Assembly: GCA_030704615.1 (NCBI GenBank)
Contig: CM060732.1
Coordinates: forward strand, 56,234,001 to 56,298,000
Length of the DNA stretch: 64,000 nucleotides
Reading direction: 5' to 3'
Origin: Takakia lepidozioides
Taxonomy: Eukaryota; Plantae; Bryophyta
Each line of letters starts with the position of its first letter. The stretch's first letter is position 1. The position numbers and the translations under genes are program-made. Shown here one piece after another: positions 1-64,000 of this stretch. The notes under the pieces were generated by a model. The model worked only from the letters and a program-made list of their open reading frames with translations, ran no database searches and was not told the origin of the DNA.

Positions 1-840
1 CTTGGAGTACGGATCTGCAATATGGGTTGATAACTCCAACCAGGCTAAGTCTCTAGAATCCATTCAAGTGGGGGTGCTTAAGGAGTGTATGTCAGCATGC
101 TCCAAAACAGCCAATGTGGCTGTTCGGGGTGAGTTTGGCATTCCGTCCTTAAGCTCCCGACGAGATGAATTCAAGGTCAGATGGTGGGGTCAGCTGCAAC
201 ATATGCCCAACACCAGATATCCTAAGTTAATCGACTCTATATCTTGGAAACAGGACTGCCCTGTCAAACAGGCTAAGTCCTGGCAGAAGAGAGTAGAAGA
301 GATTCTCAAGGACCTGGACCTGGATCCGCAAGTCTTGACCCTGCTGGATAAATCTGACTTAGAGGCTGTAGTGTCCAAAGCCATGTCTGTTGCCATGAGA
401 TTGTCTGATGAAAATGAAGTTAGGCAGAAAACTTCCCTGAACTTGTTTCCAGTCAGTGGCATGGGGGAGGACATCTTGGATGACCTCAAGGGTCTACCCA
501 CTCTTGGCACTAGACTGAAATTTAAACTCAGGGCAGGAAGCCATCAAGAGACGCTCTCTTCAAATCTATCAAGGGCCTGTACCCCTGTTTACCAACTTTG
601 AAAGTCTCGAGGCTGAGCCAAAAGCCCAGGCCCTCCTGAGGCCTAGTTTTTGGGCAAATCACACACAGCAGATTGATGCTTGTGTGAAGGGATTTCTAGA
701 GGATATCTGGAAAACCCGGATTAATTCTATATATGAAGGTAAGTCTTACTACCAACGTCAGCCCTTGACAGAGGTAGGTTCTGTCCCTTTTGTTCCCGCT
801 CAAACTGGGCGCGGGGTCAATGGCCACAAGGCTACGGCAA
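1..840 (+). mobile_element. 3' part of a non-LTR retrotransposon (post-RT thumb/C-terminal region), antisense within an intron of the host dehydrogenase gene
   Basis: ORF 2-601 (LEYGSAIW...LESIQ...VRGEFGIPSL...RWWGQL...RYPK; later KFKLRAGSH) resembles the region following the RT core of LINE ORF2. The RT core lies outside the window and the right boundary is approximate. Confidence 0.65.
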
Positions 841-1023
841 ACAACGTCTTATGAGTACAATCTAATTTTCTTTGGATATCTAATTCTGTCAGAATGTTGC
901 TGAAATGATTTGCAGAGTTGGAGGACAAAGAATCGACAAATGGAAAGCCCACTGCTTAATGGAAACATTCGCCAATACAAAGGCAATATACAACATATGA
1001 TGGCATTCAGGAGGAGTACTCAC

Positions 1024-1122
1024 ATCAAAACCATGGACATTAAAGCCTGCATGGAGGAGACTGGTAGCCATGCCAAAGCCCATGGAGCCCAGTCCCAGAA
1101 AAGCCACCTTGGCCTTCCCCAT
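1024..1122 (-). CDS. First coding exon of a NAD(P)-binding 3-hydroxyisobutyrate/6-phosphogluconate dehydrogenase-family protein
   Basis: MGKAKVAFLGLGSMGFGMATSLLHAGFNVHGFD carries the Rossmann GLGxMG motif. It ends at a canonical donor GAT|GTGAGT (intron starts 1023). There is an in-frame stop 5 codons upstream of the ATG and a pyrimidine-rich acceptor (ccctttgctttccag) near 1225, consistent with a 5'UTR intron. Confidence 0.85.
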
Positions 1123-2057
1123 AGCTAGTTCCTTTTACCTTATGGCAATAATGGGGGTGAATATCCACCCTCCTAAGCCCTGCCGACACAACTGCCCACA
1201 AACCTCCTTGTCAAAATTGTCATCCTGGAAAGCAAAGGGACACATACAATAGCTTGGTGACCGATATAGGAGAGGATAGTACAAGTTCATCTCTCCTCCT
1301 CTGACGCTCAACTCGGGACTTAACGTTCTTCCCATGAAGAATGAAAAGCCCATCGCGCAGTGTTAGCCATAATAATGTCGTTGATCAGTAATTAGTTCGA
1401 CCATAAATGGGGGCTACCATTGTAGATATGATCTGGGCGATTACCCAGGAAAACCAACCTGGAAGCTTTCTGCAAGGATTTGATTGAATGAGATCGATGA
1501 GGAGACACAAATATAACCTGACTCCAAATGTTTTCTGCTAGCTTCACAAAACCATGTAATCATGTGGCGCACCTAATCTTTTAAATGATAAAACCGTTGA
1601 AATCAAAATGTCAAATCCACACTGAAGTACACAGCTTCTACTTCAAATGCTATAAAATGTGTAAATTTAGTTGGTAGTTCAAAGCATTTGTGCCTGGTAT
1701 TCAAAGTGACTAATTTCGCATGAATTCGAAACAGGAACGATTTTCCTCTCGCTCTCTGAATCATCCTGTTTGTCACGAAACGGATGAGCACTCGACTCAA
1801 GTAGAAAACCCTGTTCTTTCAACAAAGTACTACACTAACAGAAATACTGCATTCTCCGTTTCTCAATCACAATCGACAGCTGGAGATGGTGAGCTAATGA
1901 CCATCCATCAAGGTTCATTTTATCCCAATCTCACCTCAGAATTGCTGAGCCCAAACTGATCCCTGAAGTAGTTAGACCACTGGCCGCTGCGAAGTAGGAT
2001 TTATTTGGAGCATATCCTGTAAATGTAGGTCATATGCAGAGACCACATCGAGTTCTT

Positions 2058-2140
2058 CCTACCCCTTCCCTCCCTCTCTGTCTCCCTCCTCGATCACTTC
2101 CTCCTCCTTCTCTCTCTCTCTCTCTCTTTCTTCTCTCGCT
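2058..2140 (+). repeat. CT-rich microsatellite/polypyrimidine tract
   Basis: Run of ccctccctctct...tctctctctctctctctttc. Confidence 0.8.
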
Positions 2141-2320
2141 CACGCCCCAGAATGCACACTGTTCATGCTGGGTGGCCTGCCTGCGGACGTGGCAATTCCC
2201 GGCGAGCGAGACCAACTCTCTGCCATGCGACACGTGTAGACATGAGTTTCGCCCAGGAAATCCTGGCTAAGCTACCGCTGGTTAGTCTTTGTTGGAGCAA
2301 GGGTATATTATGGTTTCTCT

Positions 2321-2518
2321 TGACAACCAAGTTGTAGCCCACTGGTAATGGGCACATAACTTACCACCTCGTAAGTGGTTGTTGGTTCAATACACCGATT
2401 GGTGTCACAAAGGTGTCCACCTTCCTGCTGGAAGGGCAAGTAATGTAATCCTTCGGGGTCAAGAGACACCATAATTCACACTTTCTTCAAGAGAGACGTC
2501 ATAGATTATTATTATTAT
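2321..2518 (+). mobile_element. tRNA-derived SINE, copy 1
   Basis: A box TAGCCCACTGG (2335-2345), B-box-like GGTTCAATAC (2384-2393), 3' end gagacgtcata followed by a (TTA)n tail. Homologous to the copy at 30637-30770. Confidence 0.7.
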
Positions 2519-2580
2519 GAATTCTCTTGACCCCCAAGAAGTACTGTCTTCTAGTGTTTGGTGGACACTTTATGACATCC

Positions 2581-2724
2581 AATAATAATAATATTTGGCA
2601 AAGAAGCGTACATTATGGTGTCTTTTCACCTGGAAGGATTACGGCCTTCCGCTAGGAACGTGGACACCTTTGTGATACCAATCGGTGGATTAGGTGGTAT
2701 GTGCCCATTACCACTTGGTTGTCA
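2581..2724 (-). mobile_element. tRNA-derived SINE, copy 2 (inverted relative to copy 1, B-box region deleted)
   Basis: Reverse complement reads tgacaaccaagtggtaatgggcacatacc...attggtatcacaaaggtgtccac...caccataat, with the tail aataataataat at 2581-2592. Confidence 0.65.
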
Positions 2725-3589
2725 TGACATCCAACATGTTTGAAGTTTGAACCAATGTTGTTTGGCAGGGTATAGATCCATCTAGGTACCAACCAATGTT
2801 GGTCTGGTCTATAGGTGAAACATTGGTATAAAGTACTGGTTATGCACTAATATTAGACATCAGACCAGACATCAGACCAGTCTGGTTCCAAAGCCATCTT
2901 GAATTCACAAGTTTATCACATAGCAAGTATCAAGTGAAACCAAATACAATACAAATAATGAAATAAATATATATAAGTACAAGTATATAAGCATATGTAC
3001 ACATAAATTGGTATAGTACATATACCAGAGTAAATGAGGAAGGCGGCGGGGGAATATTGGTATTGTGGCTGGTATGAAAAATTTGATATCAGCCTGGTCT
3101 GGTATTTGACGAAGTATTCTCCCACCCGAGGTGAGAGCAACTCTATCATAGCAAGAGAAAATACCAGTGTTGGGCGGTTACCCGCCTGGCCCCGGGTAAC
3201 CGCCGGTTCCGGTTATGTGGAACCGGACCGGAACCGGACCCGCCTGTGCAGAACCGGAACCGGAAATTGGGGATTGCGTGGGAACCGGAATCGGCGGTTC
3301 CAGCTACGACCACATGTGTGGGAACTGGGTTTGGGGACTCCAAAGCGGTTCCGGTTCCGGTTCCACCCATGGGCTGTAGCCCTAAGTGTCTCTACAACTC
3401 ATCCAGCTCGCTCTCTCTCGCATACATCTTGCTCGCTACTCCAGTCCAGGTAAGGTTTGTGTTCCATGTCTCCATCTTCTACTTTATTGTTTGATTTCTC
3501 TCTTGCTCTTATTTCATCTCCATCTCCATTCTCTTTCCCTCTTAGGTTGATTGATTTAATGTGTTGTTTGTTTCTTTTCTTCTCAGTTT

Positions 3590-5290
3590 ATCGCACAAGA
3601 AGGGGCTGATCTCTCTTCTGCTGCTGTGGCAGGTGGTGGACACAAAGGGAGGGAGTGTGAGCAGGAGGGCCCCGCCAACCAGCCGTCGCTTGTTGTTGGT
3701 GAGCATCCACCATGTTCTTGTTTTTTTTAATTTTTTGGTTCAGCGGAGCTAATGGGCCCCATGCTCTTGTATTGTGGTAAGTGACGCATTGGAGGGAGGA
3801 AGTGCCAGCAGGAGGGCCCGCGCAACCAACCCCGTCGTCAACCAGCCCCTTGTTGGTAAGCATCCACCACTTTTGGTTATTTTACTGTTTTTAGCTTTAG
3901 TTCACCATGAAGCTAATCAGCTTCCTCCTTTTCTACTATGGCGTGTGGTGCAAGAGGTAGGGAGGACGAGTAAGGAGGGCCCACCTGCAACCAGGCCCCT
4001 TGGTCCATGGTAATCATTGCTCATCATTCTTCTTCTTTTTCTTTTTTTTTTCCTGTTTTCTTTTATGATATACCAAGGGGCTGATAGCCCCTTGCTCCAC
4101 TATGGTAGGTTTTACATTGGAGGGAGCACAAGCAAAGAGGGGCCCACCAACCAGCCCACATTACCCACTGGTAAGTATCTTTCCTTTCTTTAAAATTTTT
4201 TAATTCTTGATACAATTGGGGGTTGATAAGATAGCCCCTTTGGCTTCTGTTATAGCAGATTCTGCATGAGAGGGAGGGAGCCCAAAGTAGGGAGGGACCT
4301 GCCAACTAGCCACCATTACCCGCTTGTAACTCCCTTTCATTGAGCTTTATTTTTTTAGTTGTTTAAATTTTTGTTAAAAGAGGGGCTGATTAGCCCATTG
4401 CTCTTGCGCTACGGCTGATCGTGCATGGGAGGGAAAGGAGGGCAAGTAAAAAAGCACGTCAACCAGCCCCTCTCATCTTGTAGTAAGCCCCCACCCTTTA
4501 TCTTAGTTTTTTAATGTTATTCTTTCCAATGTGTGGTACAACAAAAGGCTGATTTGCCCTTCCTCATAGTGATATGTTGCACTCGGGAAGGGAGCAGAAA
4601 TAGGAGGCATCTTGACCCGCCAACCAGCCCCCGCGTGTACTTCCCCTTCATTGTTCTTTATTTTCTAATTATTTTAAGTTTGTGATATAAGAGGAGCTGA
4701 TTAGCCCCTAGCTCTTTTGCTATTGTAGATCGTGCATGGGAGGGAAAGAGGGCAAGTAGGGAGGCCTGCCAACCAGCCCCCGTTCCACCACACATGTAAG
4801 CATGCCCCTAATTTAATGTTGCATATTTTTTTTTTCCTAGAAAATTGGCATAGCAAGGGGCTGATCAGCCCCCTACTCTGTTGCTATGTAGATCACACAC
4901 AAGAAAGAGGAGTGCGAGTTTAGAGCCCGCTAACCAGCCCCCTCATCCTATGGTAAGCCCCCACCCTTTAATAGCTTAGTTTTTTATTTTATTTTTTCCA
5001 ATATGTGGTATAAGAGAGGGATGATTTGCTCCTCCTCTCATAGTGAAAGTTTGAACTCGGAAAGGGGAGCACAAATATCAAGAAGGCTTGACAGCCAGCC
5101 CCTACCTCTTGTGGACAATCACCCCACTTTAAAGCTTTATAATTTTTTAGTTATAACTCTTCATGTTGTGGTACAACAAGGACTGATTTATTTATATGTG
5201 GTGGGGGCATTGCAGATCATCTCCCAAGGCATGAAGTAGCCAAGCTGACCACTAAAGCATAAGACTGGTCCACCCCCAACTTGCTAGGTA
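3590..5290 (+). repeat. Tandem array of ~11 diverged ~157-bp units with exon/intron-like structure
   Basis: Recurring pattern: aggggctgat, often CAG/TAG, purine-rich segment, ccaaccagcc, GTAAG/GTGAG, T-rich tract. Donor-like GT at 3699, 3856, 4010, 4171, 4326, 4483, 4796, 4953 and 5288. Confidence 0.8.
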
Positions 5291-5557
5291 GTTTTTGTAA
5301 TTTGAAAATATAAATGTACATGTACTAGATAAAAAAAATAACGTAGATCTAAATGTAGGCCATGTATGTAACATTCAGCTCAATATGAAATAATAAATTG
5401 AGCAGTGCGGTGTCTCTCCCCACACTTTCGTTTTTGCCATCCATATACCATTCCAAACTTTTGTAAATATATGAGTTGTGCACAATTATTAAATGCCTTT
5501 TGGATTCTTTGTTTGCATTGTTTTTACACAGGAGTTGTTCCACAAGCTTTTTATGTC

Positions 5558-7894
5558 ATGGAGCCCAATATTTTCGATGAACTAGAAAGGGAAGTTGTTC
5601 CTGACGTCAATGTTGATAATGAGAGAGCTTTGGTGGAGTGTCATGTTGCGGAGGATGCTCATCATGCAGCCTCATTTATATCAGCTCATCAAGCCTCGGC
5701 TGCAATGTCATCTTCCACAGTTTCGCCATCACACACGGTGTTGGATGTGGAGGCGCAGCTCCCAGTACTTGAAAAACAACGGGATTTTTGGAAGCCCCAC
5801 AATCGCACTGCTTCGACATGGGCATTCTATGCAACAAAAGACTCTGCTCCAATGGACATAACAAATCCACAACAAATAAGGTGTGTTCTATGTCATCCTG
5901 TTGGTGTCACTCCTGCAAGCAAGAAGGGCATTGTGACCTATAATAAAACCAATGGTATCTCTGCCCTTCGAAAGCATGTAGATCAAGAACATGACATTGT
6001 TTTGCGTAGGTGGATTGAGAGGGAAAATGAAGGACCTGAGAAGGCCCATAGGCCAGCAAAAAAGAGGCCCGGCCCCACTCCTGGAAACCTAGTTTTTTTT
6101 TTTGGGAGCTCCACTCCATACAACCAAAATGATGATCAACAGAAGCAATTCAATGAGGATTTAGTCTTGTTCATTGCAAAGGAGTTGGTTCCACTGTCTT
6201 TGGTAGAATCCCCTTGGCTAAGAAGGATGGTGTTGAGGCAAAATCCTCGGATTGTTTTCCCTTCTCGACGGACATTTGTGAATGAGGCCATTCCAATCTT
6301 GGCAGAGAAGACGCAAGAGCGCTACATGTCCCCATCTCTTCAGAGTTGTGCTACTTGCTCCGTGAGTTTTGATTTGTGGATGTCAAGAGGGGGAACTGAC
6401 ACTTTTGTCATCATAGCGCACTTTATTTAATGAACAGTGGGAGCAATGTCATGTGACTCTTGGCATGTTTGAGACACCTGACACATCTGGGGCTGCCATG
6501 GCACATCAAGTCAACAATCTTCTTGTGAAGTATGGCCTCAATACTCGCATTATTGCTTACGTCAAAGATGAGGGAGGTAACTTGGCAACTTTGACCAATG
6601 CTTTGAATTCGGTGGTCTCATGTGCGTGTTTGGGGTTGGATTCTCCATTTGTGGGTAGCTGTTTTGGGCATGCAATGTCCAAGTGTTGCCAGTATGCGCA
6701 GATATGAGATCGGTTTCTACAAAAAATGCCCAATCAGAGTTGCAAAAAACCATTACTTGGACCAAAAAAAGTGGCAAAGGGAGACAAGAATGGGCAAAGG
6801 CATGTGTGGACAGCGGCATTCATCCCCACAAATTGAAGACTCCGGTGAAGACTCCGGTGAAGACACGGTTTGCTTCCAAGGTGATCCTCTTCCAAGAGAC
6901 TTTGGAGTTTAGGCAAGCCATAATCACTTGTTACTCTAGGCAAACCTCATTGGCACTGCAGTCTCGCATACCAAATCCACAAGTGTGGGTTATTGCCCAA
7001 TCAATTTCTACAGTTCTAGGGCCTGTGGTTCATGAGTGCATTATGAATCAATCTGGGGGATTTTGGTTGTTGTCCGATGCTCTTAATGCAGCCATTGCCA
7101 CAACAATTCGCATGCGAGGAAGTAGTGCTCCCAGGGCTGCAACTGTGGATCATTGCATGAGGGATTTCTCAACAGAGTTGATATTGTTGGAATGGCGGAT
7201 GCTCGAGAGGTGGTATATGTCTTGGAACCATTTCTTTCTTTTTTGGAAAGGTTTCAATCGCGCAAAGCTCACAATATGCTCGCGCTTATGCTTGACCCAC
7301 GTTACAAGGGGTTGTCATTGGTATCACAATATGTGGGCAAAGAACGTGCTTTGCATATTGTGTCCCAATATGATAGCATGGTGTTAGAGCCTCTTTTGAT
7401 AAAGTGTTTCAAGGTCTTACATCCGGATACTCCGGCCCAATCACAGCCCACTTCCACAATGGACGAGATGTCCTTATTTGGTGTGCATGACCACAATGAA
7501 GACATGACATTGACAGTAGTGAGAACAACTATCACATTTCAGAAGGACGAAGATAATTGAGGGTGAGTGCGTGGCTCCTTTGAAATGGTGGAAAGAACAC
7601 GAGTGTCTCTTTCCGTATGTGGGATTTTTGGCACGGCTAATCTTGGGCATAGTTGGATCTCAGATTGAAGCTGAGAGGGTTTTTAGTATTGCAGGTGTCA
7701 TAACAAACTTGAGACGGTGCAGGTTAAATATTGAAAACCTTGATATGCTTGTGAGTGTAGTCAAGAATTGGCCAAATGATACTAGAGTTCGTTGCTTTAG
7801 TACTTCCATGAAAGAGTTTTTGGATAGGGAAGAAGTCCTCTTAGATGAGAATGAGGACTTGATTGCAGAGGCAAACCTCTTTGAGGTAGAATGA
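5558..7894 (+). pseudogene. hAT transposase (BED-like zinc finger, DDE, hATC dimerisation), frameshifted
   Basis: W-x-F...CVLC...RKHVDQEH; SFDLWMS; YVKDEGGN; CFGH; VKTRFAS; LDPRYKGL; PLKWW...SQIEAERVFS. Spread over ORFs 5405-6430, 6453-6707, 6683-7387, 7153-7560 and 7571-7894. Confidence 0.9.
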
Positions 7895-9867
7895 TTTGTC
7901 TTAGAGACAAATTATTGTTCAACATATTACACTATACTCCTTTGATTGGAGTTTGTTTATTTGTCATTTTTATTGAAAATTTCAGTGACATCCCGTGTAC
8001 TTAGTTTGTTGTATGCTATATTGACAAAGCATCATCCAAAAAACACAAATTTATGTAGTTTTTTTTAGTTGTGCTTTTGCTGCACCATAAAAGGTAACCA
8101 TAGAATTACACATGTTAATTTTTGTTTTGTATTTTGAATTAAGATCCTTATGTAGTTAGTTTGTTTTAGTTGTTCTTTGCTACACCGTACGAAAACTTAT
8201 AAAATCTCTGGTTTTCCGTTTTTAATGGAGACCATGCGTATTTAACTAGTTATATATACCATAGAAGACAATCACAAAAAACATATAAGTTTATTTACTT
8301 CTGTTTTACTAATAAATTCCCTGGTTTTAGTTGAAAATTCTCAGTATGACCAATCAGATCAGTTCATCTAATTTTCCAGAAGAATAAAAAAATTAAAAGA
8401 ATTTAATATATTTTTTAAAAAGAACCGAAACCTAACCGGGAACCGGTGGTTTTTTTCCAGCAACTAACCGGTAACCGGAACCGCCCCCATGTTAAAAAGT
8501 CAGAACCTGAACCGGACCGGAACCGCCTTAATAAAAATAACCGGATCCGGATCCGGAACCATCTCTTCAAAAATTTGTGGAACCGGAACCGAAGGTTCCT
8601 TCACAAAGGCAAGAACCGCCCAACACTGGAAAATACCCTGCTAACAGCACCTTCTTTTCTCTCTGTAAGTTTCTAATGTTATTACCTATTATAAATAAAT
8701 ATTTCAAAAAAAATTAGGAAAAAAAAATAATGTTATTTAAATATTGTAATATAAATATAGAAATATATATTACAATTTATAATTTTATAATTTTTATTTT
8801 CAGCTATTTAATAATACAAAAAATAACTAAAGTTAGGAAAATAGACATAATGTGGAATTCTTTAGCTATCCATGAATCATAGATCAGCATCTATATATAT
8901 CAGCAACCCCTCCATCTTGCGAAAAAAGTGAACCGTTGTGCAGAAACCAGTGTTATGCGGGTTCTGACCTTTTTAAGGAACCCGCCGGGTCCGGGTGCGG
9001 GTTTTTTTTTCGGAGCCAAGTCCGGGTCCGGATCCGGGTTTTTGAAATTTGGAAAATCCGGGTCCGGGTTCGGGTCCGGGTTTGTCAACACGGACTTGGG
9101 TTAGGGTCCGGGTAGTTGTTGGGAAATATTAGCGGGTTCACGGGTTTGGATCCGGGTCCTAATTTATTTGATTAAATAAATTAGAAAAATAAGATTAATT
9201 AGGGATAAATTTATTTTTGGCTGGAAAAAACTTTAAATCCTAATAATGAATTTTATTTTAAGAGACATTCCTTCAAAATATACCATGAATATGAATATGT
9301 ATACCATGAATAAGAATTAAATTAAGTTTGAGTTCCATTTTCTATTTTTCAATATCAATGAATCAAGTTTATCTCTATTCTCATCTTTTTATCTCTATTC
9401 TATGTCGAATTCCAACATTGGCAAGGAGGGGGAAAATAGGACCCTTATTTATTTACTTAAACTTGGGGGCGGGGCGGGAGGGGGAGGAGCTGCGAGACGA
9501 CTCCCAACGGTCATCTCGACCTTTCCGAAGCTTGTTTCTGACCCTGCTCAACCCCGTAGCCACTGCAGATCACTCTAGGCATCCCCACCCCATGCGCAGA
9601 TCTCCTTTGATATATTTTTTAAGTTTTTCCATAGTTTTTTTCAAAGATTAGTTCCTTCAGCTGTTCATCCTTTCAACCCTCGTCCTTTCATCGCTTGCAT
9701 AGTTATACGCATCATCCCTAATCGGACAGCGCCGTCTCTAACTTAAGGAGATCACCTTCTCAAAGACCTTTCCCACTTTTCTCCCCTATTCCTCACGTTA
9801 GTTCTTCGGACCCCACTTCATCAGTTTCTTCCAGTGCTGCAGTGTTCTTCCTTATTTGATTAGTGCA

Positions 9868-12648
9868 ATGGCTCCTGGGAACAACCAGTTTCGCAGCAAA
9901 CAATCAATGGAGGCTTGTCGGGGTTTCCAGAATGGACAGAGAAGACCCAACATCTTATCTGGGACAGGCTTCTACCTCGCACATCAAGAGCGTTCCAGGA
10001 CTGCTACGACCAACGGGTCTGTAAGGAACGCCCCCCGCCCCCCCTCCTTTCCACTTCAGTCCTCTCTCTCCCCCCAACCCTTCCTTAAATTTCCCAGGCT
10101 GGATTCACCTCCAACAGTTCCAAACTGCTCAACCCACCCATTTTGGAAACTCCACCTACACAATGGGTGGAAGAAAACATTCTCAATCAAGCCGACTTGG
10201 ACAGGGACTATCCAATGATCAATATGAACATCCCAGATTTACAAAAAAAGGTTACAACCATGGAGGAGTCTGGTATCCTCATTCACTTTCCAGGGACAAA
10301 AGTGGATAGAGCTACTGTTAGAGACTGGGCCATTAAACATCTGGGCGGCCCTGGAGAACTGCATCAACAGTTTTGCCATGAGAAGGGTCGAGGTTTCTTT
10401 TCAATCCTGTTTGAAACCCAAGAAGCAGCAAACCAGGCCTTGCTTTTCAACCCCCACACAAAGGGATACAATGTCAACATATTCCCTTGGTCATCCAAGA
10501 TGGGAAACAAGAATGGTAAACTTTGGGGCCCACGCATTGTCTCTGTTCCTTACATCCCAGATCAATATCTGATTAACTTGGCGGACATTGCGAATCATTT
10601 TGGATCATACCTTGGATGTTTGGAGGTATTTGATCCCCAAATGTGTACACAGAACTTAAGGCAGGACCCAGCTTGGAGATCAGTGACTATTGCATCACGC
10701 CTTCATGAGACTGGATGTGCCAAATTTGTGTTGATGATGCCAAATGAGGATGTTCTGCCGCAATTCGTGAAACTGCCAATAGATGAAGAAGGCAACTATT
10801 TCACGATTCAGCTCATAGAAGACACTACCTATGCAGCTTGCTTCAACTGTGGTCAGATTGGTCACTTTAAAATCGACTGCCCCACAGCCAAACGCAAACG
10901 ACATCAGCCCGTTGTCCCCTTCAACCTTCAGCAGCAGCAACAAGGGGTACCCTCAACAGCGGAGGCGAATCAAAGGCAAAAAATGAACAACCACACCGTG
11001 GGCTCCATGCTTCCACCAAATGCTCATGCTGCCCAGGCCCTTCAAAGGGTTCCCAACGATCCTCTGCAACTGAGATCTTGTCCACAACATAATACTGCCA
11101 AAGGAGATAGCAGCAAGGATCCAATGCAGGCAGAATTACTGGCTCATCATCATACGAGGGGTTCTATTTCCAAAGGGAAGGCAAAGCAGATTGAACATCA
11201 ACAACTGGTGGCTACCGAAGAAGGGAAGACAAAAGTACAGGATGGACAACAGCCGAGATCAGTCAGACTGACACTTCTAACCAGCAACTCTTTTCCTAAA
11301 ATTACCACCGGCATCGCATGCAACTCCACCTTTGCCAATGTCAGCCTCCAAACCTGCTCATTCCCTCACCTGGATCTAAAGGGTTGCTCAGCATTGGAGA
11401 TGGTTGAAACACCAAAGGCTTCCTGTGTCACTCCCCTCATATTCCGGAAAAGTATTCCCCCAGCTATTCTAATCACATCAGATGATTTCGAATGTGTGGA
11501 ATCACTTTGGATTACTACTGTAGACATCAAACACTTCCTACAATCAAACCCTCCCAACAGCAACCCTGAGATTTTGTTCAAATACAAAATTCAGGAGTTC
11601 TTCCACAAGTCGCAGCCCCACTATTTGCTTTCACCATTTACAAAAATCTCGTGGGGAGCATATCTGGAGGAACACCCAGGGCTAAGTGTCAAACCCTCAA
11701 CCCATATTCTTGCCCTTGTAGAGGAGCAGAAATCTACTCTGCACCACCGCCAACAGAGGCAATTTGGACTTACCAGGAATGGCTATCTGCTCCGGGAAGA
11801 AGCCACAGATTGCAAATCTGTAATCAGGACACATTAGTCAGTGGGTTCCAGCTGCTTCAAGCTCACTTGGATTCCGAGGTTGACCATGACAATTACAGAA
11901 TGGAAATTCAAAGAACCAGGAGTACATCAACAAAAACAAGCTATTCGGATCCCCAAACGTGTCCTCGGACTCTTAGGAATCAACAAACACCTCAACTCAG
12001 GAGGAAAGCAGCAACTTCAACCCTGCAGTCGAAAGTCTACAAATATCGCCTCCAACAATACCGGTCTCCACTCAACTCATCGCCCAGGCCAGCTCGCAAG
12101 TCACCTCTCCACCTAGGGTTTTGACACCTACCTCTCTACCCTCCCCTATTCAGGTGCCCATCTCACCCTCACCCTGTTTCATTTACCAGCTTCAATCAGG
12201 AAATACTAACAGATGCTGGATGTTATGTAGTAAAAGTAAACATCTCAGCCAGAATAAAGATAGGAGACACATCCTACCAGCATGCAATTTGCCTGACAGC
12301 ATTCCCTCTGGAAATCTGCCTTCGGATGGTTCTCTTCTCCAAAGATATCCAGAGCTCCAGCACCTGTTTTCAGCTGTTTTTTTCCCGGATGGGGTATCTA
12401 CCCAGGCTGTTACCATATCCTCTGTTTCAAAAGAGCAGTTTCAACCAATACCAGATAACCAATATCCATGCAGAGCTAGGGGTGTATTCATAACCATCCT
12501 CAACAAAACCCGAAAACCCCCGAACAACTTCATCTGGGTCAACTCAGTGCGACCAAAAGATCGTAGGGTAAAATTCGTTTATCATACCAAAGGGCTATCA
12601 AACCTGGTTTCCAGTCCAGGCCCTCCATTCCTTCCCAATGACCTTTAA
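9868..12648 (+). pseudogene. LINE ORF1 (RRM/DUF4283-like region, CCHC zinc knuckle, long C-terminal extension)
   Basis: KGRGFFSILF...NIFPWS, then CFNCGQIGHFKIDC. Continues through ORFs 11841-12116 and 12121-12648, the last overlapping the ORF2 ATG at 12638. Confidence 0.8.
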
Positions 12649-14954
12649 CCTTCACTCCAGGAACATTAGGGGCCTTGGATCAGATCCTTCCTCTCTCAAA
12701 AGGCTGAGAATCAAAACTTGGATGGCTCCCTTCCTCTCTGGTGACTCTATAGTATTTCTACAGGAACACAAGCTAGACCAGACCAAAATCGACAACCTTT
12801 CATACTATCTATGGCCTATAACAAACTCTCTTTGGAAACCAACCTCTTCAGGCACCAAAAGAGGGACGGCGATATTATTATCTCCTTCTTTACAACCCTT
12901 TCTCGCAGCAGAAGATATATGGATACCTGGCAGACTGCAGTTCTGCGCAATAACCCTACCCAACGCAGCTGGCTCGATTGGGTTAGTGAACATTTACGCT
13001 CCAAACTCATCTGCAGAAAGGTCAGAATTCTGGAGACTTCTCAATGCAAGAATGAAAGATCAACTAAACATAGACAGCTGGATTGTAACAGGTGATCTTA
13101 ATATGGTTGAGGTCCAGGAGGATAGGCGAGGGGCTGGAACCTTCACCCCAAATTCAGAAGAGATGGACCAATGGTTCAACTGTGCTCAAACACATAGTCT
13201 CAAGGAGGCAACACCTATTTTTGGTCAAGCTTCCAATATCACCTTTACATGGTCCAACAATAGAACCCTCACCGACCTTAGCATGGCTCGTCTTGACAGA
13301 GCTTACCTTTCCCTCAATTTTGTTCAATTCTCTAAAAGAGCCCAGCAGGAACCCATTCCCTTGGGATTTGACCACGCACCAATCACCCTTTCTATCTCAA
13401 TCCCTCATTCATGCCAACGAGGTAGAGGCCTCTACAAGCTAAACAATCTCCTCCTCAAATTACCCTCCTTCAAACAGGGTCTTTTGCTGGCTTGGTCTCA
13501 GGCTGGCAACCCAGACCTAAATCCAACTGAGCTTTTCCTGGCCAAGCTAAAAGCGGTCAATACAGAAAGCCAAAAAATGAGCCGGGAATTGGCACTCATC
13601 CGGAAGAGAAGGGTTAAGGCATTATCTAAATGCCTCAAAGTATGCCAATCTGCATTGGAATCCAGGCATTGCGATGAAGATACTTACCAAACTTATATCC
13701 AAGCCAGGAACAATCTAGACATTCACCATAAATTCCAGGAAAGAAAGTGGAAGTTACAAGCGGGGGTTAGCTGGTCAACAAAAGGGGAAAAGATGACAAA
13801 ATACTTCTTTGACAAGACCAGATTGAGAAGAGTTCACAGACCATCTCTGAACTTGTGGCCCAGCCATCCGGAATCTCAAACACAGCACCTAAATCGATGG
13901 CAACCCATGCTGGGGACCATTTCCAGCAACTTTTTCACAGTGACAGCATCTCCCTAGAACCGTCTGATGAATAGACAGCCTGTCTGATTCACACTCCTAC
14001 CATGCTTTCTCTGGAATATGCCGCGCAACTAGAGGGAGACTTCTCTGACTTGGAACTAGAGGAAGCTCTATCTAAGATGCAGAACAACAAATCGCCTGGT
14101 ATAGATGGCATTTCTGTTGAATTTTATAAAGCATTTTTGCCAGAGATTTCAGGGGACTTTACAGGCATGGCCAACCATCTATTTCAGCAAGGTCAAATGC
14201 CACCTTCAATGGCTCAAGGGGTTATTACATTGTTGTACAAAAAGGGGGACAGAACGAATTTTTTGAATTATCGCCCTATAACCCTTCTGAATGTCGCCTA
14301 CAAAATCATTGCCAAGGCTCTCGCCCTTAGACTGCAACCTCTTCTTCCTTCATATTCGGCCCAACCAGACAGGATTTATTAAAGGCCAGTATATTCTGGA
14401 TAACCTCCTCCTTGCACAGGAAATTCCAGACTATGCCCTAAGGACCAATCAAGCCATTGCCCTTCTTCTCTTGGATTTTGAAAAGGCTTTTGACCGGGTG
14501 GAATGGTCCTATTTGCTTGCAGCCTTGCTAAAATTTGGGTTCCCTCATTCTTTTTGTAAATGGGTCAAGGTTCTCCTTACTTCTTCATCCAGTAGGGTTA
14601 CTGTAAATGGCCACTTGTCTTCTTCCTTCCCTCTTCAGCGATCAGTTAGACAGGGATGTCCCCTCTCACCCTTTCTGTTTCTGGTAGTGGCAGATACCCT
14701 GGGGTATATGTTGCAGCAAAACCAATTAATGACAGGCCTTAGGGTCTCAAACTATATAACGGGCCAATACACCTACCTGACTGACTCTATGTTCGTGGAT
14801 GACACGTTTTTAATGCTGCAAGCAAAGTCAGAAAACTTGGACCAAGCGGGACAGACTCTGCATACCTTTTGCAAAGCCTCGGGATTCAAAATTAATTGGA
14901 ACAAAACTTCAGGCATGCTCGATGGTGACCTAACGGCTTCCACTATGGGCTCAT
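12638..14954 (+). pseudogene. LINE ORF2, 5' part: apurinic-like endonuclease and reverse transcriptase
   Basis: APE motifs NIRGLG, FLQEHK, NIYAP, GDLN, ARLDRAY, DHAPI. RT motifs KSPGIDG, NYRPITLLN, LDFEKAFDRV, VRQGCPLSP, FVDDT. Confidence 0.93.
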
Positions 14955-15923
14955 TGTTAGAGGACTGTCCAGGACTTAGACACTTTTACGGGATCTGTGG
15001 GGTACCCTTAATTTTTGCACAGACTGAGACCAACAGGAGCCTTAGGGGTGACAGCAGCGCACTTTAGGGGGGGGGGGGGGGTACACAGCCCGTCACAGCC
15101 ACAGCAGCTCGTCACAGCCGACAGAGCCCGTCATAGCCAACACAGCTCGTCACAGTCCGACACAGCTCGTCACAGCCAGTCACAGCTCGATACAGCTGAC
15201 ACAGTCCAACACAGTCGCACAGCCAGTCACAGCTTGACACAGCTGTCACGACCATAGGGAACGGATAGCAGGACAGGGAATGACTGTGGGGAACAACATC
15301 TGCGAATGGAACATGTTAGTTCACGGGTGACGGTTGGTGAGGGAAACGGTTAGAACACGGGTAGGAAGATAAAGCGAGGAGCGAGGACTGGAAAACATCA
15401 CTTCTTGGGAATCACTGCGGGAAGAGTACACTTCTTGGGGGGACTTCGGACATCACTGGGGACAGGGCCGAGAGGGCAGAGGCGTATCTCTGAGCAGAAA
15501 GAGGGAGAGCACGGAGTAGGAGAGGACGATGTTGATGCTTAATGAATGCAAGCAGTAGAATTGTAATGTATAGAGCAGATTAGAGACTCCATGGCTTCAG
15601 CCTGATACTTGATAGATATTAATCTGATACACACTTCATACTCACACTGTGTAGAGAGATCTGAGTGAAGCTGTGGAATGAATGGATGAGTTGATGGAAT
15701 CCGATAGATTGCTGAAGCAAACTGATACTTAATTACCAACAGTAAGGTAACTAGCTAACATGAATGCGGGAAGGAAAACAAATAGAAAACACCCATGATA
15801 CACTAGCTGTAGGTCATGACTGATTGTTCTGAGCGGGCTGAGTGCTTAGAGATTTCCAACTCTTCTATCTTGGAGTTTCCGCCTCGGATAGCGAAGGGAT
15901 GGGTGAGTAAAAGCCGCGCGACA
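14955..15923 (+). repeat. 5' LTR (969 bp) with cacagc-rich minisatellite
   Basis: Starts TGTTAGAGGACTGTC and ends CGCGACA; highly similar to 27152-28242. Confidence 0.93.
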
Positions 15924-15925
15924 TT

Positions 15926-15942
15926 TGGCGACCATACTGGGA
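15926..15942 (+). promoter_or_regulatory. Primer-binding site, probably tRNA-Arg type
   Basis: TGGCGACCATACTGGGA begins 2 nt after the LTR; TGG complements the tRNA CCA end. The tRNA identity is inferred from resemblance to Arg-type PBSs. Confidence 0.65.
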
Positions 15943-16695
15943 ACTGGGTCATGAACAACCAGATGTGACAGGCATCTGGTGGGATCATGGTGGTTGGAGA
16001 ATTAAAGAATTTGATGTGAATCAAATTCCTTGTGAAACTGAGAAGGAAAGATTGTCCAAACGATTTTCCAGGTTTTGGAATTGCCAGACGGTTGTAAAGA
16101 AAACATTCTTAAGAGAGTGCATGATGCTGACCCTGATGGGGTCTGGAGAAAGGAGTGATAAAGATTTATCAGGTGGCCTGTAGAGAAGAGCACGTTGGTT
16201 ACCAACATTGGTTTATGTGATAGCATTGCTATCCATTAAGCGAGTAGAGTTTGAAGGCTGGGAGGAAAGAAAGGTGAATGTTTATACTCATATGCATGAA
16301 GAGCTTGTACTGGTAAAGAATTGGATTCCAAAGGATATTTTGTGGATCAAACTCACACCAAGAACAGCTTTCCAGACTTGTTTGCCATATGGTTATATGG
16401 TAACGGAGACTTCTAGTATAGCCAAGGGTGCATTGAAGCTTGAAAGAAACCCAGGCATATACGAGAGATATTACAGAAGAGAGTTTTGGTTATTGCCACA
16501 TTAAAAGAAATGAAAGACATGGGACATGAGTGATGAAGAGAAGCTAGACGCCAGAGATATTCAGCAAAAAGAGAAAGCTATCTGAAAGCTAATTATCCAT
16601 ATCTTTGGGAGAGAGGAATAGACATAGGGGAATCATCTGGACCTCTCACACCATTAAGATCAGAGAGTACATCACCCATACCGGAAGAACTAGAG

Positions 16696-19600
16696 TTGGA
16701 TGCCACTCCTTCTGTTTCTTTGCAAGAAAGATTAAGGGAATTGGTACGGGAAGAAGATCAATCACGAGGTGAAAGATCTGAGGTACATCCCTGGATAAAA
16801 GATTTGACAGAAATCTTTGATAAGAGTTGGCATGGAACACCAAAAGCAGGAACTCCAGTTTCTGAAGCGGAAGGTGAAGAAGGAGGAGAGGATGTGGCAG
16901 AGCCAACGGAGAGTTCAGACTCTCCAACACCATTGCAGTTGAGTTACATGAGTGAAGAAGAAACCCAAGGGCAGAACTTGGAGGATGAAAAAGAGAGAAG
17001 AAATTGGAAGAGGAAGAGTATGAAGAAGTAGACCCAACAGCTGAGGTTGAGACTACAACCAGGACATCCCAACCCGTTGGACCTGGATCAAGTGGAGCAC
17101 TTGGATCACAGGCCAACGAAGGTGTCGGCTCAGGGGATCAGGCGGGCTGCCTGGATCTGGCTCTGGGGGGACAGGGAGTGTGGGAAGTAGTGCAACTGAA
17201 GCTGGGAATACTGTGAATATCGTGGGGCCAGTAGCAGGGAGTGCTCAAGGGCCACCACTTGGTGGAAGATCCACCACAACAACAACAGGTCCTGAAGGAC
17301 CAGCACCAGCAAGGGTGCCAGCACCTGTCAGTGGCAGAAGGTAGGGCCACAGATGGCGTTACAACCAACACGGGCAAAACACCTTTTCCAATATATTCAG
17401 GAAAAGGGGATCCGATGACACATTAGCCAATTTGAGCACATGTGTATAGTGAACAATGAGAATGGCGATGATGCCAAGATGAGATTGTTTCCTTGTTCAC
17501 TTATCAAGAAAGCAAGTGAATGGTATGCAAGATTCCCTGATAATCATTTCCTAACCTGGAATGGCTTGAATACAGCATTCCGAAATAGGTTCAGGACAAG
17601 TAAAACTGAGGATGAAGTGTATGGAAGTTTACAACAGTTAAAGCAAAAGAAGCATGAAACTGTTGAGGAGTATATGGAAAAGATGGAATTGATGATGAAA
17701 AAGCTGGCTGCAGTACCAGCACCAGGTTTACAGAAGACTTGGTTTGTGAGTGGACTAAGACCAGAGTTGCAAAAGAAAGTGGATATGTTACCCCATAATA
17801 CAGTGGAGGAGGCATTTGAAACTGCAAACAGAATTGAGCAATTGGGAATGCTCAGGAGAGAGAAAAGGATGATGAGGACTCTGAGGATGAGTCAGATGAA
17901 GAAGAAGAGCAAGAACTAAAAAGGAAGAGTAAGAGAAAGGAGAAGTTGAAGAGGGATAACTATGAGAAAAGATTGGAAGAAATCTTGAAGAAGTATGCCA
18001 CAGAGGCTGCAACACATTGGAGGAAGGGTGTATGGTGTGCAAAGTGCCAGAATGAAGGCCATACCACCACAGAATGCCACATGAAGGAGAAACACTGTAC
18101 TATCTGTAAAATGGATAACCATTCTACTGAGAATTGTTACTACAACAGAAGGACAGGTGCAAGAGAACCTAGGCAAGTAAGGGTGCATCAGGTGCAGCCC
18201 CAGCCAAGAAGAAACAATGATCAGGACCACTATGGTAGGTCTGGTGGTTATAACAATGGCATGGAAGGGAGAGGTAATTCAAGAGGGAATTACCAAGGAA
18301 ATTCCAGAGGCAACTATCAGGGTAATCCAAGGGGAATTACCAGCCCGGGAATCAGGATTACAGAAATAATCCAAGAGCAGACCAAGGGCGAGGACCCAAT
18401 GGTGAAGAACTATGTTACTATTGTAATCAGCCAGGACATCGCAAGGCAGCCTGTTCATTCTGGATAAGACACCAGAATGAGATGAGAGCTCCTGTGAATG
18501 AGGGCCCAGTGGTGGCAGCTCACATGGTTAGGCCATGTGTTGTACCAGAAGTAAGTACAATGATAGTAACCAGAAGCAAAGCCAAACTAATACCTCCAGT
18601 AGTTGAGGAAGATGATGATAATGAAGGTGGCAGTGATATGCCTGAAGATGATGAGGCTTGGAGAGATGAGAAGGAACTGCACAAGGAAGTGGCAGATACC
18701 ATAAGGGAAATGCAGAAGAGTACTGATATTCCTGTGGCAGATTCCTCTGATTCTGATGGAGAAGAAGAAGTGAGTGAGGATGAAAGGAAGAAAGAAGATG
18801 CAGACATGCAAAGTAATGAAGAGACTTTGGCTGAAGTAATATGCCAGACCAAAGCAGAGATTACCATTGGACAGCTATTGGCTGTGGCACCTTATTGTAG
18901 GCACAGGCTGTATCAAGCAATCAATCGAATTGCCCAGGAGACAGGAAACACAGACCTGAACAGCAAGGTGACCAGTTATAATGTGAAGCCGGAAGGGCGA
19001 GAAACAGTCATGGACTTTGATGATTCTATGCCAGTAATCCAATTGAGAATTGGAAGCACAGAACTAACTGATGTACTGATAGATGGAGGTTCTGGAGTAA
19101 ATATCATGACAGACCAATTAAGAAGAAGCTTGGTCTAAGTAACATGAAACCAGCCCCATTTACAGTAACAATGGCAGATCAAAGAAGTGTACAGCCATTG
19201 GGATTAATAAGAGGAGTTAAGATACAGATACAGAAGATGATCTTTATGATCACAGTAACTGTGTTGAAGATGGATGAAGTCATGGAGGCTTACTCCTTAT
19301 TATTGGGACGTCCGTGGCTGAAACAGGCCAGGGTATTCCATGACTGGAATTCTCAGTTACTAACCGTGCATAATGGGATACACGAGATACAAATTACCAC
19401 AAAGAAATCTAGTAGATTACCTGCTACGAGAAGACCTCGAGGGGTCAGAGAGTATGACTGGAGAGGAGGACTGGATGAGGAGCAGGAAGCTACCCTGTTT
19501 GCTGCACACCCAGAGTGGGAGCAGGTTGCAGAGATGCGGCTGGAAAGCCTAAGTTGTTTAAGAGGTATCTGCTGTGGTGTAGTGTCAGCAACACCAACTG

Positions 19601-22600
19601 AAGAGGAAAACCAGCAGTTACCCATCACATTTCTATGAAGAAAGAGAAGGAGAAATGGAAATCCTAGAGGAACCAGCCACTGTGAGTTTACAGGATGAAG
19701 TGGTGACTGGTTGGACAATCACAGCTGATGAGCAGGTGAGGGAAGTGAATGTGGGAACTAAAGAGGAACCGAGGATGGTGAAGGTAGGAGCTGATTTGGA
19801 GCCAGAATTCTTTGAAGAAGCTAAGAGTTTGTTCATCAAATACAGAGATGTATTTGCTTGGAGCTATGAGGATCTAAAAGGGATACCACCTGAATCTGTC
19901 AGCATAAGATTGAACTGGAACCAGGGTCAGTACCAATCAAGCAGGCAAGGTACAAAATGAATCCCAACTACTCACAGAAGGTTGGAGAAGAGATCAAGAA
20001 GTTGGCTGAGGGGCTAAGTTTATATACCCAATAGAGTATAACAACTTGTTTTTTCCCCCATTGTAATAGTTCCCAAGAGAATTGTAACCTTAAAGTTTTG
20101 TGTGAACTACAAGAGCTGAATGCTTGTACGAAGAAGATCCTTTTTCCCTTTGCCATTCACAGAATCAGTATTGGACACTGTGGCAGGCCTGAGATGTACT
20201 CATCATGGATGGCTTCAGTGTTCTAATCAAGTGCAAGTGGCAAAGAAGATCAGGAAAGACTTTTCATCACAAACTGGGGTGCTTATGCATACAAAGTCCT
20301 GCCCTTTGGGACTTTGTAATGCACTTGCAAACCTTTCAGAGATTGATAAGTGAATCTTTTCATGAGTATCTGGATGATTTCATGCAGGTGTTCTTGATGA
20401 TTTCACAGTGTGTACAGCTCTAAGAATGAGCACTTGCATAAATTGGAGTTATGTCTGGCCAGATGCATGATGAGAGGTCTGGGCTGAATCCAGAGAAATG
20501 TACTTTCTGTTTGAACTCAGGCGTGCTTCTGGGACACATTGTGTGTAAGAAGGGACTTCTTGTGGATTTCAGGAAGAAAGAAGGCCATTTAAGCCTCTCC
20601 ATCCACCACCGTGATTGTTAGAGTCTAAGGAGATTCCTTGGGCAAACCAGTTATTACCGAAGATTTTGTAAAAAGGTATGCACAAATAAGCAGCCCCATT
20701 GAGCAAGCTTCTGAAGAAAGATGCAGTGTTTCATGGACAGCTGAATGTCAACAGGCTTTTGAGGAACTTACACTGTCAGTAACAACTACCTTGTGCGATG
20801 AACCCTCACTGGCATGTAGTATTTCATGTTCACTGTGATGCCTCAGGACAGCGTTGGGAGCGGTGTTAGCCCAGAATGTTACAGGAACTATAGATTTCCT
20901 GTGTACTATGCTAGCAGGTTGATGAACAGTGCTGAAGACCTACTATAGCACAACTGAAAGAGAACCTGGCAATGATTTATGCAGTCAAGAAATTCCGGCA
21001 TGACCTAGGGAATAAAGTTTATGTTTTATGTGGATCACCAGGCTCTGATATATCTGGTGAACAAACCTTTGATAAGTGGAAGGATAGCGAGGTGGTTAAT
21101 AATCTTGCATGAGTTTGAGTTCGAAGTTGTTTAACAAGCCTGGCCATTTGCATCTTGTGGCAGATCATTTGTCACGACTAACAACAGGAGAAGCCGCCAC
21201 AAGAGTAGACGATCAGTTACCTGATGCGAGTTTATTTGTAATGGAGGTGCAAGGAAGTGCAGAGGAATGGTTAGATTGGCAGTGGCCATCAGATACTACC
21301 TTACTCATGGTCAATGCCCACCTAGTTATGGTAAGGAGCAGAGGAAGAGAATCGCTATCAAACGCTTTACCTTATACTATGGTAGGAAGCAGAATGTATA
21401 AGCTAGGACCTGATGGAGTACTAAAACGATGTTTGTACCACCATGAAGTAAATAAAGTTTTGGAGAAAGTTCATAAAGGAGTGGCTGGAGGTCATTTTGG
21501 AGAAGAGACTACCAGTAGGAAGATACTACTCGCAGGTTTACTGGTGACCTACTTTGTTCAAAGATGTACACAAGTATTGTCAGAGTTGTGATGAATGTCA
21601 GAGGCTAGGACCTTTGCAGAGATCTGGAAGGATGGCCTTGTATCCTACAATGCCTACGAAACCATTTCAGAAATGGGGACTAGACTTTGTTGGACCGATT
21701 AACCCACCAGCCAAGAATACACGGAACAGGTACATAATTACAGCCACTGATGATATACTACGAAGTGGGTGGAAGCTAAGTTTTGAGGGACAACACAGCC
21801 AAGTCCACAGCAAGGTCCTGTATGAGAACATACTTACAGATTTGGCTGTCCCTTGGAATTTATCAGTGATCAGGGAAGTCACTTCATTATGAGACCATTG
21901 AATTATGACTAAAGGTTCATGATTGTGCATAGGAAGAGTACAACGTATTACCCACAGGGTAATGGGCAGGCAGAGGCTACCAACAAAATACTATGTACTA
22001 TCTTGGCTAAGATAGTCAATGCAAATAGAACAGATTGGGATACAAAGCTGCTGACAGCTTTGTGGTCATACAAGACTTCATATAAAGTCACCACTAAGTA
22101 TACACCATTCCAATTAGTTTATGGTATGGAAGCCTTACTTCCAATGGAATTCCTTTTACCTACCATGAGAACGGAATGGGGAAAGAGAATGGAATTGCAA
22201 GATTCCATTAAGGTCAGGAAACATGAATTATAGCTGTGTTGCGCCTTGCTGGGCTGTGATAGGCTGTGTCGCTCTGGTCATATATGCTCGGCTTAGCGAC
22301 AAGTGCTCCACACTCCGTTGGTATCACTGGTGCAGCCCGTGACTGCTTTTGCGTTTCAACATGCAAATCATGCTGCAATGGTTTGTCATGGATACCACTG
22401 TACCCTTTCAACTTATTGGCATTGACTCTTCCCAGCATCTCTTTGTTAATGGTTTGTAACATGGCAGTGTTGTTATCATACATCTTTTGTATGACATAAG
22501 GTCCTTTCCATGGTGATTTTAGCTTAGAAGCTTTAATCTTTCATTTCTTCTGCAACCATAGAACCAAATCTCCCGTCTTAAAAGTCTTTAACTTGCCTTC

Positions 22601-22678
22601 ATCAAACTGTTCATTTCTCTTCATCTGAATTCTGGTCATATTATCAGCTGCATCAGCACGTACTTCTTCCACATGGCC
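16696..22678 (+). pseudogene. Gypsy gag-pol, heavily frameshifted, with the integrase C-terminus inverted
   Basis: Retrotrans_gag (RLFPCSL..KASEWY..LKQKKHETVEEY). Zinc knuckles CAKCQNEGHTTTEC and CTICKMDNHSTENC, plus a third that is frameshifted. Protease LIDGGSGVN; RT-region YRDVFAWSYEDLKG; integrase GHFG..CDECQR..WGLDFVGP..YYPQGNGQAE. Confidence 0.9.
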
Positions 22679-23339
22679 TATCACAGCCCAGCACGGCGCG
22701 ACACAGCCTATCACAGCCCAGCGAGGCGCGACACAGCATATCACAGCCCAGCACGGAGCAATACAACGTATCACAGCTTACCACAGTGCAACACAGCGTA
22801 TCACGGCGTACCACAGTATGACACAGCCTGTCACAGCTCAACACAGCCTACTAGGGTTACACAATCCATGGAATCAGTGACAGGTGGACGTAGGATAACT
22901 TCAGGGAAATGGCCGGCGGAAGAAAGGACGAAGCCAGTTTAGAAAGGGACATGTGGAAGTCAGGGCGCAAACCACAGCTGAGAAGGAAGTGCAAGAACAG
23001 ATGTCATCAAGAAAGGGGACAAGAATGGCCGTCAAAATACCTAATTAGCACGTCAATTCGGATGAATGGCGGGCCCATTAATGAATACGGAAAAGGGACA
23101 ACAGAACAAACGGCAAGTACAGAAAAGCAAAATTCTTGTCACATGTGTTATCCTAGTAGACAGTCCAGCAGGGAAAGTCCACTAAAGAAAATTAAATCTA
23201 AAATCCAGTCACAGCGGTTACAGCCAATCGAAAGCCAAAAAAAAGATCAAGAAATTGGAGGGAATTTAAGCGCAAGAGTCGGCGTCGTTCTAAGTAACGG
23301 GCGTCTCGACGGGACAAACCATCAATGCTATAGCTTTGA

Positions 23340-26300
23340 AGCTATGGAGGAACTAACAGACTATACGCTCGCAATATTACTTATGCAGTGGCATAGGGAC
23401 GAAAGAACAGAGCGGATCTTTTCTCTTGATCGATGCTTGCAAGCCCCGCAGGCTTACAAGAAATTACCCATAGCTTTTTGTGGCAACCATACGTTTATGC
23501 TTCGTGCCCTGCAGGCATTTTTTCAATTGTTACAGCCAAAACATTTATGTGGGTCTAGAATGAAGAGAGTGAGAGGAATGGAGGAAATCAGGATGAAGAG
23601 CACCACAATCCTGCAGAAACAAACGATTGCTACTCCACATGCGGTACAGTTACTGAAGGAACTGCGATTGCAAGGATTGCAAAACAAAGATTGGACATTG
23701 CACCATAGACAGTACATGTTACAATTCTTGCAAAACTTTGAGCCTAAGACAGAAGCAACAACGGTGAAGGGAGTTGAATTAGAAATTACTCCCCTATACC
23801 TACAGCAATTGTTTCAATTGCCAGCAGGTCAGGTGCATGTGGAGGAGCACAGGGCAAGACTGCAAATAGGGGACTTATTCCAAGAAGGGAGTTTCTTTAA
23901 AACTCAGGGTTATGCTTGTACCAAGGCCGTGTACCCAGGTAAAGGAGGTAGGCCAGGTATTGAACGTTCTGTTTGCCATGAAACAGAACCAACAGTATTT
24001 GAGCAGATCCTTCACAAAGGAAATACTCAAAGCCCTGAGAGGAGAAGAGGTAGAATGGGCGGACATAATGTACAACGCACTGGTAGAGGAGATGAAAAGA
24101 TTATAGGGTACTGCCGCAAAGTCTCCTATCATAGTATCTGGCCCAATCATTGCTCAAATAATTCTTGATTCTGGCATACTTGATGCTCGAGAAAGAAAGG
24201 AGATGAGAGTGTTTGAGCCAGAAACGACTGCAATGGAAGAGCAAGGCTCTTCACACAGTGAGGGTGGACCGGCAGGGCAACCCCAAACTAAGAGACAGAG
24301 GCGGGGAAAGACTGTAGTGGCAGATCCATTGGCTTCACGGAATCCGCATGATAATGTTTCCCAAGCTCTTGTGCAGGAAGGGGCACAGCAGCACAGAGAA
24401 CTGCTATTATTGGACGCGGGACCTTCAGAGAGGGAAGAGGAAGTTACTTCAGTATCATAGCCATCACAGCCAGATGATCGGCCTGTCACAGAGTTACCAC
24501 AAGTTGTCCATGCAGTTCCACCAGAAATAATTGATTTGGAGAAAGAAAGGTTAGATATTCCCACTACAGAACAGGTGGTGGCAGAAATTGAGAAGGGGGA
24601 CCTTCTCTATGAATATTCTTGTCTGGTCAAGGAGACAGTGATTCCAGAGGTGCAACAATTGTCCAAGGAAAACCCTACGGTGCATATAATACACACACCT
24701 GTGCCGGAGGTACCATAGGTAGAATGTCAAGACACTGCAGCACCGGTGACGGATGAAGTGGTTCAGGAAGAAAATCTGGTGGGACAATGGCCTGAGTGGT
24801 TTGTGAGGCATCACACTATTGAGGATCAGGGAGAACAGCAGCAAGCTCACCATGATGACCCTCAACAGGCCATGCTTATGAGTTCCATAAGCAGGACACT
24901 TAATTTGTTGGGGACTTATGTCAAATCCCATGTTCCAACTATCCAATTGACAGCTTTGAGAGAGGAACTCAGGAAGGAGTTTGAGGCTCGACTAGCCACT
25001 GAGTGTGCAAACAAGGTCGATGAAGAGGTAACTCTCAAGATGCAACAAGACTTGGAGAGTACAGAAACGGCTTTGCAATTGGCCAAGGAACAACTGATTG
25101 AAGCAGGCCTCGCGCAAGACCAGTTGCACGAAGCACATAAGCAACAGCTATACCAAATGCAGGTGAAGCATGAAAACAAGTTGCAAGAAGTGAATGCACT
25201 ACATACGGAGTTGCAGACAGTGCATGACAGGATGGCCATACAATGTGCTACACTCACAACTATGCTTGACCAATCTACAATAGAAATAAACAGTCAAGCG
25301 GAAAGATGTACGAAGGCAGAGGCAGAAAATGTTGAGCAAGTGAAACTCATTGTTGATATGAAGAATACAATCTGTCGCAATGAGGATACTTTCAAGCAAT
25401 ACAGGCAGGTTGAAGCTGACCAAGAGAGGCACATCCTGGAGTTACAACAAACGGTCATGGCCAATAGAAATGAAATCTCTGTCGCTAACAAGGCTTGGAA
25501 GGAAGCCAATAATCTGCTTGCTGCCTATGCAAATTTGGTTGAACCTCATGCGAAGCGCATGGAGGTTTTACAACAGCAGTTAGATATGTACAAACTCAGA
25601 GAGGAGTAGACTCTCAGAAGTACCACAAGCAACTTGGTGGATAACCACCTTATGCAGGTCTGGTTAGCACAAGGGCCAGTGGAGGGCAAAGCACCACGAA
25701 AGCTCACCCAAAGCGAGATGAATGAGCTCAGACTGCAAGTGTAGAACATTGCCACAACTACTATAGACAATGTCTATAATAGAATAACGGAGTTACAGGA
25801 GGATGTAGACGACCTGCAGACTCAAGTGGAGGACCTCACTTCAAATATCGACAAAAGAGTCTGTGTACCTGAGGAACAGCTAATGGCTTCTTATTTAAAA
25901 GCGAGAACTTTAGCTTTTCAGTCTTCTTCACAGGAGGTGCAGGAGATGCCAATGGTACAAGAGCCAGTGCCACCAACACCACAACAGGTCACTGTGCCAG
26001 TAACTGACCCGGTGGTTACTACAGCAACACCACAGCCTACACAGCCTGAGGTATGGGGGAATGCTGCTTTTAACCCACCTAAAACTCCAGCTGCAAGGGA
26101 GTACAGTAGGGCTATGATTATGCCCTTCAACCAAATTCCCATTGTGTTGGATTTGGCTTAGAAAGAATTTAGTCCTCCGCAGTCATTGGCACATTACTAT
26201 CAAATCATGCGCATTTGACTGCCAGTGGCAACTAGGACTAAAGTTCTTCCGAACAATCGACCAATTGAGGATCATCACTTTGCACAGTACTGGCATGAGG

Positions 26301-27100
26301 CAGGTACCATGTTGAAGGAATTAATTGCCTTCCAAGTTGTACATGGATTCATTTATACCAAGACCAAGGAGGTAGCAAGTATTGTCATGGGCTGCGGGTT
26401 ATACTACGCTGCTTGTTTTCTGGTACGTTATCACATTGAGCAGCACAAGATGCAATCGCGCTTTCTAAGTTATTCCAGTAGGGATCATTGGGTCTTACCT
26501 TCAGTGCCACCTCATATGTACCTATATGAGGCAAAAGTTATGATGCAAAAGAATTCTCAAATCCGTTCATGGTTTCATGCGGCCTGGAACAATTTGTCAA
26601 CACAGAAATTCGGCCCTGACGATATTTTCTTTAAAGGACATGAGGCATGGAAATACTTGCACAATTCACATGTCATTGGTACCCCACTCACCTGGACAGA
26701 CAAGGAGCTCAGGGTCTTCACCAATTTTACCATTCAGCGTTTACAGCAAGTTTTAAAGCTTAAACTTCCAGACATGGTAGGACAACATTGTATGCCCCAG
26801 AGGATTCCACAAAAAGTTCGGCAGTTAAAACACCTGAGAGGCGATGAGGATTCTGATACAACTGTTTCTTCAGGGGACTCTTTTGACATGGGAGAAGACT
26901 ATGCAATTCAGATGGCAGAGAAGAAGCGACGGGGATCTCCTATGCCTGAAAGATTACCTCGATATCAGCCTCCAGAGGGCCTTACATATCCAGGTAGTGT
27001 TCAATCATCTCCGTCAACCAGTGACAGACCTCGGGCTCGTATACAGAGTTTTTCGATACTCTCAACGTCAGAAAAGTGCTCGCTCACAAAGGTTTGCTAG
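23340..27100 (+). pseudogene. Extra 3' ORF region of the Gypsy element (plant-transposon-protein-like domain, long coiled coil, unknown C-terminal domain)
   Basis: Chain of sense ORFs 22909-24168, 24203-24460, 24746-25609, 25826-26161 and 26225-27100 between integrase and PPT. Contains the motif MLQFLQNF...VKGVELEITPLYLQQLFQLP and a heptad-rich segment at 24950-25850. Confidence 0.7.
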
Positions 27101-27134
27101 TCCCAATCAGTAAACCGTGAGGACACGGCTTTTT

Positions 27135-27151
27135 GAGAGGGAAAGGGGTAA
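27135..27151 (+). promoter_or_regulatory. Polypurine tract
   Basis: GAGAGGGAAAGGGGTAA immediately before the 3' LTR. Confidence 0.85.
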
Positions 27152-28242
27152 TGTTAGAGGACTGTCTGGGACTTAGACAAGTTTACGGGATCTGTGGGGT
27201 ACCCTTAATTTTTGCACAGACTGAGACCAACAGGAGCCTTAGGGGTGACAGCAGCGCACTTTAGGGGGGGGGTTTTACACAGCCCGTCACAGCCAACACA
27301 GCTCGTCACAGTCCGTCACAGCCAACACAGCTCGTCACAGTCCGACACAGCCCGTCACAGCCAACACAGCTCGTCACAGTCCGACACAGCCCGTCACAGC
27401 CAACACATCTCGTCACAGTCCGACACAGCTCGTCACAGCCCACACAGCTCGTCACAGTCCGACACAGCCCGTCACAGCCAACACAGCTCGTCACAGTCCA
27501 ACACAGCTCGTCACAGCCCACACAGCCCGTCACAGTCCAACACAGCCGACACAGCTGACACAGCCAGTCACAGCTCGATACAGCTGACACAGTCCAACAC
27601 AGTCGTACAGCCAGTCACAGCTTGACACAGCTGTCACGACCATAGGGAACGGATAGCAGGACAGGGAATGACTGTGGGGAACAACATCTGCGAATGGAAC
27701 ATGTTAGTTCACGCTTCTTGGGGAATCACTTCGGGAAGGAGTGGGGGAGCACTTCTTGGGGGGACTTCGGACATCACTGGGGGAAATGAGGCAGAGAGCG
27801 TATCTCTGAGCAGAAAGAGGGAGAGCACGGAGTAGGAGGAGGATGATCTGTTGATGCTTAATGAATGCAAGCAGTAGAATTGCAATGTAGAGCAGATTAG
27901 AGACTCCATGGCTTCAGCCTGATACTTGATAGATATTAATCTGATACACACTTCATACTCACACTGTGTAGAGAGATCTGAGTGAAGCTGTGGAATGAAT
28001 GGATGAGTTGATGGAATCCGATAGATTGCTGAAGCAAACTGATACTTAATTACCAACAGTAAGGTAACTAGCTAACATGAATGCGGGAAGGAAAACAAAT
28101 AGGAAACACCCCCATGATACACTAGTTGTAGGTCATGACTGATTGTTCTGAGCGGGCTGAGTGCTTAGAGATTTCCAACTCTTCTATCTTGGAGTTTCCG
28201 CCTCGGATAGCGAAGGGATGGGTGAGTAAAAGCCGCACAACA
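27152..28242 (+). repeat. 3' LTR (1091 bp) with expanded 39-bp minisatellite
   Basis: Starts TGTTAGAGGACTGTC and ends CACAACA. Confidence 0.93.
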
Positions 28243-28247
28243 CTCAC

Positions 28248-30181
28248 CACCCTCTTGGGGGGTGGATCAGGGTCTCTGTTGGCTCCAGCCTGGCGAAACA
28301 ACCACCTTGTTAGGATATACCTTTGGTATTAACCTCACAGACCAGCAAATCTTTGCCTCTACATTATCCAAACTAAAGAAAAAATTGACCTACTGGGGGT
28401 CAAAGCATCTCTCTCTCGTTGGTAGAGCCTTAGTGGTGAATCAGATTCATTCAACTGGTTTATGGTACTATGCCTCCTCATGGCGCCCTAACTCTAAACA
28501 TATGCAAGTAATCAGACGTCTCCTCCGGAACTTCATTTGGGGAGCAGAAAGCTCCATTCACAACAAGAGACCACAAGTAGCTTGGTTACAGATCTGTTTA
28601 CCAAAAAAAGAAGGAGGGATAGGGGTGTTGGACCCTGAACTACAGATAGTGGCCCTCCTTGGAAAATGGACTCCGCGCTTTCTTGGACCAGAAGGAGGTT
28701 GCTGGAAATTTTTGGTCTATGACCACATTGCCAATTCCTCGCCACTCAAAAACACCCCTTGGACCCCATCATTGCGCTGGATCACTCAAGGCTTCAACCT
28801 TAAATCAGTCAGTTCCACTCTATGGTCCAACATCTGGTTGGCCTGGGGAAGGCTCTGAAAACTGCTTACAAAAGCCCAGCCAAGCAACTTCTATGAAATC
28901 AAAAGACAACATCTATTTCTCAATGACATACCTCTAACTGCTCCTCAGAAAAACCAGGCTATGAGATGGTCCAAATGGGACTGCCTCGGGGTCGGACAGG
29001 TTCATAACATATGGTCGGGAGATAGTCTCATCTCTCAAGATGCGCTGGCCCTTTTTGTGGGGAGGTCCCGGGCATCTAAAGGTTACCATGATATCATTCA
29101 AACTATCCCACCACAGTGGCTGGCCACTCTGGCACTTGGCCCTCCGCAGCCAGCTCCCAACTCATGGGCTTTAGTCATTCTGCAAAACAAGCTTACCATT
29201 CTGTTTCTAGATGAACTCAGTCACAATGATATGTCAGTATACACCTTCTCTATTGACACCTTCTCTCTTAGGCTTACACTTACAAACTCAAACCCAGTTC
29301 ACTTCAATCTCAGGACTCTAACGCCGGTGAGGATATGCTGCTGGACAGCCCCAGATAAAGCCATGGATCCTATACCGCCCCTTACAACCACAACCAGATC
29401 ATGGCTTCTTTCTAACACCTTTGTCTGGATTCTAGGGAGACCTCTCGCAGAAATGGACATTGACCCCCAAGAATGGTCCTGGAAATTCAACAATGTTCCA
29501 GAGCCCTTCTTTGCATACACAACTAAGAAGGGATACAAAGCATTATCTGTGTCTCGACCTATGAACAAGAAATGGGAAGCTAGATGGGGATTGTACAATT
29601 TCTGTGATGAAAAGTGGAAGACTATTTGGGGTTCAGTTTGGATTAAATCCCGCCCTTCAAAGATTGCATCCTTTCTATGGCAATTAGTAAACAAGGTTCT
29701 CAAAGGTGGGGAATGGCTACAGTTTCAGAGTTCAATTTTATGTGCTTGCTGTTCTACTGTAGTGACAGAATCGATAGAACATTGCCTCCTCTCCTGCCAA
29801 GCCCCAGCAAGGATTTGGCCCCATATCAAAACCTTCTATCAAACCTGGAACCCTTCCTCTCTTTCAGACACAATCATTCTCCTAAACTATGATCCAACCA
29901 CAAAAAACAGAGCCATTAACTGCCCTGTTTTTGAAACCTTAAGAGCATCAGTCTTGTGGCATCTATGGAAACTAAGATGCAAGAATACCTTTCTAGGAGA
30001 GACCACTTCCATATCTGCCCTCCTGGCTACTGTATTTCTTGACTTACAAACTGAAGCTAGGAAGGCATGGGCCAAAATATGTGCAGTCATACAGCGGGAT
30101 GCCAGGAACGCGGAGGCCATCCACATGAACTTTCAGCACACCTGGGGTAGAAAGGGGATCATATGCAGCAGCCCTGTGTAG
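28248..30181 (+). pseudogene. LINE ORF2, 3' part (end of RT, thumb, zf-RVT)
   Basis: TLLGYTFG; LSLVGRALVVN; RNFIW; VAWLQICLPKKEGGIG; KIASFLW; CACC..ESIEHCLLSC; LWHLWKLRC. Confidence 0.92.
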
Positions 30182-30636
30182 GACCAATGCTACTGGAACG
30201 CTCTCCCCCCAGCAGCCTGGCGAGATCTCCGTGCGCCGCTACACTCTTTCCCCCGAATTTGAAAGGGACATCAACTGGAAGCATCTGAAACCCTCCTCGA
30301 CGGCTTCCAAGTTGCACTACAGATAGATCGCAATTTCCATCGTGGAGAAGATCAATGAACTATCTACTCTCATTGCCACTCCTCCCCTGCCATTCTAGAC
30401 AATCTTAGAAAGTCCATCAGGACACTCCTCTCTCCTAAGCTTCGCTTCAGATCTAGGGCAGTGTGCCCGGTTTTTTTTTCCCATCAAATAATTGATAATA
30501 AATATATCAGGGATATAACCCCCTGTTCCTTAAATAAAATAAAAAATAAAATAAAATAAATAAATCTTTAAACATGTTAAGAATAGTAATATGCCTCAAG
30601 GGTAGATCACTATAGCATGGATGTGTGGGATCTGGC

Positions 30637-30770
30637 ATAATAATAATATATGACGTCTCCTTTGGGAGGTGTAAATTATGGTCCCAAAGGGCACAACTTT
30701 GTGACACCACTCCGGGGATTGAACCCACAACCGCTTTTGAGGTGGTATGTGGGCATTACCACTGGGCTAC
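30637..30770 (-). mobile_element. tRNA-derived SINE, copy 3
   Basis: Minus strand reads GTAGCCCAGTGG (A box), GGTTCAATCCC (B box), ccataatttacac, ggagacgtcata, then (TTA)n. Same family as 2321-2518. Confidence 0.75.
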
Positions 30771-31210
30771 AATGTGGTGGGGCTGGCTGCTGCGTATTAC
30801 TGCTCGTCCCCTCCACACATATGACAAAACCTACCAGATCTAAGGTGGACCCCGTATGCCCCATCTAAATTTAATACCCGGACCCTGACCCATTACATTG
30901 GCCCACGAGTAGCGGGTTTAACGGGTTCTGGACCCAGCAGGCGGGTCCGGGTCCGGTTCCGGGTTCATTTTAGAAATGAATCCGAGTTAGGGTCCGGGTT
31001 TTTTGTGATAGCACGGGTCTGGGTGCGGGTGCGGGTAACCCGGATCCTAACCCGCTGGGTACCCGCCTTCAAAATCCGGACCCGCACAACACTGGCAGAA
31101 ACCCATAGGAGGTCTGCCCAAAGGGTCAAAAACACCCCCTCTTAAGGTCCTAAATACTTTGTTCAATGAGAAACACCCCCTCTTTAGGTCTTAAATACTT
31201 TCTCATTGAA

Positions 31211-31616
31211 CAATATTAGCGTCTTGAATGCCCGCGCGTGTGGCAGAGGGGTCGCGGAGGGTGGGCGCGCCCAGACCCGGCCAGTCTACTGCTGGGTCTG
31301 TCGGGCAAGCTAGTCTGTTGGGGCCCACAATATACACATAAAGCATTAGTTAACTTTCTAGCTTTCTATCTTTCAAATCATGTGAGGTTGTACTGTGGCA
31401 GATTTGTGGCAGATTTGTCGAAGGGTCTGCGAGTCCGCTCGTTGGTCTGCTGGAGGGTCTGCCCAATCCGCTAGAAGGTCTGCAGCGGTAGATGAACAAG
31501 GACTTGGAAAAATTTCAGAATCTGGCCGACCCGGTGAATGGGCGGTGGACCGTACATGCAGGGCCCATGAGCTCACCCCATGGGCCATCCTGGCGGCATT
31601 CAAGACGCTAATAGTA
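31211..31616. mobile_element. Small TIR element (MITE; ends resemble degenerate CACTA termini)
   Basis: Perfect 19-bp inverted repeat TATTAGCGTCTTGAATGCC (31214-31232 / 31595-31613). The termini CAATA and TACTA each differ by one base from CACTA. GC-rich interior. Confidence 0.55.
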
Positions 31617-31921
31617 AAAAATGAGAGGCGTTCATACGCATTGCACATTGCAAAAATATACCATATCATACCTGTATTTTTGCACATTCGGTATAAAGAA
31701 GATGCCATAAATGCCTTTGAATTCCCTTGCCCTAACTCCACACATACACCTACTCTGCCTTTGGAGGCTCACGTAGCAACAATACTGGCATCAATACCAA
31801 TCTTGTCCATCGCAATACCAAACGGGTAGGGTATATACCATAGTATGGAGCAAGGTATGTATTGCCCCTAGTATGGTATTGCACAGGTATTGGCCACTTT
31901 ACCTATCAGCCGGGTATGGTC

Positions 31922-34900
31922 CAGTGTTGGCCGGGTATGGCATTTAGACATTCATACCCGAGGGTTATTTGCCAGTTATGCATACGTGCATAACCAGAAA
32001 GTGTAGCCCCAGGGATCCGACTATGGAAGGGAACTGGCGAAGGCCATCCAGGTTGCTAACCGACTAGGGAACCGGGCGACGTGCTTGTAAGGGTGTTATA
32101 CCCAGAGCGAGATCCGAAGCAAGTATGGATGGCGTAGAGGCGGTTCTAGATAATGCAGGTGCAGGATCCAAAAGAAATGCTTTCAACTTATTTTGATTTC
32201 GCCGCCATGCACGAATGCATGTCTGCTCTATCACGCCGCCATTGACATCTTTTCAATCAATTCTATCATCCCTCCATTAAGGTTTCTTGTTTATGTTTTG
32301 TGCAATGGCAAACGTGCTGCTTGATTTCATAACCTTTTCCTCATTTGAGTTTTGTTTTTGTAACTTTCTCTTGTCATGGCTCAGCAAGATAGCTGTGACG
32401 TGTTTGCCGATGGTGTACATGGTAGACAGGCAAAATCGGGTACTCTCGCTATAATTGACTTAGAGTGCGGAACTTCAAATGATGGAGGAGGCATTGATGT
32501 AGCTATCGATATTGCCCCACAGATTGCAGAGTTGCAACAGTCACAAGTTTTGCAAGGATGAGCTGATTTTTGGAAACCCTACAACCGCAGTTCGGTTTGT
32601 TGGTCATTTTTTGCTCTAAACGATTCACTTCATGTCGATACTGTCAACCCACAAATGCTGCGATGCATTATTTGTCACTCTCAATCTACAACTACCAACA
32701 TTATTGGCCAGCGCATCGTTGCTAGAAAAGGCTTGGTGAAATACAACAAAGACAACAGAATTACAACAATGGGCAAACATGTGCACATGGCTCATCCTCA
32801 TTTATTTGCCATGATGAAAGCACAGGTCAGCAGAACAATCGCAAATGGCCGAGCACAGTTGTCAAGCAAGAAAGAAATGGTCATTGCCTACAGGTTGTGC
32901 CATCACTTCATTTTTCGGTTCTACCACTCGCTATTAAAAAAAACAGACGAGCAACAAGTGAAGTTTCTTGAGGACCTCGTGCTTTACATGGCTAAGGGTT
33001 ACAGATCCTTGTCTTCAGTGGAAAATATATGGCTCAGGAAGTTGGTTTTGAGGCAATGCCCCCGAGTTGTCTTTCCTTCCCGCAAGGCTCTGGTCGACAA
33101 AATTTTGCCATCGATGGTTACCAAGACAATGGAGAATTATGTGTTGTCTTCTTTGAATACTTGTGTGACCGGCTCTGCCAACTTTGACTTGTGGATGAGT
33201 AGGGGTGGGATAGACACATTTGATCTAGTCATCAACTTCCTCAATGACAAGTGGATCCCAATGCATGTGACAATGGGATTATTCGAGGTATCTGATACCT
33301 CAGGTGCAGCGATGGCAATACAACTGCAATCTCTTCTTCATACTTTTGGCTTGACACAACGTATAATCGCCTTTGTTAAGGATGAAGGAGGAAAATTGAG
33401 TACCATGGCAGCTGCTCTTAGATCCATTGTGTCGTGTGACTTCCTACAGACACAATCAGTTTTGAGGTCGCATGCTTTGGACATGTTATGTCTAAAGCAT
33501 GTTAGTATGCGACAAATGATCTGAAAGTCTGTCTTGGTTTGAGGGAGGGTTCGATCAAAGATGCTCAGGCCTGTTTACAGAAGACTATTACTTGGACAAA
33601 GAAATCTGGAAAGGGTCGGCAAGAATGGAATAAGACATGCATAGACTTTGGCCTACGGCCTCGCAAGCTGAAGACTCCCGTGAAAACCAGGTTTGCATCT
33701 AAAGTCATAATGTTTGAAGAGACCCTTGAGTTTAAAGAGGCCATTATCACATGTTACAATCGGCAAACTCTTACTTTGCAACAAAGAGTTCCTAAGCCTC
33801 AGGTATGGGCTATTGCCGAAGCAGTTACAAGTTCTTTGAACCCTGTGGTGACTGCTTGTGTTCTTAATCAATCAACAGGTCACTGGTTGTTGTCTGATGC
33901 CCTCAATGTTACCATCTCTTTGTCCGTGTGCATGCAAGAGGAGAAAGCTCAGTTTCATGATGAGACTCAGCCACCTGATTCTTGGATGCGGAGCTTCTCG
34001 TACTCCAAAGCTGAATTCGTGAAGAGGTCATTACTGTTTTGCAGCCTTTTCTCAACTTTTTGGTGTCATTTAATGTCAGGAAGTCACAGAACATGTTGGC
34101 GCTGATGTTGGACCCTCGTTTCAAAGGCCTGAAATTGGTCACGGATTATGTGGGACGTGGTGCAACTATCTAGATTGTTTCAGAATATGACCAGAAAGCA
34201 CTGATCCCTCTACTACTGCTTTGCTTCAAAAGATTGAACCCTTGTGCATCTGCAAGTGATAGTGTCTCCAATAATGTTGAAATTGCTGAAGAGAACAATC
34301 TTTTTGGGGAGGGAGTATCTGACGAAGAATCCTCGATTACTTGTGCAGGGAGAGCTATCTTTGTTTAGGCGGCTGTCCATTCTGCCAATAGCATCTTCAG
34401 ATCCCCTGTCATGGTGGCAGGATCATGAGGGACAATTTCCAAATGTGGCATTTTTGGCCAAACAAATTTTGGGCATTCATGGTCCCAATCAAGACTGAAC
34501 GTGTGTTCAGTATTGCTGGTGTCCTCACATCACTTGGGCATTATTGTTTGCAGGTTGAGAACTTGGATCGTTTGATCATGGTCATCAAGAATTGGCCGGA
34601 TGACCCTCGGCTTGACTGCAACCTTCAAGACCGTGCCTTGAAAAGTTTTATGGCTACAGATGCTTGTCTTTCCAAGGAGAATTATGGTGCGATAGAAGAA
34701 GCAAGTTTCTTTGAGGAGCTGCCTCTGGAGCACGAGAATTAAACTTGCACAACAAAACCTCACTTGACAGTACAAGTGGATTATCATTGTACATGGCCTT
34801 CACTTGGATAGTTGTTATCTTCTGGAATCATGTTGTTGTCTATTGTGCATTTAGTGGCCCTATAAACTAGGTTTCCATGGATCATTTCTCTGGGGGTTCA

Positions 34901-37735
34901 AGGCACCTGCAAGTTGGCCTCCAGTTTTAGGCAGCCTTGTTCTAGTAACAGTATTGTGTTTTGTTGGGTATGTCACTGTCCCCAATGTCTGGACAACAAA
35001 CCCTGATATGACGTGCATAACATTCTTCAAGTTGTGGGTTGTTCTGGTCTAGCCCGAGTCTTGCAGGTGCAGTATATAATCTCTACTTCATTGCCAGTTG
35101 TTGAGGCTAGTCTTGCCGAGATACACTGGCATGGCTGGGTGTGTGGGCATGCGTGTGATTCAAGAAGTTAGTTTAACGTCCAGCAAATTAACATCCAGCA
35201 ATGTCTGAATATTCTCTCCAGTAAGGGACTTATTATCTTGGTGTAATCAATTTGTTAGGGCTTTTCCATATTTTCCTCTAGAAAGCCCTTCACATAAGCA
35301 TCAATCTGCTGTGTGCTATGCCCAGAAACGGCATTGCTATTTAGTTGCCTATAACGTAATAATGTAGTTTTGTGAGTTTCAAAAAAAAAAAGTACTTAAG
35401 AGCTCTTGTTGCTAGACTTGAGGGGAAAAGTGAGGGAGAATCTGGTGAAACACCACTATTAGTAACTCTGCCTCTCTTTCTCTCTCTGCCGAGATTATGA
35501 AGTGTCATTTCATTTTTGTTCTCTACGCTTCATAGAGCCATCCCTGAGTATATGCTCTCTCTTCTCTTGTTGTTCATTTCTCTAACACATTCATTTATTT
35601 TCTCCCGTAGTTTTACTTAATTCCACGGACACTGTGCTGGTTGTGTCATGAGTCTTTTTTTGTTTGGCAGGCATAAACCACTAAAAGATGCACGTTTCCT
35701 GAGCTTGGTCTATGCTTGTGTACTCGGGGTGGCAGGTGGTGGAACTGAAGGTGCAGCCAACTGCTAAATCTGTTGAAGGACCATGAGCACTGCTAGCTCT
35801 TGTCCACATACATGTGCAAATCCATGTTCCCTGTTTCCACTTTCTGTCTATGATTTCATTCAGCATGGCCCGATTACTGCAATTAGCCCGGGTTTGTCTC
35901 CGCAGATCCAGTGGAAGAAAGACCATGGTAAGTTTGATCTTCCTTTCACTCAAGGCACTGTTGTATCCTCTCTATTGTCCTTCAGAGGTAATAAATCTCT
36001 CTTCTCTCTATGGATGGTCTTTGACATGAAAAGTCTTATGGCAATTTCATGCTTAAGTTGTCACCCAGTGTTATATAATAACCTACTCTGATGGTATAGA
36101 ATTACACAAAAATACTTTCAGTCTTCATGGTTCATGGCATTCGCATGCCGGGCACTAGGCTAGCTTTCAAACTCAGATTGGGTTGCCTAAAGAGTAACTT
36201 GACTTCACGGGGGAAGAAACGATCCCACATTTGTGAAGATTTGTTGATGCCTTTGTAGTTGGTACTCTTATGAATAAGAAGCCCCATTTGGAATCATCAA
36301 ATGAATTTTTGGTGCACCTTGTTTTGCTCTGTTTGAGCTTTTGAGACAAGCTGAAAGATGTGGCACTCATAAGTCTGCACTCAATTTAGTTTTGCAAGAA
36401 AGCCCCACTGGACAATAGTGATGCTTATAAGCCTAATGAGCACATTCAGCTATTAGGGTATGTACTTGATGAAGCTTAGAGTCAGAATGCATGCAGCCCT
36501 TGCTTGACATGTATGAAGACCCTGGTAAGTGCCCAAGTTCTGAAACATAAAGGCTAATAGCATGAGGCTGGTTGGTGTGCAGGCCGAGAGGAGGCTCTTC
36601 TCATAGCAACATTTGACAAAGGGTTATATCCCCACTCCACCATTATGATTGAATGACTTGTCCCTTTGAAATCATTTTTCTTCCAGTGGTGGTGTAAATC
36701 TCATTTGCCTAAGTGTCACAAGAAGGTGCAATTTTGTCAAGTTAGGCATCTGCAATTTAATCAAATACGAGGAAAATTCCAATATCTCCAACTCTCATAT
36801 CTGGTGAAAGCCCATCACAACCAAGGTTTGTCAATGAGAAAATGATCGTTCTGGTGCTTGCATTCTTGAGAGTTGATATATAGATTGTTGTCAGTGCACA
36901 CCAGGAGTGCACTTCCCTGTGCAGAGTTGTGTAACTTACAAGATTACATTTTGTGTGTAATTGCTTTAATTTTAAGTCAAAGTACATTGCTTAATAGTCA
37001 ATGACACAAATTTGATGACATAGAGTTTGATATGGCTAGGCTCTTTGCAGCCAGCTTTGCTCATTTTGAAAGGGTCTTTTCCTGAAACATGTGGCCAGTA
37101 ATCGTGGTAACCCAGATTTTCCTTTGAGAGATTTTGAGACACTTTATAGGAGAATCCATACTTCTAGAATCATGCACTATTCAAGTAAGCATCACAATGA
37201 TGGCACATACAAAATAACACGCCCGATTATATTCAATTTGCAGAGATATGAAATACTATGATTCTAGTAGGGTAGTTTGTTTGTGTAACCGCCTGTGACT
37301 CTTCAAATCTCTTTATTATTACTATTATTTTTCTGGTCCTCTTGAAATCTAAATATATCCACCGTCCCCTGTTCAAAAAAAACAAAAAACAAACAAACAA
37401 ACAAACAAACAAATATATATATATATATATATGTATGTCATAGCTGAAAATCAATTTATCCTCTCACAGGCCTAATTTGTCAGCCAAGTGTTTCCCTTTT
37501 AAAAAATAAATAAAATAAATAAAACCACTATTGAAATATAGGACGTAGTCTTCCACTTGGATAACCGGCATATTGATAACCGAGACACTTTTTTTGGGGA
37601 CCCTTCTATTGATAACTTGAAACGACTTAATTTTCGAACCACTACATTATATATAACCGCCTCCATACCACTTTAAATGATGATGCCTTACCCGGACCCT
37701 TCAATATGCCCAAAATGTGATACCGGCCAACACTA
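31922..37735 (+). mobile_element. hAT DNA transposon with ~2.7 kb of extra DNA 3' of the transposase
   Basis: TIR CAGTGTTGGCCGG / CCGGCCAACACTA. 8-bp TSD GTATGGTC (31914-31921) / GTACGGTC (37736-37743). Confidence 0.85.
32376..34742 (+). pseudogene. hAT transposase, paralogue of 5558-7894
   Basis: CIIC..KHVHMAH; NFDLWMSRGG; FVKDEGG; TITWTKKSGKGRQEW; KTPVKTRFAS; ERVFSIAG; several frameshifts. Confidence 0.9.
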
Positions 37736-37989
37736 GTACGGTCTTACCTACCCGGGTTGATATCTGTATTGATACCCGGGTGGACCTATGTCTTTTCATC
37801 CCTTGGATGAAAAATTGCAACCTATCAACCAATATTCATTTATCCAATCCAAACTACATACTAAATGGAAGGCCCATAGTCAACTCACCCCATAACCCAG
37901 GGACCAGAAAATAATAACGCGCAAGTAGACAAGGCCTTTGATCTACTATTCTCATCAGACTACCTTTCTCTCTGCATAGTAGACAAAGT

Positions 37990-38710
37990 TCTGCATGGTA
38001 CAATCGGCCACAAACTGATGATGCACATCATCATGGAGATCTATCTACATGGCGACGCATTTGCGATCATGCACACAAGACAAGTCCCGAGTCCAAATTT
38101 TGCTTCATCTATCTTGCATCGGAGGATATCAAGAAAAGAATGTTGGTATATGGTATTTGCATCGAACATACCTTGCTCAAGCCACAGCTCCATACCCGAA
38201 GAACCAATATGATAGGTATTACAGCCACACCACAGGAGATTGTTGCTGAAAGACATGCACTCATGTTGGTAATAAAAAGTCTCAACCCCCTACACTCACA
38301 AGCGAATACAGAGGCTGCATTCCACGCTATTCTTGGCAATGAGAACATCGCGCAGATACACTTCAGCAAAGTCATTCCTGCCGAGAAATCCAAGCATATC
38401 GGTATGGTTCCATTCATCCGCAAGAACCCGACCATTGACACGCAATGATGTAACAAACCACATATACTCGAGCTAGACCGTTATGTCAAATTCAAGCCTC
38501 GTACGAACAGCCTGAACGGCTCCGCCCCACTAGCCAAGGAAATACTGGAACGACTTCGTGTTGCCAATATAAATCAGGCTCTAGTGGACACTATCAACTC
38601 CATCAACATCAAGCTAGGCTCAAGCTCCAATCACGGCCACGACTCCATGATGTCCGAAATTGACAAACTCATGTTATCTCGATCAAAACCAATATACGAG
38701 GAGACCTAAC
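37990..38710 (+). pseudogene. Degraded coding fragment, possibly the N-terminal/ORF1 part of the RLE retrotransposon at 41300-46427
   Basis: ORF 38140-38448 continues past a stop (...YVKFKPRTNSLNGSAP...). It has the same C/A-rich plus-strand composition as 41300-46300. No diagnostic motif. Confidence 0.35.
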
Positions 38711-40109
38711 AGCTATGTCCCTTCACAAAGCGCCTAATCCGAATTTATGGAGGAAGGGTAAACACCTTTCTCAGTGCCCCTCCACTCTTGGGTGGTTGAA
38801 TTCAAACCTAACCTTAAGAGGCTTCATTAAAACCAATCTTTGATTTTATGGGGATCTGGTCAATTTAGCTCACAATGGCTCTAATTTATATATTTAAACA
38901 ATGCAAATCTTATATAATAAATAATAAATAGAGACATTTCCTACAAGTGGAAAATCTCGGGGAGATTCCAAAGATTCCACTTACATCTCTATGGGAACAC
39001 AAAAACCTATTGAGAACGCATTCCTTCACGGGGAACCGCTTCAATGGTGGGGGAAACCAGTTCTTGAGGTTAAATGACAGATGACTACTTTTAAGTGTCC
39101 ACATTCATCCACTTGGATGAGTTACAAGACAAAACAAAATAAAACAAAATGAAACATGCATACCAAATTATATTAACATACTCCAGTGGTGATACCTCAT
39201 TCTTACCTTTTATTTCTATGAGAATGAGGATGATCTACCACCGGAACCGGTCATCCCCTACTTCTAAACACTACACTATTCGCATACTGTAGCTTAAAAT
39301 TAAGGATAAAGTATTTTTGCTCATATCCCAATCTTTCATTGTCTCTCCATAAGGCTCATCCTCTATAAGCTCCAAGAAGAAAACAACATACCTCCAGAAT
39401 ACCACCATCTGGGGTTACCATATATATTAAACTCAAGAATTATGGATCATTAGATCAAAAGATGTATGCAAAAGATATTTAAAGAGGGTTAGAAAAAAAT
39501 CCTACCCAAAAAAATCCTAGGACCTCCCCCCTAAAGTCCAGAGACCAGCGGTCAGTGGGGGAAGGCAGTAGCGCCCGCCGAGGCGCGATTGGCCATGGAC
39601 CGGCACTGACGGGCCTCCGCAGGCGCCGTCTAGTGGGCGGGCTGCTGGGGCGATTGCCCAATAGTCTGTCCAGTAAAATAATCGAGCGCATGTACGCATG
39701 CCGGGCCTGGGCCCGGATGCTTGTCAGTAGTCATTGTTTGTTGTTGGGGCCCGTGCGACAAGCAGTGCTGCGACGTCCTTGCTTGGGCTGACCCCGGCTA
39801 TTGACCAAATGGCTATGGTGGCTTGGCTCCACCCAGAAGCCCCTACCCTGGGTTATGATGGAACTGACCAGCCTCTAGAATATGAAATATAAAAAACACA
39901 AAAAAAAAAAAAAAACCCACCCCCCCTCCCAAAGGTTTCCTTCTCTCTTGCTTGGGGGGTTAGTGGATCTTCCTTGGCCTCCGGCCCAAACCTTCATATG
40001 TTGTCTTATATGGACAGAGCGACCAGTTAGTATTTGCTAGCTTAGAAAAATAATATAGTAGAATAAAATAAATAACAAAACCACTTGATGTTTTTGGAAT
40101 GGAACTCTC

Positions 40110-41200
40110 CCTCTCTTCAAAAATATGTGCGACAACCAAAATCTGGTGGTCGTAGATTATTTTTAAAAACAATACATGTGATCGCCGAAATTCGGAGGTC
40201 AAATGTAATTTATTTAAATAAAATACGTGCGATCGCTCAAATTCGGTGATAGCACGTAAAATATTTTTGATAAATAAATGCAACTGCCAAAATTCAGCGA
40301 TCATCTGTAATTTAATTTTTCAAAATTTGATGGGACTGTCAACTCTAACGGTCAACGGTCGCACACACTATGAAAATAAAAAATTGTATGTGACCGTCAA
40401 CATTGGCGGTTGCACTAAGAAACTTTGTGTGTGTATTTTTATATGTATTTTTCATATTTCCTGAAAATGGGTGCGATCGTCAATTATTGTGGTCGCACTT
40501 ATTTTAGAATAAAAATGAAATACGACCGCCAACCCTAGCAGTTGCACCAATTTGTGAAACAAATTAATTTTTTTGGGCAAAAATGGATGTGACTGCCAAT
40601 TATGGCGATTGCGGCTATGAAAAAATAAAATAGTACGTGCGACCATCAGTCTCAACAGTCGCACTAACTTTACAAAATAATAATAATAATAAAATAATCT
40701 CCTGAACTTTTGTGCGACCATCAATTATGGCCGACGTGCTAATTTTTAGAAAAATAAAAATATATATTTTTTCAAAATTATGTGCGTCGTAATTATGGTA
40801 ATAGCATATATCAAAAACAAATACATGTGACCGCCATAATTGGTTGTTACACCTATTTAAAAAATAAAAACATTATGTGCAACCGTCAATTATGGCGATC
40901 ATAAATATCTAATTTTTTCTTAAGGAAAAACATGTGACTGTCATAATTAGCGGTCGCACCTACTTTTTTCTTAAAAAATATACATACGACTATCGGACTT
41001 GGCGATCGAAAAAAAAATAGAAAAATAAAAATTGTTGCAGTTTATTATATATATTGAATATTCAATCGACCGTCAATATTTTACGATAGTATATAATTAA
41101 AATATTTTTACTGCCAAATTTCAGCGTCGGAACTAATTAGAAATACAAAAATTTAAAGCGACCGTGGTCCCAGCGAATGTATTCATTTTCAAATAATATA
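40110..41200. repeat. Array of degenerate palindromic units (TGCGACCG...CGGTCGCA) in AT-rich spacers, probably a DNA-transposon subterminal region
   Basis: Many imperfect copies such as gtgaccgtcaacattggcggttgcac. Ends near a CACTA-like terminus TTTGTAGTG at 41218-41226. Confidence 0.6.
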
Positions 41201-43540
41201 ATTAAACCATTAAAATATTTGTAGTGCTAGTTGGACTCCTTTTGTGCTATCCACGGTGCAATTGGGCTGCCACCTCGATATCTAGGATAAAAGTTTATTT
41301 ACTGGTGGCTACCTTACCCGTACTTAAAAACGTACATGGACATTACATCTTTACCACATACCACACATCAGACGCGCCCTTACTATTATACCTACCACTA
41401 CCCCCATACACCCGAGGAATAACTGGACATCGGATCCACGTATCACTTGCCTAAATACTTTAACAACATGTCAAGCACTTATGCCTCCACCTGCCAATCC
41501 CCAAGATATTCCTAATTGGATAGCTGCTCTCTCCAAAATTGGAAGAGATGCCAAAAAAGCCGCTTACAATATTACCAAACAAAAAGTCGCCACCAAATCA
41601 CAAAAAAATTGTCTCTTTTTTTAACCAACTGCTACGCGACCACCCCAAAATAGCTCATAAAGCCATATTTAATCTTGCCCTCAACCCACCAATTGATTGT
41701 CTCAAACACAGGCATGGCCACCTGCTAACCAATCCAACGGACATCAACCAAGAAATATGGTTACAAGCATCCTCAACCTACACTCCCACAGTTACAAACT
41801 GTCTACACCCTAGTCTCCACACTGCTAATTGTATGTGTAAAGCTAAACACTATCCATGGCATGATATAGATGGCTTCTCGATTGACAATAGAGGATCCCC
41901 AACGGACCGTATTCTAGACTTATTCACAATAGATCTCTACGAATCATATCTCAAAAAACTATCTAAATCTAAAGCCCCGGGCCCTGATCTTATCCCAAAT
42001 GCCATACTTCAAGCATTGGACCCTTAACTTCATCACCTATTCTTTAAAAAATTTCAACTATGTTACAAACTGAAACGAATTCCACACTCTTGGAAGCATA
42101 GCCGCACCATTCTACTCTTTAAAAAAGGTGACCCTACAGATCTTAGTAATTACAGGCCCATAGCACTGGCCAACACCATATACAAGCTATTCACCAGACA
42201 ATCTCGCCATCCTAGCACACAAACCACAACACCTAAACCGACAAGTTAACAAACTATTTCGATTCAATCTATGGTCAGGCATGGGACTCAGCTTACACAA
42301 ATGCGCCATCACTACCGCCACACATCACAGTCGGCTCACTAAAGCAGCCATAGCCTCACATTGCAAACTCTATGTACACTACCAAAACACATTTTTCCCT
42401 TTCCTGGGACCAGATGAGCCATACACCTACCTGGGTATCCAATTAGTACCCTCCCTCACCTGGCACATCCAAAAAGACTCTACATCATCCAAACTAGCTA
42501 CCAAAAGTCTGGCCCTACTCAAATCCCCAATTGTCATCCGTCCGAAACTATCAATCATTCAATCCGTACTACAAACGCAAATTCAATACTCATTTCATGC
42601 CGCACCCTTCTCCCTACCAGACATCAAAAAACTTGATAAAAATATTATTCAACTCACAAAGCGTGTATGTGGCTTACCAACTAGTACCCCTAATGCCCTC
42701 ACGCAACTCCCAACTGACAGCTACGGAATCGGTTCTAGCCCCTTAATCATATCATACGCTCGCACATTAGGCACACAATTAAAAGAAGCACTCAACAATC
42801 CTCGACGTCTCGGTATCATTTATCAGGGCCTCCTCAAACACGTCGCATTAAAATACAATGGCGTTTACTCACTATCATCATTGCACCCACAAGCCTGCCT
42901 ACACTCCCCTACTGCCCGCACACTACTCATCCTACGCCAAATGAAAATTAGCATACAAACCGACCTGCCGGATTACCCTAACACCTCGTCACCCCTAGAA
43001 CGCGCATGGCTCACAAACCCTTTCTTATCACAATTCGACATCTCTCATCCGAAACAAAAAATCCCCATCCTTACATATTTCAAAGAACGTCAAATTACCA
43101 CCCTCACCCAACTTACCACCGCCTCCAGCCATCGACTTTTAAAACCAGACGACTTCACTCTTAAATTATCCGGAGCTACGACCAAAACCACTCGATACCT
43201 ACACCATCTCTGAACCCCCTCAGCAACTTGCACCCTCCACTGCGATATCCCATGTCTCTACTATCCCCATACAGTTCAAGACCTGCTCCCCCAGTACCGA
43301 TCCTCCCCTACTGCCTCCATCTATCAAACACTTAGAACGGCATATGCCGCCAATACCCCCACAGTCACAGAACCCGGCCCCCCCTCTCATCTCTCTAACA
43401 CACAACATACCGAACTTGACCACAACCCGAATGTGCCATTTAACCCCTCACCTAATATGCAAGGCCCCCCCACCCACTCCCAACCACTCACCACAGCGCC
43501 CCCCCCATCTTCTCCACACAACGATGACAATAATAATGCA

Positions 43541-43740
43541 TACATCATTGAAGCCATACTAGGAGTCAAAACCCAAACATCAATCGATGCCTTCGGTGCC
43601 ACATGTATTGACACCTACTACCACTGTAAATGGGCTGGTTACTCCTCAGAAGACAACACATGGCAGATAACAGATGACCTATTTGGCCCACATGACGATT
43701 GTGACCCTGAACACAATCTTGCCCTTCTCACCTCCTTCCA
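43541..43740 (+). other. Chromodomain within the non-LTR ORF
   Basis: YIIEAILG...YYHCKWAGYSSEDNTWQ matches the chromo consensus (Y.VE.I...Y.vKW.GY..edNTWE), with aromatic cage residues Y, W and Y retained. Confidence 0.85.
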
Positions 43741-44139
43741 TAAACATACTAACACGGACTACTTAACACACATTCACCAACAACACACCACCCCCGCCCA
43801 ACTTACAGATAGTCGATACATTCACCAGCCGATCTCTGCCCCTAACGTGTACATCTGCACAACTGAGTGTAACCCCGACAAAGATGTCAAGCACGACCAA
43901 CCTCTAATTCACATGGGCCCCCGCCTTTCCAATATTTACGCTCAACACGGCCGCTTCATTGGACTCATTCCTAATAACAGATTAACATGGTTGTGGGAGA
44001 AGTATTCTACTGCAAACTCATACCCACAATCTTTACAACCCCCAAACAAGACTTCGCGACCGAATTATATTGGCTCACAGACCGCTACCTCAAAGACACC
44101 CCCCCCAAGAATCTATGATCCCTCACCCGACTAGAAATA

Positions 44140-44626
44140 GCATGCGCATACTATGCCATACCCCAAGATATTCTCGCCTTGCTTATCCATACATTCCAGC
44201 TTACTCACTCACTCATATTATTCCAATCCACTGACATGTCCTATGGACTTGCACACATTTTCCAGCCCGCACCACAGGGATTGTCTCTTTGGAGCTACCA
44301 GTAATGCTACCCAACATACCTGGGAGGGTAAGGGCTTTGCCCACCCCCCCTTTGGCCCTCTCGCTTATGAAGCTCTCCAATGGGCAAGATTTGCAGCACA
44401 CTCCTCTCCTTTTGCCTCCACAATCCTCATCCTCACACAACAAAATACACCTAACACCCCCCACCCTCTCCTACGACTCCTGGAAGGGATCAATCTACTC
44501 GCCACAATTGACCCAAATCAGCTTAAGTACGCTCATACCCCCCCTCTTCCCAAGTACCTCAAAAGGAAAGAACCTACCCTAACTCTGATTCTACATGTCC
44601 AAACCCCCTTCATACAAACATACTGA
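44140..44626 (+). other. PCIF1/CAPAM-like N6-adenine methyltransferase domain within the non-LTR ORF
   Basis: After correcting a 4-bp ACTC slippage near 44205: YAIPQDILALLIHTFQLTHSYYSNPLTCPMDLHTFSSPHHRDCLFGATSNATQHTWEGKGFAHPPF...SSPFASTILIL. This is collinear with the PCIF1 core as recalled (LP..VF..L...F....ECFASPLN....YCS....D..FGS.G.......GS..ANPPF...SSPEPLSFIVFIP). Confidence 0.7.
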
Positions 44627-44853
44627 CACCTTTTTTCCACCAGCTAGACCAGTTGCTAACCATAACTCATAAAATGAAGGTCACCATTCCTTTACCCAAC
44701 TACACCCCTCCACACCCACACAACCACCACATTTTTTGCTGCATGGGCCCCCCCCCCCCCCCCCCCCCCCAAGGTAATACCAGCAACCCCCCTTCCCCAA
44801 TCCCCTCAATATATCAACAAAACATCACCCTCAAGTATCCCCCGACAAACTCA

Positions 44854-45225
44854 CACTACACCGATGGATCCCTCACCAAACCTAATGCAGGATATGGAAT
44901 TTATCACGCCGACAGCGGTCGGGGTGTTGCCCTCCGGCTCCCTGGCCCTGCCACCATTCTAAGGGCTGAGCTCATGGCCATCCACGACGCTCTCTCTCTA
45001 CTTGATGCTTCCCCCCCCTTACTACATCTTCATTGATAGCCTCACCTCTCTATTTCTTATTCGAAACCACATCTCCCGCCCTTCTTCCCATCATCATCAC
45101 CCCGACCGCAACCTCATTGCCGCCATTGTCCAAAGGGTCATTTCCAAAAACATCCAGTCCATTTCCTCAAAGTTCGCTCGCACACTGGCATTCATGGTAA
45201 TGAGGAAGCAGACCTACTCGCTCAA
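44854..45225 (+). other. RNase H domain
   Basis: YTDGS...AGYGIY...RAELMAI...FIDSLTSL...KVRSHTGIHGNEEADLLA: catalytic D-E-D-D and His are present across two frameshifts. Confidence 0.9.
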
Positions 45226-46599
45226 CTCGGAGCCTCTCAACCCACAATCGAACCCACAGCCGACCCTTTTCACATCGCCCATACCCATCCCTTCTGGTTC
45301 ATACACCCCGTCCCGGACCCCCCTGCACCCAGACCAATCCGAAACCTTTTGATCACTCTAACCAGAGAAGCAAACAAGCAAGCTGCAACCTCCCTCAATC
45401 ACACCAATGTACACATCCAAAAATGGACTCAATCAAATGTATTGCACCATAAACTCTCAAATTATTTCTGCTAACCAAAGCTACCACTGACGCACAAATC
45501 CGACAAACACTCAAATTTAGATACGCCCAATACATGGGTCACCAGCGCAAACACATCTTCTGGCCGCATATGTTCCCATCTCCATACTGCCCATTATGTT
45601 CAACCACTCACCAAGCTCGTGACACCTGACCACATCTCCTCAGCCAATATACACACCCGACCATACATGGCCTTCACATCACACGACACAACCAGGTAGT
45701 CTGGCATCTCCATAAGCTCTTTCTAAACCGTGCTGAAACCAGATGGTTCTCGCTCATAAACGCTGGCACCTACCAAGGTCGGCCACCCGACCACACTAAG
45801 CCACCCTGGCTGCTACCGTGCATATGTACCCAATCACCATGCTCATGCCCTGCTAGGCTTTGCCCGGACATACTTCTTGTACAAGGCCTACCCATTAACA
45901 CCCTACGCCCCACCTCATCATCCCCACAATTCACCATTCATTTTATTAAATTCACATTTTGCCACGATCGTTACCCCAATGACTCGATTTTAGAAAAACG
46001 TCAAAAATATGCCCCGCTTATTCTTGCAATCAGATGGTATGGCTGGAAAACTGGGCCATTAACCGTCATCACCGCCAGTACTCAAGGCGGCATTCATAAT
46101 GCCAGTATCACCGACATAAATGATAACTTCAAAATTCCCACTCTTCCCATTCACAACTGCTTCAAAGCAATTCACCTCACGGCACTCCGTTCACTCACAG
46201 CTATTATCACCAACAAACGCCAACTGGAATCCGGCACCTCAATCGCACCCTAGGTCCCTCAGGGTACCCCTGGGTACCCAGGGGTACCACAGACTACTTT
46301 CTACGGTCACTTGATGTCCCACATGACACCTTTTTTTTTATAGGACCCACCCTCGAAAGGGGGCAGTAGCCGCAAGACGAAGTGGCTCTTAGTTACGCCG
46401 GCTTCGACCGGAGTCTTCTCTCTCTTTTACTTATAAAAAATACACGTAAAAAATATTTAAAAGAGATAACATCTATTTTGGATGTGATGTGTCATACATC
46501 TGGACGCGACGTCCAATGTGACGATGAAATATGAGTGTCACGTTACGTCCATTTGTACAGCCCTGGAAAAGATATTAGTCGGATCGAGTAAGAAATCCC

Positions 46600-47233
46600 T
46601 CTCCTCCCCCCCCCCTCCCTCCCTCCCTCAATCACCATCAGCCTGAGGCAGCATTTCGCTCCAATGAAGCGGAACCCCCCTTCCTCAACCAGTGGAGGGG
46701 TTAGACATCACGGAATCCTCCCAGGCAAATCTCAGCAAAGATGTATCCCCTAATCAAAGTGGACCTGCAAAATACGACCAAAGAAGTACTTTCTCTACAG
46801 GAGCACAACATTCTTGATCATTTCCCAGGAATGAAGGTAAGTAGGACTCAGGCAAGGGATTGGGCAATCAAGAACCTAGGGGGTTCGGGAGAGCTTCTGC
46901 ACCAATTCTGCAATGATAAAGGCAGGGGTTCTACACCATCAATTTTGAGACTCCGGGAGCTGCAGCACACGCTCTATCTCTCAATCCTCACTCCAGGGGG
47001 TTCAATGTTAATATCTTTCCATGGTCATCAAAGATGGGTCACAAAAACGGAAAACTCTGGGGCCCCAGAGTGGTCTCCGTTCCATTTCTCCCTGACCAAT
47101 ACTTGATCAATCTCCCAGACATTGCCAATCATTTTGGACACTACTTAGGATGCATAGGTGTCTTTGATCCCCTAATGAGCACGGAGAAGCTCCGCAAGAT
47201 TCTAGCTTGGAGTTCTGGGACTATAGCATCACG
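46600..47233 (+). pseudogene. Isolated 5' fragment of L1 ORF1, related to 10143-10700
   Basis: HFPGMKVSRTQARDWAIKNLGGSGELLHQFCNDKGRG / KNGKLWGPRVVSVPFLPDQYLINLPDIANHFG versus HFPGTKVDRATVRDWAIKHLGGPGELHQQFCHEKGRG / KNGKLWGPRIVSVPYIPDQYLINLADIANHFG. Confidence 0.85.
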
Positions 47234-47869
47234 ACAATGGCTGCGCAAGGTTTTTTTTGCAGGTTGGAAACTAACTGAATTTCGTCTGCCAGCTATTCTA
47301 GGGCGAAATTAGATCATTTGGCCCCACAAAATTTCTCATTTTGATTTTGGATGGTCATAAACATCCGAAAAGCTCCGCAAATGGGTGTCGTTGCGAACAC
47401 TAATAAAAAATCATCATCTTTGGTCAAAAACTCCCTTGGATACCCTTGAAATGTCTACGAATCCGCAGGTCCCTTGGATTCAACCTTCCAACCAGGCAAA
47501 AACTGTTGTGCGCATACATATCGAGCTTAGTATTCTATGGGCAGTGAATGCTCGTAATTGTGAGCCGCCAAAGAGACCCGACAAGCAGCTAGCGCCACTT
47601 TCGTACATGTGCCAAGGTATCGCGTGGGTTGTGGTGTATGCGTGTATACCAGATATCACCTAAACATAGGATGTGAGATTTGCACACCAAATTGGGTGTG
47701 TAACTAGCTGTGTAATTAATTCCATTCCATGGCACTTGCTGAAACAGGGGGTCTTCATTGGATTAAGGTTTCGCGCATGAGGTCTAATGGCAACACATAA
47801 CAACCCCCTTCCCTTCCTGGGCATCCTCAAATTCGGCCACCCAAACCCTCAACACCATTAACTCTGTCC

Positions 47870-48690
47870 AGACAGAGTTGGTGGTTTTGATTTGTTTTTT
47901 TAAGAAAAAATTATTTTGGATAAAATTGGGACCGCGAAAGCTATCACTTTATTTATTTTATTTATTTATATTTATTAAATTCGGGACCTCCAAAATTGGC
48001 TGTCCCAATTTTATTTATTTATTTTTAATAAAATTATGACCGCTAGAGCTGGCACGGGTGGTTCTGATTTTATTGTAAAAGAAAAACATACATGGACCGC
48101 CAGCTCTAGCAATCCAAATTTTACAAATAAAAACAAATAAAAAAAGACCATCAGCTCTGGCGGTCCCGATTTTATCCTTAAAATAAGAATGAATTTTAAA
48201 AAAAAAACATTGAGACCGCAGCCAGCTCTGACGCTCTAGATTTTATCCAATGTTTTTCTTTTTTGATTGCCAGAGTTGGCAGTCCCATTCTATTAGATAT
48301 TTTTTTTAAAGTAAGGTCCGCTAGAGCCAGCGGTACCGAATTTATTAAATAATTGCTTAAAGGTCGGGACCACCAACTCCGATTTAAATATCTTCTTAAA
48401 AATTAGGACGGCTAGAGTGACGATTCAGATTTATTAAATATATTTAAAATTCTGAGGCCGCCAGATTTGACGATCTCAAATATTTTCTGAAAATAATTTT
48501 GTAAAATTTCGAACCATCAGATATGACACGGCGGTTTACGTATTATTATATCATGTAAAAATTAAAAATTAAAATCAATTATACAACTTAATGTCAATTT
48601 TTGAGGTGACGTGGCTTACGCTAGGACTTGACTTTGGACGTGATGTTGACGTATGAGTGCCATGTTACATCATTTTGTGTAACTAGAGTT
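47870..48690. repeat. Array of palindromic GGGACCGCCAG.GCTGGCGGTCCC-like units in A/T spacers, ending in a TGACGTG-rich terminal block
   Basis: Repeated degenerate palindromes. The terminal block near 48590-48615 is an inverted match to 54245-54275. Confidence 0.65.
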
Positions 48691-49444
48691 GTAAGTTACA
48701 GACTAAAAATCTCTTGTCTTTTTCTCACTCGCAGGCTGGGATGACAAAGATTGTTGCGTCTTCCTGTTTTCTCCTCCACGCGCATGCCTACACAAGACTA
48801 TGTCCTCTCACCATCATGTAAACTTACAAACAAGATATTCAAAATATACAATCAAATGATGCAAATCCAACAAAAACATAGTTGTATCTCTAACGTACAC
48901 TTCGATGATCATTGTACTCAAAAATAGGATCCAATTACTCAGTGCGAGACTCCAAACCACTCTCTCACCCCACTTTTTTTTCATGTTTCTTCATGTCTGT
49001 CTGTTCTACTTTTCAATAGTTGATTGTCTTCATTTCTTGAAAATACCCACACATATTCTCGGTTGTTGTTGTGAGTTAGTCTCTATCCCCCCTCAATTTG
49101 ATACTTTTAGTAGCATGCATATTATCCAAAATTTCCGCAAACAATGGTTAGCAGATCATTAGAGCATAGGCCCAAACTCGTGGTTTCTTTGTCATAATAT
49201 TTATCTGTCACATTTTTTTGTGTACATTGTGCCTTACTTTGTGCATTGGCCAACCGTCTGTGAGGATTTAAGAATGTGTACATGTTATTACATTTGTTCT
49301 TTTCCTCATCATACAGTTTATTCAATCAAATTTAGATTTCTGATCAATCAAATCAGATTTAGATCTAAATCAGATTCGGAAGCTACGTCTTGATCGTAGT
49401 CCATGCCTTTTCTCTTGTCGTATTTATGGGTATATGCACATATA

Positions 49445-49830
49445 TGTTGACCACCAGCAGATGGGTGGTCGCATCATTTTTAGTTTTAAAAAATAGATGT
49501 GACCACCAGTAGGGGTGGTCGTATTTTTTTCTTTTCTTGAATAGTGGTCGCACAATTTTATTTTATTTTGTAATAGGTGCGACCACCAGCAGAGGGGTGG
49601 TCGCAGCATTTTTCTGTTTTTTAATATCTGTGACCACAAGCATGGGGGTGGTCGCAACATTTTTCTTTTCTTTAATAGGTGCGACCACCATCAAGGGGGT
49701 GGTCACAACATTTTTCTATTTTTTAATATCTGCGACCACCAACATGGGGATGGTCGCAGTAGTTTTTTTTATTTTAAATAGGTGTGACCACCAGCATGGG
49801 GTGGTCGTAATATTTGTTAATTAATTTAAA
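49445..49830. repeat. Tandem ~50-bp units GCGACCACCAGCA.GGGGTGGTCGCA with T-rich spacers
   Basis: About 8 visible imperfect palindromic units upstream of the DUF659 transposase. Confidence 0.7.
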
Positions 49831-50206
49831 TAACATGCGACGTCATCGTGCGACCTGGGGCCGTCGCAACATTGGATTCTGATTCGTCGAGCGTGTGGGG
49901 CTTGGAGGCTAGAGGGTATATAAGATGGTCACAATGCCCCTCACTTCTTTTGTGGCGAGTGAATGTTCTCCACAGTGTAGCCCAAGAGAAGGGTGCAGAC
50001 CGTTTGCTGTTGTGGCTTCCATCAGAGCCACTGCAACAAATTGTCGAAAAGCACAATACTACATGGTGCATTGATCCACTTGGATTCATGCCGTAGTGTT
50101 GGGCCATTGCATTCTGTTCTACCTTCTATTGCTCTTGACAAATCTATCAAGTACACTAGTGTTCTTCGTTCAACCTTAAGTCTGTGGTTAGGGTTCTGGG
50201 TGTGAG

Positions 50207-52160
50207 AATGAGGGAAGAGTGGATCCATTGGTTCACCGTAGACCCGCACAAAAAGGACGGCGTTCAATGCAATCTCTGTGCATTGAAGTTGGCGGGTCAC
50301 AAAGATTGCATGTTATATCACCTCGGCCACAGATATAGGAAGAATGCAGGGGTTATTTTGTGCCTAAAAGCCTCCATGCGAGTGAAAAGCCCACTTTGCC
50401 CAATGTGGAGGCAATATCCCACCGTCTCTTGATGTGGCTGCGGCTTCTGAGCCAAACACTCCATGTTCGAATCAAAATGCCTATCAGAGTTGTACCCAAG
50501 TTGTTAGGCGTCTGTTGTTTGTGGAGAAGCAGGTGGGTCAGGAGCAACACCCGATTGTACGCCAACATTTGTACGGACCAGACCATTGAGACAACAATCA
50601 ATGCAAGAAGGCTTAAATTTCTAGCAAAGGAGGACTCTGGATAAAAAGTGGACCCAATTTTTCTACGAGACCAATATTCCGTTCAATGTCTCGAGGCTTA
50701 TTGCGTTTGTGGCTGCTGTCATAGCCACGTCCGATTCCAAGTCCACATACACACCTCCGAGTTATCGCGATCTCCGAACATGATTGCTAGAAGAGGCTAT
50801 GTCTGACTTCTCCCAAAAGGTGAATGAAAAGACATGTGATTCTCTCCGGAAATATGGAAGCACTATACGTGCGGACGGATTGAGTTCTGTAACTAATCGA
50901 CCACTGTTCAATGTCAGGCTGGTCTGTCCTGCGGGGGAACAATTTTTGGGATCCGTTGACACAGGCGGAGAGAGAAAAGATGCACGTTATCAAGCAGGGT
51001 TGTTGATGAGTTTCATCGATATAATTGGAGGTAATAAAATTGTCCAAGTGTGCACGGACAATGCATCTAACATGGTTAATATGGCCGATATTTTGATGGT
51101 ACGATATCCCCATCTATATTACCAAGGGTGTGCTGCTCAAATCTTTGATTTATTTTTGGAGGATTGGAGAAAAGAATCATAGATGAAATAACTAGTAAAA
51201 AGGGCAAAGTCGGTTGTGATGTTCATCCGTACACATTACATCCCTTTGGCATTGTTTAGAAAGCATGAACCAAAATACAGCCTTAGGAATCCGGGTGAAA
51301 CCCGCTTTGCCACAAACTTTTTGATGGTGGATTGACTCGTGACTGTGAGGGCAGGTCTGGAGCAGGTGATCATCGGCCCTCAATGGGATGCGTATGTAGG
51401 CACCTTACGCGACTCTCGTAAGTCCAAGTATTTGAGCAAAAGTGTACACAAAATTTGCACATTTTGCCCAGAAATCGTTGGAGCGAATGATTGCGCAGAC
51501 CCGGTGTTGATTGCTTTACGGAAGTTTGATGGAAAACAACCAATTATGGGTAAAACATGGTTGATATTAGAAAACCTTCAAAAGCACGTGCAATCTTTGA
51601 GGCGTCATCCATTCACTATGGACGATGATTTGGCGGCAAGGACCGAGGATGCATTTTACGACCACAACCAGATGGTTCGCACGGACTTGCATTATGCGGG
51701 GGCCTTGCTGATTTCATCCTTGCTGGACAATACGGATTTGAGAGACGATATGGATGCTAAAGCCGGACTTATACGGGTCATCATTCAACTCGCGCCCTTG
51801 AACATGACAGAGCGAGCTTTGTCCGAGTACCAGTGCTTCTCGGATCGCTAGAATCCTTTCTATGACATGCCGGATCCAAAAGCAATTAACATGTTGCCAT
51901 ATGAATGGTAAGATCTGATTGGAGCTAGAGCAAGAACGTTAGCTCCTATTGCAAAGCGTATTCTTGCTCAAGTGTGTTCTGCCTCGTCCTGTGAGCGGAA
52001 CTGGAGCAGTTACTCATTTGCTCACAACAAGATTCGCAACAGGTTGAATCCTGCCAGGGCTGACAAATTGGTTTATAAACCAATTTATAAATGTCTACAC
52101 AAATTGTAGGCTACTGCAAGAGAGGACAACAAGTGACACATCTGTATGGTACGAGAAGAA
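50207..52160 (+). pseudogene. hAT transposase relic of the plant BED + DUF659 + hATC type
   Basis: CNLC..MLYHL; FFYETNIPFNV; YTPPSY; ADGLSSVTNRPLFN; QVCTDNASNM; CAAQIFDLFLED; PGETRFAT; LHYAGALL; RILAQVCSASSCERNWS..HNKIRNRL..KLVY. Many stops; TIRs not found. Confidence 0.88.
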
Positions 52161-54169
52161 TCTGTTGTCTGAAGAATCTACCTCAGAGGTCCAATCTAGC
52201 AGCAATGATGACACCGATGTCGCGAGGGACTTCGACTCCGACGGTTGGGATGGGTCTGATGATGTCGGGCAATCCTTCACATGACCTATATGCATTTAAT
52301 GACGACGATGCTACAATGCACCCATCCTTCGAAGACCTTGTTGCTAATGAACTGCGACATGGTGTCATCCCAATTGCGGACCCCCTTCTCTCACTGGAGC
52401 ACACTCTCAATAATGAAGTTGAGGTCAACTCTACCCCACCACGAGTTCCATGGACTGCGGGAGATGTGCAGGTCGAATCGTCATGCCCCTGTGAACCGTG
52501 CTTCATCTCACGCCGCTCCATCTTATGTTTATCTTTCTCAAGCCGGTCCATCCCATGCTGGTCCATCTAGTCTTTCTTCCCCTCATGTAATTTCTTCCAT
52601 CGCTACTCCGATCCTGGGAAATGCTTCTTCTGTTGTGGGACTTCTGTAAGTCGAACCATCGGATGACGACGACCGGCCATTGTCCTTTCATCTGGCCCGA
52701 TGACGTCCGCATGTGAATCGTGCTCCCTCGACCCTTACTGGTCCATTTTATGCCCCTTTTATGTACGTGCGAGTAGCCTTCCTCATACGAGACCTGCTCC
52801 AAGGCCACCACGAAATTCGGGACAAGCCCAGAAACGGCAGAGAATTGTGCAACCTTTTGTTGGTGACCGACCTATGAATAGGCCTGATACCCTAGATGAT
52901 ATTCATGATAGGAGTGAAAATCGACCAGAGAGACAATTGAACGTACTCCAAGGACGACTACAGGTCCAACGGCCAGTGGTCTCTGGAAACGAAAGAACAG
53001 ATGGAGATGATTCCAGCACTGATCATGGGAACGGGGGTGAAGTGAGTGGGGACGAAGATTTTGTACTGTGCGTGAGAACATACCATCGTCGTCGTGCCAG
53101 ACGGAACTAGGTACAGCTATAACTTCTGTCACATGATGTGTAGTATGTTTCCATGGATATCAATGTTTCAGTTTGGGTACATGCATACGTGTACGGAAAT
53201 AAAAATGGTGGAATATGTGTACCCAAAAAAGGGTTTGGTGGTTGTGTGTGTGTTTGAGTTTCGTCAGTATCTATACATTGTTGATTTCCTATTATGGTTT
53301 CGAAAGCCACAAAGGCCAGGTGCAGCTCCCAACATTCATCTTCCTCTTCTCAAATCTGTGGGGAGTCGATACATGTGTCGTGTAATCCGTAAGTTAGTTG
53401 ACAATTTAGATAAAAATCCTGAAATCTTCGGAAATCGAGGTACTAGCCATCAATTGTCTGATGTTTCGGAAGGTTCTCGTAAAGCACGAGATGATTTGCA
53501 TGTACTGAAAAATTTGAACCAATAGACAATGCAAAACAACAAAGACAAAAGTGAAGACTTATCTTTAAGAGCTTGAGTGAAAACTTGCGCAATGGAAATG
53601 AAGGCTCAAGGTATTGGTAGGTTGCACGAGCCTCAAGTAATTATTGTTGGATAATAAACTGATGATATTCACTTAATTCTATTAATTATGATTCATGTTT
53701 GTTGTTTGCTGGTTTTTTTTTTGGGCCATATCTTTGCAGAGCCCACTATTTACTAATTGAGTAGGTAGTAAGTTCGTAGGTAGTAAGAGGGGGGTCCTTT
53801 ATATATCCTCTTGGGGCGGTGGGACCCTTCTAGAAGGCCCTAAAGACATGTCAACCCTACAAGACTCCATATTCTAAATTTAACCAATTCCTCCCTTATT
53901 TTTTTGGACCCCCTCAGCTCATTCCTTAACTCGGGCCTTCCTATATAAGCGCCCCACTCTAATTCTTGGGCCACAGTAATTCCTGGAGCACTCTAGAATC
54001 AGGGCCCGAATGAAACTGCCTATATATACGGATGACATAAATCATGGATTTGAACGGTGCAATATGAATGAAATGATTACGATAAAAATAAAAAATAATT
54101 AATATAAAAGTGTGTGAGTAAGGTTGAAGTCATTATGAAAATAAAATGAGACAAATAAACATGGTTGTG

Positions 54170-54200
<31 letters not shown>

Positions 54201-54209
54201 GGAATATAG

Positions 54210-55030
54210 TGCAATGGTTGTTTTTGTACGTGATGTTGACGTGCGTCACGTCACCTTAAAAACTGAGTTAACATTGGTTATTTGTTTTTTAAATTTTATC
54301 TTTTACATTGCATAGTCTATCATAGTAACACGTAAGCCACCAAGTTATATCTGGTGGTCCGCAATTTTAAAAGATTATTTAAAAAATAAATAGAATCACT
54401 AAATTTAACAGCCAAAATTTTAAAAATGATATAATAAATCGGTACCGCCACCGAATTTTTCAAAAATGAATAAATCGGGACCACTAGCTATGGTGATCCA
54501 GATTTTTAAGAAATTATTTAATAAAATATTGGCAGTCCTGATTTTTAAGAAATATCAATTTTATTTTGTTATTTTGTTATTTTGTTTTTTGAGATGAAAA
54601 TGGGACCGCCAGAGCTGGTGGTCCCAATTTTGCTTCGTTTTTTTAATTCCTCTTTAAAGATAAAATCAGGACCACCAGAGCCAACGGTTCCCTTTAGTTT
54701 TTTCATGTTTTTGGGGATAAAATCAGGAACTCAAGAGCAGGTGGTCCCGATTTTTTTTTAAATGTTTTTTGTGGATAAAATTACGACCAACAGCTATTGC
54801 GGTAAAAAAAACCGCTAGCTCTGACGGTCTCGATTTTAATTAAAAATAAAATGGGGCTGTCAGCTCTGACGGTCCCGATTTTAGTAAAAAAATAAAAACA
54901 TTGGGACCGCCAACTCTGATAGTCCTGATTTTAATCAAAATAAATAAAAAATCGAAATCGACAGCTCTGACAGGTCCGATTTTTTTTTAAATTATAAAAA
55001 TTATAAAATTGGGACTGCCAGCTGTGGTTG
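54210..55030. repeat. Palindromic-unit array, same family as 47870-48690 but opposite orientation
   Basis: Units such as tgggaccgccagagctggtggtccca. Confidence 0.65.
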
Positions 55031-56199
55031 TATTAAAAATGTAAGAATTAATAGAACCCATCATATTTAGAGAATATTCCCAACTACTCCCATCGTGCGC
55101 CCCAACCACATACAACCAATATGACATCAATCAGTCAGTGTGGATATTTAAGGATGGAAGCATTCCAGCTACAAACATTATGGGATAAATAGTTCAAAAG
55201 TCCAGTTGAAAAACCTACTGACGAGGCTCACAAGTATACAAAGTGTAGTGATCTAGATGACAAAGAAGAAATTTACAATATGCTTGACGAACACATGAGG
55301 GTGTGTATGTTACATGAGCGGTGAACAAGTTTAAGCATGAGCAATAATACAATTTACCATGAGCAGAGCATAATTATTGAAATATTTTTGAAATTTGGTA
55401 CTTATGGAGATAATTTTGAACTGCTTTTCATGTACTTAAACAGTTCGATTCTTGATCAAATATGACATCGAGCTTACGTTCGGATACCACAAAACAAGTT
55501 CGGCAATTACCGAATATGGGTAGTCGGTGCCGATATAAGTCAATAATGTTATAGATGCGGTTTACATGTTTTCTATAATTGCGGGTGGGTTTTGTTTTTA
55601 CCGAAAATTTCCCGAAAATTTCCAGAGATGCACAAATTGTAATCGTCGCCGATTATTCAGTTTCCGGGAACGGGAAGTCGACACAGACTATAACTATGCC
55701 GGAGAATAGGAAGCCGGAGCCGAGACAATGTGCGGCCTACTGGATAATCAAAATGCGGAAGAGTTTAGGGTTTAGGGTGACATCTCCTTATTGTGTTGAC
55801 CTCCTGCTGTTCGGCACCTTGCCGGGCAATACACTGTGGTGCCTCACCAGAGTAGCTCACTCCCACTTCCACGACGTTTGTTCATCCCTTACAATGGACA
55901 ATGCCCCTGTTGATGAATCGGCCAGCAATCATGCAGCAGACAATTGTGGGTTTGCAGTGTGACAATGTAGATGGGACAGACGTTGTAGACGATTCAGAAG
56001 AAATAATTATCTTCCCTGAAATTGTTCTTCATGCGGAAACAGATGCGAACGAACGCAGCGGTATTTGGTTGTAGTTTCTACAAGCTAGAGACTTTGTTCG
56101 CACCCTCAGTGTCTGTTTGCATTCTTTCCACACTCAGTGCATAGATACAAGGATGCAGCTCAATGCCTTCTGACCTCTTTGCACATACGTGCGTTCAGC

Positions 56200-56673
56200 G
56201 CCGATTTGTCGATTTGACGGTCCCGAATATTTTTATTTAAATCTTTAAAAAAATTAAAAAATTATGACCATCAATTTTGACTTCATTGATGTTTATTAAA
56301 AAAATCAAAAAAATCAAAAAATTGAGACCATCAGCTCTAACTGTCCTGATTTTTAATAAATAATAAAAAAAATAAAAAATATGGGGACCTTATCAAAAAA
56401 TCATTAATAATAATTTAAAAAATCAGATCGTCAGCTTTCGCAGTCCTGATTTTATAGAGGAAAACCCCGCCAGATTTGGCTGTAATATTTTATTAATATT
56501 ATCAATCGGGGACTGCTAGAGCTAATGATCTTGTATTATTATATTTTCTTGATAATTATGGAGCACCACAGCTGTAGTCCACAACATTAAATATATTTTT
56601 GATAATTTGGGAATGTCAGAGTTGGCGGTCCCGATTTTATAAAAAAAAAATAACAATTTAGGACCGTCAAAGC
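56200..56673. repeat. Palindromic-unit array interrupted by the chromovirus; resumes at 62656-62830
   Basis: One unit, ggaccgtca|aagc...tgacggtc, is split exactly at the LTR boundaries. Confidence 0.65.
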
Positions 56674-57199
56674 TGTCAAGGACGAAAACATGACTGAACA
56701 CAAACAAAAGATCAGACTAGAGGTACAAGACTAAACAAGAAGCCAAGGTCGATGTGGCCGAATGCATGGTGGACAAACATGAATCAAGATGATATTTATA
56801 ACAATGGACAAGAGTACAAGATACTGGAACTCAACTTGAATACTGGAATACTGAAAACTGGACTAAAGTACTGGAACTAGAAACAAGAGTAGCTTGAACT
56901 TGTGTTGGCGAGACCGAAGAGTGTCTAGTCACCTCCTATATATACTGGCTACTAGGAAGTTCCCTAAAAAGCTTCCCCAATGGAGGTTTTTTTATGGAGA
57001 AGTGTTCTTAAACAAAAAAGGTATTTTGATTGAGAAATTTCCTCCAAATGAAGCTTCTTGAGCAGTTTTCAAGTTATTTTCGGTAATTTGGTAAAATCCC
57101 GGTAACTAATGATAAATCATGGTAACTTCCGATAACATGGTAACTTGACAACTTTTGGTATTTATTCCTGGTAAGTTCCTCTGGGCTATGTCCGTGATA
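56674..57199 (-). repeat. 3' LTR of the chromovirus
   Basis: Plus strand starts TGTCAAGGACG; similar to 62151-62655. Confidence 0.9.
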
Positions 57200-57802
57200 T
57201 CACCCCCTCCTCTAGCGCCGAGTTTCTCGAGGAGCGGTAAAATCTTGGACTTGCTTAGAGTTAGAGAAAATCCAAAATCCGACGAATGGTACTTGCCAAG
57301 TATTCGGCTCTTCGTTCTTGACTCAAATGATTTATAGGTCCCTGTAACCATCGAAAGTGTCCAACACCTTGAACTTAGGACCACGCAGTGATTTGAGCAT
57401 TCTGATTTTCGAAACTGCCTTTAAACATGATTTCGTTGTCATCTGGGTTCGAAGCCTCAACCTCCAATAGGATTATCAAACTTCGAGTAAGCTCCACTTG
57501 CCGTCGTACGTGGTCCAGACAAGGAAGTACGCGTCGCATTGGTGGCCCATCGTCTCGAGAGCGTTTGCGTGATGTTGAAGGTTGTAAGAGTCAGAACGGC
57601 TGATCTGGTAGTTGGGTAAGCGACAGCTCCAATGTATCTGGTTCCTATGACTCCATGCTGCCAATACAAGATGCAAGAGTGATGAAAATGTAGCTATATA
57701 TACTGATGTGTGGTGTTCCTCCCTCCGTAACATGTATCAGGTACACTGAATATGGAGTCTTCACCTTGAAGCTAACTTGGCTGACATCATCGTTGTGACA
57801 TC

Positions 57803-60800
57803 TTATTGACGTGTAGCTCGGGGTTTAGCTGGATATCGTTGATGGAACTCTTGGACTTTGTCAGATGCATTGGCAAGGTTCGATGAAGGTTCCCACGTTC
57901 GTTCGCTAATGTCGTAGTCTTTCCAATGTACGAAATACTCAATACGTTTATACTTGATGCGAGAGTTTAGGACTTCGTCGACTTCATACTCGATTTCTTG
58001 ATTGACTTCGATTGGTGGAGGTGGTACGGAGACTCTCCCTGGAATATTCGATGGATGATACAACTCCAATAATGAAACATGAAAGATTAGATGGATGTGC
58101 ATACTTTGTAGGAGTTCAATCCAAAAACTGACCGAATTTTTTTGTCGAGTAATTTTGAATGGTCCTAGGCGTTGATAATCCAACTTCCTTGATGATCGCG
58201 AGGTTTGTATGTCCCGTCGAAGAAGCCACGCACGATCTCCGACCTTGAACTGGGGTTGGACTTAACGATGTTGATCTGCATACTTCTTGTATTATTTTTG
58301 AGCTTCTACGAGGTGGAATGTAAGCTCATTGTGAATCATAGCAAGATGAAAAACAATGTTTTCTACAACAAGGCTTCCAACAGTCTTTATGTGGAAAGAG
58401 TTTGCTCGAGGATGATGACCATAATTGGACGACCATGGACCCTTGGGAATAGGTAATGGTTGAAGAAGGCCGTAAGGTCAATGTCGTGGTCACTTCGCTC
58501 TAGCACACATGTCGCAAGATTTATAAATTATTTCACGAGTTTCCACATCTGCGGCCACTAATAGTCCCTAGATATCAATTCCATTGTTTTGTTGAAGCCG
58601 AAATGTCCTACAGCCGAAAGATCATGACATATTTGAAGAATTCGAAGTCGTGTAGGTCCTGGAGGTACATAGAGAAGTCCCTTGAAATAAAGTAAGTCAT
58701 CTTTGAATTCGAAGTCGTTTGTAACATGTGGGTTGTCTCGATGTCGATTTAGTTGACTTCGTAGTGTCGCAGCAAATTGGTCTTCAATGCTTCCTGAATC
58801 TCCTTTACGATATCTGCATCGTCATAGGTGGACATGGATAACATATTCAATTGGAGATTTGCTGGTTTCAAGATGATGTATTTCTGCTGGTCGAAAGCCG
58901 TCTCCCTTTTTTTCGGCGCAAGATATGATCGTCGAGAAAGAGCATCGGGTTTCCCTTAAAGATGTCCGGGGCGATAGGTAATAACAAAATCAAACCTTAC
59001 TAGTGACATACTCCATCTTGTTTGACGTCGATTCATAACATGAGTACTCATAAAATATTCGAAGTTTTTGTGATCGGTGTAGACAGTGACCTGATGTTTA
59101 GCTTTCTTCAATAAATGACGTCACTCCTCAAAAGCATCGATGATCGCTATAAGTTCTTTGTCATGTATTTCATAATTGATCTCTACAGCGGAAAATTTAC
59201 GAGAACGAAAACCAACAAGGTGAAGTCGGCCATTAGACGTTTTTGAAAAGTCCATAGCTCATCTTGTTTATTGGATTTTGGGTGTCATTTTTTTCTAGAA
59301 GTATAAAAACCTATAATCTTCAATGGCTAGGTGTCATATTGAGAGTTTTTTGTAAACTCTAATTTTTAGTTTTTCATAATTTCTCTGAGAGAGTACAGCG
59401 CCAAGTGCAAAGTCCGATGCATCTGCTTCTAAAAAGAATGGTTTAGATGGGTATGCATGTACCAGTATTGGAGCAGTTGTAAATGTCTGCTTCAACCTTT
59501 CAAATGCCTGGTCAGCCTTCTCGTCCCATACAAATTTGTCATTCCTTGTGAGTCGTGTCAATGGTGCAGCAATTTTTGAGTAGTCATTGATGAAGATTCT
59601 ATAGAAAATTGCAAATTCCAGAAAACATTGTACATCTCGGACCGAAGTTGGTTTAATCCACTCGATGATGGTTTGTATTTTCTTCTGATTCATAAAGACG
59701 AATTTGTCGGAAATAATGTAGCCCAGAAATTCGACCTCAGATTGATGGAAAATACATTTTTCCAACTTGGCATATAGTCATCTTTCTCTTAGAGAGAGAG
59801 AGAGAAGACTCCAGCCGTAGCTGGCGTAACTAAGAGCCACTTCACCTTTCAGCTACTGCCTCCTTTTGGGGTTTCTTTCTCTTAATTTATTAAGGACAAG
59901 GCGTACATGGCGGCCATGTTCTTCTTTATTTTGTGAAAATATCAAAATATCTTACAAATAGATGACTACAAAGTCATCTAAATTTTTTCGAAAGATGTCA
60001 TTCATCATATGTTGGAAAATTGCTGGAGCATTTGTAAGACCGAAAGGCATAACATTGTATTCAAAATGTCCATACTTGTTCGAAAATCTGTTTTTCATTC
60101 GTCTCCTTCTTTTATCCGTACAAGGTTATAAACTTCTATCAAGTCAATTTTGGTGAAAATCTTCGTTCGTCCCAGCTGGTCGAGAAGCCCAAAAATTAGT
60201 GGTAACGGATAATGATTCTTAATTGTGACTTTGTTGAGACCGCGATAGTCCACACACATGCGTAATGATCTGTCGTTCTTTTTCACAAACAAGATAGCGC
60301 CCCCGCATATGATTTTGAATGTCGGATGAAGTTCTTCGACAAATTTCATCAATATATTCACGTAATGATAAGTTAGAGATTGGGCCGAATGGTAGTTGGG
60401 CTCCTTCTTGTAACTCAATTGCACAGTCATAAGGTCGATGTTCTGGCAATATGTTTGTATATTTCTTCTCGAAGACATCCTTGAAATCTTGATATTGAGT
60501 GGGTAATGTCGAAGTACCTTTGTCTGTTGTGGTCTTGATCAGAGTCGCATAAAGTGCAAATGTCGCATCATTTTTTGTAGTTCTCATGAAAGCTCTAGCT
60601 CCAAAGAACATGGGTTAAATACCTTTGATATTTCTACATTTTTGTCTTGCAGAAATTTTTCGCGATCGCCAGTCGATGTCAGGATTGTGAAGTATGAACC
60701 AGGGAAGTCCAAGGATCACAAGATTCGTTGGAGACTGGATGACGTTGAAAACAATATGTGATGCTTAATCTTCAAAGCTTCACTTCAAGTGGTCGAGTTT

Positions 60801-62112
60801 CATGGTCAACATTTTCTTATGCTAACAGTTGTCTATCGATGACTTCAACGGGGGCCGTGAGTTTCTTCTTTACGAGCGTTAAATTGTGTTGCTTCGCAAA
60901 GTTTTTGTCAATAAAACATGCTGAAGTCCCTGAGTCCAAAAGTGCTTCTACAGGGATATCTCAATTTTGCACTCTGATTTTTACTGGAACCTAGAAGCAA
61001 GGTACAGGGTCTGGAGGTAGAAATAGACTTTTTTTTTGTGAGGAATTTGTGGTGTCCAGACTCATGGTCTCTACTGTGACTGGACATCTTCGTTTTCCGA
61101 CCTCCTCGTATCGAATACTTGAGTTGCGCCCCAAGATTTGAATCTTCTCTTGTTGGGGCAGTTTAATGCTATCTGATCTTCTTCTCCGCAATAGAGGCAT
61201 AATCCATTCGAGCGCCGCCTTTGTTTTTCTTGTGGTATCAATGGCTTGAATCGGACAGCATCAATCTGCATAGGATCACTACCGGGTATCTGATGGATCA
61301 TTGTGTTTGGTATCGTAGTAGCAGCATCATGATGTGTCGTCAACCATCCAGATCGCTTCTCTTGACGTCTTTCGAATAAACGATTATTGTATGCAATGAC
61401 TTGGGGTGATGAATTCGCTCAGTGTGCTCACGTTTGACATTGTCAGCAACAAATATTTTACATTCTCTTTTAACCCACATTGAAACAGACTAATGAGGCT
61501 CTTCTCATTCCAGTTGAGGTCGCACGCAAGTTGTCGAAATTCGGCAGCATAAACGGAAGTAGGACGTGCTCCTTGTCGAAGATTTCGCATCTTTGTCTCT
61601 GCAACTCTCTCTCTATCATTCTCTCCAAACGTTGCAGTGAACTCGGACATGAATGCTTCAAAATTGTATAGTAAATGTAAGTTTTTTTTTAATAGTGGTG
61701 CAAACCAAGATATAGCAGTGCCTGATAGAAGTGTGCCCACGAATCCCACTCGAATACCTTCATCGGGGTAGTGTTGTGGATGTAGTCGTAGGAACAGTCG
61801 TACTTGTTGAACAAAACCGCGAAATCTTGATCTCATCCCATCAAATTTCTCGGGCATGCTGATCTTTGGTTCTCTCGTAATCTGTTGAAGATGAACCGTT
61901 CCAGTATGAGCTGTTGCAGTAGAGACTCGTATGGTTGAAGATCCATTGTTCGACTCCTTTAACTCTGAAATTTGTTGTTGCAAATTGTGGAGAGCGTTGT
62001 GAAGATCTTGAGACTGATCAACTTGTAATTGGGCGGTAGAGGTTCGAAGTTCTTGCATCTGAAGCTGAAGACTCTGCAATGTGACGACCATTCCCGCAAA
62101 TGTGCCTTCCAT
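57803..62112 (-). pseudogene. Chromovirus gag-pol (gag, PR, RT, RH, partly deleted INT, chromodomain)
   Basis: ORFs 61384-62112, 61071-61343, 60219-60611, 60095-60478, 59334-59765 and 57803-58183. Confidence 0.9.
59791..59873 (-). mobile_element. ~83-bp 5'-truncated retroposed copy of the 3' end of the RLE/MTase retrotransposon family
   Basis: Minus strand ggcagtagctgaaaggtgaagtggctcttagttacgccagctacggctggagtcttc(tc)n matches 46363-46427. Perfect 10-bp TSD TCTTTCTCTT (59781-59790, 59874-59883). Confidence 0.88.
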
Positions 62113-62137
62113 CTTAACTAACTAAGGAACAAACTTT

Positions 62138-62148
62138 AGTCTCGCCAA
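62138..62148 (-). promoter_or_regulatory. Primer-binding site complementary to the element's own R region (self-priming type)
   Basis: Element-sense TTGGCGAGACT, 2 nt after the 5' LTR, is the exact complement of AGTCTCGCCAA at 62384-62374, which lies ~25 nt downstream of a TATA-like box. Confidence 0.75.
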
Positions 62149-62150
62149 AC

Positions 62151-62655
62151 TGTCAAGGACGAGAATGTGACTGAACACAAACAAAAGATCAGACTAGAGG
62201 TACAAGACTAGACAAGAAGTCAAGGTCGATGTGGCCGAATGCATGGTGGGCAAACATGAATCAAGATGATCTTTATATCAATGGACAAAAGTACAAGATA
62301 CTGGAACTCGACTTGAATACTGGAAACTGGAGTAAAGTACTGGAACTGGAAACAATAGTAGGTTGAACTTGTGTTGGCGAGACTGAAGAGTGTCCAGTCT
62401 CGCCTCCTAAATATATTGGCTACTAGAAAGTTCCTTAAGAAGTTTCCCCAATGGAGGTTTCTTGATGAAGAAGTTTTCTTAAACAAAGGAGGTATCTTGA
62501 TGGAGAAGTTTCTTCCAAATGAAGCTTCCTAAGCAGTTTCCCAAGTTACTCTCGGTAATTTAGTAAACTCCCAGTAACTAATGATAAATCATGATAAATT
62601 ATGGTAAATTATGGTATTTACTCCTGGTAAGTTCATCTGGGCTATGTCCGTGACA
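62151..62655 (-). repeat. 5' LTR of the chromovirus
   Basis: TGTCAAGGACG...CCGTGACA on the plus strand. Confidence 0.9.
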
Positions 62656-64000
62656 ATAGCTGACGGTCTTGATCTATTAAATATTTTGTAAAAAAATTCG
62701 GGACCACCAGAGTTTGTGGTCCAGATTTAATAAACATTCTCTTAATACTTCGGGACTACTAGCTCTGACGTTCTCGATTTTGAGAAAAATGCTTAATAAA
62801 TTGGGACCGCTAGCCTTGGCAGTCCTGCATTATCAAGCTGACAAAATATCACAGCTGACATGACATTTTTTTTGTATAGGCCATATATGGTTATTCTTTC
62901 ATATTTTTTACTTTAAGTGACATATTTATTTTATCCCATATATATATATTTAAATTTCCTGCACTAAATGGGATTTTTTTAATTTTTTTTGTGAATTTGT
63001 AAGTTCTCATCCCCCCCGCCCACTCCCGCGTGCTTGCTTCCCTACGCGTCCGAGCCCTAGTTCGGGTGCAGTGAGCCTCCCAACCCCCCTGCGACTCTGA
63101 AAACGCAGCTTGCAAGGGTTTTTTTTTTAAAAACATTTCTGCTTGTTGCCCCCTTCGCTTGCTCGCTTCTTCGCCCCTATTGCTTGTTCGCGCGTAGAAT
63201 TGTGCCCAACCCCCCTACGGCTCACCTACTCGTTGTAGATGAGTAATTCTGCCCCCGGGAGCTGTTTTTTTTTTCTTTTGTGTTTCTTCGCCCCCTCGCT
63301 TGCTTGCTTCTTCACCCCCTGTTGCTTGCTTGCTTGCGCGTAGGTACCCACCCAACCCCCCTGCGGCTGTCAAAATGCAGCTCACGCAAGAGGGGTTTTT
63401 TTTTATTGTGTTTTGCTCATCCCTTGACGTATGCTTGCCTGCTGTGCAGCTCGGCTGCTCGCTCTCTCATGCACTAAGCAAGTGCCGCGCCTACTTCCAA
63501 TACAGCCCCACTAACCACTATCTAAAAAATCAAATCATGTTTTTTTTTTCTGCCTGTTTTTAATTATTCCATCGCTCTATAGTCTACTCTCCCATTTTAC
63601 GCCCTCACCGTACTTCATAACTTTTCTCTCTTCTATGAGATGGAATCATGCAGCAGGGTGAAGATAGATGACAGACGGATCAATAATATATATTGCTTTC
63701 TGACCGAGGAAAAGAAAAAGGAAGAAATTTCATTAAGAACTTGTAGTGCATTATGCAAAGAGCATCGGTTCTTAAAGACATACTTGGTACAACAAATATT
63801 GAAAAACTTGACTGATGGTCCCAATGGGACAAATGTGCATGAGAAAACAATTAATGATTTTGATAGGGTGCGTTGGGAGCGGATAAAGTGCATGTAGTTA
63901 CTTTTCTTGTCGAGATTCCATAATTGCCAGTAATGGTAGAGGACTTCGCGAGGTTGTGGCTATTTATTACATCTTGTAGCTATCTAGAGTGAGGAACCTA

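Follow-up and report, generated by a model that had tools for sequence, protein, structure and literature searches.

In the window, a 64,000-nucleotide stretch of the Takakia lepidozioides genome, 41304-46253 (+) is one decayed non-LTR element. It is probably one dead insertion, truncated at its 5' end, of a LINE of the Dualen/RandI type, whose family carries a PCIF1-derived module that most likely serves for binding or as a scaffold without being catalytic. In this copy the domains follow one another as reverse transcriptase (RT), chromodomain, PCIF1-like module, RNase H, CCHC finger and restriction-like endonuclease (RLE). Pfam, tblastn and comparison with relatives located on the + strand, where an earlier note had read them from the sequence alone, all the features that it had listed. 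The parts of the element are the following:

41304-41606, + strand: the 5'-most preserved part, preceding the RT; residues 32-125 of L011:5513-6571 align there by tblastn.
41581-42195, + strand: N-terminal part (fingers) of the RT, interrupted by an in-frame stop (42025-42027); identity is 47% with L011 and 79% with residues 19-52 of the L015 RT.
42196-42197, + strand: junction of the RT deletion, with ~159 residues missing, including the YADD catalytic motif.
42197-43210, + strand: C-terminal part and thumb of the RT; weak match to RVT_1 model positions 154-205.
43541-43678, + strand: chromodomain having Y, W and Y as its cage residues; Pfam Chromo (PF00385) 25.4 bits, cut-off 25.1.
About 43980-44623, + strand: the whole PCIF1-like module, delimited by relatives, profile and the fold of the closest relative.
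43980-44214, + strand: N-terminal strand/helix part of the module, in a frame differing from its neighbours and interrupted by a stop (44116-44118); the alignment of the L003 ORF passes from frame 2 to frame 1 (44017-44349).
44204-44623, + strand: core of the module, with a predicted methyltransferase fold; phmmer relatives, Pfam PCIF1_WW in relatives, fold of a relative.
44342-44353, + strand: motif IV, H-P-P-F (codons CAC CCC CCC TTT), at the site of N-P-P-F in PCIF1.
44830-45468, + strand: RNase H in three reading-frame segments; Pfam RNase_H 21.1 and 24.4 bits for fragments, and tblastn with P0002 and P0004.
45483-45700, + strand: decayed CCHC zinc finger with the RHN motif; P0002 and P0004 are 53-60% identical here.
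45630-46253, + strand: restriction-like (PD-(D/E)xK) endonuclease and ORF stop; 44-48% identity over ~200 residues to P0002 and P0004.
46254-46430, + strand: tail of uncertain exact end, probably 3' untranslated; over 46250-46400 the skew fades.

At the 5' boundary, a C-rich, G-poor composition begins abruptly at ~41300, visible as a jump in GC skew. The AP endonuclease ORF of L011 found no match anywhere in the window; with no AP endonuclease upstream of 41304, the copy is 5'-truncated. No poly(A) was found at the 3' end, and the flanks hold no convincing target-site duplication, the sole word they share being an A/T 9-mer expected by chance. At least five frame changes occur across the element, together with in-frame stops at 42025, 43211, 44116 and 45627. 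The N-terminal part of the RT lies in two stop-free pieces (41524-42024 and 42028-42246); the C-terminal part and thumb show 42% identity to the L011 RT ORF and 44% to the L006 ORF. When the L015 RT (RVT_1, 94.5 bits) was aligned to it, residues 19-52 fell on 42094-42195 and residues 212-365 on 42197-42655, while residues 53-211 had no counterpart; 159 residues including YADD were therefore lost at 42196, in agreement with the deletion of the central RT motifs recorded earlier. Further downstream, the RNase H motifs lie at 44857, 44962, 45029 and 45181, CPLC at 45588 and RHN at 45684; a stop (45627-45629) replaces a conserved Trp in the CCHC region, and the final zinc-finger Cys has become Tyr. 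The RLE retains PD at 45864, IKFTF at 45945 and K..KY at 45993, its catalytic Glu having changed to Lys at 45948-45950 (IKFTF vs IEFTY). The window copy, having lost its RT core and with its frame broken many times, is itself incapable of any of the functions proposed below.

In metagenome relatives the order RT, chromodomain, methyltransferase-like module, RNase H, CCHC and RLE is found in single open frames. L006 has one of 660 aa (RT thumb, chromo-like region, module) and L004 one of 624 aa (module, RNase H, CCHC); L003 combines a Chromo match of 41.9 bits with PCIF1_WW, and P0002 and P0004 run from the module through RNase H and CCHC to the RLE. An upstream AP endonuclease (APE) exceeds the Pfam cut-off (Exo_endo_phos, 24.5) in L011 (25.9) and L020 (26.0), and there is a sub-threshold match in L015 (21.9 vs a cut-off of 27.4); in these three loci the APE match is followed by RT, module, RNase H, CCHC and RLE. 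The intact polyprotein of the family probably reads APE - RT - chromodomain - PCIF1-derived module - RNase H - CCHC - RLE. The RT-to-RLE order in the relatives' open frames shows the chromodomain/PCIF1-like block to be integral to the ORF of the family. That this block came in separately, as an insertion or a captured fragment of a host gene private to the window copy, is extremely improbable: although stops and frameshifts flank it in the window, and L010 passes from RT to the module without a detectable chromo region, the same order is uninterrupted in the independent metagenome contigs L003, L004, L006 and L008 and recurs in the long loci L011, L015, L017 and L020, and the G-poor composition continues unbroken through the block. 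A private insertion was thus rejected as contradicted by the single-frame relatives and the continuous composition. The module occurs in contigs ranging from bryophyte-like ones of 38-41% GC to one of 62% GC, with near-invariant residues in common.

When the segment 44141-44623 was searched alone, neither Pfam nor the PDB gave a match, and phmmer recovered 98 relatives at E ≤ 1e-3 (best 4e-31, 49% identity). Relatives 33-49% identical to the window piece scored 31.3-42.8 bits with Pfam PCIF1_WW (PF12237; cut-off 31.1), and a profile of 41 family sequences, run against the whole PDB, matched only PCIF1/CAPAM (6irx, 1e-4; 6irv, 6e-3). The closest relative, P0001:96-357 (49% identity to the window piece), was modelled with AlphaFold (AF2) at a pLDDT of 89; the top six Foldseek matches of this model were all PCIF1 (E 4e-10 to 3e-7, with 6irw at 4e-10), and VIA-align superposed the model on PCIF1 6irw with a Z of 18.4 over 228 residues (rmsd 4.1 Å), the next fold having a Z of 7.9. 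The neighbours of the module in the ESM Atlas are PCIF1_WW clusters. Family profile and modelled fold thus confirm, as homology, the likeness to PCIF1/CAPAM that had been noticed for this segment, and show that the module corresponds to the C-terminal portion of the PCIF1 core, catalytic loop included. In the window, stop-free pieces at 43978-44115 and 44119-44301 make up its N-terminal part.

The resemblance to PCIF1/CAPAM, the cap-specific mRNA m6Am methyltransferase (PDB 6IRV-6IS0), covers the fold and the F(A/S)SPL, D..FGS and A-x-P-P loop motifs, all in the same register. However, the structural alignment of the P0001 model spans only human residues 419-668, with no counterpart of the WW domain or of anything N-terminal to residue 419, including the cap contact R235; the helical domain is most likely missing too. 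The part of PCIF1 before residue 419 helps to bind capped RNA, the groove for it being formed by the helical domain (PMC13290413). Upstream of the module lie the chromodomain and a linker of ~100 residues, and the module sits inside a retrotransposon polyprotein. Its C-terminal half has no detectable sequence similarity to PCIF1, hence cap-contact residues cannot be mapped there.

PCIF1 also differs in the catalytic loop: in the family its Asn553 has given way to His, or in some members to Phe, Tyr, Ile or Arg, and its Phe556 is usually not retained. The equation of AHPPF with the ANPPF of PCIF1, made in the earlier note, is borne out by the alignment of relative P0089 with zebrafish PCIF1, which sets the register. 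The window thus reads HPPF and departs from the catalytic NPPF ((D/N)PP(F/Y/W)) pattern. Decay or a family trait had been offered as explanations for the His; the second proved right and the first did not, since position 1 of the motif is His in 33 of the 41 aligned sequences (the others being four Phe, two Tyr, one Ile and one Arg), also in the 62%-GC relatives. None of the 41 has Asn or Asp there. Position 4 is mostly Asn (14), Asp (11) or Thr (7), a stacking aromatic being rare. One subfamily (L004, L005, L006) reads AFPTD or AFPMD, with Phe at position 1 and, in AFPTD, no second proline; the dN/dS of its module is 0.10-0.14 at unsaturated dS of 0.18-0.47. Also kept across the module are a motif-I-like SPL, an acidic Asp (36/40) and the FG pair (38/40 and 37/40). 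In human PCIF1, mutating Asn553 and Phe556 together (NPPF to APPA or SPPG) abolished activity.

These data suggest that the module is most likely not a canonical N6-adenine methyltransferase; it is functional but most likely non-catalytic. It is regarded as functional because its dN/dS is ~0.10-0.14 even in the Phe-motif subfamily, and a binding or scaffold role is proposed because strong purifying selection goes together with retained SPL, acidic and FG(S) residues. The adenine-methylation writer envisaged earlier is disfavoured by the family-wide His, the rarity of Phe at position 4 and the missing pre-419 parts. A true reader-writer, in which the module methylated adenine (or another amino group) by means of a non-canonical H-P-P-x loop and so marked the element's own RNA or new cDNA, seems quite unlikely. 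Such an enzyme would agree with the established PCIF1 fold and homology, the conserved SPL, Asp, FG and His, the purifying selection and, the reported weak activity of PCIF1 on uncapped RNA and DNA (PMC8931429, PMC9178792), but Asn or Asp stands at the catalytic position in none of the 41 members, a subfamily under selection has AFPTD, the stacking aromatic is mostly missing, PCIF1 is inactivated by the APPA and SPPG exchanges, the region aiding capped-RNA binding is absent, and the related domain of DIRS1 was judged inactive (PMC4738411). With regard to the His itself, it might in principle be the acceptor of a hydrogen bond donated by the N6 amino group of adenine, and its strong conservation, in distant GC-rich relatives too, would fit a catalytic or ligand-binding role; residues of the class I methyltransferase cofactor pocket are conserved, and SAM binding and some transferase activity may be possible, points which speak against a non-catalytic reading. 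It is very unlikely, on the other hand, that the module is a functionless, decaying relic carried along by the LINE, as the lost catalytic motif and the loss of the chromodomain cage in some subfamilies might suggest; the low dN/dS across the module at unsaturated dS, and near-invariant residues that are the same from the 38-41% GC contigs to the 62% GC contig, run counter to it. A functional, non-catalytic module remains the preferred interpretation.

The chromodomain corresponds to residues 110-155 of the stop-free piece 43214-44131, and an AF2 model of 43511-43792 had a pLDDT of 84. All 50 matches listed by Foldseek against the PDB for this model were chromodomains, with weak E-values (0.008-0.1), Chp1, SUV39H1, MPP8, CBX and Rhino among them. 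The intact aromatic cage reported for the window was confirmed: sequence alignment places Y (AYIIE), W (KWAGY) and Y (GY) at the expected positions in the window and L003, and has them replaced in L006, L008, P0116 and P0113. By analogy with chromoviruses, the chromodomain of the window/L003 subfamily probably steers integration to methyl-lysine-marked chromatin. Chromoviruses (Ty3/Gypsy) likewise join a chromodomain, there on the integrase, to the machinery of retrotransposition, presumably to reach marked chromatin; here, in contrast, the domain lies between the RT thumb and the methyltransferase-like module of a non-LTR element, and only the window/L003 subfamily has all three cage residues. 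To our knowledge, and in the literature searched, no chromodomain has been described in a non-LTR element.

The Dualen/RandI non-LTR retrotransposons were reportedly described by Kojima and Fujiwara in 2005. Their definition is taken here from Lescot et al. (2016; PMC5029228); a hallmark is an AP-like and a restriction-like endonuclease in one element. The order APE - RT - RNase H - CCHC - RLE in L011, L015 and L020 matches this group, and the window keeps the RT-to-RLE part, in which RNase H and the CCHC finger separate the two. The Dualen/RandI-type assignment in the earlier note is supported by the domain layout of the relatives; domain order probably places the element in this type, the AP endonuclease being known from relatives. 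Accessory domains of chromatin type have a precedent in the group, since a SET methyltransferase and a C48 peptidase occur in the cryptophyte element Dualen-1_GCr. None of the Dualen papers searched mentions a chromodomain and a PCIF1-derived module lying between RT and RNase H, and the search found no description of the family of the window element.

As far as is known, the only PCIF1-clade domain reported in a mobile element is that of DIRS1. Iyer, Zhang & Aravind (2016) placed this domain, with its substituted catalytic residues, in the PCIF1 clade, judged it inactive and proposed that it binds the element transcript or mimics PCIF1 instead of methylating (PMC4738411). The parallel with DAM-like methyltransferases of DIRS elements, drawn earlier, is therefore closer than claimed, the DIRS1 domain itself belonging to the PCIF1 clade (PMC4738411). 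Both cases present a PCIF1-derived domain with catalytic substitutions inside a retrotransposon polyprotein, and the non-catalytic role suggested here parallels the DIRS1 proposal. They differ in that the window family is a LINE encoding endonucleases, DIRS1 being of the tyrosine-recombinase class, and in that the module of the window family precedes RNase H; no tyrosine recombinase was found in the window element, L011, L015 or L020, and the window element ends in CCHC and a PD-(D/E)xK endonuclease.

In the mechanism proposed, the PCIF1-derived module would bind a ligand or serve as a scaffold without catalysis, with SAM or the element's own RNA as candidates (and a putative cap- or RNA-binding role), and the chromodomain with a complete cage, as in the window/L003 subfamily, would direct integration to methyl-lysine-marked chromatin. 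A wider reading, tentative and on the whole unlikely, is that an ancient PCIF1-derived module is common to Dualen-type LINEs from a GC-rich (possibly algal) relative to bryophytes, would still bind, through its conserved His-Pro loop and cofactor pocket, SAM and the 5' end of the element's own RNA, or even methylate this RNA non-canonically, and is coupled in one bryophyte subfamily to a cage-intact chromodomain.

Accessory domains show how retrotransposons handle targeting and the recognition of their own RNA, and a conserved, selected module without the catalytic Asn across a Dualen lineage is a natural case of a pseudo-enzyme. If the DIRS1 domain arose separately, retroelements would have recruited the PCIF1 fold a second time here. 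The window copy itself is dead, but the family is also present in environmental contigs and is experimentally approachable. Were the wider reading true, this would be the first LINE joining a histone-mark reader to an RNA-cap-directed module, and would open a way to study how the protein of a LINE picks out its own transcript and selects heterochromatin.

The element under study, a decayed non-LTR retrotransposon copy of the Dualen/RandI type, occupies positions 41304-46253 of the + strand. Protein searches were run piece by piece on stop-free stretches, none of them bridged over a stop codon or frameshift, and no repaired or consensus sequence was used. The domains were placed as follows:

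41304-42195, + strand: region preceding the RT and N-terminal part of the RT, in stop-free pieces
42197-43210, + strand: C-terminal part of the RT and thumb, with a weak RVT_1 C-terminus in Pfam
43541-43678, + strand: chromodomain (Pfam Chromo 25.4 bits, cut-off 25.1)
~43980-44623, + strand: PCIF1-like segment, in two frames with one stop codon
44830-45468, + strand: RNase H, in three frame segments, with two Pfam RNase_H fragments
~45483-45700, + strand: CCHC finger, in stop-free pieces
ending at the stop codon 46251-46253, + strand: PD-(D/E)xK restriction-like endonuclease (RLE), in stop-free pieces

From ~41300 to 46253 the + strand contains 34.5% C and 12.7% G (GC skew about -0.5); this composition sets in sharply at ~41300 and tails off past the last stop codon, and the CpG observed/expected ratio of the element is 0.68. 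The proteins of its intact relatives are similarly rich in T, P, H, Q and N, so the compositional bias is a family trait and not a product of decay after insertion. The window element is a dead copy, and the only copy of its family in the window. When its RT was aligned to that of the metagenome contig L015 (RVT_1 94.5 bits), residues 19-52 ran up to 42195 and residues 212-365 started at 42197, which indicates that 159 residues, YADD included, have been deleted. No AP endonuclease (APE) was found upstream of the element in the window, and the copy is thus 5′-truncated. The RLE glutamate is replaced by lysine (IKFTF, versus IEFTY in the relative proteins P0002 and P0004), the last cysteine of the zinc finger by tyrosine, and a stop codon stands where relatives keep a conserved tryptophan. 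As to a target-site duplication, the flanks share only one A/T 9-mer, which is chance level, and the 3′ boundary of the element is uncertain. Some 340 nt past its stop codon there is a low-complexity tract rich in C, with C runs and CCCT (46590-46640, + strand). A second, more distant non-LTR RT, from a different LINE copy or family, was seen at 14023-14956 (+ strand); it shares 27-53% identity with the RT pieces of contigs L011 and L015 and 40% with the N-terminal RT part of the 41304-46253 element.

The chromodomain and the PCIF1-like methyltransferase-fold module (MT) form an integral part of the element's ORF, since on independent metagenome contigs a single open frame runs through several of the domains. 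These were recovered in a metagenome scan with a seven-sequence alignment, in which contigs were only 1-2 kb long. All 660 codons of L006 are open and span the RT thumb, a chromo-like region and the MT; 624 open codons in L004 cover MT, RNase H and CCHC, and 498 in L003 cover chromodomain and MT. In the proteins P0002 (715 aa) and P0004 (708 aa) the MT is followed by RNase H, CCHC and RLE. Another contig, L019, holds a further decayed copy of the family with a PiggyBac-like DDE_Tnp_1_7 transposase inserted between the RNase H halves, together with a Gypsy chromovirus fragment (RVT_1, RT_RNaseH, SH3_Tf2-1 and a weak Chromo match); these observations refer to L019 positions 266-3358 and 13135-14049.

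The homology of the segment to PCIF1/CAPAM, proposed in the earlier note from sequence motifs, was borne out by the Pfam scores of relatives, by a family profile and by the fold. The window piece 44141-44623 alone gave no match in Pfam or among PDB sequences, nor any in a word-indexed protein search within its length range; the same kind of search with region 1-220 of P0002 recovered only P0002 and P0001. When 1.84 billion representatives were searched exhaustively with HMMER, however, 98 relatives of 44141-44623 emerged, the best being P0001 (E 4e-31, 49% identity). Many relatives reach the gathering score of Pfam PCIF1_WW (PF12237), 31.1 bits: P0109 (42.8 bits), P0018 and P0112 (39.6), P0099 (38.1), P0113 (36.6), L004 (33.3), L006 (32.1), L008 (32.0) and P0116 (31.3). 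When a 41-sequence profile was run against all PDB sequences, only zebrafish and human PCIF1/CAPAM were found (1e-4 and 6e-3); a profile of the C-terminal half of the module gave no significant PDB sequence match. The AlphaFold model of P0001:96-357 (pLDDT 89.4, pTM 0.86) had PCIF1 entries as its six best Foldseek matches (E 4e-10 to 3e-7), generic methyltransferases following from 4e-3, and VIA-align superposed it on residues 419-668 of human PCIF1 with Z 18.4 over 228 residues (rmsd 4.1 Å), the next fold scoring Z 7.9. Neighbours of the module in the ESM Atlas, by features and by structure, were PCIF1_WW clusters. The module shares with PCIF1 only the C-terminal part of the core, with the active-site, catalytic and substrate-binding loops. 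The WW domain is missing from it, as is all of PCIF1 before residue 419, the cap contact R235 included. The groove for capped RNA is formed in PCIF1 by the helical domain (PMC13290413), which is most likely among the missing parts. A 640-aa marine-protist protein (P0079, on the Tara Oceans scaffold L018) carries a PCIF1-like module at 356-448 with a G-Y-P-R loop; since Pfam gave neither an RT nor an RNase H match for this protein, the module also occurs outside a LINE context, or else in a very divergent element.

The HPPF of the window copy had been correctly mapped on the NPPF of PCIF1 (motif IV), since an alignment of P0089 to zebrafish PCIF1 sets A-H-P-P-x on A-N-P-P-F. Of the two origins suggested for it, decay and a family trait, only the second stands. 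In the columns of the 41-sequence alignment, position 1 is H33, F4, Y2, I1 and R1, never N or D; position 2 is P34; position 3 is mainly P16, H8 and T6; and position 4 is N14, D11 and T7, Phe being rare there. His is also present at position 1 in GC-rich relatives (e.g. P0075, P0098, P0093 and P0085), which makes it an ancient trait of the family and not decay of the window copy. Across the wider list of relatives, N at position 1 was found in only two short fragments, P0089 (NPGY) and P0072 (NPTS), neither of them canonical. The 177-aa fragment P0089, with FASPLN and an A-N-P-G-Y loop, is the nearest to canonical NPP(F/Y) among all matches and, judging from these motifs, could belong to a branch that is less derived and possibly active.

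The idea that the element encodes an adenine-methylation writer found no support: N or D occupies the catalytic position in none of the 41 sequences, and joint changes of Asn553 and Phe556 in human PCIF1 (NPPF to APPA or SPPG) abolish activity (bioRxiv 10.1101/485862). Even so, the module is not junk. L004, L005 and L006 form a subfamily with Phe at position 1, whose open-frame copies read A-F-P-T-D (L004, L006) or A-F-P-M-D (L005); compared with one another, they have a dN/dS of 0.10-0.14 across the module (dS 0.18-0.47). In the family alignment, a motif-I-like SPL, an acidic D (36/40), FG (38/40 and 37/40), a Trp (40/41) and a WA pair (39/41 and 38/41) are near-invariant. A conserved Trp found 35 residues beyond the His, at the spacing that separates W588 from N553 in human PCIF1, is a candidate counterpart of W588. 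The His kept in most sequences might serve a non-canonical activity, though this seems improbable; we infer instead that the module is non-catalytic, is kept by selection and serves in binding or as a scaffold. To our knowledge, DIRS1 is the sole known case of PCIF1-clade domains in retrotransposons. Iyer, Zhang and Aravind considered the domain of the DIRS1 polyprotein inactive and proposed that it binds the transcript or mimics PCIF1 (PMC4738411), a role that would parallel the binding or scaffold reading of the LINE module.

Chromodomains occur in Gypsy chromoviruses. That of the window element is real, as its Pfam match is joined by an AlphaFold model and Foldseek matches. The model of 43511-43792, based on an alignment of six relatives (pLDDT 84), has three strands and a C-terminal helix, and all 50 PDB matches listed by Foldseek were chromodomains (e.g. 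Chp1, CDY1, SUV39H1, MPP8, CBX proteins, Rhino and HP1), with target-normalised TM up to 0.84 among them and E values of only 0.008-0.1, the domain being short. The aromatic cage is predicted to be complete, with Y, W and Y at its three positions, as had been noticed earlier. The closest relative, L003, has the same cage (Chromo 41.9 bits); cage positions 1 and 3 are substituted in more distant subfamilies, and no chromodomain was detectable in the 62%-GC contig L020. The chromodomain appears restricted to the bryophyte-like branch. In L010:654-1215 an MT-like core follows the C-terminal RT part within ~20 nt with no chromo region, which points to a deletion or to a subfamily that lacks the region.

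The element type itself, Dualen/RandI, is already known, and other accessory domains of the chromatin type have been described within the group, namely SET in a cryptophyte Dualen. With the original Dualen description outside its scope, a literature search found no paper on a PCIF1-like module or chromodomain in a LINE, and for Dualen with methyltransferase only that SET domain; nor was any paper found joining PCIF1 with a retrotransposon and a chromodomain. The resemblance to Dualen/RandI elements was upheld by the presence of APE and RLE in relatives, the assignment being one by domain layout. Two longer loci of 38-41% GC, L011 and L015, have the whole layout, which in L011 runs APE (Exo_endo_phos 25.9 bits, cut-off 24.5), RT, chromo-like region, MT, RNase H, CCHC and RLE; the APE match of L015 is sub-threshold (21.9 bits versus 27.4). 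L017 has the same layout over the RT-to-RLE stretch, and L020 bears APE (26.0 bits) and RT (84.3 bits) followed by MT, RNase H, CCHC and RLE. In L020 the ORF with the APE (L020:3056-4639) also has, on the N-terminal side of the endonuclease, a match to Pfam PAPA-1 (27.9 bits, cut-off 25). Since both endonucleases together are the defining trait of Dualen/RandI (PMC5029228), the PCIF1-like module looks like an old component of a Dualen lineage.
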